From assembly GCA_903837075.1 (NCBI GenBank), contig CAILTI010000025.1, positions 1-61,138 on the forward strand: 61,138 nt of DNA, in the 5' to 3' direction. The notes under the pieces are model-generated. The model did no database searches. It was not told where the DNA came from and saw nothing but the letters and a program-made list of their open reading frames with translations. The position numbers and the translations under genes are program-made. This document shows positions 1 through 61,138 of the stretch, in pieces. How positions within the stretch are numbered: position 1 is the stretch's first letter; the number at the start of each line of letters is the position of its first letter. Source of the stretch: an uncultured bacterium. GTDB taxonomy: Bacteria; Patescibacteriota; Minisyncoccia; Phycocordibacterales; PALSA-1337.

Positions 1-141
1 AAAGTTCAAGATCGTGAACATGAGTAGCGGCTTCAAGACGACCCACACATAGCCCAGTACACTCCCGTGGTAACGTAGCTTGAAATCAGTCTTGGCTATA
101 CGCATCACTAGCTCTCTGTGGTTTTCGTGGGTTTGGGGCAT
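1..141 (-). CDS. ABC-2 type polysaccharide/teichoic-acid export permease, N-terminal fragment (gene continues beyond window start)
   Basis: Own translation from ATG at 141: MPQTHENHRELVMRIAKTDFKLRYHGSVLGYVWVVLKPLLMFTILNF. The DxKLRYxGSxLGYxW...PLL segment matches the conserved N-terminus of Wzm/TagG-type permeases. Absent from the ORF track because it is truncated. Confidence 0.55.
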   Translation of the reverse strand, partial: MPQTHENHRELVMRIAKTDFKLRYHGSVLGYVWVVLKPLLMFTILNF

Positions 142-144
142 AAA
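96..144. repeat. Direct repeat copy 1 (45 nt perfect, 48/49 with flank); overlaps start codon and first 14 codons of the permease gene
   Basis: ACGCATCACTAGCTCTCTGTGGTTTTCGTGGGTTTGGGGCATAAA is identical at 100-144 and 511-555. Confidence 0.9.
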
Positions 145-168
145 ACTGAAGAAAATAGTAAAATGATT

Positions 169-327
169 TTACCTTATAATATCACCACCCCAGATATAGT
201 CCGTAAAATTCGGTGTTAAATTTTTTCCAATAACCGCTGATTTACTTACCCCAGCCACTTTCGCAAGTTTTTGCAGATTTTCAATATTAATACGTACTTT
301 TTTGTGGATTTGTCGTTCTATAAACAT
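169..327 (-). CDS. 52-aa helix-turn-helix protein (Xre/excisionase-like), below ORF-track cutoff
   Basis: Own translation: MFIERQIHKKVRINIENLQKLAKVAGVSKSAVIGKNLTPNFTDYIWGGDIIR*. The segment LQKLAKVAGVSKSAV reads as an HTH. The ORF sits between the two direct-repeat copies. Confidence 0.4.
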   Translation of the reverse strand: MFIERQIHKKVRINIENLQKLAKVAGVSKSAVIGKNLTPNFTDYIWGGDIIR

Positions 328-462
328 GTGATTTTGAGCCGTATATTACATACTTTTACTAAAACGTAAGTGCACTTATAGAATGTCTTGAACAAAATAT
401 AAATAGACTATAGCAGATATTAGTCACTATATCCAACAAACGCATTCACCAAACTGATTTCT

Positions 463-490
463 ATTGTCAAGTCATTGTCAACAAGACAAT
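463..490. promoter_or_regulatory. Candidate operator: ATTGTCAA half-site plus palindrome ATTGTC-AACAA-GACAAT
   Basis: ATTGTCAA occurs at 463-470 and 474-481. A 6+5+6 palindrome lies at 474-490, upstream of the HTH ORF on the minus strand. Confidence 0.3.
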
Positions 491-506
491 ATTTGATCCC
501 ATCCAC

Positions 507-555
507 CTAGACGCATCACTAGCTCTCTGTGGTTTTCGTGGGTTTGGGGCATAAA
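507..555. repeat. Direct repeat copy 2 (duplicated permease 5' end; opens a dead-end 24-codon ORF)
   Basis: Identical to 100-144. Translation from ATG at 552: MPQTHENHRELVMRLGGWDQILSC*. Confidence 0.9.
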
Positions 556-622
556 GGAGTGTTATTTTTGCATCTGTAACGTCTATACTACATCAAAAAC
601 TGCACATTTCCAAACCAAATGT

Positions 623-2788
623 CTACGGCTGAACCTCTCTTATTGCCGCTTCTATTTCATCTTTTGCCTGTGGATAATAGGCCTCTATCGATCGTAATAT
701 CTCAATCGCCCGTGCAGTATTACCGGCTGCATATTGTATACGCGCCTGTTGAATAAGAGCGCTTATACTTTGTGAAGGGGTGATTATGTCCTGATAAATC
801 GACACTGCTTGCGATAGTTTTCCTGATAACATGTATGTCTTTGCTTTCTTTACCAAATCAAAATCCGCCCCCAACACATGAGCCGCATCATCTTCATGAC
901 CAGCCAATGCAAGCGTAACAGCATATGCAGTCGCTGCTTTTGCATATCCTGGAGCTAATTCGTAAGACTGTTTAAGGACACTGATCGCCTGATCAAGTTT
1001 ATTCTCAAACAAATACACTGACGCTAGCTCAAAACTTATTACCTGCTCTTCAGGTGCCAATGAGAGCGCCTTTCCAAGCAACGCTTCAGCATCGGCAAAT
1101 CTCCCGATCCTTTTCAAAAATGGCCCACTTATAAAATACACGTAAGCATCATTTGGTGTATTTAATATCTGTACATCTATTTGTTTGGAGACAAGATCGA
1201 TCAATAACTGCTTTGTTTGTCCGGTGGCCATAGGATTACTAAGAACATTATCCGTACATGATATAAGTTGCGAAAGAATATATTGACTAGACATAACATT
1301 ACTTACAGATATTGACTTTATAAACCATTCGATACTGGTAATTGGTTGGGAGCAGGACTCATTGGCAAGACTCAAATATTTGTTTGCCAATAGCGGTCTT
1401 ATATTCAAACAGTAAACAACTCCTATAAAGAATATGATGATAACTGGCACAAAGAAATAAATTATAATATCCTTTGATACTATCCTCCTATTAGCATTCT
1501 GCGACTGGTCATAAACACTGAAGGAATCTACCATAGCAAGTACAACAAAAAAGAATAGGTAGCTAGATAATGTATCAAATACAAACAAATTATGAACTAT
1601 ATACCCAATCAATAGACCTGTTAAAATATATTTTCCAGCTAACAAAAGTCGTGATTTCCAAAGAGCTATCATCAATAGTACATATATAGCGAGGTATGAA
1701 AGTAAACCTACAACTCCAAAAGATGAAAGCTGATCCAAAAAGATATTATGTGCACTGTCGACCCACTGCTCTACAGCATACATGTTGGGATTATAGTATT
1801 TCTGAAATAAGTAAACGAAGTTTCCTTGTCCCCAACCGAGAACAGGCCTTTCCGAAATACCCATCAAAGCAATGGGCCATATATACTGTCTCGACTGATC
1901 GCTTGCCGTCCATGAGATAGCTGCAAAACGTGACAGAACTGCACTTCGTTGAATGATCGGATTTGCGCGATTGAACCAGAACACTCCACCAACAATAATA
2001 GCGAGTCCTATAACACATCCGCATATGATGCGCCACCGCCTAAAGAGACGTGGCCCAAATATAGAAAAAGCGGCAATTGCTACTATTGAACCCAGCACCA
2101 ACCCAAGAAATGAACCTCTAGTACCAGTTTCAAAAATATTATAGACGAAAAGAAGTATTGCTATTACATATATAGAAAGCTGCAAAATCAAACGAGGCTT
2201 TCGTTGCCAAACAGTAACATACATATAAGCCGCTAGAAAAACATGGAAAAGAAGGTACGCAGCGAGAAAGGTCGGATTACCAAAAGATGAATCTATGCGC
2301 GTAGTATCAAAGTGCATTTGCATCCAACCAACGCTTTGAAACAATCCGTGCACACCAACAATCATCGCTATAAATAACGAAAAATTTATCCATCTATTCC
2401 ACATCTCATTTACATCACCAGCATTGAACATGCTTTTAATGACCAAATAAAATGCCCAAAGATGGATGATAGTAATCCAACCGTCCATTCGATCAAAATT
2501 GGACCAAAAACTCCTCATTGGATCTATGCCGATCAGATCAGCAACTAGCGACAAAACAACAAAAATACTAATAGTAATAGTAAGTGGCGTAAACCTAGGT
2601 CGGTATTTAAAATCAAACAAAGCTAGAATCAACCACGATGCAAATGCAATTTCTACAAGTATCCGAAAATAAAATGCTTGTCCTGTAATATATGGTACAA
2701 CGAAGGATGATATTACGACTATGGGAAAAATAGGAATAAGAAAAATCGCTGACAATGTTATATATTTTGCAATATTCTTAATATTCAT
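623..2788 (-). CDS. O-antigen ligase/polymerase-like polytopic membrane protein with C-terminal TPR repeats
   Basis: 721 aa with more than 10 hydrophobic helices and a Wzy_C-like region (GTRGSFLGLVLGS). The C-terminal ~230 aa carry TPR-like repeats (AEALLGKALSLAPEE, LDQAISVLKQSYELAPGY). Confidence 0.75.
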   Translation of the reverse strand: MNIKNIAKYITLSAIFLIPIFPIVVISSFVVPYITGQAFYFRILVEIAFASWLILALFDFKYRPRFTPLTITISIFVVLSLVADLIGIDPMRSFWSNFDRMDGWITIIHLWAFYLVIKSMFNAGDVNEMWNRWINFSLFIAMIVGVHGLFQSVGWMQMHFDTTRIDSSFGNPTFLAAYLLFHVFLAAYMYVTVWQRKPRLILQLSIYVIAILLFVYNIFETGTRGSFLGLVLGSIVAIAAFSIFGPRLFRRWRIICGCVIGLAIIVGGVFWFNRANPIIQRSAVLSRFAAISWTASDQSRQYIWPIALMGISERPVLGWGQGNFVYLFQKYYNPNMYAVEQWVDSAHNIFLDQLSSFGVVGLLSYLAIYVLLMIALWKSRLLLAGKYILTGLLIGYIVHNLFVFDTLSSYLFFFVVLAMVDSFSVYDQSQNANRRIVSKDIIIYFFVPVIIIFFIGVVYCLNIRPLLANKYLSLANESCSQPITSIEWFIKSISVSNVMSSQYILSQLISCTDNVLSNPMATGQTKQLLIDLVSKQIDVQILNTPNDAYVYFISGPFLKRIGRFADAEALLGKALSLAPEEQVISFELASVYLFENKLDQAISVLKQSYELAPGYAKAATAYAVTLALAGHEDDAAHVLGADFDLVKKAKTYMLSGKLSQAVSIYQDIITPSQSISALIQQARIQYAAGNTARAIEILRSIEAYYPQAKDEIEAAIREVQP

Positions 2789-2797
2789 AGAGTCGAA

Positions 2798-4318
2798 TTA
2801 TATTCCTTTGTTCAATAGTTCCCTTGTTGAAGGACCAACTATTCCAACAGCGTCAAGTCCATTTTTCTTCTGATATGCCTGTACACCCTCCTTTGTTTGC
2901 GAACCAAAATATCCTGTTATAGGTCCTGAATATACTCCGTCTGATTTCAACCTATGTTGCAGAGCCAAGACATCAGGATCTGACACTCCTAGTGCCGTCA
3001 TTCCAGGATATAGATAACGAGTGAAGGAAGCGCTTAATGCAGGTTGCTGATTCACAACTTGAACAGATCGTGGGCTTGATGGCAATTTTGATGAATTCCC
3101 CATCCAGAAATAGTACTGACCCACAACACCCTTTAGATTGGTAAAAGAAATTACAACTGGCAAAGGCAGAGCATCGCTACCAGTGGGTTTATACGTTGCA
3201 TAGTATACACCATCAGTTCCCTGGGTTACAGCTGTTTGATACCCGCCGATTTTTACCTGTACATTTGTCACCGTCTCGTTCGTACCAAAATTTACGCTTA
3301 TAGTGCTACCGGCTCCAAAAAATAATCCTAGTACGTCATTTGAAGACATAGATATCGAGGAAAGTTGTGGAGGTTGGTTGAATCCAGAAGACACTGGAGC
3401 AAGAATAGTGTTCTGAGTAGGCACGGCACTTCCAGAGCTCAGAGAGTTTACAATGATAGACCCACACATATAACCAGTTGCACATACAGATACAGTAGAC
3501 TGACCAACAGTCAAACCTTGGAGCACAAGGTTTGTTCCATTAATGCTGGCCGACACTATATCCTTATTTGTATTAGTTAATGCATTATAGGAACCGGGGC
3601 CATATATTCCAATCATCTGTGTAGGTTGCCCAACCACAACATAAGCCGGAGACTGATTGAATGTAACCGTTTGACTTGGAGACTTAACGGATATATTAAC
3701 AGTACCACAACCGACTGATGATGCGCAGATAGACACTGTAGACACTCCTATATTCAATCCTGTCATTAACACAGAATTGCTGTTTGTCTGGATCGATGTT
3801 GAAACAATATTAGGATTGGAATTTCCCGCAACTACCAAGGCATTCGCTGTGTTATCAGCATAAATGTTCACACTTTGACCTTGAACGATGGTGACATTTT
3901 GTTTAGATAGAGATAAGGCTCCCGTCTGTGTGGATATATTAGACGTTGTTGGCCAGGAAACCTTGGACGAGATGGCCCCATCTACAGATACATACACTGA
4001 TACTCCACCACTCAGACCATATGAATTAGGAGCAACAGAAACACTGAATGAACCATTTGCATCGGTATGACCGATATCTATGGACGTGTACAACGTGGTC
4101 GTTTGGTTTGTAGAATAAAGGTTTGGGTAATTGAACGTGACTACCGCGTTTTGACCTGCCCCAGCAACATCAACCCTGACTAAAGATACGTTGTCGGTAA
4201 TAGTCAAATTTGGTATATTCGCCGCCAGGACATGATTCATGAGTGTACCGGTAAGAATAGTGGCAACGATCATATTCATTGCTAGGTAGCCACTTTTTTT
4301 GAAAATATTTTTATTCAT
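2798..4318 (-). CDS. Secreted surface protein, Ig-like (Big_2-type) repeats plus C-terminal peptidoglycan-binding domain
   Basis: N-terminal hydrophobic anchor. Repeated ..STVS[IV]CA..GCG.. modules. C-terminal PG_binding_1 motif VLALQHRLKSDGVYSGPITGYFGSQTKEGVQAYQKKNGL. Confidence 0.7.
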   Translation of the reverse strand: MNKNIFKKSGYLAMNMIVATILTGTLMNHVLAANIPNLTITDNVSLVRVDVAGAGQNAVVTFNYPNLYSTNQTTTLYTSIDIGHTDANGSFSVSVAPNSYGLSGGVSVYVSVDGAISSKVSWPTTSNISTQTGALSLSKQNVTIVQGQSVNIYADNTANALVVAGNSNPNIVSTSIQTNSNSVLMTGLNIGVSTVSICASSVGCGTVNISVKSPSQTVTFNQSPAYVVVGQPTQMIGIYGPGSYNALTNTNKDIVSASINGTNLVLQGLTVGQSTVSVCATGYMCGSIIVNSLSSGSAVPTQNTILAPVSSGFNQPPQLSSISMSSNDVLGLFFGAGSTISVNFGTNETVTNVQVKIGGYQTAVTQGTDGVYYATYKPTGSDALPLPVVISFTNLKGVVGQYYFWMGNSSKLPSSPRSVQVVNQQPALSASFTRYLYPGMTALGVSDPDVLALQHRLKSDGVYSGPITGYFGSQTKEGVQAYQKKNGLDAVGIVGPSTRELLNKGI

Positions 4319-4341
4319 GTTCAGATTTTTAGCAAACTAAA

Positions 4342-5367
4342 CTACTGTGCACTAGATACGACGAACGACAACGTTACCGGCAACGAACTTTGTGCATTAT
4401 TTATAAACAACGTATGGGAACCTGATGTCACACTAGTTGGAACTGTAAAAACTATCACCGTTCCATCTGGAGAAACGTATCTACTAGTCGCCTGCAGATT
4501 TGAATAATTGGAATCAAAATATATATTTGTAGACCTAGAAAATCCTGAACCTAGTAACACCACCGAAGTTGCATCGTCAGCATAAGCAGAAGCCGGCGCG
4601 ATTGACGTGACACTAAATTGCGGAGCTATAACAGTGAACCAGCCACTTACATCGTCATTTGGAGTAGATCCTGTGTTGTTACCCTGTATACGTATTCGGT
4701 ACGTTCCGATAGGGAGATCTTGGTATGAATTTGTTATAGATGAATATATATTACCAACCTTCCAGAGATATTGATTCCCATTACTGCCTGGCAATTGACT
4801 TAGAGCAATGAAACCTGCCCCAGCTCCTCCAGGTCGCTCTAAACTAATATTATAACCACCAGCAATAGTTTTATCCCATCGTATCATTGTAGAGCTTCCT
4901 ATTGAAAGTGCCTGACCAGTAGCAGGTGATTTAATACCAGTATTCGAAATGGCAGGAACTCCGACAATTGGTGAAACTGATGCCTGATTAGCAGATGACG
5001 TGGCTGGATTATTATTAACTATTCCACTCAAGCAGGTTTTTTGATTGATCGATGCTCGAGTCTGAGAACCAACATAACCTGTAGGAGAAATACCATTATT
5101 AGTCTGATATTTTTTTACAGCTGATAAAGTCAGCAAACCAAAATATCCGTTTGGTGTGGCCGCTAAATAATTCGAAGACTTTAGGTAAGTCTGAATCATT
5201 GATACGGAATTATCCGAGGCAGAGTCGTTCAGACCAAAAGAAAGGTCGTGCGCTAAGTTAACACAGATCGATTGGGCAGAGGCCATCTGTACAGACGTGA
5301 ATAATGTACACACGACTGACAATGCGAGAACGGATTTGCCAGTTTTGCTCACAATATAATTATACAT
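4342..5367 (-). CDS. Secreted protein, N-terminal peptidoglycan-binding domain plus Ig/IPT-like C-terminus
   Basis: Signal peptide (..SVQMASAQS). PG_binding_1-like segment VSMIQTYLKSSNYL..GYFGLLTLSAVKKYQTNNGISPTGYVG. Confidence 0.7.
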   Translation of the reverse strand: MYNYIVSKTGKSVLALSVVCTLFTSVQMASAQSICVNLAHDLSFGLNDSASDNSVSMIQTYLKSSNYLAATPNGYFGLLTLSAVKKYQTNNGISPTGYVGSQTRASINQKTCLSGIVNNNPATSSANQASVSPIVGVPAISNTGIKSPATGQALSIGSSTMIRWDKTIAGGYNISLERPGGAGAGFIALSQLPGSNGNQYLWKVGNIYSSITNSYQDLPIGTYRIRIQGNNTGSTPNDDVSGWFTVIAPQFSVTSIAPASAYADDATSVVLLGSGFSRSTNIYFDSNYSNLQATSRYVSPDGTVIVFTVPTSVTSGSHTLFINNAQSSLPVTLSFVVSSAQ

Positions 5368-5529
5368 GCACTAATTATAACCTATTGGAACTTAAACTTA
5401 CATAGACATGAGACATACAACATATAATCACAACATAAAGTTATCAATATTATCAAACACAAAAACCACTCTTTCGAGTGGCTTTTGTTCCAACTTTGTA
5501 ACCCGTTGGGAGGAGATTGACCTATACTA

Positions 5530-7392
5530 TTATTGGAACATAACTGCCTTTAAGAGAGTCGTAATCTGTGAAGATTGTAGACTATTAGCGGCAGGCAATG
5601 CACTTGATGTTCCATAGTTAAGCCTGGAAACAGAGACTGTGCCACCGGCTGATGCGGCTCCTGAAGCCTGGAATGTAGCAGTGAAAGTCTTTGTTGCACC
5701 TGGACCAACGTAGAAGAATAGACCATTTGGATCATCCTGACTTGAATCGCTATCAGAGAAGTCCTTCGTAGTAGTTGCAAAGTTACCACTGAAGTTCGTC
5801 GAATTGACAGCAATGGCTGCATTAGCATTCGTTGACACGTAGATCGGGTTGTTTCCGGCCGTTAGGCTGTAAACAAACTTGTAGATCTGTGTACAAGTTG
5901 CCAACGTAGTATCGCAAGTCTTAGGAGAAACAACTGTTGAAGCCATATTCGATGCATTCACACCTGTAGCAGTGAATGACTGAGCATTGGCAGTAAGAGT
6001 TGTCTCTGAGCTATTTGGAACACTATTGTATGTAGCGTCGATAACTGAAGGATTGAACGTGGTTGCACCAAGTAAGCCTGCTGTAGGCAATGACACCTGC
6101 AACGTTGTGTTATCAACAATGCCATTAGTATCCTGAACGATCGTAGCTGTGATCGTCATAGGAACATAAACATCAGCCTTCAATGGGATGTTCAAATTTG
6201 TAAATGACGTCGTTGTACCGATAGTGCTAGCTGAATATGTAAGACCATTTACCTTCAACTGAACATTAGCAAGAGCTCTATCAGCCGTAACTCCGGTCGA
6301 TCCGACCTTATTGATCGTTACGTTCAAAGACTGAAGTGTACCTGGCTCATTTTGTACCTTGATATCGAAGATACCGAGGACTACATTCTGAGTTTGAGAA
6401 GCTGTAGAAACTTGTATGAGACCAGTAGCTGGTGAACTTGCATCGGTTGTTACGACAAGTTGTCCGACGTTTGAACCCTGGTAGGTGAATGTGCGGTAAT
6501 CAGTACCTTCTGCACCGAGGACTGCGCCTGTACCACGTGTTTGTGTATCTGTGATACCTGTGCCGTCAACTGCACGAACCTGGGCCTCGGTAACAACAAT
6601 CGGACCGCTTGAGCGATCTGAGACTGCGTTGAATCCTACATTGACTGTCAAGTATTTGCTCTGAGTTGCCTTGACAACGAGATTAACCGGGACTGTGATT
6701 CTATAATCTGAACCAACAGTAAGTTCACTGAAGTTGGAAACATTCAAGTTATTAACTGAACCGACAACTGTACCTGTCTCATCCTTGATCGTGATCGAAT
6801 TTGCGTAGAGCCAAATGCGAGTATTGAAGTCAATAGAGAAATTGGTAACTGCCATGTCGGAAGCATTTGCCTGAAGCTTGTAGCCTACTACATCGTATGA
6901 CTGACCCTTGTAAGCTGTAACGCCTGAAGGGGTAGTCCAGATTGAGAAAGCCAAAGTTCCTGCTATGCCAGGTGTTGAAATTCCTGCTACTGTGCCAGTG
7001 ACTGTTGTTGCAGGAAGTGTGTTACCAGCACCTATTAGAGTACAAATCATGCCTGTAGGACAAACTGTTCCTGCTGCAGGAGTTGCAACTGCACTACCAT
7101 TCAAAGATGCGAGGGTCAAAGGACCAACGAAACCTGTTGAAGGAATCTTGTTTGCTGTCTGGTAAGCCTGGACTGCTGTCTTTGTCTGAGAACCGAAGTA
7201 TCCTGGAGCTGCTGTCTTTGCAACAACTGAAGGAATACTGTAACCACTACTAATCAACCATGTCTGAAGAGCAACAACATCAGCGCCAGTAGAACCGACT
7301 GTTAGGTTGGTCTTAAAAGCGTAACCTTGTGCTGAAGCGATCATAGCAACTGCCAATACAGCAACGCCTGTCGCGATCATTATTTTTTTCAT
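5530..7392 (-). CDS. Secreted 620-aa surface protein with N-terminal peptidoglycan-binding domain
   Basis: Signal peptide AVLAVAMIASAQG. Motif VVALQTWLISSGY..GYFGSQTKTAVQAYQTANKIPSTGFVG. The remainder is T/S/V-rich and beta-rich. Confidence 0.7.
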   Translation of the reverse strand: MKKIMIATGVAVLAVAMIASAQGYAFKTNLTVGSTGADVVALQTWLISSGYSIPSVVAKTAAPGYFGSQTKTAVQAYQTANKIPSTGFVGPLTLASLNGSAVATPAAGTVCPTGMICTLIGAGNTLPATTVTGTVAGISTPGIAGTLAFSIWTTPSGVTAYKGQSYDVVGYKLQANASDMAVTNFSIDFNTRIWLYANSITIKDETGTVVGSVNNLNVSNFSELTVGSDYRITVPVNLVVKATQSKYLTVNVGFNAVSDRSSGPIVVTEAQVRAVDGTGITDTQTRGTGAVLGAEGTDYRTFTYQGSNVGQLVVTTDASSPATGLIQVSTASQTQNVVLGIFDIKVQNEPGTLQSLNVTINKVGSTGVTADRALANVQLKVNGLTYSASTIGTTTSFTNLNIPLKADVYVPMTITATIVQDTNGIVDNTTLQVSLPTAGLLGATTFNPSVIDATYNSVPNSSETTLTANAQSFTATGVNASNMASTVVSPKTCDTTLATCTQIYKFVYSLTAGNNPIYVSTNANAAIAVNSTNFSGNFATTTKDFSDSDSSQDDPNGLFFYVGPGATKTFTATFQASGAASAGGTVSVSRLNYGTSSALPAANSLQSSQITTLLKAVMFQ

Positions 7393-7942
7393 TTTTTATA
7401 ATTTTACGCATGCCTCTCCATTTATTTATAATTCGAAGGAAAGATTGATGCGGCTAGTAAGCTAACTGATAATCTAACTCATGCCACTTCTCCCACCTCA
7501 ACGCTATCGACACGCCGAAGTACGAGATTTTGTGGGTACACTAAATACGAACTTATCTAACTAGATATTATTTAGTTTTCAAAGTTCGTGTCTATCCTAC
7601 GAAGCTTTCGCGAGGTAGGATCCCCTCTGCTGTTATGCTTTGGGACGAGGGTATTATAAGTACGAAACTTGTAACACACTCGTTGCAAAACATTATAGCT
7701 CATAATGTACACACTATGCAAAAGGGTGATGTGTGGATAACATTACTAACTATACTATATTTATTTACTAAAAAAGGCCTCAAATCCATGTTTTCTCATG
7801 CTTTTGTGGCTTCGTGTAGTAATAGAGCCATATTAGCTGATTTCGTGCTATTAGTCAATCAAGAGAATGTTCAACGTCCAATGACACAATATTCAGTGGA
7901 CATTGCGTCATTGCCTCGCCTGCCGGCAGGCAGGAATATTGT

Positions 7943-8737
7943 TCATTTTAGGGAATATCTACTCCATCTCCTCTCACCTTCTTTCTTGATGATTCCCCTA
8001 TTTAACAAATCGATAAGTTCGCGTTGTATAGTCTTCTCACTACAGTCCTTGATCACCTTGGCGAAGTCCTTTATAGTCAGTTCACTTCGCGTTCCCAGAA
8101 TATTCAAGATCACCTCCTGTCTATTGGTTTTCTTCTGTTGAACAGAAACATGGCCTTGAATAGACGTGGCAGTTTTATTGGCAATTGGGTATTGGGTATT
8201 GGACATTTGCCCTTTGGAATCTCTCGACCCATGACCAGTATTTCCTCTATTATCCATCCTGAAACCCGACGCGAACAAATCTGGTGTCTTAAAGAATGAC
8301 TCTGAGAGAACGTAACCTGCCTTTTCAGCACTCTGTGCTAGTCGATCACGGAGCATGCCAACAACGAGATCGATCTCGCGCACCAGAAGCTGGTGATTCA
8401 TCTCCGAAATAAGGTTGGAAATCTTCGCTACATTCAATAACGACAAAGTCTCGAGCGCGGCAGTAAAGATCGACTGGATAACTACACTCTTGTCACCAGG
8501 AACAGCACTAGATGCTGTGAAGGACGAAGATAATAGATCTATACCCCTATCACGAAGTTCCCACTTGATCGGCTCATCGTCCTTTAGGAGTCCGGAGACG
8601 AGGTAGAGCGCGGCGGTAATTTTTTCTGTCTTTTTGAACAGATAGATCAGGTAGTCCTCCGCGGAGAAAAAGCCTAGTGATTTCCAGTTCAAAGGGTTAC
8701 TGAACGAGTCCTGATTGTTTGTCTCTGAATTGTCCAT
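7943..8737 (-). CDS. DNA-binding protein with C-terminal winged helix (DeoR/MarR-like)
   Basis: C-terminus ILNILGTRSELTIKDFAKVIKDCSEKTIQRELIDLLNRGIIKKEG. The N-terminal domain is unassigned. Confidence 0.55.
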   Translation of the reverse strand: MDNSETNNQDSFSNPLNWKSLGFFSAEDYLIYLFKKTEKITAALYLVSGLLKDDEPIKWELRDRGIDLLSSSFTASSAVPGDKSVVIQSIFTAALETLSLLNVAKISNLISEMNHQLLVREIDLVVGMLRDRLAQSAEKAGYVLSESFFKTPDLFASGFRMDNRGNTGHGSRDSKGQMSNTQYPIANKTATSIQGHVSVQQKKTNRQEVILNILGTRSELTIKDFAKVIKDCSEKTIQRELIDLLNRGIIKKEGERRWSRYSLK

Positions 8738-8970
8738 GATGATATATCGGTGTCCTTTATACTGATTCTGATGTCCTTGATGAAATCTCCTGGCATTTCC
8801 CTGTCTTTGATGTGTCCATTATAGTCTTTGAGGAGAGAAAAGCAAGCACCCCTTATCTACCTGACAATATTCCATTCCGTAAACATGAATACTGTTTTTC
8901 AATGCAGTGACGAAGTACATTTTGAAATTATATGTGCTATTATTTAGATATAAATTAATAAACTACCATC

Positions 8971-11310
8971 ATGGCAAAGAAAAAAGATACCGACCTCGGC
9001 AAGAAAATCAGATTCTGGGATGAGATGAGTACTGGCACCGTGCAGGCCATCTCTGCCATTCTCTCGTTCCTAGTAGCTACGATCGCCCTGTTGGCCGCCT
9101 TTGGAAAGGCGGGAGTAGTCGGTGATTATGCATTCATATTTCTCTCTAGAATGTTCGGTATCGGCTACTACTTGATACCTCTAGTTTTCGCCATGCTCGG
9201 CATAACTTTCCTACAAGGCCTCAAAAGTAAGTTCCAAATATCCAAAGCCCTCGGCGCTCTCCTATTCTTCGTCTCGGGTCTAGGATTGATCCACCTCATC
9301 TATACTGGCGCTGGCGGTGTGATCGGTAAGTTCATCGACTATCCATTCCTCAAACTTATCGACTACTTGGCTACATCGATACTGATGACCGCCGTCCTGA
9401 TCATATCGATCTTCATGACATTCGATCTACATATCACCTGGGAGATGTTGGCATTCTGGCGCAAGAAAGAAACTGAGGAATCGACAGACGTCAAGATCGC
9501 AGCAACAGATGACGAAGACGACATCGATGAGATGGTCGCGGCAGCCAGTGCGAAGAGTGCCGACCAATTGAGTGCACGAGAGATAGAAGCGGCCGCAGCG
9601 AAAGCTAGGATGGAAGCATTGCAGAAAGAAAAGAAGAGTAAAGCCAATACCGGACTCGATCTCGGAGATGACGAAGAAGCGAATTTTGCAGCATTGACAT
9701 CTATGCCGCGCCTCAGACCATTCAATGCTCCTCCTATGTCACTCCTCGAGAAAGATCGTGGTAAACCTGAAACTGGCGACATCAAAGCCAACGCCAATAT
9801 CATCAAACGCACTCTGCAAAACTTTGGTATCACAGTAGAGATGGACGAGATCTCGATCGGTCCATCTGTCACTCGCTATTCATTGAAACCGGCTGAAGGA
9901 GTAAAGTTGTCTAGGATCGTGGGCCTGAACAATGACCTGGCTCTAGCACTAGCAGCACATCCGATACGTATCGAAGCACCGATCCCTGGGAAATCTCTAG
10001 TCGGTATCGAAGTTCCCAATACTGCCAAAACAACCGTCGGACTGGCAACCCTCTTGTCTGCTGCAGAATTCCAGGAATCTGAAAAGCCTCTACTAGTCTC
10101 ACTCGGCAAGGACATCACTGGCAAGGCGCATTTCAGTAACCTTGGCAAAGCACCTCACATGCTGATCGCCGGTGCCACCGGTTCGGGCAAATCCGTCACT
10201 ATTCACGCCCTGATCGCTTCCCTACTCTACCGCAACTCTGCTGATAGTATGAGATTCATCATGATCGACCCCAAACGCGTAGAATTGACCCTATACAACA
10301 AGATTCCTCATTTATTGACTCCTGTTATCACCGACCCAAAGAAAGCTATCCTTGCCTTGAAATGGGCCGCCAAAGAGATGTCCCGCAGGTATGACACGTT
10401 GGAAAAGAATACGATCAGGGACATCGACTCGTATCACAAGAACGTTTTGGCGCCAGCTATTGCAAAATTTCAGAAAAATTCATCTGCGCATCCTTTTGTG
10501 GGGAGTAGTTCCTTCCCTCAAACCCACAAGGGGAATCGGGAAGAAACTCTCCCCCCAGCGGATGCGAATAAGTCCCTGCCAGAAACCATGCCGTACATCG
10601 TCATCATCATCGATGAGTTGGCAGATATCATGCAGAGTTATCCTAGAGAACTAGAGTCCGCTATCGTGAGACTAGCCCAGATGAGTCGCGCTGTCGGTAT
10701 TCACCTCGTTATCTCCACACAGAGACCGAGCGTGAACGTCATCACCGGTCTCATCAAGGCCAACATCCCTACTCGTGTCGCTCTCCAGGTAGCATCACAG
10801 ATCGACTCACGTACCATCCTCGATCAGATGGGTGCTGAAAAATTGCTCGGTGCTGGTGACATGCTCTACCTCGGCGGTGAAATGTCCAAACCTGTTCGTC
10901 TACAATCCGCATACATCTCTGAGTCAGAGGTTAAGAAAGTAGTAAAGTTCATCTGCGACCAATATATAGACGATATTCCTGAAACTATCGATTTCGCAGC
11001 AAAAACTCCTGAAGCAGGTTCAACTTCTGCCTTCGCGGCGATGGATGACGGTGATTCCATAGAAGACGATGACGATATGTACGAACCAGCGAGAGAGGCA
11101 GTCATCACCGCCAACAAGGCCTCTACATCATTCATCCAACGCAAACTCGGTATAGGATATTCTCGTGCAGCGAAACTCATAGACATGTTAGAAGAACGCG
11201 GCGTGATCGGTCCTGCCAATGGTTCCAAGCCTAGGGAGATCATAGGAGTAGGAGGTGCTACTGCTACGATCAGTATTCCGACCGAAGAAAGTGAGCCACC
11301 TATCTTTTAG
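8971..11310 (+). CDS. ftsK: DNA translocase FtsK/SpoIIIE
   Basis: N-terminal TM helices and an acidic linker. Walker A AGATGSGKS, Walker B IIIDELAD, gamma wHTH SFIQRKLGIGYSRAAKLIDMLEERGVIG. Confidence 0.95.
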   Translation: MAKKKDTDLGKKIRFWDEMSTGTVQAISAILSFLVATIALLAAFGKAGVVGDYAFIFLSRMFGIGYYLIPLVFAMLGITFLQGLKSKFQISKALGALLFFVSGLGLIHLIYTGAGGVIGKFIDYPFLKLIDYLATSILMTAVLIISIFMTFDLHITWEMLAFWRKKETEESTDVKIAATDDEDDIDEMVAAASAKSADQLSAREIEAAAAKARMEALQKEKKSKANTGLDLGDDEEANFAALTSMPRLRPFNAPPMSLLEKDRGKPETGDIKANANIIKRTLQNFGITVEMDEISIGPSVTRYSLKPAEGVKLSRIVGLNNDLALALAAHPIRIEAPIPGKSLVGIEVPNTAKTTVGLATLLSAAEFQESEKPLLVSLGKDITGKAHFSNLGKAPHMLIAGATGSGKSVTIHALIASLLYRNSADSMRFIMIDPKRVELTLYNKIPHLLTPVITDPKKAILALKWAAKEMSRRYDTLEKNTIRDIDSYHKNVLAPAIAKFQKNSSAHPFVGSSSFPQTHKGNREETLPPADANKSLPETMPYIVIIIDELADIMQSYPRELESAIVRLAQMSRAVGIHLVISTQRPSVNVITGLIKANIPTRVALQVASQIDSRTILDQMGAEKLLGAGDMLYLGGEMSKPVRLQSAYISESEVKKVVKFICDQYIDDIPETIDFAAKTPEAGSTSAFAAMDDGDSIEDDDDMYEPAREAVITANKASTSFIQRKLGIGYSRAAKLIDMLEERGVIGPANGSKPREIIGVGGATATISIPTEESEPPIF
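10486..10566 (+). repeat. Family A palindromic element, diverged copy, in frame in ftsK
   Basis: GCGCATCC..GGGGAGtagttCCTTCCC..CCCacaaGGGG..GGGAAGAaacTCTCCCC..GGATGCG. Collinear with 16940-17022. Confidence 0.8.
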
Positions 11311-11315
11311 TGATT

Positions 11316-11424
11316 TACGAATGTAAAATGTAAATATTAAAATGGAAAATGACAATGTAAAATCAAAAAAGCTGGCGTACTTGTGATCTCATTTTGCCTT
11401 TTACATTTTCCATTTTACATTTCC
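11316..11424. repeat. Family C AT-rich hairpin element (copy 1), fills the ftsK-downstream spacer
   Basis: Shares AAAATGTAAATAT (11325-11337) and ATTTTCCATTT (11405-11415) with 15625-15741. Internal arms AAAATGGAAAATG / CATTTTCCATTTT. Confidence 0.6.
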
Positions 11425-11425
11425 T

Positions 11426-11815
11426 ATGACCCGCACATCCCTTCAACGACTACTCAAACTCATCGGCGTCGTGCTAGTAGCACTCGCCATTGTCGCCTTT
11501 GCTGTATGGCGATCACTGAGTTATGTCCGTGGACCATTGATCGTCGTTATCGAACCATCGAACGGCTCCATGATCAACGAAAGATCTGTGATGATCAAAG
11601 GTCACATAGAGAGGGCCACCAATCTCCTACTGAATGGCAACAAGACCAATATCGATGAACAAGGTCAATTTTCCGAAGTTGCTATCATCTTCCCCGGCAT
11701 CAATCTGATCACCCTCAAAGCCGAGGATCAGTTTGGTCGCTCCGTCGAAGACAGGCTCACATTGATCGGATCAGTAGGCAATAATATTGCTACTTCAACA
11801 AGTCTTGTCAGATGA
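11426..11815 (+). CDS. Membrane-anchored hypothetical protein with Ig-like ectodomain
   Basis: 129 aa with one N-terminal TM (LIGVVLVALAIVAFAVW). No motif recognised. Confidence 0.5.
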   Translation: MTRTSLQRLLKLIGVVLVALAIVAFAVWRSLSYVRGPLIVVIEPSNGSMINERSVMIKGHIERATNLLLNGNKTNIDEQGQFSEVAIIFPGINLITLKAEDQFGRSVEDRLTLIGSVGNNIATSTSLVR

Positions 11816-11917
11816 TCGGATGTGATAATATACAGCTACCTGCCATTTATCAGAACTAACTGAATTCCCGCTTCCCCTTACTGCCAACAGGTCTGGCGAG
11901 AATGACAATATTATATT

Positions 11918-13081
11918 ATGTCTATACAAAAAAATTCTGCCTCCACCAAGATATCGGACGGCAAAAAAAGCAAGAAAGTAGAAGAGACTACAGAAGAGCA
12001 GACCAGTCAACCTGAGGATACAGAGCCAAAGATCGAGAAATCTGATGATGTCGTCATTAAAAAGGACTCCAAGGTGGTGGCACCGAATTATGGAGCCAAC
12101 AGCAGATCTGCATCTGATGTGAATGACGCACTCAAGACTATCCGTACGAAATTTGGCGAGGATTCCATCATGAAACTCGGTGACAAGCCGAAGGTAAATG
12201 TGAACGCCATCCCGACGGGCTCTCTCGGACTCGACTGGGCACTAGGTATCGGTGGCATGCCACGCGGGCGCATCGTAGAAATATTTGGTCCGGAGTCATC
12301 CGGCAAGACTACCCTAGCATTACACGTCGTTGCCGAAGCCCAGAAGCGCGGCGGGGTTTGTGCTTACATCGACGCAGAACATGCTATGGATCCTGAATAC
12401 GCCAAGAGACTCGGCGTAAAGATAGATGACCTCCTCATTTCCCAACCAGATACAGGCGAACAAGCTCTCGAGATCGTCGACAGTCTGATCCGTACAGGCA
12501 AGATGGACGTTGTCGTTATCGACTCTGTTGCCGCTCTCACACCAAAGGCTGAGATCGAAGGCGACATGGGCGCTCATCACATCGGCACACAGGCCAGACT
12601 GATGTCACAGGCCCTTCGCAAACTGACTGCCATCGTCGCCAAATCCAAAACCATAGTTATATTCATCAATCAGATCCGCATGCAGATCGGTGTAATGTTC
12701 GGCAACCCAGAAACCACTCCCGGAGGAAAAGCTCTCAAATTCTACGCCTCTGTTCGTCTCGACATACGACGTATCGCCCAGATCAAAAAAGGCGAGGAGA
12801 TCATGGGTGGCCGCGTCAGAGTGAAGGTTGTAAAGAACAAAGTCGCAGCACCATTCAAACAAACAGAATTCGACTTGATGTACAACGAAGGTATCTCTCA
12901 GGAAGGCGAGATCATCGCCCTAGGTGAGAAATATGCCATACTACAAAAGTCCGGTTCTTCGTATTCATTCGGCGAGGAAAAGCTGGGCCGCGGCTATGAT
13001 GCTACTAGACAATTCCTAAAGGAAAATACCAAAGTCCGCACAGAGATTCTAAAGCAGATCAGAGAGAAGTTGAAGGAATAA
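11918..13081 (+). CDS. recA: Recombinase RecA with ~60-aa K/E/T-rich N-terminal extension
   Basis: [19 protein letters not shown]..., Walker [10 protein letters not shown], ...[15 protein letters not shown]...FINQIR. Confidence 0.97.
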
Positions 13082-13221
13082 ACTGTTAAACTCCGCTAGT
13101 TGGCGGATAGACAATTGAACTAGTCCCACCAATCCGTCCAGCAGAATTTCGATCATCCTACCGAGAGCATTAGCATATATATGTATTCGACACGAAGTGT
13201 GATTTGTGCGATGATAATCAC

Positions 13222-14160
13222 ATGATAAATACACCCAATACACACTCCCCCAAGAACTGGGGTATGATAACTGCCTTCGCCGTAGTTGCGGCTATCCTTA
13301 TAAGTGGTGGATATTATGTATATAGTAGACTAACTTCCCTCTCGACGAATATCGCGACCCTGTCGGGTCAGATCAACTCATTAGAAGCGAGAATGTCCTC
13401 GACGACAGCTTCTCTACAGAACAACATCTCACAAACTAGCAATTCTCTGAACAATGCTCTCAATCAGCAAATACAAAGTTCTGCAGCTATAGCGCAACAA
13501 CTCGGCAACTACCAACAGCAAGTCAGCACTGTTTCTACGACGGTTTCCACATTACAAAAACTGAGCAAAACTGACTCCCAGCTCCTAGAAAAATATTCGA
13601 AAGTTTTCTTCTTGAATGAATATTATGCTCCAGCACAACTAGTCGCTGTTCCGAATGATTATTCATATAGCGATACCAAGGTTCTAAAACTCCAGAATGA
13701 GGTTTGGCCGCACCTGAAACAAATGATCGACGATGCCAAAAGTTCCAGTGTAACTATGTATGTTTTCTCCGCCTATCGTTCATTCAATGAACAGAGTGCC
13801 CTGAAGAGTGACTACAAGGTCACCTATGGTTCCGGTACTGCCAACTCATTCTCAGCTGACCAAGGATACTCCGAACATCAGCTAGGTACGACGATCGACA
13901 TGATCGCCCCGGGTTTGGGTGGCATATTGGATAATTTTGGAGATACGAAACAATACACCTGGCTCATCAACAATGCATACCGATATGGCTTCGTGATCTC
14001 GTATCCCAAGAACAATACCTTCTATGTCTATGAACCGTGGCACTGGAGATTCGTCGGGGTCAAGCTCGCTACCGATCTCCACAACCAAGGCAAGAACTTC
14101 TATGACCTAGACCAGAGAACGATAGATACCTATCTGGTGAATTTCTTTGACGCACAGTAG
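13222..14160 (+). CDS. D-alanyl-D-alanine carboxypeptidase family (VanY / peptidase M15B), membrane anchored
   Basis: SEHQLGTTIDM and EPWHWRFVG motifs plus an N-terminal TM. The ORF track starts at a TTG (13204); I prefer the in-frame ATG at 13222. Confidence 0.8.
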   Translation: MINTPNTHSPKNWGMITAFAVVAAILISGGYYVYSRLTSLSTNIATLSGQINSLEARMSSTTASLQNNISQTSNSLNNALNQQIQSSAAIAQQLGNYQQQVSTVSTTVSTLQKLSKTDSQLLEKYSKVFFLNEYYAPAQLVAVPNDYSYSDTKVLKLQNEVWPHLKQMIDDAKSSSVTMYVFSAYRSFNEQSALKSDYKVTYGSGTANSFSADQGYSEHQLGTTIDMIAPGLGGILDNFGDTKQYTWLINNAYRYGFVISYPKNNTFYVYEPWHWRFVGVKLATDLHNQGKNFYDLDQRTIDTYLVNFFDAQ

Positions 14161-14272
14161 ATTTTGCTTTTAGCGTAAAACCGTGTAGAATGCCACGGTG
14201 ATGTTTTAACAGTTATTCAGACCGATTCTCTACCAAAATATGAATCTTTGAATATATAATTTCCAACTATCT

Positions 14273-14845
14273 ATGTCCCTACTCGAATACAACGAAATAA
14301 CCGAGAAAAAATACATCGTCCTAGACGGTGCACCCTACGAAGTCATCTCATCGCACGTTTTCCGCAAACAACAGAGGAAACCTGTGAACGCCACGAAGCT
14401 CAAAAACCTCATGTCTGGCAAGGTTACGGAGTATTCATTTCATCAGTCCGAAAAGATCGAACAAGCCGAGATCGACGAGCGTGAGGTCAAATATCTCTAC
14501 AACAATCGTGGCGAATGGTGGTTCGCGGAAGCCACAGACTCATCAAAGAGATTCAAGGTCACCGAGGAACAAGTCGGCCCACAAGGCAAATTCTTGAAGC
14601 CGAACACCGAAGTAACCCAGCTTTTGTTCCAGGAGCAACCAATGGGATTCAAGATGCCGATCACTGCCGAGCTCCGTGTCGTTGAGGCGCCACCGAATAT
14701 CAAGGGCGACTCGGCTGCTGGTGGCAACAAAGTGATCAAACTCGAAACTGGCGCAACGATCAACGCCCCCCTATTCGTGAATGAGGGAGATGTCATACGT
14801 ATAAATACTGAAACTGGTGAATATCGTGAGAGAGTGAACAAATAG
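14273..14845 (+). CDS. efp: Elongation factor P
   Basis: 190 aa. KYIVLDGAPYEVISSHVFRKQQRKPVNATKLKNLMSGKV is typical of the EF-P N-terminal KOW-like domain. Confidence 0.93.
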   Translation: MSLLEYNEITEKKYIVLDGAPYEVISSHVFRKQQRKPVNATKLKNLMSGKVTEYSFHQSEKIEQAEIDEREVKYLYNNRGEWWFAEATDSSKRFKVTEEQVGPQGKFLKPNTEVTQLLFQEQPMGFKMPITAELRVVEAPPNIKGDSAAGGNKVIKLETGATINAPLFVNEGDVIRINTETGEYRERVNK

Positions 14846-14846
14846 C

Positions 14847-14896
14847 AAAAAAGAGGACAAGGGACGATCTGATGCGTTTCCCGAGTCCTCTTTTTT
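14847..14896. terminator. Bidirectional intrinsic terminator between convergent efp and rpsR
   Basis: AAAAAAGAGGAC ... GTCCTCTTTTTT: 12-nt arms with an A-tract and a T-tract on either side. Confidence 0.7.
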
Positions 14897-14901
14897 GATA
14901 C

Positions 14902-15105
14902 CTAGCTAGCGACGTAAGGTAATAGGCCCATGAACCTAGCACGCTTCACTGCAACAGCGAGTTGGCGTTGGTATTTGGCTCCGATGCCACTGCGCTTCCT
15001 ACCCAAGATACGTCCGTGAGGATTCAAAAACTTACGGAGAATCTCTGTGTCCTTGTAATCGATAAATTTTATATTGTGTTGGCTAAAGTAACATTGCTTT
15101 TTCAT
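14902..15105 (-). CDS. rpsR: 30S ribosomal protein bS18
   Basis: IDYKDTEILRKFLNPHGRILGRKRSGIGAKYQRQLAVAVKRARFMGLLPY. Confidence 0.95.
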   Translation of the reverse strand: MKKQCYFSQHNIKFIDYKDTEILRKFLNPHGRILGRKRSGIGAKYQRQLAVAVKRARFMGLLPYVAS

Positions 15106-15131
15106 ATTTGTAATTTTATTAGTTTAATTGT

Positions 15132-15617
15132 TTAGAATGGTATATCGTCTGGATTGATCTCTTCTTGTGGATAATCGATCTTGTCCTTTTCTGCTGGTGG
15201 TTGATTTGTATCACCTTCTTTTCCGGCGTCTGTCGCCTTACTAGAAGTGTTCACCGCGCTCGATGGTGCTCCGCTAGGACCACTACCGCCAGCCTTGAAT
15301 CCGAACTGGATATTGTCTGCGATGATCTCTGTACGATACCTCTTCTCTCCGGCCGCTGTATCCCATGACCTCGTCTGCAATCTACCCTCGATCAGTGCCT
15401 GCTGGCCCTTCTTCAGATATTGACCAGCCAATTCTCCGAGTTTGGAGAAAGCGACAATATTGTGAAACTCGCTCGTCTCTTTGCGCTCACCGTCTTTGTC
15501 TTTGTATGTGCGACTGGTAGCAACTGAAAAGTTGCAAACTTTGACGCCTGACGGCAAGGCCTTGACCTCAGGATCTCTGGTCAGGTTTCCTATGATATAT
15601 GCTTTGTTTAGGTACAT
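15132..15617 (-). CDS. ssb: Single-stranded DNA-binding protein
   Basis: OB fold NKAYIIGNLTRDPEVKALPSGVKVCNFSVA..., acidic tail ending DDIPF. Confidence 0.95.
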   Translation of the reverse strand: MYLNKAYIIGNLTRDPEVKALPSGVKVCNFSVATSRTYKDKDGERKETSEFHNIVAFSKLGELAGQYLKKGQQALIEGRLQTRSWDTAAGEKRYRTEIIADNIQFGFKAGGSGPSGAPSSAVNTSSKATDAGKEGDTNQPPAEKDKIDYPQEEINPDDIPF

Positions 15618-15624
15618 GATAGTT

Positions 15625-15741
15625 AATGAAAAATGTAAATATCAAAATTCAAAATAATAACACTCAAACTGTGTACAGTTTACAATGGATCATTTGCAAT
15701 TTTGAATTGTAATTTTCCATTTGGATTTTTAATTTTTAAAT
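15625..15741. repeat. Family C AT-rich hairpin element (copy 2), fills the rpsF-ssb spacer
   Basis: AAAATGTAAATAT at 15630-15642 and ATTTTCCATTT at 15712-15722. 10-bp stem AATTCAAAAT (15646-15655) / ATTTTGAATT (15699-15708). Confidence 0.6.
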
Positions 15742-15747
15742 TACTAT

Positions 15748-16263
15748 CTACTTCACTTCCTTAACCATATCATCGATACTCTTGTCCATATCTTCGATAG
15801 ATATTGGAGCGATGTCCTTCTTGTCATCTATGATAGGACCAACACCTAAACCTGGTTCAATCGCCTTTTTCGGCATGATAGTTGCGGCGATCTGGGAAGC
15901 TCTCTTTCCTAGGTATGTATTCTCCTTGGTAGTAGAGATCAAGATCATGCGCAAAACTGTTGGCACGAGTTCTACGGTCTTCTTTATAGACTCAACCACA
16001 CTCGAACTGACCTCGAACTTGATCCAACCAAAATAGGCTTTGTCATATTTCTCATATGACCCAGACACTGTCTTTACCCTCATGGTATAGGCTAGTTGTT
16101 CTAGGTGTGGTGCTTCGTCTGCTAGGACTGATGCACCGGCCTTGGTAATAATACTCTTCACCTTCTCTTCCTCCTCGGAGACTTTCTCCGGAGTGACAGA
16201 CCCGGCGATCAGGTATCCTATCTCATAGACCGATATGCGGTCATCAATATTGTTTTCGTTCAT
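15748..16263 (-). CDS. rpsF: 30S ribosomal protein bS6 with long C-terminal extension
   Basis: YEIGYLIA...LEQLAYTM...AYFGWIKFE...VLRMILI follows the S6 pattern. The rpsF-ssb-rpsR order is conserved. Confidence 0.85.
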   Translation of the reverse strand: MNENNIDDRISVYEIGYLIAGSVTPEKVSEEEEKVKSIITKAGASVLADEAPHLEQLAYTMRVKTVSGSYEKYDKAYFGWIKFEVSSSVVESIKKTVELVPTVLRMILISTTKENTYLGKRASQIAATIMPKKAIEPGLGVGPIIDDKKDIAPISIEDMDKSIDDMVKEVK

Positions 16264-16550
16264 ATATTGGTTTGCGAACAGTGACCCTTCAACTGGGATC
16301 CTCTCTGCTTTCGGCTTCGAGGAACTGGTCGCGATTACTTATAATGTAATACGAGACTACCACAGGTTTCGCTCCTCTGCAAGGGCGTTATTTCCCTCCT
16401 CGAGGATGGGAAATAGACGTGTATGGAAGAGGTAATAGAACGATATCACAGTGAAGATAAAATCCTGATAAATTTTTGATGAAGATCTGATAAAGAAATG
16501 ATCAAGAACCGACGGTAGGCCTAGTCGTAAACCACCCATATATCATCTAT

Positions 16551-17474
16551 CTATTTCTGTAGTTCAAAGAAATTTCGTGCGTTGGCAAGGACTCGTTCGG
16601 CGACTTTATCAGCACTTTCACCACGAATCTCGGCTATCTTTTTTACAACTTCGATAACATAGGATGGTTCGTTCCTCTTGCCTCGATATGGTATCGGTGC
16701 CACAAATGGGCAATCAGTCTCTGTCATTATCTTGTCGGCTGGTGCCGATCGGATAAGTTCGTCGTAATTCCGTGCAAAAGTGACCACGCCAGTAAATGAA
16801 ATGCTGCAGCCCATCGACAACGCCTCATTCATGTCCTCCATCGTACCCGCAAAGAAATGAAAATTTGCAGGAACTTTCGCATACGTGCGCAATATTTGGA
16901 TAGCTTCCTGATAGGCATTACCGCCCGCTTCTGTCAGTGGCGCACCCTTTTGGGAGGAGTAGCTTCCTCCCTCAAACCCATAAAGGGAATCGGGAGGAAC
17001 CTCTCCTCCCAAGCGGGTGCGCGTATTTATAGAAACTTTCGAATTTACAGTAGCATTCCTCACATGCAACATGAGAGGTTTCCTGACAATATTTGCCAAT
17101 TCGATATGTTGGATGAAAACTACTCTTTGATGCGCCATATTCGCCGGTTCGGAATGAAAATAGTCTAGTCCACATTCACCTATAGCGACAACTTTTGGAT
17201 GCCGCGCCAACTCCGTGAATGCAGCAATGTCGAATGAACTATCTTTGGGTGGACCATCACCCCTCGATCCGGCTGCTTCCGTAGGATGCATACCTATGAT
17301 GGCCCACATGTCATCGTGTTTCTCTGCCAACACGACGCACGCCCTTGAGGACACGAGATCTGTCCCCACCGTGATGATGCCGACACCGGCATCATGTGCG
17401 CGCTTTATAACTTCTTCCCTATCTGCGTCATATTCAGGAAAATTGACGTGACCATGTATGTCTATGTAGTTCAT
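16551..17474 (-). CDS. tatD: TatD-family metal-dependent hydrolase, carrying a family A insert
   Basis: IDIHGHVNF, GECGLDY, LMLHVRNA, ETDCPF motifs. Confidence 0.9.
   Translation of the reverse strand: MNYIDIHGHVNFPEYDADREEVIKRAHDAGVGIITVGTDLVSSRACVVLAEKHDDMWAIIGMHPTEAAGSRGDGPPKDSSFDIAAFTELARHPKVVAIGECGLDYFHSEPANMAHQRVVFIQHIELANIVRKPLMLHVRNATVNSKVSINTRTRLGGEVPPDSLYGFEGGSYSSQKGAPLTEAGGNAYQEAIQILRTYAKVPANFHFFAGTMEDMNEALSMGCSISFTGVVTFARNYDELIRSAPADKIMTETDCPFVAPIPYRGKRNEPSYVIEVVKKIAEIRGESADKVAERVLANARNFFELQK
16940..17022 (+). repeat. Family A palindromic element, best copy (83 nt), in frame in tatD
   Basis: GCGCACCC tttt GGGAGGAgtagctTCCTCCC tcaaa CCCataaaGGG aatc GGGAGGAacctcTCCTCCC aagc GGGTGCGC. 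Confidence 0.9.
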
Positions 17475-19043
17475 CTATTTTCTAACGAACAATGGTGCGG
17501 CTGGCATCTTGTTCTCTCTGATACACGTCAATATTTTGTGAGCCGTCTCAGGCAAGAATGGTTGCAACATGACCGCCACTTCTCCGAGTGCCGCGACCAA
17601 TTCACTGATGAGAGTTGTCCCCTTCTCCTTGTCAGTCTTTACCAGAGCAAAGGGTTGCTCTTTCTGTATTCGCTGGTCCAATACAGCGATCTTCTCCCAG
17701 ATGACATTCATCGCTTTCTGCAAATTGAAACTGTCTATAGCGCTGAAAAATTCTGGACTTTGAATGCTTGCAAATTTATCCATGACCGCACCATTTTCCT
17801 TTTCTTGAACATTGGATATTGGATATTGGATATTATCCCGTGCCATCTTCATGATACGCGACGTCAGATTGCCGAGGCCGTTGGCCAGACCAGCGTTATA
17901 AGTCTCTTTGAATTTCTCTATCGTGAACGGACTATCTTCAAATGGATGTAGTTCTTTGGTAACGAAATAGCGGAATGCATCTGTGCCGAACTCATTTATA
18001 ACATCGATCGGACTGACCGTATTTCCTAGAGATTTGGACATCTTGACCCCACCTGCACCTGTCACGAAACCGTTCACAACTATGACCTTGGACGGAGTGA
18101 GACCTACGGCCATGAGCATCGCCTGCCACATCGCTGACTGCTGACGGAGATTGTCTTTGCCGCAGTATTGGACCACACCACCAGTTTCTTTCCACCATTT
18201 ATCAAATAAACTCTCGTCGTCCGGCCAGCCGATCGTGGAAATATAGTTTACTAGGGCATCGAACCAGACGTACATAACATGTGTTGTGTCTCCCGGAACT
18301 GGTATGCCCCAAGGCATCTTGCTAGAGAGTCTCGTGACACTGAAATCCTCTATTCCCCTCTCCACGAATGCACGGATCTCATTCAGCCTAGAGTTAGGAA
18401 TAACGAAAGAATTCTGATTCTCTGCATTCGATGTTGAGGCCGAGCCGCGTTCATATAGATCCATGAGCGGTTTCTGATATAGGCTGAATCGAAAAAAGTA
18501 GTTCTCTTCCTCGATGATCTCGATCTCTTGCAATGCATGTAGCGGGCACTTTCCGTCTACTAGCTCAGACTCGGTCTTTTCTAGCTCACAACCATTACAA
18601 TATTTTATAGCGTAATTTTTCTTGTAAATCAGACCATTCTTGTCGGCCATCTTCCAGAAGGCTTGGGCTGCCATGATATGGTGTGGATCAGTGGTACGTG
18701 TGAACTTTATATCCGCACTGATCCCGAGGATCGGGAGGAGTTCTTTGAACTTTGCCGCGGCACCATCTACATATTTCTGTGGGTCGACGTGCGCTTGCAC
18801 TGCTTTTTGATAAACCTTCACTCCATGCTCATCTGTGCCAGTATTGAAAAAAACATCGAAACCCATAAGTTTCTTGTACCTAGCGATGACGTCGGCACGA
18901 ATGAACTCCAGTGCGTGGCCAACATGCGGCTCAGCATTTACATACGGCAATGTGGTGGTGATATAGAACGGTCTTTTTGCCACAGATCCTGGGGCAGGCT
19001 TCTGTGCCGCATTATTGGCGGCTTTGGTCGTTGCTTTTGACAT
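17475..19043 (-). CDS. metG: Methionyl-tRNA synthetase
   Basis: PYVNAEPHVGHALE (HIGH-type) and KMSKSLGN. Its stop abuts the tatD start. Confidence 0.95.
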   Translation of the reverse strand: MSKATTKAANNAAQKPAPGSVAKRPFYITTTLPYVNAEPHVGHALEFIRADVIARYKKLMGFDVFFNTGTDEHGVKVYQKAVQAHVDPQKYVDGAAAKFKELLPILGISADIKFTRTTDPHHIMAAQAFWKMADKNGLIYKKNYAIKYCNGCELEKTESELVDGKCPLHALQEIEIIEEENYFFRFSLYQKPLMDLYERGSASTSNAENQNSFVIPNSRLNEIRAFVERGIEDFSVTRLSSKMPWGIPVPGDTTHVMYVWFDALVNYISTIGWPDDESLFDKWWKETGGVVQYCGKDNLRQQSAMWQAMLMAVGLTPSKVIVVNGFVTGAGGVKMSKSLGNTVSPIDVINEFGTDAFRYFVTKELHPFEDSPFTIEKFKETYNAGLANGLGNLTSRIMKMARDNIQYPISNVQEKENGAVMDKFASIQSPEFFSAIDSFNLQKAMNVIWEKIAVLDQRIQKEQPFALVKTDKEKGTTLISELVAALGEVAVMLQPFLPETAHKILTCIRENKMPAAPLFVRK

Positions 19044-19108
19044 ATGGAACTAGTGTACAGGTAAAGAAATCCCGCGACAAGGCCTCTCCTTGTCTATATA
19101 TTTAATCA

Positions 19109-20206
19109 TCAGATCTTCCCCACCTTCTCTAGAGATGCCCTCTCGGCCCTCTCGGCGTTCTTGTATTTCTCGATGTCATGAATATATTCCATGAGTGCGG
19201 CAGAGAGTGGCACAGCGATAAGTGCCCCCAAAACTCCAGCAAGCTTGGCACCGATCACCAAAGCCAGGATAACGACGATCGGAGAAATACCAACGATCTT
19301 CCGAACTACCAGAGGATAGAAGACCTGACTCTCGAGCTGATAGATGATGAGATATAGACCCAGGAGGAGCAGACCAACACTGAAACCACGGTCAGTAAAA
19401 GCGAGCAGTATTGGCGGGATAGATGATATGATCGGGCCGAATATCGGGATGATTTCCAAGATCGCCGCGAGTAATGCGAAGAGTAATGCATGCTCGATAC
19501 CGACAGACTTTAGCAGGATATAAACCAGAACACCGACAACGATACCGAGAATGATCTGACCCTGTAACCACAGTGCGATCTTGCGTTGTGATCTCTTCCA
19601 GAGATCTATGATGTATTCATGATGCTTGACCGGTGCAACGATGCGCAAGAAATCATCCACACCGTCCTCCTTTACCGCCAGATAGAATGACAGCACGACG
19701 ATCAGGATAAAACTCAACAACCCACCGAATATCGCGCCCAAAGTTTGGAATAACGTGTCAGTGTTGCCGGCAACCAATGATCGCAGCTGATTGACTATAT
19801 TTGTGAGTGACAGTGTATGTTCCCCGAAACTATATGAGGAACCGAAGTTGATTCCTATGTTACTGATAGGGCTCCAGAGCTCTTGGAATGTAACCGTTTT
19901 TGGCAGAGTCGTTAGGAAATTGGTAGCATCACTGACGAGTAGAGGCATGAAGAAGACGAAGACGGCCGCAAGGAGCAATGACAATACGATATATATCGTG
20001 ATCACGCTCGCCACCCTATGGATCTTGCGCCTCTTTAATCTCCGAACTAATGGCTCTATGGCCGAAGCGATAACTATCGCGGCTACCATGACGACCACAA
20101 CATCTGACAAGTAGTATATCGCACCCATGAGGAGGAGAACGAGAAAGAAGCGAATGATCGTGCCCGTATTTATAGATATTTTGGCAATTGGATTTTGATC
20201 TGTCAT
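19109..20206 (-). CDS. AI-2E family transporter (PerM/UPF0118-like permease)
   Basis: 365 aa, about 8 TM helices, typical ..IL.IIP..GP.I.. segment (ILEIIPIFGPIISSIP). Confidence 0.8.
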   Translation of the reverse strand: MTDQNPIAKISINTGTIIRFFLVLLLMGAIYYLSDVVVVMVAAIVIASAIEPLVRRLKRRKIHRVASVITIYIVLSLLLAAVFVFFMPLLVSDATNFLTTLPKTVTFQELWSPISNIGINFGSSYSFGEHTLSLTNIVNQLRSLVAGNTDTLFQTLGAIFGGLLSFILIVVLSFYLAVKEDGVDDFLRIVAPVKHHEYIIDLWKRSQRKIALWLQGQIILGIVVGVLVYILLKSVGIEHALLFALLAAILEIIPIFGPIISSIPPILLAFTDRGFSVGLLLLGLYLIIYQLESQVFYPLVVRKIVGISPIVVILALVIGAKLAGVLGALIAVPLSAALMEYIHDIEKYKNAERAERASLEKVGKI

Positions 20207-20239
20207 GGTATTTATAATTATAATTATATGAATATTGAT

Positions 20240-21514
20240 TTATAAATCAAATTTGAAATACGACTCGAATCCGTCCCCAGACTGGAATTTCCCTATTATG
20301 GCCATATTGAGACCCTTATCTACGAAGATCTGACGAGCGAGTTTTTGGATATCATCCGCGGTAACAGCACTGACCTTGGACATGAACTCCTCCGGCGTAT
20401 CTATGCGCTTCTTCAATATTTCCTGCACACCACAATATTCCGCGCGCGATTCTGAGGTTTCCAGTTCGAGTAGAGTCGTTCCTGAGATGTAGTCTTTGAC
20501 CTTCTTGAGTTCCGCCGGGCTGACGAGGTCATTCTTCAGATTCACACATTGCTTCAATATTTCTCTCACTGCTTCCTCAACTCTCACATTATCAACTCCC
20601 GCTGATATAGAGATTTCACCATGATCAGTTGACACATCATGCGACGCGCGAATGTAATAACATATACCGAGCTCATCTCTCATCTTGGAAAATAGCCTCG
20701 AGCTCATTCCCCCTCCCAAGATAGTGGTCAAAACTGCCATGGTCGGTATCCTCGGATCAGTTATCGAAAATGTTCTGGCGGCGATAACTAGGTGTGTCTG
20801 ATCTGTTTCTTTGAAAAAAGTCTTGATGGCAGGTAACTGTTGTTCCTCAGTGACGGCGAGTTTGGCTTTCTTTGGATCAGCAACAACACTAGAGAACGCT
20901 TTCTCGATCTTCGATATCGTCTCCCCTTCATCAAATGAACCGGCAACGAGAACTGTCGTGGCCGAACTCACGTAATTATCCTTCCTATATTTGGTAAAAT
21001 CTTCACGACTGAATGCGCGAATGTTTTCTTCCGAACCAAGGACACTCCATCCTGCCGGCTGATCGCCGAACATGAGTTCTCCGAGGATCTCGTGGACGCG
21101 ACGCTGAGGTAGATCGTTGTACATACGTACTTCTTCGATGATCACACCCTTTTCCTTGGTTATCTCCGCTTCATCGAAAAGTGGATTCATGTACATATCA
21201 CTCACTATATCTATGAGACTATCTAGACTGCGTGATGCTGCCTTGGCGTAATACCCAGTGAATTCCTGTGTCGTAAAGGCATTGTAATGAGCGCCCAACG
21301 AATCTAGCTCACGAGAGATGTCACTTGCCTTCGGCCGTCGTGGCGTTCCCTTGAAGACCATGTGTTCCAGAAAATGTGATATGCCGTTCTGCTTCTTTGT
21401 TTCATATTTCGATCCCGCCTCTACCATAACTAAGATAGTTACAGAAGGATTGTCTGTCATCGGAACAGTGATGATGCGCAAGCCATTATTTAGAACTGTC
21501 TTTGTGAATTTCAT
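20240..21514 (-). CDS. M16 family zinc peptidase (insulinase-like)
   Basis: Inverted zinc motif HFLEHMVFKGT. 424 aa. Confidence 0.9.
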   Translation of the reverse strand: MKFTKTVLNNGLRIITVPMTDNPSVTILVMVEAGSKYETKKQNGISHFLEHMVFKGTPRRPKASDISRELDSLGAHYNAFTTQEFTGYYAKAASRSLDSLIDIVSDMYMNPLFDEAEITKEKGVIIEEVRMYNDLPQRRVHEILGELMFGDQPAGWSVLGSEENIRAFSREDFTKYRKDNYVSSATTVLVAGSFDEGETISKIEKAFSSVVADPKKAKLAVTEEQQLPAIKTFFKETDQTHLVIAARTFSITDPRIPTMAVLTTILGGGMSSRLFSKMRDELGICYYIRASHDVSTDHGEISISAGVDNVRVEEAVREILKQCVNLKNDLVSPAELKKVKDYISGTTLLELETSESRAEYCGVQEILKKRIDTPEEFMSKVSAVTADDIQKLARQIFVDKGLNMAIIGKFQSGDGFESYFKFDL

Positions 21515-21538
21515 ATATTAAATGTAGCACATAAGTAT

Positions 21539-21646
21539 AATCTTGGTAACAGAGTGTAGAAGGGGTACGGATATTTTCCTGCTGGAAAATTCCTCGTGCT
21601 CGCACCAGTGCTCGCAAGCCCCCTTCTCCCCTCTGTTACCAAGATT
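21539..21646 (+). repeat. Family B element, intergenic copy 18 nt after the glyQS stop
   Basis: 62-nt core GGGGTACGGATATTTTCCTGCTGGAAAATTCCTCGTGCTCGCACCAGTGCTCGCAAGCCCCC flanked by AATCTTGGTAACAGAG / CTCTGTTACCAAGATT. Confidence 0.9.
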
Positions 21647-21664
21647 TTTAGTGTCATTCACTCC

Positions 21665-22996
21665 CTAGCCCTTAACCTTGTCCTTCAAATATTTGAGTAA
21701 CTCACCTTCCGCCACTCTCTCCTGCTTCCCAGAATCACGGTCGCGAACTGTGACACCATTACCTTTTTCTATTGTTTCGAAATCGATGGTGACACAGAAT
21801 GGTGTTCCGATCTCATCCTGGCGGCGATAGCGCTTGCCGACATTACCATTGTCATCATAGTCAGTCATCGGAATGTCTTTCTGAATAGTAGCGAACACTT
21901 CCTCAGCTTTCTTCACGAGCTCAGGTTTATTGCGGAGTAGTGGAAAGACTGCAACTTTGTAAGGTGCCACGGAAGGATGTAGCTTGAGATATATCCTCTT
22001 GTCACCTCCCATATCATCCTCAGTATACGCGTCACAGAGTATCGCCAATACCGATCGATCCAATCCGAACGAAGGTTCGATGCAATGCGGCACGAATCTC
22101 TCCTTTTTCTCCTCATCATAATACGACAGATCTACCTTACTGAACTCCGAATGCTGTTTCAGATCAAAATCACCTCGATACGCGAGACCATACAACTCCT
22201 TCCTACCAAATGGGAAATCATATTCAAAGTCTATCGTCCTCCTGGAATAATGTGCACGATCACTCTCTGGTACTTCCAGTTCATGAATCCTGGTAGCGCT
22301 GAGGCCGATATCAGACATAAAGGCATTCATCTCCGCACGGAAATACTCGAATGACTTTTCCCAATCCTTTGGATCGACGAAGTATTCTATCTCCATCTGT
22401 TCGAATTCTCTCGAGCGAAAGAGGAAATCTCGTGGTGCGATCTCGTTCCTGAAAGCCTTGCCGATCTGTGCCATACCGAACGGTAGTCGAGGATGTTCAG
22501 TATCTAGAATATTTTTGAAATTCACAAACATACCCTGAGCTGTCTCTGGTCGCAGATATGAGATAGATGATGCATCCTGCACAGCTCCGACATGTGTCTC
22601 GAACATCATATTGAACTGTCTCTGAGCTCCGAGTTCCCCACCACAATCAGGGCATTTCCCTTTTTCCGAATCAGCGGCGGTTATCTGATCAGCACGAAAT
22701 CTATGCTTGCACTTCTTACATTCTACCAACGGATCAGCGAAACCGGCCGCATGACCACTGGCCTGCCAAACTTTCTGATTCATGAGGATAGCGGCGTTCA
22801 CTTTGAACATATTCCCTTTGCCCCAGACAAAGCGCCTCAACCACACTGATTGGACGTTCCATTTCAAGGCCTCGCCCAAAGGTCCATAATCCCACGTTCC
22901 CGCCAATCCGCCATATATTTCGGACCCCTGAAACACGAAACCTCGTCGCTTACATAGAGCAACTATTGCGTCCATCTTGTCTTCTATTTTATTCAT
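21665..22996 (-). CDS. glyQS: Glycyl-tRNA synthetase (dimeric class II type)
   Basis: 443 aa. RPETAQGMFVNF, FRNEI.PR, GLDR motifs. Confidence 0.95.
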   Translation of the reverse strand: MNKIEDKMDAIVALCKRRGFVFQGSEIYGGLAGTWDYGPLGEALKWNVQSVWLRRFVWGKGNMFKVNAAILMNQKVWQASGHAAGFADPLVECKKCKHRFRADQITAADSEKGKCPDCGGELGAQRQFNMMFETHVGAVQDASSISYLRPETAQGMFVNFKNILDTEHPRLPFGMAQIGKAFRNEIAPRDFLFRSREFEQMEIEYFVDPKDWEKSFEYFRAEMNAFMSDIGLSATRIHELEVPESDRAHYSRRTIDFEYDFPFGRKELYGLAYRGDFDLKQHSEFSKVDLSYYDEEKKERFVPHCIEPSFGLDRSVLAILCDAYTEDDMGGDKRIYLKLHPSVAPYKVAVFPLLRNKPELVKKAEEVFATIQKDIPMTDYDDNGNVGKRYRRQDEIGTPFCVTIDFETIEKGNGVTVRDRDSGKQERVAEGELLKYLKDKVKG

Positions 22997-23073
22997 ACTG
23001 ATATTCTACACTTAAAAAGGTCTTGGAGGCAATGGTCTATTTGACTTTACGGACTTTACGGACTTCAAGGACT

Positions 23074-25008
23074 TCACTTCACATTCCCATCTCCATCCTT
23101 GTAAGCAGGATCGGTACTGAATCTACTCGTCATATTACCTTGGGTACTAGTAAGCTTCGCGCCAGTAAATGAATCGAGGCCCGTGAGTGTAGCCGTATCT
23201 ATCAACATGATCGTCTGACCGATGAGATCAACTCCCGGCATCACCGACACCTGGAATGCCACCTCCCGCCTCTTGTTCGTATTCAATGTATAGGTGCCAA
23301 TATTACCTACTTGCCAAGTGATCTTGCCAGTATTGGAATCATAAGTAACATTCTCGCTACTAGGACTAACATTCTTCATCCATTTCACATTTGTCGGCAG
23401 TATAGCTGTGACCTCCGCATTACCGACAGGATTCGAAGTGTTATCAACATCCCAGATCACAGTGAATGTCGTCACCTTCTCCGCCTTGAGTGGTACAGGA
23501 CCAGTGTTCGTGAATGGGCCGACTGTGCGCACGACCCTACCAGACAGACTCACATTCGAAGCGACACGGATCACCCTCGTCGAGACAGCAGACAAACTAC
23601 TCGATACACCTGTTTCCTGTGTGCGATTTCCAGAGACGGTTACCGAAGTCAGTATTTGTGGATTGGTGACGGAACTATTAACAGTACTAGTACTCTTTGG
23701 GATGAGACTGAACGAAACCACACCAGTCGCACCTGCCGCAACTGACGCCAGGTCAGGATTGGTTTGTTGATTCCAGACGATCTGATCTGATATTGATTGG
23801 AAACTTCCCAGACGAGGTTGAACGTTCAGCTTGTCGTACGCAGTACCAGATAGCTTGGCAGTTATAACCATATTGGAAACAGAAACGGGCAGATTGTTTA
23901 CCCAGTCAATCTCGATATTGTTACTAGATCCTGATTGGCCTATATAGTCAGTACTGGTCTCGTCACCATTTATCGATACTGCCAATGAGATGAATGGCTT
24001 CTGCACAGTCACATCATGCTCTACCGCCATGTATTGCGTCCCGATATTTTTCTGATCCGTTGAACTCTGTGCCCCAACTGCGAATCTGAAAACTCGGAGT
24101 TCACTGTCTTCACCAGTTAGCTTTCCATGAATAATGATATTCCTCGCTCCACCTGGAGGTATGTCACCTATTTTCCAAGTCGCGTTGTCTGTGAGCGGCT
24201 TGATATCAGCAGAGATGAATGCGTAACCTGGTGGATACTGTGCTTTCATAACAATACTCTTCAATGTGTCCTGAGAATTGGATTTGAGGCCCACCTTCAT
24301 ATCGAACTCCTGACCAGACGCGACCTCCTTGAATGTATCTACTGTGACACTGATCGGCGAGGAACTGATGAGGACGTCATACGTAGTATTTTTCGTAAAA
24401 AGTGAATTGGATCCTTTGACTTTGTAAGCGACTGTTACAACGATACTTCTCTGAGTATTTTCTTCTCCGAACATGATAGCTTTCACAGTCTTCTCTGCGG
24501 CGCTCCCTGCTGATATATCCCCTAACAATTCTTGAAACTTCTTCAATTCTTTGGTCGAATCAACCGGATCTGTTGTACCTGCGGGAAATTCTACGGCGAG
24601 GTCTGCTGTCTGTAGATCAACATTGTTCTTGTTGGTTACAACGATATCGAACGCCACTGGTGTTCCACCTGGAACAGAGACTGGAGCATTCACCGTGATC
24701 GTGATGTTATCAGCAGAGATCAGGTTTGATCCATTGAAAAATAGGTACGCCCCTGTACCTAGAGCGATAACGCAGAAGATCGCGGAGCCGATCAGTATCT
24801 TTGTAAAATATGACATGGAATTATCTTCGTAGTGCTGATTCAGAGTTGGGTCAACAACGACTTCCTTCGGTTCTTCCCAACTAGTCTGAACTTCCGGAGT
24901 TCTATCTATGAAACGCAACTTGCGACGAGTACGCACATCAGGCGCTCCTCTCGAATATAGAGACTTCTTCAACTCTTCAATGTAACTTTTATCTTCTGGC
25001 TGCGTCAC
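23074..25008 (-). CDS. Membrane-anchored large extracytoplasmic protein, beta-sandwich repeats, function unknown
   Basis: 644 aa with a single TM near residue 70-90 (ILIGSAIFCVIALGTGAYLFF). No catalytic motif seen. Confidence 0.6.
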   Translation of the reverse strand: MTQPEDKSYIEELKKSLYSRGAPDVRTRRKLRFIDRTPEVQTSWEEPKEVVVDPTLNQHYEDNSMSYFTKILIGSAIFCVIALGTGAYLFFNGSNLISADNITITVNAPVSVPGGTPVAFDIVVTNKNNVDLQTADLAVEFPAGTTDPVDSTKELKKFQELLGDISAGSAAEKTVKAIMFGEENTQRSIVVTVAYKVKGSNSLFTKNTTYDVLISSSPISVTVDTFKEVASGQEFDMKVGLKSNSQDTLKSIVMKAQYPPGYAFISADIKPLTDNATWKIGDIPPGGARNIIIHGKLTGEDSELRVFRFAVGAQSSTDQKNIGTQYMAVEHDVTVQKPFISLAVSINGDETSTDYIGQSGSSNNIEIDWVNNLPVSVSNMVITAKLSGTAYDKLNVQPRLGSFQSISDQIVWNQQTNPDLASVAAGATGVVSFSLIPKSTSTVNSSVTNPQILTSVTVSGNRTQETGVSSSLSAVSTRVIRVASNVSLSGRVVRTVGPFTNTGPVPLKAEKVTTFTVIWDVDNTSNPVGNAEVTAILPTNVKWMKNVSPSSENVTYDSNTGKITWQVGNIGTYTLNTNKRREVAFQVSVMPGVDLIGQTIMLIDTATLTGLDSFTGAKLTSTQGNMTSRFSTDPAYKDGDGNVK

Positions 25009-25053
25009 CGCTACATTTTACAACTAAATGGATCAAATGACCATTGACCAACG

Positions 25054-25081
25054 AAAAAGTCGCTACCAACTAGGCAGCGAC
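25054..25081 (-). terminator. Intrinsic terminator downstream of the 62-aa ORF
   Basis: Minus strand: GTCGCT gcctagttggt AGCGAC TTTTT. Confidence 0.55.
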
Positions 25082-25134
25082 TGTGAATTTCTGTACTTGG
25101 AATTGCATTCATGACACTATTCGAGAATGACAGA

Positions 25135-25323
25135 TCATTGGAAACGAGTTCTGAGCCATCGAACGAACCTCGAGGACCAATGATCGCGCTTGGCTTTCAT
25201 GGTGGCGATAAGTTCCAGTTTTCGCTCCCTGTTCGATACCGTATGGGCTGGCGTTCTCCAGATGTCTGTCGGCCTCAATCTGTCATAGAGTGCAGCTTCC
25301 TGCCTATTCATTTTTGCGTGCAT
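25135..25323 (-). CDS. Small basic protein (62 aa), hypothetical
   Basis: The ORF is bracketed by its own hairpins (recO terminator upstream, hairpin plus T5 downstream). No motif recognised; it could be non-coding. Confidence 0.3.
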   Translation of the reverse strand: MHAKMNRQEAALYDRLRPTDIWRTPAHTVSNRERKLELIATMKAKRDHWSSRFVRWLRTRFQ

Positions 25324-25350
25324 ACTGAGTACGATACTAACACGAATAGA

Positions 25351-25378
25351 GGTCCGAGAACATCTGACCTCTCGGACC
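25351..25378 (-). terminator. Hairpin after recO stop
   Basis: GGTCCGAGA / TCTCGGACC, 9-bp stem, with a moderately T-rich tail on the minus strand. Confidence 0.5.
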
Positions 25379-25419
25379 GCGGCTCGGCGACCAATATCTC
25401 ATATTTCACACTGGATCAC

Positions 25420-26088
25420 TCACAGCATCGACTCCTTCAGTGCCCTATTGATATGTTGATTCAATAATGTCCTCTTGCTATGAAGTTCGACTAACAATAC
25501 CCGATCGATATCTTTCGATTGCAAGATACTATCGATCCCCGAGATATTTCCAATATAGCCCAATGTAAATAGCATCCTAGCTACTATCAATGATTCCAGA
25601 GTTATTATCTCTTCCGCCTGTCCTGAAACATTCGCCAAATAATTCATCTCCAGAAACTTGGCGCACGCGATGATGTAATCGAACAATTCTGGGTGTGCCT
25701 CTTCACCATGGAGAAGTCTACGCAGGAGTAGGGCTATCCTAGCAACGATCTCCTGTGCATCTAGTCTCAGATCTCCCAGTTTTGCTCGTAAACTTACTGG
25801 CCCTGAGATTGCCGACAAGTCACATCGTATATCTGTACTGGCACTAACGATCCTCCAATACTCCCTTCCTCTCACCAGCGAATATGTGCCGAATGAATAA
25901 TCTTGGATATGATATCGGAGTTTCGACTTTTCCAATCGTATTCCCTGCGCCGTAGCGTAGATGAGTCCAAATTCGCGCGTAAATATATTCAATATTTTAC
26001 CCGCATCTCCATAAGGACGCGAACCAACGATGAATCCAGCTGTAGTGTGAATAGTATGCATATCGACAAGGCCTCGCCTCGTCATCAT
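25420..26088 (-). CDS. recO: DNA repair protein RecO
   Basis: GFIVGSRPYGDAGKILNIFTREFGLIYATAQGIR... is a typical RecO N-terminal OB region. Confidence 0.8.
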   Translation of the reverse strand: MMTRRGLVDMHTIHTTAGFIVGSRPYGDAGKILNIFTREFGLIYATAQGIRLEKSKLRYHIQDYSFGTYSLVRGREYWRIVSASTDIRCDLSAISGPVSLRAKLGDLRLDAQEIVARIALLLRRLLHGEEAHPELFDYIIACAKFLEMNYLANVSGQAEEIITLESLIVARMLFTLGYIGNISGIDSILQSKDIDRVLLVELHSKRTLLNQHINRALKESML

Positions 26089-26118
26089 TATATGACCACT
26101 ATCGATCTATTCATATCC

Positions 26119-26146
26119 TTGACAAACATAGTGATCATGCTATGCT
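26119..26146 (+). promoter_or_regulatory. Sigma70-like promoter TTGACA-16-TATGCT
   Basis: TTGACA at 26119-26124, TATGCT at 26141-26146. Confidence 0.45.
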
Positions 26147-26152
26147 CGTTTC

Positions 26153-26380
26153 AGACAAGTTGACGCGAGTCGCGACTTTGCCGGAAAGCCATACCCCGGT
26201 TAGGTCGCTCGACACAAAGCCCCGCCATGTCACCACCGGCCGCGGATGGATACCTCCAACCACCGCCGCAGGTTTTCCGGGGCACACGTCAACCTTGCTC
26301 CCTCCTCCAATGCAAACTGTTCCTGTATGCATCGGGAGCTCACTGGGCGTACGACTTGCTTCCTGTCGTGCGCCCTTTTT
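26153..26380 (+). ncRNA. Candidate ~228-nt structured RNA, class unknown, antisense orientation between ileS and recO
   Basis: Promoter upstream. Strong terminator GGGCGTACGAC..GTCGTGCGCCC+T5 (26345-26380). GC-rich with nested long-range helices. Only overlapping junk ORFs in several frames. Confidence 0.4.
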
Positions 26381-26404
26381 CATATCTCACTGAGTATCTG
26401 CCTA

Positions 26405-29400
26405 CTAGATTCCCAATTTTACCGACATATCACCGACCATTTGCGTCTCCCCCTCAACACCGGTATATAGAATGACATTCAGTGAAGTTGCTCCGATTAT
26501 TGCTGGCTCATTCCTTTCGACGAACTTCCGACCTTCGTCATCGACTTCGATTTTCAAATCTACCTTGTCATTCAGTGTCAGTCCCTTCTCTTTACGCAGA
26601 TCCTGAATCATACGGATAAGTTCACGGACCATGCCTTCTTCCTTGAGTTCCGGAGAGATCATGATATCGAGATCTATTCTCACGCCACCAGAATCTATAA
26701 ATAGATGGTTGTCCTTTTCTACAACTTTAGATTTCGCGTCACTGGACGACGGCTCTAGAGCTGTCGATGCGATAACGACCTTCTCTGACACGACACACTT
26801 TACATTCAATTTTTCTTTGATGATGTCACGAAAACCCTCTGAGATATCTGCCACAGGCTTTTCTGAAGACACTTTCCCTTCATTGGTAACACCAACACCG
26901 AGATCATATACCAATCTCGCCAATGGCTGTCGAACACCTATCTTCTTGTATGAACGTAGAGACAATGCCACTTCGACGATCTTTCGCGTCGTTCCCATCT
27001 GAGCGAGCAACTTCTCATCTATCTTGTGTGCGGTCGGCCAATTCTCTAGATGCACACTCTCGAGCTCGCCTCCTACCTCTCCGTAAACGTGATCCGCGAA
27101 AAATGGTGCCATAGGTGCCATGACCTTCGAAAGCGTCATGAGGACATAGCGTAGAGTCATGAGCGCCTCAGACTTCTCTGTGGCACTACCCTTGAAACGA
27201 TCCCTGGAACTCTGCAAATACCACTGAGAAAGATCGGCGATAAAATCTCTGATCGCTCTAGTTGGTTCTAGGAATTTGTAAGCATCTAGATTTTCCGTAA
27301 CAGTCTGAATGAGCTGATCCAGGCGGTTCAATATCCATCGATCGAGGACATTCGAGAGACTAGAGTTCCAACCTTCACCAAGATTTCGGCTGGTGGATAC
27401 CGTGTAAGATATGGAGTGATCGGCATACAATTTGTAGAATGACAAAACATTCTCCACCATATTGAATACTTTCTTGACCATCTCATCAACGGTCTTCTCG
27501 TCAAAGTTTTTGGAATCGCCAGGTTGATTGACCGAATACATCCACAGACGCAATGCATCAACTCCGTATTTATCCATCATTTCCCATGGACTAACGACGT
27601 TACCTATCGACTTGCTCATCTTCTTGCCCTTCACATCTAGAACGTGCCCGAGACAAATAACATTCTTGTAGGCCGCTCCTTTGCCCATGATCGTACCGAT
27701 CGCATGCAATGTGTAGAACCACCCCCTTGTCTGATCGATCGCCTCAGAAATGAAATCCGCCGGATATGGCATCTTCTCATTCTTTGCACCCAAGATATGA
27801 TCTTGCGCAAAAGGCATAGATCCAGAATCGAACCAGACGTCCATAACCTCCTTGGCACGGTTCATCGGACTACCACAATCACAGACCAATTTCACAGCAT
27901 CTATGAATGGTCGGTGTAGATCGAGTTCATAGTTGGCATCATGTGGCACCTTGGAAAATTCTACTTTTCTAACCTCGGCATTCCCGATAAAATCGCCGGT
28001 TTTTCTCAGACCTTTGGCACTCTCTATATCGATACCCATAGCCGCCGCACACAGCAGCATTGCAGGAGTCTCATGAGTGATGATCAATATATTCTTTCCT
28101 TCATATTTACTATCAATATCATAGAGAAATTCGCCTGTTCTTTTCTTTATATCCATGTAATCCTCTCCACCCTCTGGCCTCCAGAACCATCTATCCTGAC
28201 CAGCGTGAGCGTGACCGAGTTCAGAAACTGGCTTACCCTCGAAAACTCCAGTGCTATATTCTCCGACACGTTTATCGACGATCACCTGTGACGCATCCAA
28301 CCCTAGTGCAGGCGCCACGATCTTGGCGGTTTCCAATGTTCGTAATATTGGTGAAACATATATGAGATCGATCTTCAATGACTTCAGTTGTTTCATCGCT
28401 GTCTCGATCTGCGTCCTACCTTTCATGGTCAGATGATTCGTCGTCGTGATACTACTGTCGAGAATGCCCAAGATATTATTATCAGCCTCACCATGTCGCA
28501 TGACATGATATGTATTCCTCGGTTTCTCGATGATCTCAGCAACAGAGCCGATCACCCTGTTAGCATGACAAGAGTGACATGTCCATACCGGTAACGGCGT
28601 TCCCCAGTATCTCTCACGCGATATTGCCCAATCTTTGACTTCACGAAGCCACTCACCAAACCTCCCTTCTTTGGTATGGTCTGGCTCCCAATGAATGCTC
28701 TCATTTTCCTTGACCAACTTTTTGCGAAGTTCTGACATCCGGATGTACCAGCTGTCACGTGCAAAATATATGAGTGGCGTATGACAGCGCCAACAGAATG
28801 GATATGTATGCTCGTATTTTTCCTTGGCAAACAAAAGTCCGCGGCCTGCCAGGTCCCTGATGATGGTCACGTCGGTGTTAGGATCTTTGACAAAGGCACC
28901 AGCCAAGAATCCAGCCTCCTTCTTGAATGTCCCGTCCTCATGAACCAGATGATATTTTGGCAAACCAACCTTTGTACCGAGTTCAAAGTCATCCTGACCA
29001 TACATGACCGCCGTATGCACTATACCTGTACCATCAGACGTCGTGACGAAGTCCGCAGCATATACTTTGTAGGCGTTTCCTAATTTTTCCTTTTCAGCAC
29101 CTGATATATGGTCTTTGAGAAATGGGTAAAGTGGCTCGTACTCTACTCCGACGAGGGCGGAACCTTTGATGGTTTCGACTATTTCTGGTTCAGTGAATTG
29201 ACCTTTGATCACTTCATATCTGTCCTTGGCAACTATATAGGTTTCTTCTGCGCTCCTGACCTTCACATAATCAATCTTCGGATTTACTGCCAAACCAACA
29301 TTGCCTGGCAATGTCCACGGCGTGGTCGTCCATGCCAATAGATATGTAGGCGATGTCTGATTCTGAATTTTGGATTTTGGATTTGTTTCGGATTTTGGAT

Positions 29401-30079
29401 TTGGAATTTTGAATTTGACTGTCAACGAGAGGTCCTTCACTGTCTGATATCCTTGTGCCAATTCATGAGAAGATAATGCCGTACCACATCTCGGACACCA
29501 AGGCACCACCTTATAATCTTTATAGAGTAACTCTTTCTCATCCGCGGTTTTTATGACATTCCAAACTGCCTCGATATATTTTGGCTTGTATGTGATGTAT
29601 GGATCCTTGAGATCTGCCCAGTAACCGATCCTCTCCGTGAACTCTGTCCATTCATTTACATATCTCCAAACACTCTCTTTGCATTTGTCATTGAATGCAC
29701 CGATGCCATAGGAATCGATCTCTTTCTTGGACTTCAATCCTAGCTCTTTCTCCACTTGCAGTTCGACTGGTAGTCCATGAGTATCCCAACCTCCTTTCCT
29801 TCGCACATGATAACCGCGCATAGTTTTGTAGCGTGGAATGGCGTCCTTGAATGCACGCGCCTCGAGGTGGTGAATACCTGGATGCCCATTGGCTGTCGGT
29901 GGTCCTTCATAGAAAACGAACTCCCCTTTTGGAGCCTTGCCGGCAGGCCATTTATTCAATGATTTTTCGAAAATACCCTTCTCTTTCCATCGTGCCAAAA
30001 TCTTCTCCTCACGAAGCGCGTGAGTGCTTTTCAGGATCTTGACTCCTTCGGGCTTTGTGTTGTCTATCTGATCAGCCAT
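26405..30079 (-). CDS. ileS: Isoleucyl-tRNA synthetase (type 2) with an embedded histidine-phosphatase domain
   Basis: PTANGHPGIHH, WTTTPWTLP, KMSKSIGN. 1224 aa; residues ~520-712 are a PGAM-like domain. Confidence 0.97.
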   Translation of the reverse strand: MADQIDNTKPEGVKILKSTHALREEKILARWKEKGIFEKSLNKWPAGKAPKGEFVFYEGPPTANGHPGIHHLEARAFKDAIPRYKTMRGYHVRRKGGWDTHGLPVELQVEKELGLKSKKEIDSYGIGAFNDKCKESVWRYVNEWTEFTERIGYWADLKDPYITYKPKYIEAVWNVIKTADEKELLYKDYKVVPWCPRCGTALSSHELAQGYQTVKDLSLTVKFKIPNPKSETNPKSKIQNQTSPTYLLAWTTTPWTLPGNVGLAVNPKIDYVKVRSAEETYIVAKDRYEVIKGQFTEPEIVETIKGSALVGVEYEPLYPFLKDHISGAEKEKLGNAYKVYAADFVTTSDGTGIVHTAVMYGQDDFELGTKVGLPKYHLVHEDGTFKKEAGFLAGAFVKDPNTDVTIIRDLAGRGLLFAKEKYEHTYPFCWRCHTPLIYFARDSWYIRMSELRKKLVKENESIHWEPDHTKEGRFGEWLREVKDWAISRERYWGTPLPVWTCHSCHANRVIGSVAEIIEKPRNTYHVMRHGEADNNILGILDSSITTTNHLTMKGRTQIETAMKQLKSLKIDLIYVSPILRTLETAKIVAPALGLDASQVIVDKRVGEYSTGVFEGKPVSELGHAHAGQDRWFWRPEGGEDYMDIKKRTGEFLYDIDSKYEGKNILIITHETPAMLLCAAAMGIDIESAKGLRKTGDFIGNAEVRKVEFSKVPHDANYELDLHRPFIDAVKLVCDCGSPMNRAKEVMDVWFDSGSMPFAQDHILGAKNEKMPYPADFISEAIDQTRGWFYTLHAIGTIMGKGAAYKNVICLGHVLDVKGKKMSKSIGNVVSPWEMMDKYGVDALRLWMYSVNQPGDSKNFDEKTVDEMVKKVFNMVENVLSFYKLYADHSISYTVSTSRNLGEGWNSSLSNVLDRWILNRLDQLIQTVTENLDAYKFLEPTRAIRDFIADLSQWYLQSSRDRFKGSATEKSEALMTLRYVLMTLSKVMAPMAPFFADHVYGEVGGELESVHLENWPTAHKIDEKLLAQMGTTRKIVEVALSLRSYKKIGVRQPLARLVYDLGVGVTNEGKVSSEKPVADISEGFRDIIKEKLNVKCVVSEKVVIASTALEPSSSDAKSKVVEKDNHLFIDSGGVRIDLDIMISPELKEEGMVRELIRMIQDLRKEKGLTLNDKVDLKIEVDDEGRKFVERNEPAIIGATSLNVILYTGVEGETQMVGDMSVKLGI

Positions 30080-30233
30080 TTTGTTTGTAGGCCTATTCTA
30101 GCACCAAGGATAGATCCTGTCAGTAAATAGCACGTAAGCATCCCCCACCGTACATGAGTGAATCTGCGGGGGCAAGGAGGTCGCGCGCGCTCATTTCATA
30201 TTGAATATTCCGCAAGCAGTGAATTCAAAGCAA

Positions 30234-33200
30234 TCAAAGCTTCGCTGCGGAGAAAGCACAGCCGACATAGGAATACGAGACCCCCGGACCGCCCGTGAGG
30301 ACGCGGCCGCCGACAGCACCGAAGTCCCCGGCGAAAACGACGTAGCCAAAGGACGTGCGCGATTTAGTCCATGAATATGTATTTGGCAACAGTCGTTCGC
30401 CTGTAGCACGTTCCGTTAGGACCGTACGATAGAACCATTCAATGAATGATTCGCGGAACATCTGGGTCAATTTCAATTTTTCAAGAGTATCCGCGGCTGA
30501 TTTCCACTTAGGATCGTCTGATGACATAGAGTCGTCTTGAAGCTTTCTGAATTCTTGTTTATTGCTTTTCAGAGCAATCCATTCTCCGAGAGCTTCCTTG
30601 ACGTCCTTGGGCATCTCTTCATTTCCATATAAACCAACAACATAATCAGCCAAAACACCGGTCTGTTCGAGATAGTTTCTGTTCGTCGATTCAGGAATCA
30701 TGTCCTTCGAGACGAGTTTCCAGCGTAATTCTGCCCCTTCTTTAGTAAAGAATTTTTCATTTTTATACCACTCAGTATCGTAAAGAAGTTTTGTAGCGTC
30801 TTTTTTCTTATCCCCTAGCATTCCGTAAAGTCTTTTCCCATCAACCTTTTCAAAACTTCCATGCATACTTGACACAGGAATTATCTGACTACCCCCATAT
30901 AATATAAGTTGGTGTGTATCCTTCAGCCTCTCAATTAATTCTAGTGAAAAAGGAATATCCGGAATTTTTTCTGGAAATTCTAGTCCTAGTGCCGCTTTAA
31001 CCTCCTCCGGTCCATAGAAATTCGCTCCCATGATTTCCTTGGCTTCTTTCATTGTAATGCCTTCATGTGGTAAAGAAGCCTCAAAAGTACTCCACCCCTT
31101 CTCCATTTCATCTCTCATATTTACGACTCTCGCCATATCTCCAGTCCTAGCACATTCATCGAGTAATACTTGGAACTCATGAGTTTTATTCGTGCAGCTT
31201 TCAATGAATTGATCAACAAGCGAAACAACTGCTGGAATTTTATAACCCTTAAATTTTTCCTTGGTAGTTTTCAGTCTTTCGGAATATGATTGTTGGAATA
31301 ACTCCAATTCATTCAATTTTTCCGCTACCGCAATGTCCGGACTAATTGCTTCCTCCGATACTGTCCCCTTCTTCCTATAATCCGGCCATCTTGTTCTTTC
31401 CGGCCCTGTACCGAAAACAGTATCGACTACCTGGCGCGGGCCGTTAAATTCTATTTTCGGCGCAGGGACTTCTGGAGCGCTCACTTTGAAAGCGGAAACT
31501 GTGCCTTTCGAGCCATAATCAGGGTTCTGTTCCCATTTACCTCCTTGGAAAAATCCATACTGATCCTTGAACAGTTGATACAAATAGGCCTTGTCGGAAA
31601 GCTTTGTGGGCTGATTGACGAATTCGGTAAAAACATAGTGATCAAGCTCGTTCCGATAACCATCATTCTGCCAAGCCGTTATTATCCTGTCCATGCCGCG
31701 TATAGACAGCACACCCTCTTTCAGGCGATATTCAAACGACGTAGTTCCACCGCCCTGATTGAAGAATTGCGATTTATCGACAGAACCGCCGGAAAAATTG
31801 TCTTCCGTGGCACGCGCGGCCTTGGCCAGATTCCAGAGCTTGCGCAATTCGCCTTCAGGTATTTCTATATTACCGTTCTTATCCATAACTCGTGACACGA
31901 TCAATTCAAAAAGCTCATTCCTGCCACCCCTGCCGTCGCCAGCGCTCGCTTCATCCAGTGTACCGACTTTCACCTGCGGCAAATAATCATGCTTCATCAA
32001 ATGCAGTCGTGAGAGAAAAGCTGGATCAAGATCCTGGCGCATGACATAACGATCGGCACCGCCTTCATTTATATTACCCGTGAGTATGAAGCCAAATCCT
32101 TCTGCAATCTTCACTTCACTGCCACTATTTTGTTGTATCCTGATAACATCTCCGACCTTACGAGTGAGAAGATGATTCAGACTGATCAAAACATCGTGCG
32201 GGATAGCATTGACCTCGTCGAGAATGATCGGTCGGCCTTCAGACATGGCTTGGTAGACTTGACCCATATAAAAGTCGGAGACTGTACCGCTACGATACTC
32301 GTAAGCCAATCTTTCCTGCAAACCGGATTTGATCAGATCGAACTGCTGTTCGGCCTCTTTATCTTTTGCTTCAGGATTTTCTTTCCTCCACCTATCCATT
32401 TCATCGTTTACCGTCTTTAGGAAAGTTTTATAGCGCTTTTCCGATTCGTTAGGATCGACTTCACGCAAACTCAAAACTTGATGACCAAAAAGCTCCGCAG
32501 GTGAAGTATGTTTCGAACCAGAGATGATCAACGCTTCTTTATCAAAATATTTGCGCGCTACGTGAAAAGCCAGTTCAGTTTTTCCTGATCCAAGATGGCC
32601 GTGAATAAATACCGGCTGGCCGGCTCGAACATGGGAAACTATTTCTTCTGCTTGCTTGCGCACGTAATCCGTCTCGACTATCTTGCCAGATTCTAGTTGC
32701 TCCTTGTACCCCTTCAATTCTTTTAGGTTAAGTCCGTACCATGCTTCCGGAGATGATTGCTTTAATTTCTCGCCTGCCGCATCTAGTGCGCGTTCTTTTT
32801 CTGCTGCCTTGGATAACAAGGTCCGCTCTGCAGAAACTGACTTGCCAGCACCCTGATTGGTTATCATTTTCTTGATAATGCCAGTTTCAAATGCGACTAT
32901 TCGTCCGCGTTCCCTTTCTAGTGCAGCTTCCGTCTTCATTGCCCGAGACAAGTTCATCCACCTCAAAGAGGCCAGGGCTTTTTCCGGAGAGGCTCCGTCT
33001 CCCAAAAGCTTTTCGTAGGCTTCCTCGTGTGCGATCTTCTCCGCCTGTATACTGTCAGCATCAGATTCGTTCAGAGGCTCGATACCGAGCTCTGACAAGA
33101 GCTTCTCGTCTGCCTTGCCGCTTTCAGAAACGTTCACGAAGTCCACTTCCACTTTTCCACCCAACGCAACAGACTTGCGTTTCAAAACTTCTGCCTTGTT

Positions 33201-33539
33201 TACATTTGACTCAGCTTTGACCCACTCATCAGTAGATAAAGGTTGACCATCCATCAACGCTTCAGCAATCAACTTGCCCGAAAGCGGATCCTCCGGTTTG
33301 GTGTCTTCAATAATTCTTATTTTATAAGGCCTACCAGGTTCAATATTCGATCCTACCGGAAGTTCTATTGACTTTCTGTCAGGGCTGCTTGATTTGTAGC
33401 CGATAACTTTACCTTTTTTGTCTTTGATTTCTTTGAAAACAACGTCCTCCAGAATTTTTTCTTTGCCAACAGCAGATTCTGTAGTCATGGCCGGTTTCTG
33501 TTGATCTTCTGGTGTTCTTGGACTTTCTGGTGATTTCAT
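30234..33539 (-). CDS. 1101-aa MoxR/AAA_5-type AAA+ ATPase with large unassigned N- and C-terminal regions
   Basis: Walker A GHLGSGKT (res 314-321), Walker B PIILDEVN, sensor FILTGN, DPAFLSRL. Confidence 0.8.
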   Translation of the reverse strand: MKSPESPRTPEDQQKPAMTTESAVGKEKILEDVVFKEIKDKKGKVIGYKSSSPDRKSIELPVGSNIEPGRPYKIRIIEDTKPEDPLSGKLIAEALMDGQPLSTDEWVKAESNVNKAEVLKRKSVALGGKVEVDFVNVSESGKADEKLLSELGIEPLNESDADSIQAEKIAHEEAYEKLLGDGASPEKALASLRWMNLSRAMKTEAALERERGRIVAFETGIIKKMITNQGAGKSVSAERTLLSKAAEKERALDAAGEKLKQSSPEAWYGLNLKELKGYKEQLESGKIVETDYVRKQAEEIVSHVRAGQPVFIHGHLGSGKTELAFHVARKYFDKEALIISGSKHTSPAELFGHQVLSLREVDPNESEKRYKTFLKTVNDEMDRWRKENPEAKDKEAEQQFDLIKSGLQERLAYEYRSGTVSDFYMGQVYQAMSEGRPIILDEVNAIPHDVLISLNHLLTRKVGDVIRIQQNSGSEVKIAEGFGFILTGNINEGGADRYVMRQDLDPAFLSRLHLMKHDYLPQVKVGTLDEASAGDGRGGRNELFELIVSRVMDKNGNIEIPEGELRKLWNLAKAARATEDNFSGGSVDKSQFFNQGGGTTSFEYRLKEGVLSIRGMDRIITAWQNDGYRNELDHYVFTEFVNQPTKLSDKAYLYQLFKDQYGFFQGGKWEQNPDYGSKGTVSAFKVSAPEVPAPKIEFNGPRQVVDTVFGTGPERTRWPDYRKKGTVSEEAISPDIAVAEKLNELELFQQSYSERLKTTKEKFKGYKIPAVVSLVDQFIESCTNKTHEFQVLLDECARTGDMARVVNMRDEMEKGWSTFEASLPHEGITMKEAKEIMGANFYGPEEVKAALGLEFPEKIPDIPFSLELIERLKDTHQLILYGGSQIIPVSSMHGSFEKVDGKRLYGMLGDKKKDATKLLYDTEWYKNEKFFTKEGAELRWKLVSKDMIPESTNRNYLEQTGVLADYVVGLYGNEEMPKDVKEALGEWIALKSNKQEFRKLQDDSMSSDDPKWKSAADTLEKLKLTQMFRESFIEWFYRTVLTERATGERLLPNTYSWTKSRTSFGYVVFAGDFGAVGGRVLTGGPGVSYSYVGCAFSAAKL

Positions 33540-33614
33540 GATATTAAATGGTATTAAAATGCCTATATTTTAGGCCATATTTAGATTTCTAAGATAATCG
33601 ATCACCATGTGTAC

Positions 33615-33643
33615 TTGACAAATATGGTGGGGTCTGCTATATT
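33615..33643 (+). promoter_or_regulatory. Sigma70-like promoter TTGACA-17-TATATT
   Basis: TTGACA at 33615-33620, TATATT at 33638-33643. Confidence 0.45.
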
Positions 33644-33649
33644 AATAAC

Positions 33650-33883
33650 GGTATAGAGGGTTCGTGAAGTGTTTCCGAAACTCTCAATTGTTCGTTAAGA
33701 TCGGTGCGCGAGGGCATATTGTAAATGGTACTGACCATTCAATAATACCACGTAGATATGGGTTAGCCAAACCCACACATGCACAGCGCTTTCATTAAGC
33801 TCCGCTGATCGGAAAGGCCTAGCCACGGCCGACCGCAAAGCGTAGTCATACCCCCCATAAAAAAATGGGGGGTGTTCTATTTT
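33650..33883 (+). ncRNA. Candidate ~234-nt RNA between the vWA and AAA+ genes, antisense orientation, class unknown
   Basis: Consensus promoter plus CCCCCCA taaaaaaa TGGGGGG followed by a T-rich tail. The 3' half is GC-rich and structured. Confidence 0.35.
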
Positions 33884-33899
33884 CGAGATAATGCCATTC

Positions 33900-36224
33900 T
33901 CATATTGATACGTCCCCTAGATACTCCTTCAATGCCTTTGTAATGGCTGGAATAAGAGCGGAGATGTTCACACCCACACGTAAACCACATTCCTTTTCCC
34001 TGCCTTCATTCCATACAGAATCAAAGATGTTTTGTTCACTACGACTCACTTGACCTATTTGAAAAGCTCTCGTAATAACCTTTTTTTCTATCAACTTATC
34101 CACGGCTACCCTAGCATCATCGGGACTACTAGATCCACCGTCGGTTATTTCGAAAACTATATCCATAATCTTGCCGGATTCTATTCTTTCTGTATCATCA
34201 GGCGTTAGTGAATCCAAAATACTGGAAAGAGCCACGTCGTCATACGTACCCCCATTGGCATCTTGAATATGGTTAAAGATAGAAACCATTTCTATATTAT
34301 CCCTATCGTCAGATGATTTAATTTTTTCTGCAGTATTACCGAATGTCCAACCTTCGGTTTCGATTTCCAGTTTTGATCTTGTTTCGGCTCTCGTAACATT
34401 CAAATATGTTTGGAACTCATCCAATGAACTGAATACGAGCGTCATTGCCAGTTGCAAAATATGTAATCTTTCATCATTCATAGAACCAGACATATCGCCG
34501 ACGACGCGCACACGGATAAGCTCTGGTTTTTGAGTCACTACTTCTTTGTCTTCTATTTTTTTGAATATTTTCGTTTGCTCGAATTTGCCTTCCTGGATAC
34601 TTCCCCAATCTTCGATAGTTTTTTGGATATCCAGCTCGTCTCCTGTTTTAAAGTGTCCTTCCATTCCACGCACGATCTCCCGCGATGTGCCAAATATTAT
34701 ATGCCTCCACAGTGCAGACAATTCGTCCAGATAAGGAGCGATCTCCGCTTGAACCTGCCTGAATCTGGCAAGATTTTCTAGAAGTTGTTCCTTGGAAAGT
34801 CCTCGTGAAGCGTTCTTCTTAGCCCATTGCTCATCTTCATTTTTCTGCGTATCGGTTGCCTTTTCTTGCGGGGTCCGCTCATCTTCTGCCTTGAGCTTTT
34901 TTTCTTCTTCATCCTTGGCCTGTTCCACCTTTTTCATTTCCTCTTCCTTCTTTCCTTTCACCTCTTCAAACTTTTTGAACAAATCCTTCATATCCTCAGG
35001 TGGCAATTGATCAATGGTATTTTCTTGCCATTCTTTTATTTCTTTTTCAAAAGGAGTTGTGGGTGGCAATTCACCTGTCTCTACACCCCCGTTCTCTCCT
35101 TTTGATTCCTGGGGTTCTTGTGGCTTTTCTTTTTCACCTTGATCTTTTGTATCCTCTGACTCCTGTGATTGTTCCTCTGGCGGCTTCCATTCCGGTTTCC
35201 AATCCGCGATATCTTTTGCCAAAAGTTCTTTGAATATCGGTTCCAGTGTTCTCCTCAGAATAGTATAACGTTCACCAGCTTTTGTATCTCTACCAGTCCT
35301 TGGTTTGATGAAAGTAGTAATGAGCTCCTTTGCGGTATACGATTTTCCAGCAAATTGAATTTTTCTATTTAGTGCCTCCTCCACATCCGGCGAAACGACA
35401 CATTGTTCGTCAGGAACATTGTCGTCACGCAAAAGTTTATTGATGAATTGGCGATGCCGTGACTCACCTTTTGAATAATCAAATCCCGGAAATAATTTTT
35501 CCTTGTAAAGCGATTCTATTTCCTTGCCGCCTTCTGTGCCTCTCTCGAACGAAGCGGCCTTACGCGAAACAGCATTGTTGACCCAGATATCATCTAAAGA
35601 GTTATAAAATGGATGATGTATTTTGTAGGCCGACTGCGCCAAGCTATTGAATGTGCCCATTTCCGGCCTTTCTGGATTGGCCGGTGTTGTTTTTTTAAGA
35701 TGATCGAGGAAAGCTTTTTGCTTTGGATCGCTTTGATCGAGTACTGTTTCCCACTTGCGCAACATGATGTCGCCAGTTTTTCTGGCCTCATCGGCAATAT
35801 GGTCGAAATTCTGCATCAATCTTTTCGGATCAGTCTTGAAGTCATCAAAGTGCCCAATTTCATGCATACATGCCCACAGAATCTGACGCTCTGAAAAGCC
35901 CTTGTTATAAAACCAGTCGGTGGCCAGATTTACTTCGCCTTTTTGAAAGTCAAAATAGAAAGCCTGACCAAGCTTGAAACGGATCGATGTGTCGCCGGAA
36001 AAACTGGCAAAAAATCCTGTTTTTGAGTATCGGTCGATGAAAGCTTGCGCGCGTTCACGATATGCTTCTATGCCTTCATTGTTTTCAAGAGCTGGGACAG
36101 CGTCAGGTAAGGCAACTTTTGGCTTTTCCAGCGGATCAGGAGAATCCTTGATCGGTTCAGTGACCTCAAAAGATAAAGGTTTCATGTTATCACTATACCT
36201 TATTCCCCATATTTTTCCACACAC
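33900..36224 (-). CDS. HExxH metallopeptidase-like / acidic linker / C-terminal vWA (MIDAS) protein
   Basis: MHEIGH at res 120-125. DMSGS MIDAS at res 577-581, with ..TDGGSS. E/K-rich linker at res 340-470. The track start is a GTG; the ATG at 36185 (MKPLSFEV) is more likely. Confidence 0.8.
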   Translation of the reverse strand: MCGKIWGIRYSDNMKPLSFEVTEPIKDSPDPLEKPKVALPDAVPALENNEGIEAYRERAQAFIDRYSKTGFFASFSGDTSIRFKLGQAFYFDFQKGEVNLATDWFYNKGFSERQILWACMHEIGHFDDFKTDPKRLMQNFDHIADEARKTGDIMLRKWETVLDQSDPKQKAFLDHLKKTTPANPERPEMGTFNSLAQSAYKIHHPFYNSLDDIWVNNAVSRKAASFERGTEGGKEIESLYKEKLFPGFDYSKGESRHRQFINKLLRDDNVPDEQCVVSPDVEEALNRKIQFAGKSYTAKELITTFIKPRTGRDTKAGERYTILRRTLEPIFKELLAKDIADWKPEWKPPEEQSQESEDTKDQGEKEKPQEPQESKGENGGVETGELPPTTPFEKEIKEWQENTIDQLPPEDMKDLFKKFEEVKGKKEEEMKKVEQAKDEEEKKLKAEDERTPQEKATDTQKNEDEQWAKKNASRGLSKEQLLENLARFRQVQAEIAPYLDELSALWRHIIFGTSREIVRGMEGHFKTGDELDIQKTIEDWGSIQEGKFEQTKIFKKIEDKEVVTQKPELIRVRVVGDMSGSMNDERLHILQLAMTLVFSSLDEFQTYLNVTRAETRSKLEIETEGWTFGNTAEKIKSSDDRDNIEMVSIFNHIQDANGGTYDDVALSSILDSLTPDDTERIESGKIMDIVFEITDGGSSSPDDARVAVDKLIEKKVITRAFQIGQVSRSEQNIFDSVWNEGREKECGLRVGVNISALIPAITKALKEYLGDVSI

Positions 36225-36234
36225 CCAAAAAGAT

Positions 36235-38085
36235 CTACATCCTCTTCGGTACCTTGATTCCGAGCAACCACAACCCTTCAGTCATCGTCCTCAAGAACGT
36301 CCTGGTAACGAGCAGTCGATAGACCGACAACGGGTCCTGGATGTCTATGATAGTTTGTGTCGCATAAAATGCATTGAATGCGCCGGCGAGCTGCACGAGG
36401 TAGTTCGCCACACCCTGTGGTGCATACTCATCTCCTGCACGCCCCGCGATATCAGTGAAGCGAACGATCAACCTTTCTAGCAGGCCGACTGTCTCTGGCA
36501 ACATTACTTCCCCCTTGTCCAGACCCTTTATACTCTCCTTAACCGCTTTGTCCAATATCGATTGCGCCCTAACCGCTGAATATTGCAGATATGGCCCAGA
36601 ATCTCCCTCGAAGGATATAGATGCCGCGGAGTCAAAAACGACATTGCCACCGATCGCCTGACGGAGGATGGTGTATTTGATAGCCCCGATCGCGATCATA
36701 TCAGCGATCTCATCCGCCTCATCAACATCGAATGCTCTATCAGCGATCTTTTCCATGACCATCTTCTTCATATCTCCGATCAATGACTCGGCAGCTATCA
36801 CATTGCCTGTCCTAGATGACATCTTGCCAGTGGCAAACCTGAGCATACCGTGTCCGATATGTATAGTCTTTGAACCGTTCTTCTCATCGATCAGAGAAAG
36901 TACTTTCGTGAGCACCTTGAAATATTCATTCTGCTCGTTGGCTGTGATGATGATGGACTTTGTGGCATCTGGATATTTCTGAAATTTTGTTACGTTCAAT
37001 CCAACATCCTTCGTCTCATATGTCGGCAGTCCGCGACTATTCACAAATACGCGAGTATGTAGCCCGTGATCTTCACCTTTGAATACGATCGCTCCATCAC
37101 TCTCTTCGAATACACCGATATTCGCACCCAAATCTGTCGATTTTGTATCACCCGATCTTTCGGCTTGTTCACCTTTCATATGCTCCCTCACCACCTTCAT
37201 GCCTACCGGAGCCATCTCACTCTCGAATATTTGCCGATCGAACTTCGTGCCCAGAAGTTGGTAAAGCATATCGAAATGTTCCAAACTCCATGCCCTGCCC
37301 TTTTCATAGAGATCATTCACCGCTTCATCAGACTCATCGTAGACTGCCTGGTTCAATTCATCTATCTCATTCTTCGCCGACGGGTCAGTGTCATAGATAT
37401 TGGTACCTTCGACATACATCTTGCCCAGAAATGCCGTCCTCTCTGCTATAGGTGCCGCTTCACTCGGTATCTCACCTAGGTGCAGTTGCATCGCCCAGAT
37501 CGCCTTGGCGATATGCAGACCGATATCCGACGGATAGCAGATTCTCACAACTTTCGCGCCACCAAATTCTATCAACCTAGAAATGGATTCCCCGATAGTA
37601 TTCGACATGACATGCCCGATGTGAAATGCCTTGAACGTATTGGGGTCTGTGTATTCGATGAGAACGGTGTTCCCTTTTCCGTCCTTTTGGGAGGAGTAGC
37701 TTCCTCCCTCCTGCCGGCCGGCAGGCACGGCAAACCCGTAAAAGGAATCGGGAGAAACCTCTCCTCCCAAGCGGGCAGATTTACTAATCTTAACAACATC
37801 CTCCGCAAAAACCTTATCCTCAATTTTAAAATTTATGAATCCCGGTCCAGCCATAGAAATATCTCGTATTCCCAATCCTTCAATATTTGAATTCTTCAAT
37901 CTTTCAATGATTTTCTCCGCCAACTCCTTCGGAGCCATCTGCAATTGCTTGGCATATGAGAGTGCGGCGTTCGTCGAAAAGTCTCCGTGGTCCAGATTTT
38001 CCGGATAATCTATCTTTACCAGTGGCTCGGAGATGCCGAGATCTATGAGAACAGTCCTCAATGCGTCGATGATGTATTGCTTCAT
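36235..38085 (-). CDS. argS: Arginyl-tRNA synthetase, carrying a family A insert
   Basis: AFHIGHVMS (HIGH-type), DALR-type C-terminal domain, C-terminal ..KRM. Confidence 0.95.
   Translation of the reverse strand: MKQYIIDALRTVLIDLGISEPLVKIDYPENLDHGDFSTNAALSYAKQLQMAPKELAEKIIERLKNSNIEGLGIRDISMAGPGFINFKIEDKVFAEDVVKISKSARLGGEVSPDSFYGFAVPAGRQEGGSYSSQKDGKGNTVLIEYTDPNTFKAFHIGHVMSNTIGESISRLIEFGGAKVVRICYPSDIGLHIAKAIWAMQLHLGEIPSEAAPIAERTAFLGKMYVEGTNIYDTDPSAKNEIDELNQAVYDESDEAVNDLYEKGRAWSLEHFDMLYQLLGTKFDRQIFESEMAPVGMKVVREHMKGEQAERSGDTKSTDLGANIGVFEESDGAIVFKGEDHGLHTRVFVNSRGLPTYETKDVGLNVTKFQKYPDATKSIIITANEQNEYFKVLTKVLSLIDEKNGSKTIHIGHGMLRFATGKMSSRTGNVIAAESLIGDMKKMVMEKIADRAFDVDEADEIADMIAIGAIKYTILRQAIGGNVVFDSAASISFEGDSGPYLQYSAVRAQSILDKAVKESIKGLDKGEVMLPETVGLLERLIVRFTDIAGRAGDEYAPQGVANYLVQLAGAFNAFYATQTIIDIQDPLSVYRLLVTRTFLRTMTEGLWLLGIKVPKRM
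37678..37777 (+). repeat. Family A element in frame in argS, with nested 16-nt GC palindrome
   Basis: TTTTGGGAGGAGTAGCTTCCTCCCTC + CCTGCCGGCCGGCAGG + ..AAACCCGTAAAAGGAATCGGGAGAAACCTCTCCTCCCAAGC. Confidence 0.9.
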
Positions 38086-38122
38086 ACATCAATATTACCA
38101 GAGATGAGACATATGGCGCATA

Positions 38123-38150
38123 TTGACAATCTCGATAAAAGGAGTATAGT
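38123..38150 (+). promoter_or_regulatory. Sigma70-like promoter TTGACA-16-TATAGT
   Basis: TTGACA at 38123-38128, TATAGT at 38145-38150. Confidence 0.45.
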
Positions 38151-38155
38151 GCAAA

Positions 38156-38457
38156 ATGGCTAGGAGAGACGAAGGTTGAATCTCCTGCACCCGCTTCGTT
38201 CGCGAACACCACTTAGAAGTACCGAACGGGCCCGTGCGAACCAATGGGAAAGCTAGGTTCCTCACCGACGCGGTAGATATAGTAAGCCAACGCTGGTTAA
38301 ATTCCTTGACAGCGACCTATCTACTGACGATCCCACACAACCAGCGCAGCAGCCATTCGCCATATATCTGTGATGATGATTTCATCCAATCTCATAGACA
38401 GTGTCTGCCGAATCGGCCGCGATCGCGAGTGATCCTTTGGGACTTCGCGATTTTTTT
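38156..38457 (+). ncRNA. Candidate ~300-nt structured RNA in the glyA-argS spacer (alternative: minus-strand argS leader)
   Basis: Promoter plus terminator GATCGCGAG..CTTCGCGAT+T7 (38421-38457). GC-rich, with many local palindromes. Confidence 0.35.
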
Positions 38458-38490
38458 CATATGAATACCAGACCTACGAAACTCACCGAC

Positions 38491-39747
38491 CTACACAGCC
38501 TTCAGTATCTTGTCGATCCTCATCGCGATCTTTTTGAAATCTTTCTCTTTACCGCCACGAGTCGTCTCCGCAGCCGTACCCAGACGTATACCCGAAGGAT
38601 CTGCTGGTGGGCGCGTATCGAATGGGATGGCGTTCTTGTTCACGATGATACCCTGTGCTTCTAGTTTGTTACTAGCATCTTTACCGGAAACTCCGCCGGC
38701 ACCGCTATCATTCTTCGTGCCTCCGTGCCACGTATCGACGAGAATGAGGTGACTGTCTGTCCCCTCTGAGATGATCCTCCAGCCCAGCTTCTTCAATTCG
38801 GCCGCTAGTACTGCTGCATTCTTCACTACCTGCTTTGCATATTTCGCAAACTTCGGACTAGCCGCTTCTCGTAGAGCTACCGCCACTGCAGCAACCTGAT
38901 TCATGTGTGGACCACCTTGTAAACCTGGAAAAATAGCTTTGTCTATCTTCTTGTCCAATTCTCGCGCATCACGTCTCACGAAGATGAGTGCTGCCCTAGG
39001 ACCACGGAGCGTCTTGTGAGTCGTTGTGGTCACGATATCTGCATATGGGAATGGTGAAGGATACACCCCCCCAGCAACGAGCCCCGCGATATGTGACATA
39101 TCTACCATGAGGAGAGATTTTGCCGCATCGGCAACCTCTCTCATGCGCGCCCACTCTATGATCCTCGGGTACGCCGTATAACCACTGACGATGAGCGCAG
39201 GCTTTTCTCGAACAGCCATCTCGCGAAGCTGGTCGTAGTTCAGTATCTCCGTAGCTTGATCAACTCCATATGGGATCTGAGTCCAGAATTTACCAGACGC
39301 CGTAACTTTCTGACCATGAGTGAGATGTCCTCCCTGGTCCAGTGCCATTCCCATGATTTTAGGAGTAGCTTGCACAACCGGAGGAACAGACTGATCCGCA
39401 GTAGCAGTATCCCCTTTTACATGTGTCGCGCCGAGTACTCCCATATATACTGCCAGATTTGCCGGCGATCCAGACAAGGCTTGCACATTTACATGCCAAT
39501 CCTTTGGATCTAGTCCGAATAACTTTAGTGCTCGTTCCTTGCAGAGCTCCTCGATCTTGTCCACGATCTCATTACCACCATAATACCTCTTGCCGGGATA
39601 GCCCTCGGCATATTTATTGGTCAGCTCTGATCCGAGCGCTTCCATGACGTCTTTTGAAACATAGTTCTCGGAAGCGATCAGGTTCACAACTTTCTTTTGT
39701 CGCTTCTTTTCGTTTCCGATCAATTTCCTTATTTGTGTATCTTTCAT
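38491..39747 (-). CDS. glyA: Serine hydroxymethyltransferase with ~20-aa insert
   Basis: GGHLTHG and PLP-lysine motif TTTHKTLRGPR. Confidence 0.95.
   Translation of the reverse strand: MKDTQIRKLIGNEKKRQKKVVNLIASENYVSKDVMEALGSELTNKYAEGYPGKRYYGGNEIVDKIEELCKERALKLFGLDPKDWHVNVQALSGSPANLAVYMGVLGATHVKGDTATADQSVPPVVQATPKIMGMALDQGGHLTHGQKVTASGKFWTQIPYGVDQATEILNYDQLREMAVREKPALIVSGYTAYPRIIEWARMREVADAAKSLLMVDMSHIAGLVAGGVYPSPFPYADIVTTTTHKTLRGPRAALIFVRRDARELDKKIDKAIFPGLQGGPHMNQVAAVAVALREAASPKFAKYAKQVVKNAAVLAAELKKLGWRIISEGTDSHLILVDTWHGGTKNDSGAGGVSGKDASNKLEAQGIIVNKNAIPFDTRPPADPSGIRLGTAAETTRGGKEKDFKKIAMRIDKILKAV
39357..39420 (+). repeat. Decayed family A remnant in frame in glyA
   Basis: TTTTAGGAGTAGCTT and CGGAGGAAC are collinear with TTTTGGGAGGAGTAGCTT and CGGGAGGAAC of the family A consensus. 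The remnant coincides with an SHMT insert. Confidence 0.5.
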
Positions 39748-39793
39748 AGTTTTTTTAATTTAATATTGTCTACGACAAATCGCATTGTAACAT

Positions 39794-39828
39794 GAAAAAG
39801 GAGGTGTCACGACTGTGCGACACCTCCT
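39794..39828 (-). terminator. Intrinsic terminator (minus strand)
   Basis: AGGAGGTGTC gcacagtcgt GACACCTCCT TTTTC on the minus strand. Confidence 0.7.
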
Positions 39829-40177
39829 ACCTATGCAAGACACTATACTATACCAAACCAAACCAACTGCATACTATATCAGTATACAATGAAAGACCTC
39901 GTTCGAAACCACGAACAGCGTGGGTCCCCTCACCGAGGACAGAAGGGAAAAATGGAGACCGAGTAATAATTGGAACATGATGAACCTCAACTACGGTCTC
40001 AGTTTGGTTTCCCGGTGAATGAATTCGCGAATGAATAAAAAGTCCAGAACTTCACGTTTTCACAAACCAGTTGACCTTAGCACCGAATTAGTGCCTCTGG
40101 TGTATTAGATTACTCCTATCATAAATATATTGCAAGGTAGTTATACACAGGGTGCTTCGAGGAGATCTGCCCTAGTC

Positions 40178-40215
40178 AAAAAAAGGCCCGTCACAGCAAC
40201 TTGCCATGACGAGCC
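40178..40215 (-). terminator. Intrinsic terminator of dut
   Basis: GGCTCGTCA..TGACGGGCC followed by T7 on the minus strand. Confidence 0.7.
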
Positions 40216-40299
40216 ATATGAACTGATACTTTCACTTACCTAATACCACTAGCACCGTATTAATTAAAGCAAAAGTAAATAAATTTTGCAAGGGGCAGA

Positions 40300-40722
40300 T
40301 CACTTCCCTGTACTGCCGAATCTCCCCTCTCCTCGTTTCGTCTCTGACAATTTCTGAACTTCCACGAGCTCGGCTATGGCAACTGGGAACACCACGATCT
40401 GCGCCAGTTTGTCACCCTTGCTGATCTTGTATATTTTCTTCCCTAGATTGATCAAGTTCACATTGTACTCGCCACGATATCCCGCATCAAAGACACCACC
40501 CATCGTATGGATGCCGGCGTTCTTGGGTAAGCTTCCTTTATCCTTGATGATCGCCGCATAGCCAACGGGAAACTCCATAGCAAAACCAACATCGAATATC
40601 TGTCTCTGGCCAGGCTTGAGAACATGATCACTCAGAGCAAATACATCCATGCCCACATCACCTGGATGAGCGTAGCTCGGCATTTTCGCGTCTTTATGGA
40701 GTTTTTTGATTTTGATTTTCAG
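40300..40722 (-). CDS. dut: dUTP diphosphatase; probable non-ATG (CTG) start upstream of the track ORF
   Basis: GDVGMDVFA, GVFDAGYRGE, RGEGRFGSTG. The in-frame upstream codons read (L)KIKIKKLHKDAK, the canonical dUTPase first strand, back to a TAA. Confidence 0.8.
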   Translation of the reverse strand: MKIKIKKLHKDAKMPSYAHPGDVGMDVFALSDHVLKPGQRQIFDVGFAMEFPVGYAAIIKDKGSLPKNAGIHTMGGVFDAGYRGEYNVNLINLGKKIYKISKGDKLAQIVVFPVAIAELVEVQKLSETKRGEGRFGSTGK

Positions 40723-40835
40723 AAATTTATATTAACATAGAAACTGAGCTCATCGGAACGTTGCAAAAGTTCGCAACGAAATGTAGTGTAAGTCTAGAAT
40801 AGTCAACACAAGAGAAAAACAGTACAATTCACAAT

Positions 40836-41720
40836 ATGAGATCACCTAATGAACGCACACCAGACAGCCAGTACCGTGATATTCTAGAGAAGATCCTCCG
40901 AACAGGTCGCGAGGTCAAACCGATCCATGGTGAGAAAGCTCGCATGTTGATCGGCCTACAACTCCGATATGACCTCAGCAACGGTTTCCCCCTCATTCCT
41001 GACAGAGACCTTGGAACACTCATGAAGGGTGCCCTATCTGAACACTTCGCTTTCCTCCATGGTGCCAGGACGCAAAAGGAGCTCGAGGCATGGGGTTGCA
41101 AGTGGTGGAGTCGCTGGGTCACACCAGAGAAATGTGCCGCCTTTGGCCTCGAAACTGGAGACCTAGGTCCCGGTTCATACGGACCTGCATGGGCAGCCTT
41201 CCCTACTGCCGAAGGTAAACCCTTCAACCAGATACTCGAAGTTGTTCGTCAGATCAAGGAGCGGCCATATCTCCGTACTCATGTGATCACACCATGGATA
41301 CCGCAATATGCCATCCAACATTCAGGACTGACCCGCAAGGTCGTTGTAGCTCCCTGCCATGGATACATTCACATTCTAGCTTTCCCTGAGAGCAAAGAAG
41401 TTAGTGTTCACCATTTCCAGAGGAGCGGAGACATGCCAGTCGGTGTTCCATTCAACATCATTCAGTATGCGGCTTTTACACTGATGATCGCTCAGATCAT
41501 CGGCTATACACCACGTGAATATGTGCACACCATCTCTGATGCACACATCTACGAGAGTCAATACGCCCTAGTCGAGGAACTGTTGAAACGTGAACCTCGG
41601 AAATTGCCTACAGTTACACTGAACCCATCTATCATGGATATCATGGACTTCAGGCCTGAACACTTCACTCTCTCCGACTACGATCCACATCCGTCAATGA
41701 AGATCCCAACACCTGTATGA
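40836..41720 (+). CDS. thyA: Thymidylate synthase ThyA (divergent)
   Basis: VAPCHGY (catalytic Cys), RSGDMPVGVPFNIIQYA, SDAHIYES, GDLGPGSYGPAW. Confidence 0.85.
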   Translation: MRSPNERTPDSQYRDILEKILRTGREVKPIHGEKARMLIGLQLRYDLSNGFPLIPDRDLGTLMKGALSEHFAFLHGARTQKELEAWGCKWWSRWVTPEKCAAFGLETGDLGPGSYGPAWAAFPTAEGKPFNQILEVVRQIKERPYLRTHVITPWIPQYAIQHSGLTRKVVVAPCHGYIHILAFPESKEVSVHHFQRSGDMPVGVPFNIIQYAAFTLMIAQIIGYTPREYVHTISDAHIYESQYALVEELLKREPRKLPTVTLNPSIMDIMDFRPEHFTLSDYDPHPSMKIPTPV

Positions 41721-42172
41721 GTAAGGGTTTCGTCAACCAAGAGAATACGCACTCGAGACCAGATGGCGCTTATGGTGAAGTCATCAGAAAGATCGCCAAA
41801 GATGGCGTTTGTCCATTTTGTAGAGAACATCTCACGGAATATCACAAACATCCATTGGATGAAAGAAAGTTCTGGTGGATCACAGACAATATGTGGCCAT
41901 ACAAACCATCACTTCAGCACAAACTAGTGATACACAAGGAGCATGTGAGTCATGTAAATGAACTCTCCAACGATGCCTGGGTGGAGCTTCTAGAAATTCA
42001 AAAGGAGTTGTCAGCCAAGCTGAACATAGTCGGCGGAACATTGGTGATGCGTTTTGGTGAGACACACTTTACCGGTGCCTCGGTCTCTCACCTTCATACC
42101 AATCTCGTCCAGTCCGATCCAGAGGACCCGTCCTACGATCCCAAAAAAGGTTTGGTGACACGTATAGGATAG
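41717..42172 (+). CDS. HIT-family nucleotide hydrolase/transferase
   Basis: Histidine triad VSHLHTNLV and CPFC. The start overlaps the thyA stop (ATGA). Confidence 0.7.
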   Translation: MSKGFVNQENTHSRPDGAYGEVIRKIAKDGVCPFCREHLTEYHKHPLDERKFWWITDNMWPYKPSLQHKLVIHKEHVSHVNELSNDAWVELLEIQKELSAKLNIVGGTLVMRFGETHFTGASVSHLHTNLVQSDPEDPSYDPKKGLVTRIG

Positions 42173-42192
42173 GTGAATAGCACCAACTAGAG

Positions 42193-43041
42193 TCACTGCA
42201 CCAATATCACCTCGACCCCAAAATGGTCGAGGATTCTTTCTGCATCGAGCAGTGAATAACCTTTTGAATAATAGACTTTCTTCACACCAGCGGTACCTAT
42301 GAGTCGTGCGCAGTTAGGGCAAGGGAATGTCGTGGAGTAGAATGTTGTCCCCTTCAATGATATCCCCTTCTTGGCGGCGATAGCTATAGCCTCGGCCTCG
42401 GCATGTATCGAGGTATAGACCTCCTGATGTTGGCCAGCATCAAAATTACTCCTAGGGTCTCCATTCATTGCCAGATGGAAATCTGTCGGCAGGTGATGAT
42501 TGTATGTGGAGATAACCACTTTCCCACTCTTCATAACCAGACAAGATATCTGCCTCCACCAGTCACTGCTCTTCTGTGCCAGTGTAAAAGCCTTGTCTAT
42601 CACCTTCCTATGAAATACTTCCTCAGTGATCTTCCTGCCTTCTGATACGACATTCTCTTTCAATGTTATCACCCTGTTCCAACGCAAGAAGACGGAAACG
42701 AATGATAGCTCTTTGTTCTTCAGATATTTTATGGCGATATCTCGGCACACCTCATCATCGGGCATGATGATGTGACCGTATCTGAATGATGCTAGCTGCT
42801 TCTTACCGACTGTCGCGATCTTCCTGTTTGTGAGAACCGACTTCAGCGCCGTCGTAATCTTTCTGGCCGGTAATAGTCGGAGATCGCGCGTGAGATGAAC
42901 GTAACTTTGTACCAACTCATCATCGAGAACCAGTATATCTCCGTCATTCTTATTGAAAAAATCCACGTACCCAGAATGAATAACGGGCACGAAAGCCAGG
43001 ATCGCAGATTTATTCTTCTTCGACATCATTTTTGAATTCAT
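42193..43041 (-). CDS. dCMP/CMP deaminase domain protein with ~130-aa unassigned N-terminal domain
   Basis: HAEAEAI and PCPNCARLI zinc motifs in the C-terminal half. Confidence 0.8.
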   Translation of the reverse strand: MNSKMMSKKNKSAILAFVPVIHSGYVDFFNKNDGDILVLDDELVQSYVHLTRDLRLLPARKITTALKSVLTNRKIATVGKKQLASFRYGHIIMPDDEVCRDIAIKYLKNKELSFVSVFLRWNRVITLKENVVSEGRKITEEVFHRKVIDKAFTLAQKSSDWWRQISCLVMKSGKVVISTYNHHLPTDFHLAMNGDPRSNFDAGQHQEVYTSIHAEAEAIAIAAKKGISLKGTTFYSTTFPCPNCARLIGTAGVKKVYYSKGYSLLDAERILDHFGVEVILVQ

Positions 43042-43710
43042 TTATTTCTTCCTTACTCGATCGAGAAATCTCTTTGTTAAACTGGAAACTTCTCGGGCGA
43101 GCTTCTCTGCACCCTCCATAGTCAGATTGCGGATCCTGGCGGACGTCGTCGTCGTAGCCTGAGGCGGCAAAGTAACGATCTCCTTACAAACGCCCCGATA
43201 TTCCTCTGCCATCGCTCGAGTAAAATCCGTCGTTGACTGGGAAACGACCAATACATCCGGCCGCACTAGTCTGATGAGATCGCCGATACCGTGGTTAGCC
43301 TGGCGTAATGTGACGACATCCACATGGCGCAGATGTACCAACATTTTCAGTCTCTCCGTTTCTGGGACGATCGGCCTATCTGGACCCTTCCTCTTGCGTG
43401 TAAGTTCATCAGAATCAACACCGACGATCAGAATATCTCCATAGGACTTTGCATTCTCGAGATATGCCGCATGGCCCTCATGGATGAGATCGTAAACACC
43501 TTGTGTCAGGACTACCTTGTATCCCATCTCCTTGAATGTCTTCACTATCTTCTCCAGATCCTTGTAATCAGGAACATACCTCTGGGCCAGATTCGATCCG
43601 AGGGAGATGATGTGCTTGATAGTCGTCTTTGTACCATTCGTCGAGACCTTGGGTATGTCTCTCACGTTAGTTATCTTTATTCCATTCGCTTCCTTTGAGG
43701 ACTTTTTCAT
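43042..43710 (-). CDS. Cytidylyltransferase-like (HxGH nucleotidyltransferase) protein
   Basis: GVYDLIHEGHAAYLENAKSYGDILIVGVDSDE resembles TagD/RfaE-II type. Confidence 0.7.
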   Translation of the reverse strand: MKKSSKEANGIKITNVRDIPKVSTNGTKTTIKHIISLGSNLAQRYVPDYKDLEKIVKTFKEMGYKVVLTQGVYDLIHEGHAAYLENAKSYGDILIVGVDSDELTRKRKGPDRPIVPETERLKMLVHLRHVDVVTLRQANHGIGDLIRLVRPDVLVVSQSTTDFTRAMAEEYRGVCKEIVTLPPQATTTTSARIRNLTMEGAEKLAREVSSLTKRFLDRVRKK

Positions 43711-43796
43711 TCACCAAGTATAATCTAGTGAATCGGAAAAGCAATACATGACAATGCTCGATTCTTGTATCAGAATATTCACCAGCAAATATACAA

Positions 43797-43805
43797 TGCT
43801 ATAAT
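43797..43805 (+). promoter_or_regulatory. Extended -10 (TGCTATAAT) 7 nt upstream of ATG, implying a leaderless mRNA
   Basis: TGC TATAAT at 43797-43805; ATG at 43813. Confidence 0.45.
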
Positions 43806-43812
43806 CATGCAC

Positions 43813-44313
43813 ATGAAAGTATTCATCATTTCCTGCCTCACGGCAGACGGTTATATAGGTAAACATTCGACGCATGCCGCGATGTGGACCAGCAAAGAGG
43901 ACAAGAAGCGCTTTATCGAGATTACCAAACGTGCCGGTGTCATCGTTATGGGTCAGAACACCTGGACGACTCTAGGCGGCAAGCCGCTCAAGGACAGACT
44001 GAATATCGTCTACTCCCCCACTCCACTGCCGACCATCGAAGGAATGGAAGTCACTATGAAAAGTCCTACTGATCTCATAGCCGATCTAGAATCTCGTGGT
44101 TTCAAAGAAGTTGCCATCTGCGGTGGCTCACAGATATACACGATGTTCATGAAGGCTGGCCTAGTAGATACCCTATATCTCACCATCGAACCTGTCGTAT
44201 TCGGAGATGGTATGAGGTTGTTCAAAGAAGACATAGACTACAAACTGACTTTGGCAGAATGTACGAAGACTGATACGGGCACACTCTTGCTGACATACAG
44301 TGTTAGTAGGTGA
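43813..44313 (+). CDS. Dihydrofolate reductase-like (RibD C-terminal fold) protein
   Basis: MKVFIISCLTADGYIG..., VIVMGQNTW, ICGGSQIY. The track ORF begins at a TTG (43765); I prefer the ATG at 43813. Confidence 0.7.
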   Translation: MKVFIISCLTADGYIGKHSTHAAMWTSKEDKKRFIEITKRAGVIVMGQNTWTTLGGKPLKDRLNIVYSPTPLPTIEGMEVTMKSPTDLIADLESRGFKEVAICGGSQIYTMFMKAGLVDTLYLTIEPVVFGDGMRLFKEDIDYKLTLAECTKTDTGTLLLTYSVSR

Positions 44314-44369
44314 AGCGCCGGGAATTACCTCATGAAGGAAGATTCTTAAATGAGTCACCCTCAAACTAC

Positions 44370-44405
44370 AAAAAAATCGCACACCCTATAGATAGGATGT
44401 GCGAT
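44370..44405 (-). terminator. Intrinsic terminator of the 178-aa gene
   Basis: ATCGCACA..TGTGCGAT followed by T7 on the minus strand. Confidence 0.7.
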
Positions 44406-44432
44406 GTGAAAAAGATGACGAGTCACAAAAGA

Positions 44433-44969
44433 TCAGTAAGCTGACGCCATTACCTTCTGCCGGATCGGGCTTCGCGTGGACCTATCGCAAATGTCGGCAG
44501 CACACGGCACGATCTCGCCGAGATCGTTATAGAGTCGGAAATGGACTCTATTACTAGGTTCGAGATGATCGACCCCGAACTTTCTGAGAGCGGCCTTGGC
44601 CGTATCTAGTCCGAAAAATTTGTCGATCTGAACACAGATGAGAACCGGCTTCCCCAGTCGTACAGAGGAGACAGCTTGGGCGAGACAGCGTAGGGACATC
44701 CCGTTGTGAACCCAGACCAGGATATCCGCCTCGGCAGCGGGATCTAGATCATGGATGGCATCATACTTATCATCACGCTCGAGAGCTGTTACTGGCAATT
44801 CCTTACTGGTGATATCGACACCCGGAACTTGCCTAAAAAGCTCTTGTAATCTAGGCATATGGCACTTGAGGAATTCCTCGGATACGCCGGACATTGGGTA
44901 AGTTAAGTGGATTTTCATAGTTTCAATCTGACGAAATCCTATCATCTGAAAAGAATCTGGCAAGTACAT
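44433..44969 (-). CDS. Hypothetical protein, possibly nucleoside 2-deoxyribosyltransferase-like (DUF4406-type) fold
   Basis: MKIHLTYPMSG start and the ADILVWV strand pattern suggest this fold. Weak, from memory only. Confidence 0.4.
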   Translation of the reverse strand: MYLPDSFQMIGFRQIETMKIHLTYPMSGVSEEFLKCHMPRLQELFRQVPGVDITSKELPVTALERDDKYDAIHDLDPAAEADILVWVHNGMSLRCLAQAVSSVRLGKPVLICVQIDKFFGLDTAKAALRKFGVDHLEPSNRVHFRLYNDLGEIVPCAADICDRSTRSPIRQKVMASAY

Positions 44970-45031
44970 ATCGCCGTCAAATAAAATAAGGCCTCTACAG
45001 CCTCATTTTATTTTACACTTCTAATATTGTA

Positions 45032-45454
45032 TTATTTGACGTCCACACCCATAGATCTAGCTGTACCAGCGATGATCTTGGCGGCCTGATCGATCGTATT
45101 GGCATTGAGATCCGCCATCTTCCTTTCTGCGATCTCACGAGCTTGCGCCTTGGTGATAGTGCCGATCTTCTTGGTATTTGGCTTCCCAGATCCTTTTTCC
45201 ATCTTCAGCGCTTTCAAGATGAGACTTGAAGCCGGTGGAGATTTGAGCTTGAAATCATATGTACGATCTTCGTAAACAGTGATGAGTACTGGTATCATGT
45301 CCCCCATCATTCCCTTTGTCGCCTCGTTGAACTTCTTGGTAAAATCACCAATGTTAACACCAGCTTGACCTAGTGTAGGTCCCAAAGGAGGCGCAGGAGT
45401 GGCCTTCCCAGCAGGAGCGATGACTTTGACTTTCTTTATGATTTTCTTTGCCAT
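45032..45454 (-). CDS. rplK: 50S ribosomal protein uL11
   Basis: AGKATPAPPLGPTLGQAGVNIGDFTKKFN. Confidence 0.97.
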   Translation of the reverse strand: MAKKIIKKVKVIAPAGKATPAPPLGPTLGQAGVNIGDFTKKFNEATKGMMGDMIPVLITVYEDRTYDFKLKSPPASSLILKALKMEKGSGKPNTKKIGTITKAQAREIAERKMADLNANTIDQAAKIIAGTARSMGVDVK

Positions 45455-45495
45455 GGTTGTGGTACTTTACATCAAGTTAATCGAATAAGCAAGAT

Positions 45496-46041
45496 TTACA
45501 CCTTCTTCACCTGCAAGAAGTCGAGTTCTACTGGCGTCTCTCGTCCGAACATAGAAACCAAGACTTTGATCTTGCCTCTCTGTGTATCTACTTCCGCGAC
45601 CTTACCTTCGAAGTCCTTGAATGGTCCGTCAGAAACTTTGACGAGGTCACCAGTCACGAGATCGATAGAATGTTCGGTATTACCTTTCTGCATACGTGCA
45701 AATAGGGTTTCGACTTCCTTGGCTTCCAATGGAACTGGTGAAACTCCTGCCCCGACGAAACCAGTCACGCGTGGTGTATTGCGAACTATATACCAGGAAT
45801 CATCCGTAACTATCATCTCCACGAGAACGTAACCAGGATAGATCTTTTCCTCCTCTTCTATCCTCTTGCCAGCTTTGACTTTGATCTTTTTCTCTGTAGG
45901 CACGATAACATTGAAGATCTTGTCCTCCATACCGAGCGACTCGATACGTTGTTTCAAGTTTCGTGCGACCGCGTTCTCATAGCCCGCGTATGTATGTATC
46001 GCGTACCAATTCCTCTCTCCTGTTATGTGTTGTTTTGTCAT
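45496..46041 (-). CDS. nusG: Transcription termination/antitermination factor NusG
   Basis: NGN domain WYAIHTYAGYEN and KOW GDLVKVSDGPFKDFEGKV. Confidence 0.95.
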   Translation of the reverse strand: MTKQHITGERNWYAIHTYAGYENAVARNLKQRIESLGMEDKIFNVIVPTEKKIKVKAGKRIEEEEKIYPGYVLVEMIVTDDSWYIVRNTPRVTGFVGAGVSPVPLEAKEVETLFARMQKGNTEHSIDLVTGDLVKVSDGPFKDFEGKVAEVDTQRGKIKVLVSMFGRETPVELDFLQVKKV

Positions 46042-46054
46042 GGTAAATGTAAGA

Positions 46055-46231
46055 TTAGAACAGCAATGTTAGCAATCTAGAAAATACAAAGTCCGAAAGT
46101 CCGAGGATTGCTGCCGTAGCGATCGACACCAAGATAACGAGAGTCGTGAATCGTATCGTCTGTTGTCGAGTTGGCCAATTGACATGAGCCATCTCTGCGC
46201 GTGTATCTTTGATGTAATTTGTGATTCTCAT
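46055..46231 (-). CDS. secE: Preprotein translocase subunit SecE (58 aa, below track cutoff)
   Basis: Own translation: MRITNYIKDTRAEMAHVNWPTRQQTIRFTTLVILVSIATAAILGLSDFVFSRLLTLLF*. Sits in the canonical position upstream of nusG. Confidence 0.85.
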   Translation of the reverse strand: MRITNYIKDTRAEMAHVNWPTRQQTIRFTTLVILVSIATAAILGLSDFVFSRLLTLLF

Positions 46232-46378
46232 GTGATTTTGAGCCCTTTTACGGAGCAGATTGATATTTTTATTAAAAAACCCCGCCTGGGGATAACATAT
46301 ATATATTATACCCTTTGAAGCGTCAAGTCAATGGCGCCCAGTGAATGTGTTCCGACCGCACCTACGTCCACTCACCTC

Positions 46379-46476
46379 ATAACAATGAATGGTGCAGGGG
46401 TACGGATATTTTCCTGCTGGAAAATTCCTCGTGCTCTCACCAGTGCTCGCAAGCCCCCTTCACCCTTCATTGTTAT
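46379..46476 (+). repeat. Family B element, intergenic copy 22 nt after the DUF541 gene stop
   Basis: The core differs from the 21539-21646 copy at one position. Flanks are ATAACAATGAA / TTCATTGTTAT. Confidence 0.9.
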
Positions 46477-46498
46477 TCGGCTCAGTGTGTAGTAATAC

Positions 46499-47284
46499 CT
46501 ACTTTATCTCATACGTGACTGAGACACTACTCGTCACCTTCTGTTCGCCAACAGATACCTCTGGAGCAACTGATGCTGTTGCTGCCATCATCTTGGCAGA
46601 ATTATCCATGTTATACGTCATCGGTCGTGGTGAATTACCGCTTTCTGAGAAACTGACGACACGTACCAGACTGACACCGAGCTGTTTGGCCAACTCCTTG
46701 GCCTTCGACTGCGCATTGGCTATAGCAACACCACGTGCCTCAGCCTGTACAGACTCTGGCTTATCAACAGAGAAATTTAGACCGTTCACATTCTGAACCC
46801 CTATAGAGCCGATCGCGGCGAACAGTGTGCCCGCTTTACTCAAGTCACGAACCTTGATCTGCGTACTCTGGCTAACATCATAACCGGTGAGAACTGATCT
46901 GGATGGTGGGCAACTATTCGCAGTACATGGACTACTCTGATATTCATAATGAGGGTTGATATTGTATGAAGTCGTTTGGATATCCTTGTCTACAACTCCG
47001 CCACTACGAACCGCCTTGAGAGCAGCATTCACTTTGTTGGTAGCTTTTGTCTGAGCATCTACGACGGCCACTGATGTCTCTGTCACAGTAAAGGAAAAAG
47101 TGGCAACATCCGGTATCGCTACAGCATCCCCTGTTCCTTCGACAGAAATAGTATTGACGACTTGATCACTCTTGCCGACATAACCGATGGATTTCAATTC
47201 TTTCACAGACACAACAACGAGGAATATAGTTAGTAAACCCAATGCGCCGACAGCTGTTTTCCAAAAGTTTTGTGGAATATTCAT
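46499..47284 (-). CDS. SIMPL/DUF541 family periplasmic protein
   Basis: N-terminal TM, ISVEGTGDAVAIPDVATFSFTV, C-terminal VSVTYEI pattern. Confidence 0.75.
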   Translation of the reverse strand: MNIPQNFWKTAVGALGLLTIFLVVVSVKELKSIGYVGKSDQVVNTISVEGTGDAVAIPDVATFSFTVTETSVAVVDAQTKATNKVNAALKAVRSGGVVDKDIQTTSYNINPHYEYQSSPCTANSCPPSRSVLTGYDVSQSTQIKVRDLSKAGTLFAAIGSIGVQNVNGLNFSVDKPESVQAEARGVAIANAQSKAKELAKQLGVSLVRVVSFSESGNSPRPMTYNMDNSAKMMAATASVAPEVSVGEQKVTSSVSVTYEIK

Positions 47285-47326
47285 TTGATTAATTGTAATT
47301 ATTGTAATTGTTAATACTTCAATGAT

Positions 47327-47434
47327 ATACGAATCTACGAATATTACAAATATGCGAATGATTACGAATGTTATCTAGCCTACTCATGTGGATTCGTATC
47401 CATTCGCATATTCGCACCACTCGTAGATTCGTAT
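47327..47434. repeat. 108-nt imperfect palindrome built from TACGAAT-type words, abutting the folD stop
   Basis: ATACGAATCTACGA (47327-47340) / TCGTAGATTCGTAT (47421-47434). AATATGCGAATG (47349-47360) / CATTCGCATATT (47401-47412). Confidence 0.8.
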
Positions 47435-47435
47435 C

Positions 47436-48263
47436 CTATCGACACAAATCTATCAAATTTTCAAATAACGCCAATACTGTCATCGCCCCTACCCCACCAG
47501 GAACTGGCGAGATGGCTTTCACGATCTGCGAAACAGATTCAAAATCAACATCACCAACCAGCTTCTCCTCACCTATACGCGAGATGCCAACATCTATCAC
47601 CACCTGGTCACCATTCACATGCTTCGCCGTGATCAGGCCAGGCTTACCAACAGCAACGATGAGAATATCTGCGTCCTTCGTTCCTGATATCAGATCCGTC
47701 GTCTGGCTATGACAAACAGTCACGTGAGCACCTGCATTCTGGCACATGACGGCGATCGGCCTACCGACGAGGTCAGACCGACCAACTACGGTCACTTTCT
47801 TGCCTAGAATTTCGATACCATAGAACCTGAGCAGCTCTCTCACTCCCCTTGCTGTCGCTGGCATTATTCCCTTTCCCTTGGTCCAGCTACCGATACTCGT
47901 AGTCGTCAGAGCATCGACATCCTTCTCTGGTGCGATAGTATCGATAACCTTCGTTCGGTCGATATGTCCCGGCAATGGCAATTGGACGATGATGCCGTGA
48001 ATACTCTCATCATCATTCAACATCTCGATATGTTTCAATATTTCCGTTTGCGTGATCGTCTCCGCGAATAGTTCGTGCACGACTTCTACACCGATCTTGG
48101 CTGCAAAAAGTTTCTTTGCGCGAATATATGAAGTCGAATCAGACCTATCACCAACTTGGATGATCGCCAACTTTGGTATACACGGGAGCGCCTTCACCTT
48201 GGCGATGAGTTCTCCAGTATGCGCCTCACGAGTTTTGCGGCCGTCTATGATGATAGCTGACAT
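47436..48263 (-). CDS. folD: Bifunctional methylene-THF dehydrogenase/methenyl-THF cyclohydrolase
   Basis: IIDGRKTR..., VGDRSDSTSYIRAK, VTVVGRSDLVGRP, PVPGGVGAMT. An alternative ATG lies at 48284. Confidence 0.93.
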   Translation of the reverse strand: MSAIIIDGRKTREAHTGELIAKVKALPCIPKLAIIQVGDRSDSTSYIRAKKLFAAKIGVEVVHELFAETITQTEILKHIEMLNDDESIHGIIVQLPLPGHIDRTKVIDTIAPEKDVDALTTTSIGSWTKGKGIMPATARGVRELLRFYGIEILGKKVTVVGRSDLVGRPIAVMCQNAGAHVTVCHSQTTDLISGTKDADILIVAVGKPGLITAKHVNGDQVVIDVGISRIGEEKLVGDVDFESVSQIVKAISPVPGGVGAMTVLALFENLIDLCR

Positions 48264-48310
48264 AGTAAATCCAGCATAACACATATATATGATTTACTAA
48301 ATTATTACCC

Positions 48311-49309
48311 TCATTTTGCACTCCACCTGGCATAGATACCAGCCGGTAGCAATCTCATTCCTTCCTCCTTCCTTCCCTCTCCTATCGCGAGCTCCCCTAT
48401 CTCTATATGTCCACCAAATTTTTCCACGAGTGGTAGCAAATTATTTTCATAAGCCACCGCCGAGTAACCGGCCGAATAACCATTGATGAGGAAAAATAGC
48501 GGCCGATCTTTCAATAATGTTATACATTGATCGATGAGTGGCAAAAAATGTTCTTCTATCTTCCAAAGCTCACTATCCGGTCCATGACCGAATGCTGGCG
48601 GATCCATGATGATACCGTCGTATCTATTACCCCTTTTCAATTCCCTGCGTACGAATTCCCTGGCATCATCCATGATCCAGCGAACAGGTTTGTCTTTGAG
48701 ACCAGATAACTCCGCATTGTCTCGCGCCCAGGTCATCGCGGTTTTCGATGAGTCGACGTGCACAACATTCGCACCAGATTGTGAGCACGCTAGAGTCGCT
48801 CCGCCCGTGTAACCGAATAAATTTAGAATATTTATAGTATCGCTTTCTGTCTGAGAAGATTGAACGGGCACGGATATTTTCTTGCTAGAAAATTCCTCGT
48901 GCTCGCCCCGTCGGGCTCGCAAGCCCCCTTCACTCTTCTCAGACAGAAAGCTTTGAATGATATTTCGTAACCAATCCCAATTCGCTGATTGCTCTGGGAA
49001 AATACCGACATGCTTGAAAGATGAAGGTTTCACCCACAGCTTGAGTCCGCCAAATTCTATCGGCCATCTATCGAGTTTGCCGTTTTTCATCGTCCACTTG
49101 CCGTCACTACCATCACGAGAAAAGTGTCCGTCTGCTTTCGCCCATTCAGTTTGTGCCGACTTCTTGTGCCACAACGCCTGTGGATCTGGCCTAGAGAGAA
49201 CCACCGTACCAAAACGTTCGAGCCTCTCCCCCTCTCCAGAGTCGATCAACTCATAATCGGCACTCGACTCGGTTACCAAGATGTTAGATATTTTATTCAG
49301 ATTTGACAT
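48311..49309 (-). CDS. Class I SAM-dependent (RlmI/RlmK-like rRNA) methyltransferase, carrying a family B insert
   Basis: HVGIFPEQ, NLFGYTGGATLA (motif I), IIMDPPAFG (motif IV). Confidence 0.8.
   Translation of the reverse strand: MSNLNKISNILVTESSADYELIDSGEGERLERFGTVVLSRPDPQALWHKKSAQTEWAKADGHFSRDGSDGKWTMKNGKLDRWPIEFGGLKLWVKPSSFKHVGIFPEQSANWDWLRNIIQSFLSEKSEGGLRARRGEHEEFSSKKISVPVQSSQTESDTINILNLFGYTGGATLACSQSGANVVHVDSSKTAMTWARDNAELSGLKDKPVRWIMDDAREFVRRELKRGNRYDGIIMDPPAFGHGPDSELWKIEEHFLPLIDQCITLLKDRPLFFLINGYSAGYSAVAYENNLLPLVEKFGGHIEIGELAIGEGRKEEGMRLLPAGIYARWSAK
48842..48951 (+). repeat. Family B element in frame inside the methyltransferase gene
   Basis: The core carries compensatory changes. 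Perfect 18-bp flanks GCTTTCTGTCTGAGAAGA / TCTTCTCAGACAGAAAGC. Confidence 0.9.
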
Positions 49310-49349
49310 GATTTTTTATTCAAATTATGACCCCCCTAGCCCCTAATCA

Positions 49350-49847
49350 CTAATCACTAGTCACTACACTATACTTCTTAAACACCGCCAACGTTAGAAT
49401 AAAGAGGATCGTAGTGATCGCCGCCGAAGTTAAACAATATTGACAATATGCGTGAAGGACGAATGCCTGCAATGCCGTGAACCAGATCGATGCCAGGAAT
49501 CCTGGAACCGTCAGGAATAGACTGAGCCGCAGTATTTCAGAATTGTGTTTCTCCAGCTTGGTGATGTGTTTCGATTCGAGCAGAATGACACTACCGATGA
49601 CGATGAGGAGATAGTATATAGCACCAACTAGAGAGACTGGTATACCGAGCACGGCCGAGTACGGGCTAGTCAATACAGTTTCGCATCCACCTGTAACCGA
49701 GCACGGTGGTACGACTCCGCGGAAATACTCGACAGACAGAAATGTAGCATCCGCAAACCCGATCAGAGCGATGATCAGAATGGCGATAACTAGACTACTT
49801 GGTAGCTGCCGCAGCGGCCTCGTCAACAGTTTTTTTAATTTCTTCAT
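49350..49847 (-). CDS. Vitamin K epoxide reductase (VKOR) family membrane protein
   Basis: Loop cysteines PPCSVTGGCETV and CQYC redox motif, 4-5 TM helices. Start taken at MKKLKK; the track start is 49874. Confidence 0.8.
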   Translation of the reverse strand: MKKLKKLLTRPLRQLPSSLVIAILIIALIGFADATFLSVEYFRGVVPPCSVTGGCETVLTSPYSAVLGIPVSLVGAIYYLLIVIGSVILLESKHITKLEKHNSEILRLSLFLTVPGFLASIWFTALQAFVLHAYCQYCLTSAAITTILFILTLAVFKKYSVVTSD

Positions 49848-50451
49848 AGGTTGCAAAGTTGGTCTCCTTACCATTAACGAAATATGTCGGGGTATGATCG
49901 ATACCGATCTTTCTAGATTCCGTTTCTCCTGCCACTATTATAGCAGCCGTAGTGCTAGACACTAGGTCCGCCTTGAATTTCGTTATGTCCAATCCGAGAG
50001 TCGTGGCATATCCTTCAAAGATGGATTCGGCATCAGCATGTGGTTTCTCTGACCAATCATTCTGGTTGGCATAGAGCAAACTATACATCTCCCAGAACTT
50101 GCCCTGAGTAGCCGCGGCCTCAGACGCTTCTGCTGCTGGTATGGCGTTAGCATGTTGGGTCAATGGGAAATGTCTGAAAACGAGTCGCATCGTAGTCGAG
50201 GATTCGTTGAATAATTTCTCCATCACTGGGAAATATGTGCCGCAAGCTGGGCACTGGAAATCCTCATACTCGATAACTGTTACTGGTGCATTTGGATTGC
50301 CTCGAATATGATCTGCGGCAGTAACTGGTCCTGGTACGATATTGGACAAGTTCCTACGTGGCAACTTATTCATAGAAGCTATCAATCCCCAAACTATCAG
50401 AGCCAAAATGATGATAAATGATGCCCAAAAAATGATTCTTTTTGTATTCAT
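49795..50451 (-). CDS. DsbA-like thioredoxin-fold oxidoreductase, membrane anchored
   Basis: CPAC active site (FQCPACGTYF) and an N-terminal TM. Confidence 0.85.
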   Translation of the reverse strand: MNTKRIIFWASFIIILALIVWGLIASMNKLPRRNLSNIVPGPVTAADHIRGNPNAPVTVIEYEDFQCPACGTYFPVMEKLFNESSTTMRLVFRHFPLTQHANAIPAAEASEAAATQGKFWEMYSLLYANQNDWSEKPHADAESIFEGYATTLGLDITKFKADLVSSTTAAIIVAGETESRKIGIDHTPTYFVNGKETNFATYEEIKKTVDEAAAAATK

Positions 50452-50520
50452 AGGTTTTCAGTATACATATTTAATAGACGATCAACAAGTGTCATACCAT
50501 AGCCCTCACTCTGTCACTTG

Positions 50521-51294
50521 TCACATCCCCTCCGTGAGCGAAACGATCTTGTACCCCTTCCCCTCGATCGTCGTAAACACATCATCCAATATTCTACCTG
50601 TGATGTCATTGCCAACATGCATGAGATAGATACTCCCTGGCATAATATTGGAAATGATCCTATCGGTAACTTGTGCATCTGTAACTGTCTCTGGACCCTT
50701 CCAATCATACGCATCCGTAGTCCAGTATACTGACTCATACCCATCTCGATAAGCGGCCTTTAGAACCCTCTCATTGCGATCGCCATATGGTGCCCTGAAG
50801 TACGGCCTAGTGGAGACATTGGGGACAGAAGCCATGCCTCTGGTAATTTTAGCCAGAGCAACATCCATCTCATTCAATTCATTAACAACATCGACACTAG
50901 CGATCGATGTCAGGTAAGGATGGTTATAGCTATGATTGAATATTTCGTGACCCGCGGAAACGACTTCCCTAACAAAGTCAGGATACGCCTCTACGAATCT
51001 CCCCGTCATGAAGAATGTCCCCTTCACGTGATGCTCAGCGAGGACCGACAAAATTTTCTGACCAGACTGTATACCACTCCCAGCATCGAATGTAAATATG
51101 ACTTGCTGCTTGGTCGTATCACCACGACTGATCTCATCTATAGAATGTGCTCGAATACTGGCAGATGGTGAGACTACCGTAGCTGGGCGCGGTTTCTTTT
51201 CGGTCGATATGTAGACCGCCCCCAAGATCAACAAGATGCAAAAACCTATCATTGACTGCGTCCAATGCCTCTTTGTTATTGGTCCATTATTCAT
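50521..51294 (-). CDS. Polysaccharide deacetylase (NodB homology domain)
   Basis: FTFDAG and HEIFNHSYNHP motifs, N-terminal TM. Confidence 0.85.
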   Translation of the reverse strand: MNNGPITKRHWTQSMIGFCILLILGAVYISTEKKPRPATVVSPSASIRAHSIDEISRGDTTKQQVIFTFDAGSGIQSGQKILSVLAEHHVKGTFFMTGRFVEAYPDFVREVVSAGHEIFNHSYNHPYLTSIASVDVVNELNEMDVALAKITRGMASVPNVSTRPYFRAPYGDRNERVLKAAYRDGYESVYWTTDAYDWKGPETVTDAQVTDRIISNIMPGSIYLMHVGNDITGRILDDVFTTIEGKGYKIVSLTEGM

Positions 51295-51337
51295 GATGTA
51301 AAATAGTATTCATCGTTCTGAAATGATCGACAGATAC

Positions 51338-52006
51338 TTACCAAGGCATCATCTCTCCATTGAACCAGAAATATCCTGAGTCTGGTCTAGAGATCGCCAA
51401 TTTGTAGATATTGGCGGCCGCTTCATCTGGCGTAATATTCGCCCCTGCCCCACCCATCTGCGTTTGCACCCATCCTGGATGTACAGAAGAAACAGTGTGT
51501 TGATCCTTCAATCTGAGAGCCAGAGTTCGCGTGTACATATTGAGCGCGGCCTTGGAGATCTTGTAGCTAGGATAATGACCGAGGAAATGACTATGATGTC
51601 CCGTTTCTTCCAACGAGCCGGCAGATGATGATACGTTCACGATGTGCCCTCCTATATCTAACATCGGTATGAGTCTCTCTGTGAGATCTATCGTGCCTAT
51701 CAAGTTGACCTCCAGGGTTTTGCGAAGTTTCTCTATGACGATAGCCGTCTCATCCTCGTCAAAGATCGCCCCGGCGTTATTGATATGGATATTTATCTTC
51801 TTGCCGAGCTTGTTCGCACCATCCACACAGTCCTCGATACTTTTTGACGATGAGAGATCGAGCTTCAGAACTTTCAGATCGGTATTTTCGATATCAACCT
51901 CTCCGGAAGTAGATGTGCCAATGACGAAATAACCTTCATTCAAGAATTTCATAGCTAGAGCCTTCCCTATCCCCTTGGAAACACCTGATATAAATACTGT
52001 ATTCAT
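51338..52006 (-). CDS. Short-chain dehydrogenase/reductase
   Basis: SGVSKGIGKA glycine motif, NNAG, YKISK catalytic motif. Confidence 0.9.
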   Translation of the reverse strand: MNTVFISGVSKGIGKALAMKFLNEGYFVIGTSTSGEVDIENTDLKVLKLDLSSSKSIEDCVDGANKLGKKINIHINNAGAIFDEDETAIVIEKLRKTLEVNLIGTIDLTERLIPMLDIGGHIVNVSSSAGSLEETGHHSHFLGHYPSYKISKAALNMYTRTLALRLKDQHTVSSVHPGWVQTQMGGAGANITPDEAAANIYKLAISRPDSGYFWFNGEMMPW

Positions 52007-52054
52007 GGCTGGATTATATCAGCATTCTCACAAAATGTCCTAGACAATCCGGAA

Positions 52055-52981
52055 CTATATTATCGAAGGAGAAGTAGCTGGAGCAGGTGCAGCTGTGTTC
52101 ATAAAATACGTCTTGTAAATGATGATGCCAGCAACCACGACTAGGGCGATGACGAGAGTGATGAGGACCGCTTCGAGGATTCTCGACGTGGACCTTTTGT
52201 CCTGACCTAGAGCATGTTGCATATTCATATTCGTAAAGTCTACCTTGCCAACACCTGTTCCGCTGGCTTCTGCAGTATTCTGAACTGGGTTTTTTTGCTG
52301 TGTCATACCGAACGGTGACCTAGGAATATTATTAATGGGCGGTGGTGTCATCTGCCCCGGTACACTACTCGACAACACAGACGGCCTAGGTGCATACATA
52401 GTAGTCACGACTGGAATAGTTTGCGGCGTGATCGGTAACTGACCCGGTAACTGTGGGGTTAGCACTTTGTTGATCGTTGCAGATGAAGCAAAAGCCGGCG
52501 TCGGAGCCACGACTGGAGAGATGTACGGAACCGGAACTACGGGCGGAAGCGGCGCTGGAATCGGAAATGGAACAGAAGCTGAGATAGGAGCTGTCGCCGA
52601 AGCAGCAACTAGTACTGGAGCTGACACAGGAGACGGCGATGGAAATGGTGCTGGTACTGTCGCCGACACTGGAGATTTTGCAGCCGAGAACATCGCCTCA
52701 AAGTCAGGCGCCACTGGTTTCATGGAAACAGTTGGAGTTGGTGTGATGACTGGAGGTGGTGTAGGTAAAATAGGTGGTATCGGTGCCGCAGGTGCCGGCG
52801 GTGGCGTAGGCAATGTAGGCGGTTTCATAGATAGATACGCTTCATCAACATCGGATGATGTCCAACCTTCGCTCATCAACATTTTTGTAATAGCTTCACG
52901 AGTCATACCTTGACTCATCTGACCATTAATAAAATCTAGCATTAGTTTTGTAATCATATATGTAGTCAAATTATAACACAT
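52055..52981 (-). CDS. Proline-rich protein with C-terminal TM anchor, hypothetical
   Basis: Small helical N-domain, about 180 aa of P/A/V/T-rich sequence, TM ILEAVLITLVIALVVVAGIIIY. Confidence 0.5.
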   Translation of the reverse strand: MCYNLTTYMITKLMLDFINGQMSQGMTREAITKMLMSEGWTSSDVDEAYLSMKPPTLPTPPPAPAAPIPPILPTPPPVITPTPTVSMKPVAPDFEAMFSAAKSPVSATVPAPFPSPSPVSAPVLVAASATAPISASVPFPIPAPLPPVVPVPYISPVVAPTPAFASSATINKVLTPQLPGQLPITPQTIPVVTTMYAPRPSVLSSSVPGQMTPPPINNIPRSPFGMTQQKNPVQNTAEASGTGVGKVDFTNMNMQHALGQDKRSTSRILEAVLITLVIALVVVAGIIIYKTYFMNTAAPAPATSPSII

Positions 52982-53154
52982 TGCACCGCTATGTATGCAA
53001 GCAACGTACTATATGCACGCAGTGGTGCGAGGATGAATGTCGGCATCCTTCGTGATTACAAAGGCGTTAAAGCGAAGCATCATTGTGACCATTATTTATT
53101 AGGGTAATTATTCTAAAGATCAAAGTTGATACCCATTATTAATCTAAATACAAT

Positions 53155-53829
53155 ATGAAATTAACATACGCAAAATATCTAGGCGCTATCGCCATTACAG
53201 GGGCGTTAGTTGCTATAACGACACTTCCAGCATTCGCAGCAACCAATAGCAACAAAAATGACGACCGAGACGAAAGGTCGTCTATCGCCTCATCTACATA
53301 TCGAGGTCCAGGAATGATGAATGGTCGGTATGGTAACGCTACAACAACGAGAATGATGTACAACAGATCGGATACTGATAAAAATAGAACTGGTACAAGC
53401 ACCAGAATGATGAATGGTCGGTATGGTAACGCTACAACAACGAGAATGATGAATGGTCGCTGGAATGCAACCTCCACCAATGAAAACCAGATTCCACTGA
53501 TCACCGGCAACGGACGACCAGTGGTCGCCGGAACAGTTTCATCTGTGACCGGTACGACAGTCACGATCACGACCGCCAGTAACATTAGTTACACCGTGGA
53601 CGTCTCCAGTTCAACAGTGAATCGCAACAAACTATCCAGTACCGCTTCTGCCATCGTGGTCGGTGATTACGTCATCGTCCAAGGAACAGTGAATGGTAAT
53701 TCTGTTGTGGCTTCATCTGTTATAGATAGCTCTGTCGTTCCTCCAAATACTATTCCACCAGGCGGTCCAGGAAACATGGGCTTCCTAGGTTCTGTAGGAG
53801 GATTCTTCAGACACCTATTCGGCTTCTGA
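53155..53829 (+). CDS. Secreted protein with internal exact duplication and DUF5666-like C-terminal half
   Basis: Signal peptide. MMNGRYGNATTTRMM occurs twice. TGTTVTITT...GDYVIVQGTVNGNSVVASSV. Confidence 0.6.
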   Translation: MKLTYAKYLGAIAITGALVAITTLPAFAATNSNKNDDRDERSSIASSTYRGPGMMNGRYGNATTTRMMYNRSDTDKNRTGTSTRMMNGRYGNATTTRMMNGRWNATSTNENQIPLITGNGRPVVAGTVSSVTGTTVTITTASNISYTVDVSSSTVNRNKLSSTASAIVVGDYVIVQGTVNGNSVVASSVIDSSVVPPNTIPPGGPGNMGFLGSVGGFFRHLFGF

Positions 53830-53866
53830 TCTAGAGAGGTCAACACATCTTCACTTATTAGCAACT

Positions 53867-53896
53867 AAAAACAGAGGCTTATGACCTCTGTTTTTT
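53867..53896. terminator. Bidirectional-type terminator after the secreted-protein gene
   Basis: AAAAACAGAGG cttatga CCTCTGTTTTTT. Confidence 0.7.
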
Positions 53897-53899
53897 GTT

Positions 53900-53927
53900 A
53901 AAAAAAGCCCACCGTTTGACGGTAGGC
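53900..53927 (-). terminator. Minus-strand intrinsic terminator
   Basis: Minus strand: GCCTACCGT caa ACGGTGGGC TTTTTTT. Confidence 0.65.
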
Positions 53928-54128
53928 CTGTTACGCGTTGTTGTACGCAAGGAAGACGATATCTCTATTGTGCAGCCGTGTGGGGCGAAACAGTCGCTAT
54001 CCATCACGAACGAAGGGAGAGTCGCAGTTGACGGTACTAAACGCATCTAGAATCACGTTTTCCCGTTTGTCGACCGTCCATAGAGTCATCTCGTGTGATA
54101 CCACTGAATATATGATCTAGCTAGCAGA
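53900..54128 (-). ncRNA. Candidate ~228-nt orphan transcript (RNA, or mRNA for a 30-codon ORF)
   Basis: Extended -10 TGCTATACT (minus strand, 54133-54141) and the terminator at 53900-53927. No annotated CDS in between. Confidence 0.3.
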
Positions 54129-54146
54129 CCCCAGTATAGCAGAATA

Positions 54147-54174
54147 TTGAATTTTTGTGGGATAATAGTATACT
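54147..54174 (+). promoter_or_regulatory. Promoter TTGAAT-16-TATACT placed 6 nt before ATG (leaderless)
   Basis: TTGAAT at 54147-54152, TATACT at 54169-54174, ATG at 54181. Confidence 0.45.
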
Positions 54175-54180
54175 TATCAT

Positions 54181-54777
54181 ATGAATATCGAAAATTTCAA
54201 TCAAAATAATGACATTCCAGCCTCAGAAGAAAATGAAGGAAACAAGTCATCAGGCAACAATAATTTGAAAAGAACAACCCAGGCGGCCTTGGCCGCTTCT
54301 ATGATAGCGATGGGTGCCGTAGGTTGTGATACACATCCAAACAATACGGGCAATGAAACAGAAAAACCGGACCGCTTCGAAAAACAAAGTGACCTGGCCG
54401 ATACTCTACGAGAGGATGAGAAAAGACCAGTTCTAGATCAAGAGAAACTCGATGTGTATTTTAGTTCTATAAAAGCGGGTAACTTTGGAAAGGACTTTTA
54501 TAAACTTACCAGGTGTAGAGCTATCGACCTGGCTATAAAAAAGGGTATGCATGTGACCACAGATAGCGACGTTGTATTCAAGGCGATCGGTGGTATACCG
54601 GTCGAGACAACGATAGATGGAAGACCTGTGCCTGTTAGCGCGGATGATTATACACCGGAGGAATTGGCAATAGTCCGAATGGGCCGATCAGCGGCTGGTC
54701 TCCTACATGAGTCCCCTACCACGAACGAGCCTGCATCAGAGAGCAAAACAAATCCTGATCTCAAAGATTTTTTGTAG
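54181..54777 (+). CDS. Hypothetical exported/lipoprotein-like protein
   Basis: 198 aa with hydrophobic segment AALAASMIAMGAVGC (possible lipobox). No motif recognised. Confidence 0.5.
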   Translation: MNIENFNQNNDIPASEENEGNKSSGNNNLKRTTQAALAASMIAMGAVGCDTHPNNTGNETEKPDRFEKQSDLADTLREDEKRPVLDQEKLDVYFSSIKAGNFGKDFYKLTRCRAIDLAIKKGMHVTTDSDVVFKAIGGIPVETTIDGRPVPVSADDYTPEELAIVRMGRSAAGLLHESPTTNEPASESKTNPDLKDFL

Positions 54778-54804
54778 AAATATGTAATATATAGTAGACA
54801 TAAG

Positions 54805-54831
54805 AAACCGCAGATTACTCTGCGGTTTGTT
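54805..54831 (+). terminator. Hairpin terminator after 54181..54777
   Basis: AAACCGCAG attact CTGCGGTTT GTT. Confidence 0.5.
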
Positions 54832-54894
54832 GAATATTGGAGTCCGTCAGTTCGAACTGCGGACATGTGTTACTACTGGAACATTTGGAAGCAT

Positions 54895-55722
54895 CTACCA
54901 CTTTATCTCGATGGCACTCATAGGTGTGAGACGCTTGTACTGTGCAGGAACCTTGAGATCTCTGCGTGTTTGCGCACTTATCTCTATGTCTCCAGACAAG
55001 ATGTAGAGTTTTACCACGTTATTTGAAGCCATATCCTTTTCCTGCTTCAGAAAACCACTACCACTCTCTCCGTTCATGCTTTCATACAACATGAGGTAAA
55101 AGGCGTTCGTGACAGTATTGACCATCTCGCCGATAATTTCGAAACTCTCACCCGTCGTGATCGAAGTAACCTTGAAAGGGGTGACCGGACTCAGACTGAA
55201 CTCTTGTCGCGACGGAGATGCTGCGGAAACGAGAACCGACGATGTTCTCGAGATCAGACTAGCATCACCCATATAGCATAGTGCTACATCCTGTATCCCC
55301 TCCACTGTAGGCGACGTCCTCAAACTATCGAGGACAACACTAGAGAGATGCCCTTGTGAAGTGAACCCGCTCGGCCCTAGAACATGATAATCATAGAGAT
55401 CGGAACCAGGCTCAGTATTCGAGAATAGATGACTGGCAGTGACGATGAATGACGGCTGACCATCTTTACCGATCACCATCGTGCCACATGCCGCAGCGTA
55501 TTTACCTTTGCTAAAATACACTGCTCGAAGCCGTGGATGAATGTTGGTCGGTGATCGATGACCCAAGTTATAGTCATATCTCTCCTGCAGCTCTCTCTGT
55601 GAATGTTCTACCGTGCTCGGCTCTTTCATCGTCCAGAGTGATACCGATACCACCCCAGCAACGACGATAGTCAAGACGATCCCCCAGCGATAACTGACTT
55701 TCTTCTTTTTATTTTTCTTCAT
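54895..55722 (-). CDS. Membrane-anchored trypsin-like serine peptidase (tentative)
   Basis: TASHLF (His) and GESGSGF (Ser) motifs in the expected order, plus an N-terminal TM. Confidence 0.45.
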   Translation of the reverse strand: MKKNKKKKVSYRWGIVLTIVVAGVVSVSLWTMKEPSTVEHSQRELQERYDYNLGHRSPTNIHPRLRAVYFSKGKYAAACGTMVIGKDGQPSFIVTASHLFSNTEPGSDLYDYHVLGPSGFTSQGHLSSVVLDSLRTSPTVEGIQDVALCYMGDASLISRTSSVLVSAASPSRQEFSLSPVTPFKVTSITTGESFEIIGEMVNTVTNAFYLMLYESMNGESGSGFLKQEKDMASNNVVKLYILSGDIEISAQTRRDLKVPAQYKRLTPMSAIEIKW

Positions 55723-55830
55723 GCATACCCTTCTCTGTCATTGGTTATATATGTGTATGTACAAAATACATCATATCTATATCACTATTTATATCTCCTG
55801 TCAAGGCGAGTGTAGGTAAACCTGATATCC

Positions 55831-56841
55831 CTATCTTTTCAAGTAACTCTCAACTCTCTTCGCGACATTCTCTTTCAAATTGAAATAGTAAAATGGATAA
55901 TCATAACTATGATATATTCCAGGGCCGAATCCTAACTGCATTTTACTCTCATCGGCAACACTACAAACCAGAACTCCTTTCACCTTGTCGACACGAGCGT
56001 CAGCATAATTCTTCACTGACAAAAACTTTCCATCAGCCCCCAGCGTGACTGCACCGGTTTTGTCTAGGATGATCGATCCCGCATTCTCCGTAGCCTTAGC
56101 CAAGGTCTCTTCCCTCGTCCAAGTGACGGGGTTGATAGCGAGCGCACCTGGTAAAACAACAGGATTTTTCTTTCCTATCACCGGAGCCTCGGTATTATAT
56201 GAAATGATGACACCAGTATCAGACGAGCCATCGGCGAATTTCAAATGTGGATTGGCTTTGAGATAGCTATCAGTTACCGAATATCCGATGACATACGCAG
56301 CGATCATTCTCTTGTAAACATCTGGATTTTTCTTCATATAATCAGATAACAAATATACCAATAAGTTCGAACCCTGAGAATGTCCCGCCAACATAAATGG
56401 CCGACCCTTATTAAAATTCTTTATGTAATAGTCAAAAGCGGCGAAAGCATCCTCCCTAGGAATACCTCCAACGACTTTATCTTGTTCAGCCAGAGGCAAT
56501 GACAAAGTGTACAAAGCATCTGCCTGTCTATAATATGGAGCATATATATTGGCAACATCATTAAATATAGTGGCTTGTCTATCGAAAGCTAGCTTGGAAC
56601 CTTTTAGCATGATCGGGTTATCAATATTGCAAATATTCGGATCAGACTGAGCAACCTTCTGCCAGGCTGTCGGATATAGATAGAAGACGTCGACTTTCTT
56701 ATCTGCACTCTCAGGTAGAGATAGCCAATGCTCAGATTTCGAATAATCAGTTGCCCTATTTACCGCCTTGTCATTGGACAAGAAGAAATAGCAAGCCAAA
56801 GCAACGATGAACAGAGCAACGATGAATATTTTTATTTTCAT
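55831..56841 (-). CDS. DUF3089-type alpha/beta hydrolase (lipase-like)
   Basis: APYYRQ and the nucleophile elbow GHSQGS; N-terminal signal/TM. Confidence 0.7.
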   Translation of the reverse strand: MKIKIFIVALFIVALACYFFLSNDKAVNRATDYSKSEHWLSLPESADKKVDVFYLYPTAWQKVAQSDPNICNIDNPIMLKGSKLAFDRQATIFNDVANIYAPYYRQADALYTLSLPLAEQDKVVGGIPREDAFAAFDYYIKNFNKGRPFMLAGHSQGSNLLVYLLSDYMKKNPDVYKRMIAAYVIGYSVTDSYLKANPHLKFADGSSDTGVIISYNTEAPVIGKKNPVVLPGALAINPVTWTREETLAKATENAGSIILDKTGAVTLGADGKFLSVKNYADARVDKVKGVLVCSVADESKMQLGFGPGIYHSYDYPFYYFNLKENVAKRVESYLKR

Positions 56842-56908
56842 ATTTATATTTGTATTAATTTACTAATATGTTGGGTGATTGTAAAAATATATCTACACGC
56901 GCCGCAGT

Positions 56909-58933
56909 CTATACCAGAGCAAAATCCAGCATTCTCCTATCTATGTCAGCACCTTTGACCTGGAACTTGACCGTGTCTCCTAGGGTGAATTTTTTACCAG
57001 TCTTTTCTCCGATGATGGAATATGTCTTCTCATCGAATGAGAAATAGTCCTCTCCCAAACTAGAGATATGGATCATGCCTTCAGACATAGTTTTTGACTC
57101 AGCGACATATATCCCCCATTTCGCCACTCCAGTGATAGTGCCATCGAAACTCTCCCCGATACGAGTACTCATATACTCGACTTGCTTCAGTTTCTTCGAA
57201 GCCCGTTCAGCTTCGGATGCGGATATCTCTCTACTAGTCGAGCTGTCGGCAATCTTCTGAAAGACCACGATATCACGATCTCCGAATGCTTCATTGTTCA
57301 AATGCTTGGCCAAAACTCGATGAACCAATAGGTCCGGGTATCGACGAATAGGTGAGGTGAAATGAGTGTAGAAACTAAATGCCAACCCAAAGTGGCCGAT
57401 ATTTTTCGTGGAATATACTGCTTTCTGCATAGACCTGATCGTGGCTGTTCTGATCAATGACTCATGTGGAGTATCTTCGATCTGATCCAGAAGATCATTC
57501 AGACTCTGACCAGTGACTACTCCGTCATCTGATTTCAATGTATACCCCAACGCCTTTACGAACGTCACGAGATTCATGATCTTGTCCTTATCTGGAATGT
57601 CATGAATGCGATATATCGCTCCAGTATCCCTGGTACTTTTCTTCTTTATAGAATCAAAAATGAATTTGGCCACTTCGCGGTTAGCGAGGAGCATGAACTC
57701 CTCTACTAGCTTATGTGTATCCAGGCGCATGGTTTTGTTGATACCGATAGGTTTGCCAGACTGGTCCAACTGGAACTTGATCTCATCTTGCTCGAACTCC
57801 ACGGCGCCTTTGGAAAATTTCTCTTTCTTCAGAATCTTGGCCAATCTATTCAGCTCTATCAGAGATTCACGATATTTCATCCCGGCTTCGGCCGATGCCG
57901 TGGTCTGAATACCGCTAGAGTACTTTACAACTAGAGACGAGTCCCCCATGATCGCTGCCTCTGCTGTCTCATAAGTAAATCGATGTGTAGAGTTCATGAT
58001 CGTCTTGCCGAACCACCGTGAGCGGACATGAGCGTTACTATCCATCACGAATATAGTCGAGAAAGATAACTTGTCTTCATTTGGATTCAAACTACAAACA
58101 TCATTCGACAGTACCTCTGGGAGCATCGGGATCGTCCTATCTACCAGATATACTGAACAGCCGCGCTTCACCGCCTCCTTGTCGAGCGCAGATCCCTCAC
58201 GAACATAATGAGAAACGTCAGCGATATGGACACCGATTTCGAACAAACCATCCGGAAGTTTCTTTATAGAAATAGCATCATCGAAATCCTTGGCGTCGAA
58301 TGGATCTATGGTGAACGTCGGAGTTCCGCGGATATCACGGCGTTTGGCGATCTCCTCAGCTCCGATAGTTTTCTCCTGTCCCACCTTCCGCGCTTCGCTC
58401 TCGACATTATGTGGAAAATCAACTTCGAATCCTTTTTCGAGCACGATAGACTCCATCTCAACATTGTTGTTGCCCTTTTCCCCCAACACCTTGATGACCG
58501 CACCAGTAGGTAATTTTGCTGGATCAGTCCAGTCCGACAGTTTGACGAAAACTTTTTGATCATTCTTCAATCCTTTGGAATTTTGCGCGGAAATAGAGAT
58601 GTTCACATACATTTTCTTGTCATCAGGAACGACGACACAGTTACCCGTCTTTTCGAAAGACACGGTACCAACGAATGAACCTTTGGCGCGTTCGACAACT
58701 TTCGTGACTATTCCCTTTTTCTCGATCTTTCCTCTAACTCTGGTGTCACTGACCGCCACTTCGACTTTGTCGCCATCGAGAGCTGTATTCAGATGACCAG
58801 GTTCGACATACACTGACTCCTTCTTTGGATCAGCGTCGTCGATATAACCAGCCCCTTTCATGGTCGTTCTGATCTGGCCAACTATAACGGTTTTCTGGGA
58901 TTTGTGTCCTTTCACGAATTTACTATAGCACAA
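56909..58933 (-). CDS. rnr: Ribonuclease R / exoribonuclease II family
   Basis: RNB domain (IDPFDAKDFDDAIS, HFGL...YTHFTSPIRRYPDL) and a C-terminal S1 domain. Confidence 0.9.
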   Translation of the reverse strand: MCYSKFVKGHKSQKTVIVGQIRTTMKGAGYIDDADPKKESVYVEPGHLNTALDGDKVEVAVSDTRVRGKIEKKGIVTKVVERAKGSFVGTVSFEKTGNCVVVPDDKKMYVNISISAQNSKGLKNDQKVFVKLSDWTDPAKLPTGAVIKVLGEKGNNNVEMESIVLEKGFEVDFPHNVESEARKVGQEKTIGAEEIAKRRDIRGTPTFTIDPFDAKDFDDAISIKKLPDGLFEIGVHIADVSHYVREGSALDKEAVKRGCSVYLVDRTIPMLPEVLSNDVCSLNPNEDKLSFSTIFVMDSNAHVRSRWFGKTIMNSTHRFTYETAEAAIMGDSSLVVKYSSGIQTTASAEAGMKYRESLIELNRLAKILKKEKFSKGAVEFEQDEIKFQLDQSGKPIGINKTMRLDTHKLVEEFMLLANREVAKFIFDSIKKKSTRDTGAIYRIHDIPDKDKIMNLVTFVKALGYTLKSDDGVVTGQSLNDLLDQIEDTPHESLIRTATIRSMQKAVYSTKNIGHFGLAFSFYTHFTSPIRRYPDLLVHRVLAKHLNNEAFGDRDIVVFQKIADSSTSREISASEAERASKKLKQVEYMSTRIGESFDGTITGVAKWGIYVAESKTMSEGMIHISSLGEDYFSFDEKTYSIIGEKTGKKFTLGDTVKFQVKGADIDRRMLDFALV

Positions 58934-58939
58934 TAGGTC

Positions 58940-59557
58940 CTAATGTCCCTCCGCTTGCCACTCCTTTATCTCCTGACTCGGATACACGAGCTGAAGTACA
59001 TTCAATGTCAGATTGTCCCTGACCCACCAGAGTGCACCTAGTTCAAAGACGAGGATGAGTACGATCACGATCCACACCTTCGAGAAACGAGCGACCAAGA
59101 AGCCTATGGCCATCATGCCAACATCGCAAACAGAATTGAGAACAGAATCACCAGTGTATCCGAGAGCTATAGTGGCGGTGCGGTATCGATCGATGATGAT
59201 CGGCGAATTTTCCAACAACTCCCAACCCCCCTCGATGAGGAGCGCGACCAAGAACCACCATTTACGTGGGAACTTTTCTTTGAGCCTTGGTGGTAATTTG
59301 CTCCAGATAAGATATAGGAAGCCATAGAACAGCATCCCGTGAATGATATGTGAAAATGAATACACATCCGCGACGCGTTGTGAAGTTTCATTACCCCAAA
59401 TATCGTTGTCCCACCAACCGAATCGTCCATCAGGACCCAGGAGCGAACGATCAGAGGCGTATTCGGTGATGCCGACGATAGCAAAAACAATGATGGTACT
59501 GAGGATGATAAAACGATGCTTTTTGATAAATTCCCAGGAACTTGAAATGAATTTCAT
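58940..59557 (-). CDS. Polytopic membrane protein, DUF2585-like
   Basis: 205 aa, about 5 TM helices, SFSHIIHGMLFY segment. Family assignment from memory only. Confidence 0.5.
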   Translation of the reverse strand: MKFISSSWEFIKKHRFIILSTIIVFAIVGITEYASDRSLLGPDGRFGWWDNDIWGNETSQRVADVYSFSHIIHGMLFYGFLYLIWSKLPPRLKEKFPRKWWFLVALLIEGGWELLENSPIIIDRYRTATIALGYTGDSVLNSVCDVGMMAIGFLVARFSKVWIVIVLILVFELGALWWVRDNLTLNVLQLVYPSQEIKEWQAEGH

Positions 59558-59576
59558 GAGGACATTATAACACCAA

Positions 59577-59666
59577 AATCATTTGTATCACGGGATGAGT
59601 CTGATGGAAGATTCTTAGAACTCATCCACTACATTCACGGGTGCATCAGAAATGATGCACTTTTTT
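59577..59666 (+). ncRNA. Candidate ~90-nt two-hairpin sRNA
   Basis: TTGAAA-17-TTATAA (59542-59570). Hairpin GGATGAGT/ACTCATCC (59593-59627). Terminator GTGCATC/GATGCAC+T6 (59641-59666). Confidence 0.3.
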
Positions 59667-59732
59667 CATTAAATATCTGCCGATTAAAAGGTCCCTTTTT
59701 AGCGACACTCTGCCCCTCGGCATGTACTCCCT

Positions 59733-60479
59733 CTATTGATAGAAAATTTCTAGTTTTTTACACCACTTATCCTTCAATAACTTTTTTAAGGTATCCATAA
59801 ATTCCTCCGATGAAAATGTATCTACGAACAACTCACCAAAGAGTCCTTCTGTATCCTCTTCATTGGCAGTGGAATTAATCTTATGAATATGCTCTATCAG
59901 AGCCTCATAGTGAATCGAATCAAAAATATCCTTCTGATTTTCACGAACGGTCTGAGTAAGAAAGTCGCGAATTCTTTCATCAGTAACACGTGAGGGGTTC
60001 TGATTCACGGTACTCCACCTATTCCAGAAAAAAGTACCTTCACTTCTCAAATTATATGAACTTAAAACCTTATCCGTATCTAAACCAATACTTTTGAAAT
60101 CCTTGTGAAGTTCATCATAAACATCTTTGTCAATTTGACCTTTCCCTAAAGCAAACATTTCTTGCTTGATAATACCCATAGTTATGAGGGTTATTTCACC
60201 AACCACATTCATGAAGGCCTCCTTAACATCTTCAGATCGTTTCTTTCTACCAACATCCTTACATCGTTTTATAAATCTTTTTATGAGGCGATCTGATTCG
60301 ACGACCGTCATCTTTTCAAGGATGACAGTATCCCTCATAAAATCAGCAAGTTCAGTGATACCCTTTTCATTCTTCCTAATCAAGACGTACGTAAAGGTAT
60401 TCGCGATAATCTCAATTTCTGGACGTATAACCTCCATTACGTTTTGTGCATCTCTCATCTCCCCAATTTCATCCATCAT
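59733..60479 (-). CDS. Hypothetical cytoplasmic protein
   Basis: 248-aa ORF, helical and charged. No motif recognised. Confidence 0.5.
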   Translation of the reverse strand: MMDEIGEMRDAQNVMEVIRPEIEIIANTFTYVLIRKNEKGITELADFMRDTVILEKMTVVESDRLIKRFIKRCKDVGRKKRSEDVKEAFMNVVGEITLITMGIIKQEMFALGKGQIDKDVYDELHKDFKSIGLDTDKVLSSYNLRSEGTFFWNRWSTVNQNPSRVTDERIRDFLTQTVRENQKDIFDSIHYEALIEHIHKINSTANEEDTEGLFGELFVDTFSSEEFMDTLKKLLKDKWCKKLEIFYQ

Positions 60480-60554
60480 ACGCGCACCCCCCTTGACAAC
60501 ACCATATATGTATTGCTATACTCTGAGGAGTAAACTTAGTCAACCAAAAGAAAG

Positions 60555-60989
60555 GTGCAAATCCTTAGTCCTTTTATGAAAAAAATAATATTCCTATTCA
60601 GCTCCCTGCTGCTACTCGCAGTCACGGGCTGCAGTACGGTGAAACTCGGCAGTCCCAATATCACATATCCACGAAATTCGATCGTGATACGGAACAATAC
60701 CCCATATACACTTTTCGTTTTTCGAAACATGGGCATATGGACAGTGGGTAACATGCAAAATGAGCCCCAGTTCGAATCCGACATAGAAGTCGGTCCGTAC
60801 GCAGAATTCGTACACCCGAACGCCACGACACTAAACAGAGAGCGGATCAAACTCTGTGTCTGGGCCGGAAAACCGGAAAAGGTAGGCTGCCTTCGAGGCT
60901 TCGACGTATTCGGCAAGCACCATTTCAAAGTTGATCTGGGCACCAATAGCCCACCGATCATAGTGAATATAATAAGTGGTGGATATTGA
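60555..60989 (+). CDS. Lipoprotein, hypothetical
   Basis: Lipobox LLLLAVTGCST. Confidence 0.6.
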   Translation: MQILSPFMKKIIFLFSSLLLLAVTGCSTVKLGSPNITYPRNSIVIRNNTPYTLFVFRNMGIWTVGNMQNEPQFESDIEVGPYAEFVHPNATTLNRERIKLCVWAGKPEKVGCLRGFDVFGKHHFKVDLGTNSPPIIVNIISGGY

Positions 60990-61007
60990 GATCCACCACC
61001 CTACACA

Positions 61008-61042
61008 GAGACGTGCTGAACATCATTCCGCACGTCTTTTTT
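61008..61042 (+). terminator. Intrinsic terminator
   Basis: GAGACGTGC tgaacatcattcc GCACGTCT TTTTT. Confidence 0.7.
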
Positions 61043-61138
61043 ATACCTAGTTATATTCTCGTATCACTTGCCGATCATCAGTTATTCCCCCCATCCGTCC
61101 TCAAACTCTTTTCCGTAACCGCAGATACTGTGAGTGAC

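Follow-up and report, generated by a model that had tools for sequence, protein, structure and literature searches.

A structured repeat of Patescibacteria with copy-specific stems, found in frame in a methyltransferase gene

The stretch of DNA analysed here (the window; 61,138 nucleotides from an uncultured bacterium of the Patescibacteriota) contains three copies of a repeat named Family B, the third of which is located inside a methyltransferase gene. The features of this locus are as follows:

48311..49309 (-): host gene, class I SAM-dependent methyltransferase of 332 aa, PF10672, related to 2IGT, RlmI and RlmL
48842..48951 (-): Family-B copy 3, outer stem and three-way-junction core, in frame in the methyltransferase gene
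48842..48934 (-): 93 nt (31 codons, AGT...AGC in gene sense) beyond the inferred ancestral linker, from a codon alignment with L128, L047, L045 and L129
48842..48859 (-): gene-distal arm, TCTTCTCAGACAGAAAGC in gene sense, coding SSQTES, inverted copy of the gene-proximal arm
48865..48928 (+): conserved core, match of covariance model R1 with 86.4 bits
48876..48893 (+): hairpin 1, ATTTTCT-TGCT-AGAAAAT, with 6 of 10 pairs changed on both sides and 99.5% of cells paired family-wide
48905..48916 (+): hairpin 2, GCCC-CGTC-GGGC, with 3 of 4 pairs changed on both sides
48934..48951 (-): gene-proximal arm, GCTTTCTGTCTGAGAAGA in gene sense, coding (S)FLSEK, its outer part homologous to ancestral linker codons

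The Pfam match of the host protein comprises residues 155-243. The nearest solved structure is 2IGT; RlmI (3C0K) and RlmL (3V8V) are more distant. The element is translated as ..FLSEKSEGGLRARRGEHEEFSSKKISVPVQSSQTES.. within the open reading frame 48311..49309 (-), immediately ahead of LNLFGYTGG, which is motif I, and this agrees with the position just before the SAM-binding motif that a first-pass annotation of the DNA had given. The AlphaFold model has a mean pLDDT of 85 overall and of less than 50 at residues 135-155 inside the insert, and the 31 codons added by this copy are predicted to be disordered. The perfect 18-bp inverted repeat noticed before is present as described, with GCTTTCTGTCTGAGAAGA (48842-48859) and TCTTCTCAGACAGAAAGC (48934-48951) enclosing a centre of 74 nt. 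Copy 3 has a minimum free energy of -59 kcal/mol for the + strand and of -63 for the - strand (z-scores near -10.5), and all three copies of the window fold far more stably than shuffled sequences (z-scores of -5 to -11). The gene-distal arm already has one mismatch in the near-identical strain L049 (AGC to AAC). No sequence similar to the arms of copy 3 was found elsewhere in the window. The idea that arms are guides or copies of other loci was rejected, as no match with up to two mismatches occurs elsewhere in the window or in L049.

The two other copies of the window are both intergenic:

21539..21646 (+): Family-B copy 1, bounded by the GlyRS gene (stop) and the M16 peptidase gene (start), with own perfect arms of 16 bp
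46379..46476 (+): Family-B copy 2, between the SIMPL-domain gene and secE, with own arms of 11 perfect bp and further pairs

The core pattern matched three times in the window (21567, 46402 and 48870), where 0.00 matches are expected from shuffles, so that the annotated recurrence of a core of about 62 nt at three sites is real. The same holds for the changes described in both hairpins: hairpin 1 reads ATTTTCC-tgct-GGAAAAT in both intergenic copies and ATTTTCT-tgct-AGAAAAT in copy 3, and hairpin 2 is re-paired from GCAC..GTGC in the intergenic copies to GCCC-cgtc-GGGC. The arms are AATCTTGGTAACAGAG/CTCTGTTACCAAGATT (16 bp) at copy 1 and ATAACAATGAA/TTCATTGTTAT at copy 2. While the cores of these two copies differ by 1 nt, their arms have no similarity at all. 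In the strains L048 and L049 the hairpin-1 loop of copy 2 contains an extra 20-nt palindrome; it was seen in a strain of 99% identity, and a variant of this palindrome is inserted in a Family-A element.

Family B was found only in Patescibacteria, with 42 true copies in species-representative genomes and more in metagenome loci; among loci taken from one metagenome-assembled genome there were up to four copies. A three-way junction of about 60 nt forms the conserved unit. The strands of its junction (ACGGAT, TTCCTCGTGCTC and CTCGCAAG) are fixed and are conserved over several Paceibacteria lineages; its two small hairpins are free in sequence, with the pairing always kept. In the covariation test on the covariance model, 96% of the cells were paired and 11 of 18 pairs had changed on both sides, values that none of 500 shuffles reached, and the earlier view of a structured repeat with true compensatory changes is therefore well founded. 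In many genomes, a diverged subfamily is found at one syntenic site, downstream of the methyltransferase gene, again with compensated changes in the hairpins. The association with this gene is confined to the diverged subfamily; none of 44 loci of species-representative copies contained the gene.

Rfam 15 had no match at gathering score in the window, and around the element, with E-values up to 10, only chance matches to miRNA precursors were obtained (E >= 0.09). An origin from tRNA or tmRNA was rejected, as neither was found in the window. A terminator scanner limited to loops of 3-8 nt flagged nothing at copies 1 and 2, and no T run follows the stem on the transcribed strand of these copies. 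The core pattern was absent from viral contigs. A Pfam scan of 20 open reading frames of the window revealed no trans-acting enzyme, transposase or nuclease; all were housekeeping genes or had no Pfam match. Apart from the 61-kb window, the loci surveyed were 8-20 kb long.

The first-pass annotation had taken the copy-specific perfect outer repeat for a peculiarity of copy 3, which has to be revised, as copies 1 and 2 and nearly all members elsewhere have one. Over 46 copies the median number of outer pairs is 28 and the longest perfect run 30, compared with 8 and 9, respectively, in control flanks 300 nt away. The arms are unrelated among the three window copies and among most of the 46 copies, and the centre is conserved. 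Flanks shared between copies had been named as a sign of ordinary subfamilies of a longer element. Such flanks do occur in other genomes, where subfamilies with several copies per genome share imperfect inner arms, but none are shared among the three copies of the window. These subfamilies are the Yonathbacteria-type (L001, L002, L007, L009, L010, L021, L023, L035 and L042) and the 'T' type (L004, L008, L013, L025-L028 and L040). Beyond conserved inner arms the outer repeats vary by copy, yet they look alike and may be diverged homologues. By eye, the copies whose arms are most perfect showed no recurrent direct target repeat in their flanks. CATG is found on both sides of the core in L045, and in one subfamily TTCA lies to either side of the closing helix; a fixed TTCA target as in IS200/IS605 was rejected because TTCA occurs in this subfamily only. 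Coreless palindromes are not in surplus in the window (2 observed, about 0.7 expected).

The two strands of the element are not equivalent. On the + strand, A.C mismatches outnumber G.T mismatches both in the core (9 versus 2) and in the arms (70 versus 37), and the - strand folds better in 42 of the 46 copies. This wobble asymmetry points to a single-stranded intermediate. The orientation of intergenic copies relative to the flanking genes is mixed and without bias. With respect to replication and GC skew, the + strand of the model coincides with the G-rich strand in 31 copies and with the C-rich one in 18, from which no rule can be derived. Such an absence of orientation bias is unexpected for transposition through the lagging-strand template and counts against the explanation that we favour below.

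Orthologues of the methyltransferase allow the history of copy 3 to be followed. This copy is an old 93-nt insertion that is common to related species, has lost its core in one lineage and is absent from others. The shortest orthologues lack the extra residues, and L045 carries an insert of identical 93-nt length at the same codon position. The additional 93 nt correspond to the core with inner stem (74 nt) and one new arm. Nothing else is new, because the arm at 48934-48951, coding (Q)SFLSEK, aligns with the ancestral linker: its QSFL is found opposite QSSL in P0007, P0009 and P0003 and opposite ENSL in P0008, all of them free of the insert. The gene-distal arm, in turn, is missing from orthologues without the insert. 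The arms of the window and of L045 differ at about 10 of 18 positions and each pair is still perfect; since related species carry the same insertion with different arms, arm perfection was maintained after insertion. In addition, the core of the window is closer to that of L045 than to copies 1 and 2 of its own genome, which argues for a single insertion.

An orthologue that encodes both arms without the core had been named as evidence against arms made together with the insertion. It exists in L047 and L050 as an arms-only quasi-palindrome centred on CATG, but phylogeny and the similarity of the cores identify this state as secondary core loss: L047 is placed outside the pair of L045 and L128, and the clade in the NJ tree also includes the window and P0002 copies. 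In L047, 13 of 15 arm positions still match, so the arms decay once the core is lost. L128, the sister of L045 (93.5% DNA identity), has neither core nor second arm; here a nearly precise secondary loss is required, which again counts against our preferred explanation. The intergenic region of copy 2 is too diverged in L047 and L128 to be aligned. The earlier proposal that the arms were created with the insertion can thus be kept in part. The missing surplus of coreless palindromes and the shortest orthologues without the residues favour an origin in the insertion event or its aftermath, but one of the arms overlaps ancestral codons. The creation of an arm at insertion is inferred.

About one sixth of the copies are located in frame in a housekeeping gene, in variable surface loops, and the rest between genes. 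The eight hosts are the genes for the methyltransferase, RecG, IF-2, Tgt, Fmt, MnmA, a transketolase and an FAD dehydrogenase, and the copies are translated in at least four frames. All coding copies found have a length that is a multiple of 3 and no stop in the host frame, although they were recognised by that very property. Stop codons are depleted, with 1.9 per core in six frames versus 4.7 in shuffles. Judging from the conserved reading frame and this depletion, the insert is probably retained in mRNA and protein. Split genes were also searched by excision of the element in silico; many boundaries were tried in this procedure, so neighbouring genes fuse by chance. Both the linker of the methyltransferase and the loop of RecG are hot spots of insertion, and each hosts several unrelated insert families.

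In RecG, the outer arm codes the conserved G-x-L of ..LYFSNPK. Three lineages have AAG CTC, AAG TTA and AAA CTA in this constrained arm and GAG CTT, AAA CTT and AAG TTT in the opposite one, which means that synonymous changes in the constrained arm are mirrored as non-synonymous changes in the opposite arm. Perfect arms are present in L029 where L132 and L133 have mismatches. A new transposition chemistry that would create inverted target duplications finds no support here, in view of the ancestral nature of one arm in the methyltransferase, the perfection kept after insertion and the mirrored changes in RecG.

Our best explanation, to which as a whole we give slightly better than even chances, is that Family B comprises non-autonomous repeats of hairpin shape from Patescibacteria (Paceibacteria), and that their arms are built and homogenised by template switching during replication, a known process. 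A new insertion would bring the core only. The nascent strand would then fold back on the closing helix of the core and copy the adjacent host flank inverted, which would yield a perfect stem particular to each copy. Later template switches between the arms would keep them matched during drift and could extend them into host codons. The element may spread as a single strand that always has the same polarity, namely the reverse complement of the + strand of the window, and a putative trans-acting factor would recognise this strand by its shape and junction sequence. The element could persist within genes because it is read through and poor in stop codons. Template switching between the arms of inverted repeats is reported to homogenise and expand them and to make perfect stems in one step (PMC13100816, PMC8794818). 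Its expected signature, a pre-existing arm and a second one that is its reverse complement and changes in blocks, can be recognised in the sequences of the methyltransferase and of RecG. However, a purely replication-driven model leaves the strong conservation of the junction strands unexplained, and this speaks against our explanation, as does the lack of a trans-acting enzyme among the 20 open reading frames scanned. The syntenic diverged subfamily with its compensatory changes fits a host function as well as selfish persistence. A wider scheme, which we consider only a speculative and rather unlikely extension, would unite Family B, the 20-nt palindrome and Family A as transposase-free selfish hairpins: the structured single strand would be copied by ectopic template switching and then snap back, each copy making and converting its own stem from host DNA. 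If this were true, hairpins inserted into other hairpins would be a main origin of the additional loops in housekeeping proteins of Patescibacteria.

The core could also be a structured RNA or a single-stranded DNA signal with a function for the host, such as gene-end processing or stability or a three-way junction bound by protein, and coding copies would then be by-products. Junction strands conserved over several Paceibacteria lineages, the compensated hairpin changes of the diverged subfamily at its syntenic site in many genomes, the arm pairing kept in place even within RecG and one strand that folds clearly better are all in agreement with such a role. On the other hand, a signal of this kind is difficult to reconcile with copies in both orientations relative to flanking genes, within eight different housekeeping genes and in several frames, or with copy numbers and positions that vary among related genomes; copies 1 and 2 lack a T run behind the stem on their transcribed strand, and there is no Rfam match at E-values up to 10. 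We therefore regard a host function as unlikely. A removal of the element from the mRNA, where the stem is cut at its base and the ends are religated, would explain why pairing is kept inside the genes for RecG and the methyltransferase. Cores depleted in stop codons and coding copies that are all a multiple of 3 and stop-free in the host frame (the property by which they were recognised) speak against an excised sequence, and we give this reading almost no credit.

Two further possibilities concern the origin of the arms. If the core inserted specifically into the middle of palindromes or hairpin loops that were already there, the arms would simply represent the two halves of the target. For SDR5 of cyanobacteria an insertion into the HIP1 palindrome is proposed (PMC5861425) and would be a precedent, and the arms-only quasi-palindrome around CATG in L047 and L050, the L045 core between two CATG, and the 20-nt palindrome that a strain of 99% identity has in the loop of hairpin 1 of copy 2, with its variant in a Family-A element, could be interpreted in this way. 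However, the window offers no supply of long coreless palindromes, and the composition of arms of 25-30 bp is not that of terminators. Moreover, the position of L047 outside L045 and L128, in an NJ clade with the window and P0002 copies, makes the arms-only form a state of loss, and a window core nearer to that of L045 than to the copies of its own genome argues for one insertion only. This origin thus seems improbable to us. Even less probable is an ordinary MITE, in which terminal inverted repeats are recognised by a transposase and the apparent copy-specificity reflects old subfamilies. The shared imperfect arms of the Yonathbacteria-type and 'T' type subfamilies, with several copies per genome, would agree with such an element, but cores 1 nt apart have unrelated arms, and conservation is located in the centre instead of at the ends. 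In addition, the flanks, when read, showed no consistent direct duplication of a target, and where subfamilies have conserved inner arms, their further outer repeats differ by copy, possibly as diverged homologues.

Patescibacteria have tiny genomes, and yet their conserved proteins contain many unexplained extra segments, at least part of which derive from in-frame hairpin repeats. Family B is an unusually clear natural case of a conserved structured core and a host-derived stem that evolve in concert. The fold-back model, if true, would link mobile DNA to template-switch mutagenesis, with perfect stems and new peptide segments arising in one step. The motif that the covariance model marks is structured, widespread and missing from Rfam, and elements of this type will confound gene calling, alignment of orthologues and RNA-motif discovery in genomes of Patescibacteria.

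In-frame palindromic repeats in housekeeping genes are known from Rickettsia as RPE (Ogata et al. 2000, as summarised in PMC10969869). Family B resembles them as a palindromic repeat of about 100-150 bp in a reduced genome, located in frame in unrelated housekeeping genes, read through as an extra peptide segment at permissive sites and coexisting with other families. Our data show the corresponding features: a multi-copy palindromic repeat (three in 61 kb) that is stop-free and in frame in eight unrelated conserved genes, in variable loops. RPE families are described as conserved over their whole length, whereas Family B, in another phylum, is conserved only in the central 60 nt and has a stem particular to each copy. 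To our knowledge, covariation in a three-way junction has not been described for RPEs.

The SDR4-6 repeats of Nostoc, attributed to Elhai et al. 2008 (Genome Res 18:1484), reportedly have cores of 21-27 nt with a conserved central motif and flanking inverted repeats of unconserved sequence. They share with Family B the conserved centre between unconserved inverted-repeat flanks, the nesting in other repeats and in heptamer arrays and the lack of a known transposase. They differ in their cyanobacterial host, and Family B is a three-way junction of 60 nt. The 20-nt palindrome is a closer analogue of the SDR repeats than Family B.

REP/REPIN with RAYT and the MITEs derived from IS200/IS605 (PMC3116915, PMC3733652) are likewise short and non-autonomous and depend on recognition of a hairpin, probably as a single strand, with strand-specific folding implied. 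REP/REPIN are defined by a palindrome of 20-40 bp with a GTAG or CGTC tag at one end (PMC3733652). At the stem foot of Family B there is no such tag, and CGTC is confined to some copies, where it forms the hairpin-2 loop. In contrast to REP and to the MITEs derived from IS200/IS605, Family B has neither a family-wide target tetranucleotide nor an orientation bias with respect to replication, and no RAYT or TnpA gene was among the 20 open reading frames scanned. Terminal inverted repeats conserved between copies, as in classical MITEs, are not found either, apart from the two subfamilies elsewhere that share imperfect inner arms.

Template-switch mutations copy adjacent sequence as its reverse complement in a single step and also yield simultaneous compensatory changes of several nucleotides and an expansion of arms (PMC8794818, PMC13100816, PMC10710096). 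They have been described as a general mutation process, whereas Family B would seed switching repeatedly via a mobile conserved core, and every copy would thereby gain a stem of host DNA.

The 110 nt at 48842-48951 match the reading of the first-pass annotation exactly: a 74-nt centre lies between the perfect 18-bp inverted repeat GCTTTCTGTCTGAGAAGA / TCTTCTCAGACAGAAAGC (the arms). The core of this centre is common to two further loci, and a search of the window for the core pattern gives three hits (expectation 0.00).

Family-B copies in the window
21539-21646: copy 1, intergenic
46379-46476: copy 2, intergenic
48842-48951: copy 3, in a methyltransferase gene

Every copy adopts the fold of a long stem bearing a three-way junction, with z-scores between -5 and -11 relative to shuffled sequences. 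The compensatory change claimed for hairpin 1, one of the two small hairpins of the core, is present on both sides in copy 3 compared with the other two (C-G to T-A), and hairpin 2 is indeed re-paired, with GCCC/GGGC in copy 3 and GCAC/GTGC in copies 1 and 2, which differ from each other at a single core position. The perfect outer repeat had been regarded as peculiar to copy 3. However, each of the three copies has its own, and neither arm of any copy matches elsewhere in the window.

The window organism belongs to the Patescibacteria, near Candidatus Taylorbacteria. A scan of one genome per species, using a pattern made from two junction strands, revealed 44 loci: 42 true copies, found in Patescibacteria without exception (Yonath-, Taylor-, Nomura-, Moranii- and Berkelbacteria, Paceibacterota), and two that were rejected as chance matches in Acidobacteria. 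In viral contigs searched with the same pattern the core is absent, and no Rfam family matches the element. A covariance model and a covariation check had been suggested; the model was built and the pairing is supported. Among 45 aligned cores, 96% of cells are paired and both-sided changes are found in 11 of the 18 core pairs, values attained by none of 500 shuffles and with slid controls much lower. The strand ACGGAT is near-invariant though outside the search pattern, and hairpins 1 and 2 are free to vary in sequence while pairing is kept; in locus L010 an unrelated 12-bp hairpin takes the place of hairpin 1. A covariance-model search of metagenome loci delivered additional, more diverged members (e.g. 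L078, L097, L124) with unchanged architecture and drifted junction strands. One diverged subfamily, with conserved arms AAAATAAGCTCTTYTCAA / TTYCAAAGACTTATTTT, immediately follows the methyltransferase gene in many genomes. Both orientations occur and hairpin changes are compensated; it could be a retained old insertion or a functional element.

Diverged subfamily downstream of the methyltransferase gene
L117:10931-10994
L088:11002-11065
L102:11029-11092
L101:1941-2007
L097:1070-1134
L098:10945-11009
L124:10958-11021

The flanks of 46 copies form a median of 28 outer pairs, with the longest perfect runs (30 bp) at L003, L015, L017 and L031, whereas control flanks at a distance of 300 nt have 8 pairs, with no run longer than 9. 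Arms are unrelated from copy to copy, even where cores are nearly identical, and no recurrent direct target duplication was seen in the flanks read. Two subfamilies of other genomes, with several copies per genome, have conserved but imperfect inner arms; further out they carry additional repeats, and these vary from one copy to the next. In the 'T' subfamily these outer repeats are alike and may be diverged homologues. The conserved ends of a classical MITE were not found, and this candidate was rejected.

Copy 3 lies, as had been claimed, in frame within an ORF on the minus strand (48311..49309) and is read as ..FLSEKSEGGLRARRGEHEEFSSKKISVPVQSSQTES.. immediately before LNLFGYTGG. The host protein, first described as RlmI/K-like, is a class I SAM methyltransferase (PF10672); the closest solved structure is 2IGT, with RlmI and RlmL further off. 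Its AlphaFold model has a mean pLDDT of 85, with residues 135-155, within the insert, below 50; the linker comprises 22 to 83 residues in orthologues. The core is present in the same orientation and frame in the window protein, in the orthologues P0001, P0002 and P0003 (locus L045) and, from a more distant clade, in P0013 and P0016. On the DNA level, the insert is 93 nt long at one codon position in both the window and L045. The peptide encoded by the upstream arm, (Q)SFLSEK for the window and (R)SSLPPH for L045, aligns with QSSLDQH (L128) and ENSL (P0008), both without the insert. In the window as in L045, the downstream arm matches the upstream one perfectly as its reverse complement, and about 10 of 18 positions differ between the two arm pairs. 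Creation of the arms with the insertion, as first proposed, would thus hold for the downstream arm only. The hairpin-1 variant and the hairpin-2 length of the copy 3 core are shared with L045 and not with copies 1 and 2, which points to a single ancestral insertion and not to repeated ones.

In two independent assemblies (L047, L050) both arms are present but the core is missing (TTCTCTCCACTCTCATGAGGGGGGAGAGAA; 13 of 15 positions match); two CATG enclose the core in L045, and L128 has neither core nor second arm. An alignment of 2.8 kb of DNA groups L045 with L128 as sisters (93.5% identity; 119 informative sites, versus 32 and 18) and places L047 outside this pair; the protein tree agrees. 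Therefore, the arms-only and empty forms are loss states. The first-pass annotation had named a core-less orthologue with both arms as evidence against its reading; such orthologues exist, but the phylogeny makes them products of loss. Arm decay set in after the core was lost. Strains L048 and L049, 99% identical to the window, already have one mismatch in the arm corresponding to the window's downstream one. The closest relative of the window protein, P0004 (L129:531-1439), is an insert-less methyltransferase; its linker contains two copies of the 12-nt direct repeat CAATTAAACAAT, a sign that the linker may have been remodelled there.

An insertion in RecG is common to L029, L132 (91% protein identity) and L133 (79%), and L134 (81%) has only SNGP at this place. 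In the downstream arm, the outer part codes for G-K-L of the conserved ..LYFSNPK, with different synonymous codons in the three lineages (AAG CTC, AAG TTA, AAA CTA). These are mirrored in the upstream arm by GAG CTT, AAA CTT and AAG TTT, where the amino acids E/K and L/F change. The L029 arms pair perfectly over runs of 15 and 16 bp, where those of L132 and L133 contain three or four mismatches. From the mirrored codons it follows that the stem extends into host codons and that the unconstrained arm tracks the constrained one.

At least nine Family-B copies are situated in long open frames. Between them, at least four different frames and both element strands are used for translation, and the core has 1.9 stop codons over six frames compared with 4.7 in composition-matched shuffles.

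Hosts of coding copies
methyltransferase (window, L045, L130, L131)
RecG
IF-2
Tgt
Fmt
MnmA
transketolase C-terminal domain protein
FAD-dependent dehydrogenase

Insertion hot spots are the methyltransferase linker and one RecG loop, which hold unrelated insert families in different lineages. Other recurrent families in the linker are GHFGLSEGEGELAATSPEVDGVSR and ARSAKLxSRN..STDGLPS..SARSDSSRPR (different Paceibacteria); those in the RecG loop (L029:6337-7998 and orthologues) are ERDGASIAQGEHALTRVGE, SEPSSxAxRNE..PRKDxFASDSxVRAxxIVGEE and GGESSLDLSExKRRHPxGWADGGQSTLAP. With several unrelated inserts at both sites, in-frame repeat insertion appears to extend across the whole lineage. Rickettsia palindromic elements show the same pattern (PMC10969869).

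In template switching during replication, the nascent strand anneals to itself or to the opposite strand and copies the adjacent sequence as its reverse complement, which homogenises and expands inverted repeats and can produce perfect stems in one event (PMC8794818, PMC13100816). The Family-B arm pattern, new arms per insertion with one from host sequence, is exactly what this process is known to yield, and so are the later concerted changes and occasional extension of the arms. From this pattern we infer that the closing helix of the core seeds fold-back copying of adjacent sequence. The new insertion chemistry proposed initially is not needed for an explanation. On the window plus strand, most mismatches at paired positions are A.C, corresponding to G.T or G.U on the other strand (A.C against G.T: 9 versus 2 in the core, 70 versus 37 in the arms), and in 42 of 46 copies the minus strand has the better fold. 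Since either orientation occurs relative to flanking genes and to GC skew (31 versus 18), the asymmetry is the element's own and not that of the host context. This suggests that the core may spread via a single-stranded intermediate of fixed polarity, recognised by shape and junction sequence. No candidate enzyme was found among 20 window ORFs scanned.

The strongest rival explanation is that the core is an RNA serving the host. This would be in line with the deeply conserved junction and with the diverged subfamily, which keeps one site behind the methyltransferase and compensates its hairpins. However, members of that subfamily are found in both orientations, coding loops hold other copies in several frames, and on the transcribed strand no T run comes after the stems of copies 1 and 2. 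Removal of the element from mRNA at the RNA level is conceivable but unnecessary as an explanation, because the reading frame is conserved and stop codons are depleted.

Alternatively, the core could have been inserted into palindrome centres, as proposed for SDR5 and the HIP1 palindrome (PMC5861425). The arms-only state of L047 and the CATG pair would fit, but the phylogeny speaks against it and target palindromes are wanting: coreless palindromes show no surplus in the window (2 observed against about 0.7 in shuffles), therefore long target palindromes are not in supply.

The second hairpin repeat family of the window, Family A (GCGCACCCTTTTGGGAGGAG...CTCCTCCCAAGCGGGTGCGC), has all three window copies in frame inside genes, and its outer stem displays a compensatory change (GCGCACCC/GGGTGCGC versus GCGCATCC/GGATGCG). 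At L024 and L041, Family-B cores look like they are nested in a Family-A-like element.

Family-A copies in the window
10486-10563: in FtsK
16940-17022: in TatD
37678-37779: in ArgRS

A 20-nt perfect palindrome, CCTGCCTGCCGGCAGGCAGG, is located in the hairpin-1 loop of copy 2 at L049:12893-12912, in strains 99% identical to the window, and is absent from copy 2 of the window itself. One variant is intergenic in the window and one, of 21 nt, is in frame within the Family-A element of the ArgRS gene.

The 20-nt palindrome and its variants
window 7915-7935
window 37711-37731
L045:1349-1368
L135-L169

The exact 20-mer was detected in 35 viral-contig stretches of 38-68% GC, often several per contig (chance expectation roughly estimated at 0.05). 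Its sites include heptamer repeat arrays and the D-loops or variable loops of tRNAs, where no target duplication accompanies it. Possibly it is a tiny mobile palindrome resembling cyanobacterial SDRs; less probably, it is an artefact. Between the FolD and SIMPL-domain genes (47327-47434) there is a long imperfect hairpin with 43-nt arms, 84% complementary, made of TACGAAT-like heptamer repeats; similar arrays flank other elements (L102, L156). The isoleucyl-tRNA synthetase at 26405-30079 (minus strand) contains a complete histidine phosphatase domain (His_Phos_1) inserted at residues 526-708.

Family B resembles the Rickettsia palindromic elements in being in frame, apparently read through, and in a reduced genome. 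Cyanobacterial small dispersed repeats reportedly have a conserved centre and non-conserved flanking repeats, and so does Family B. In contrast to both systems, it possesses a 60-nt co-varying three-way junction, resides in another host phylum, and has a stem with evidence of host-sequence origin and concerted evolution.
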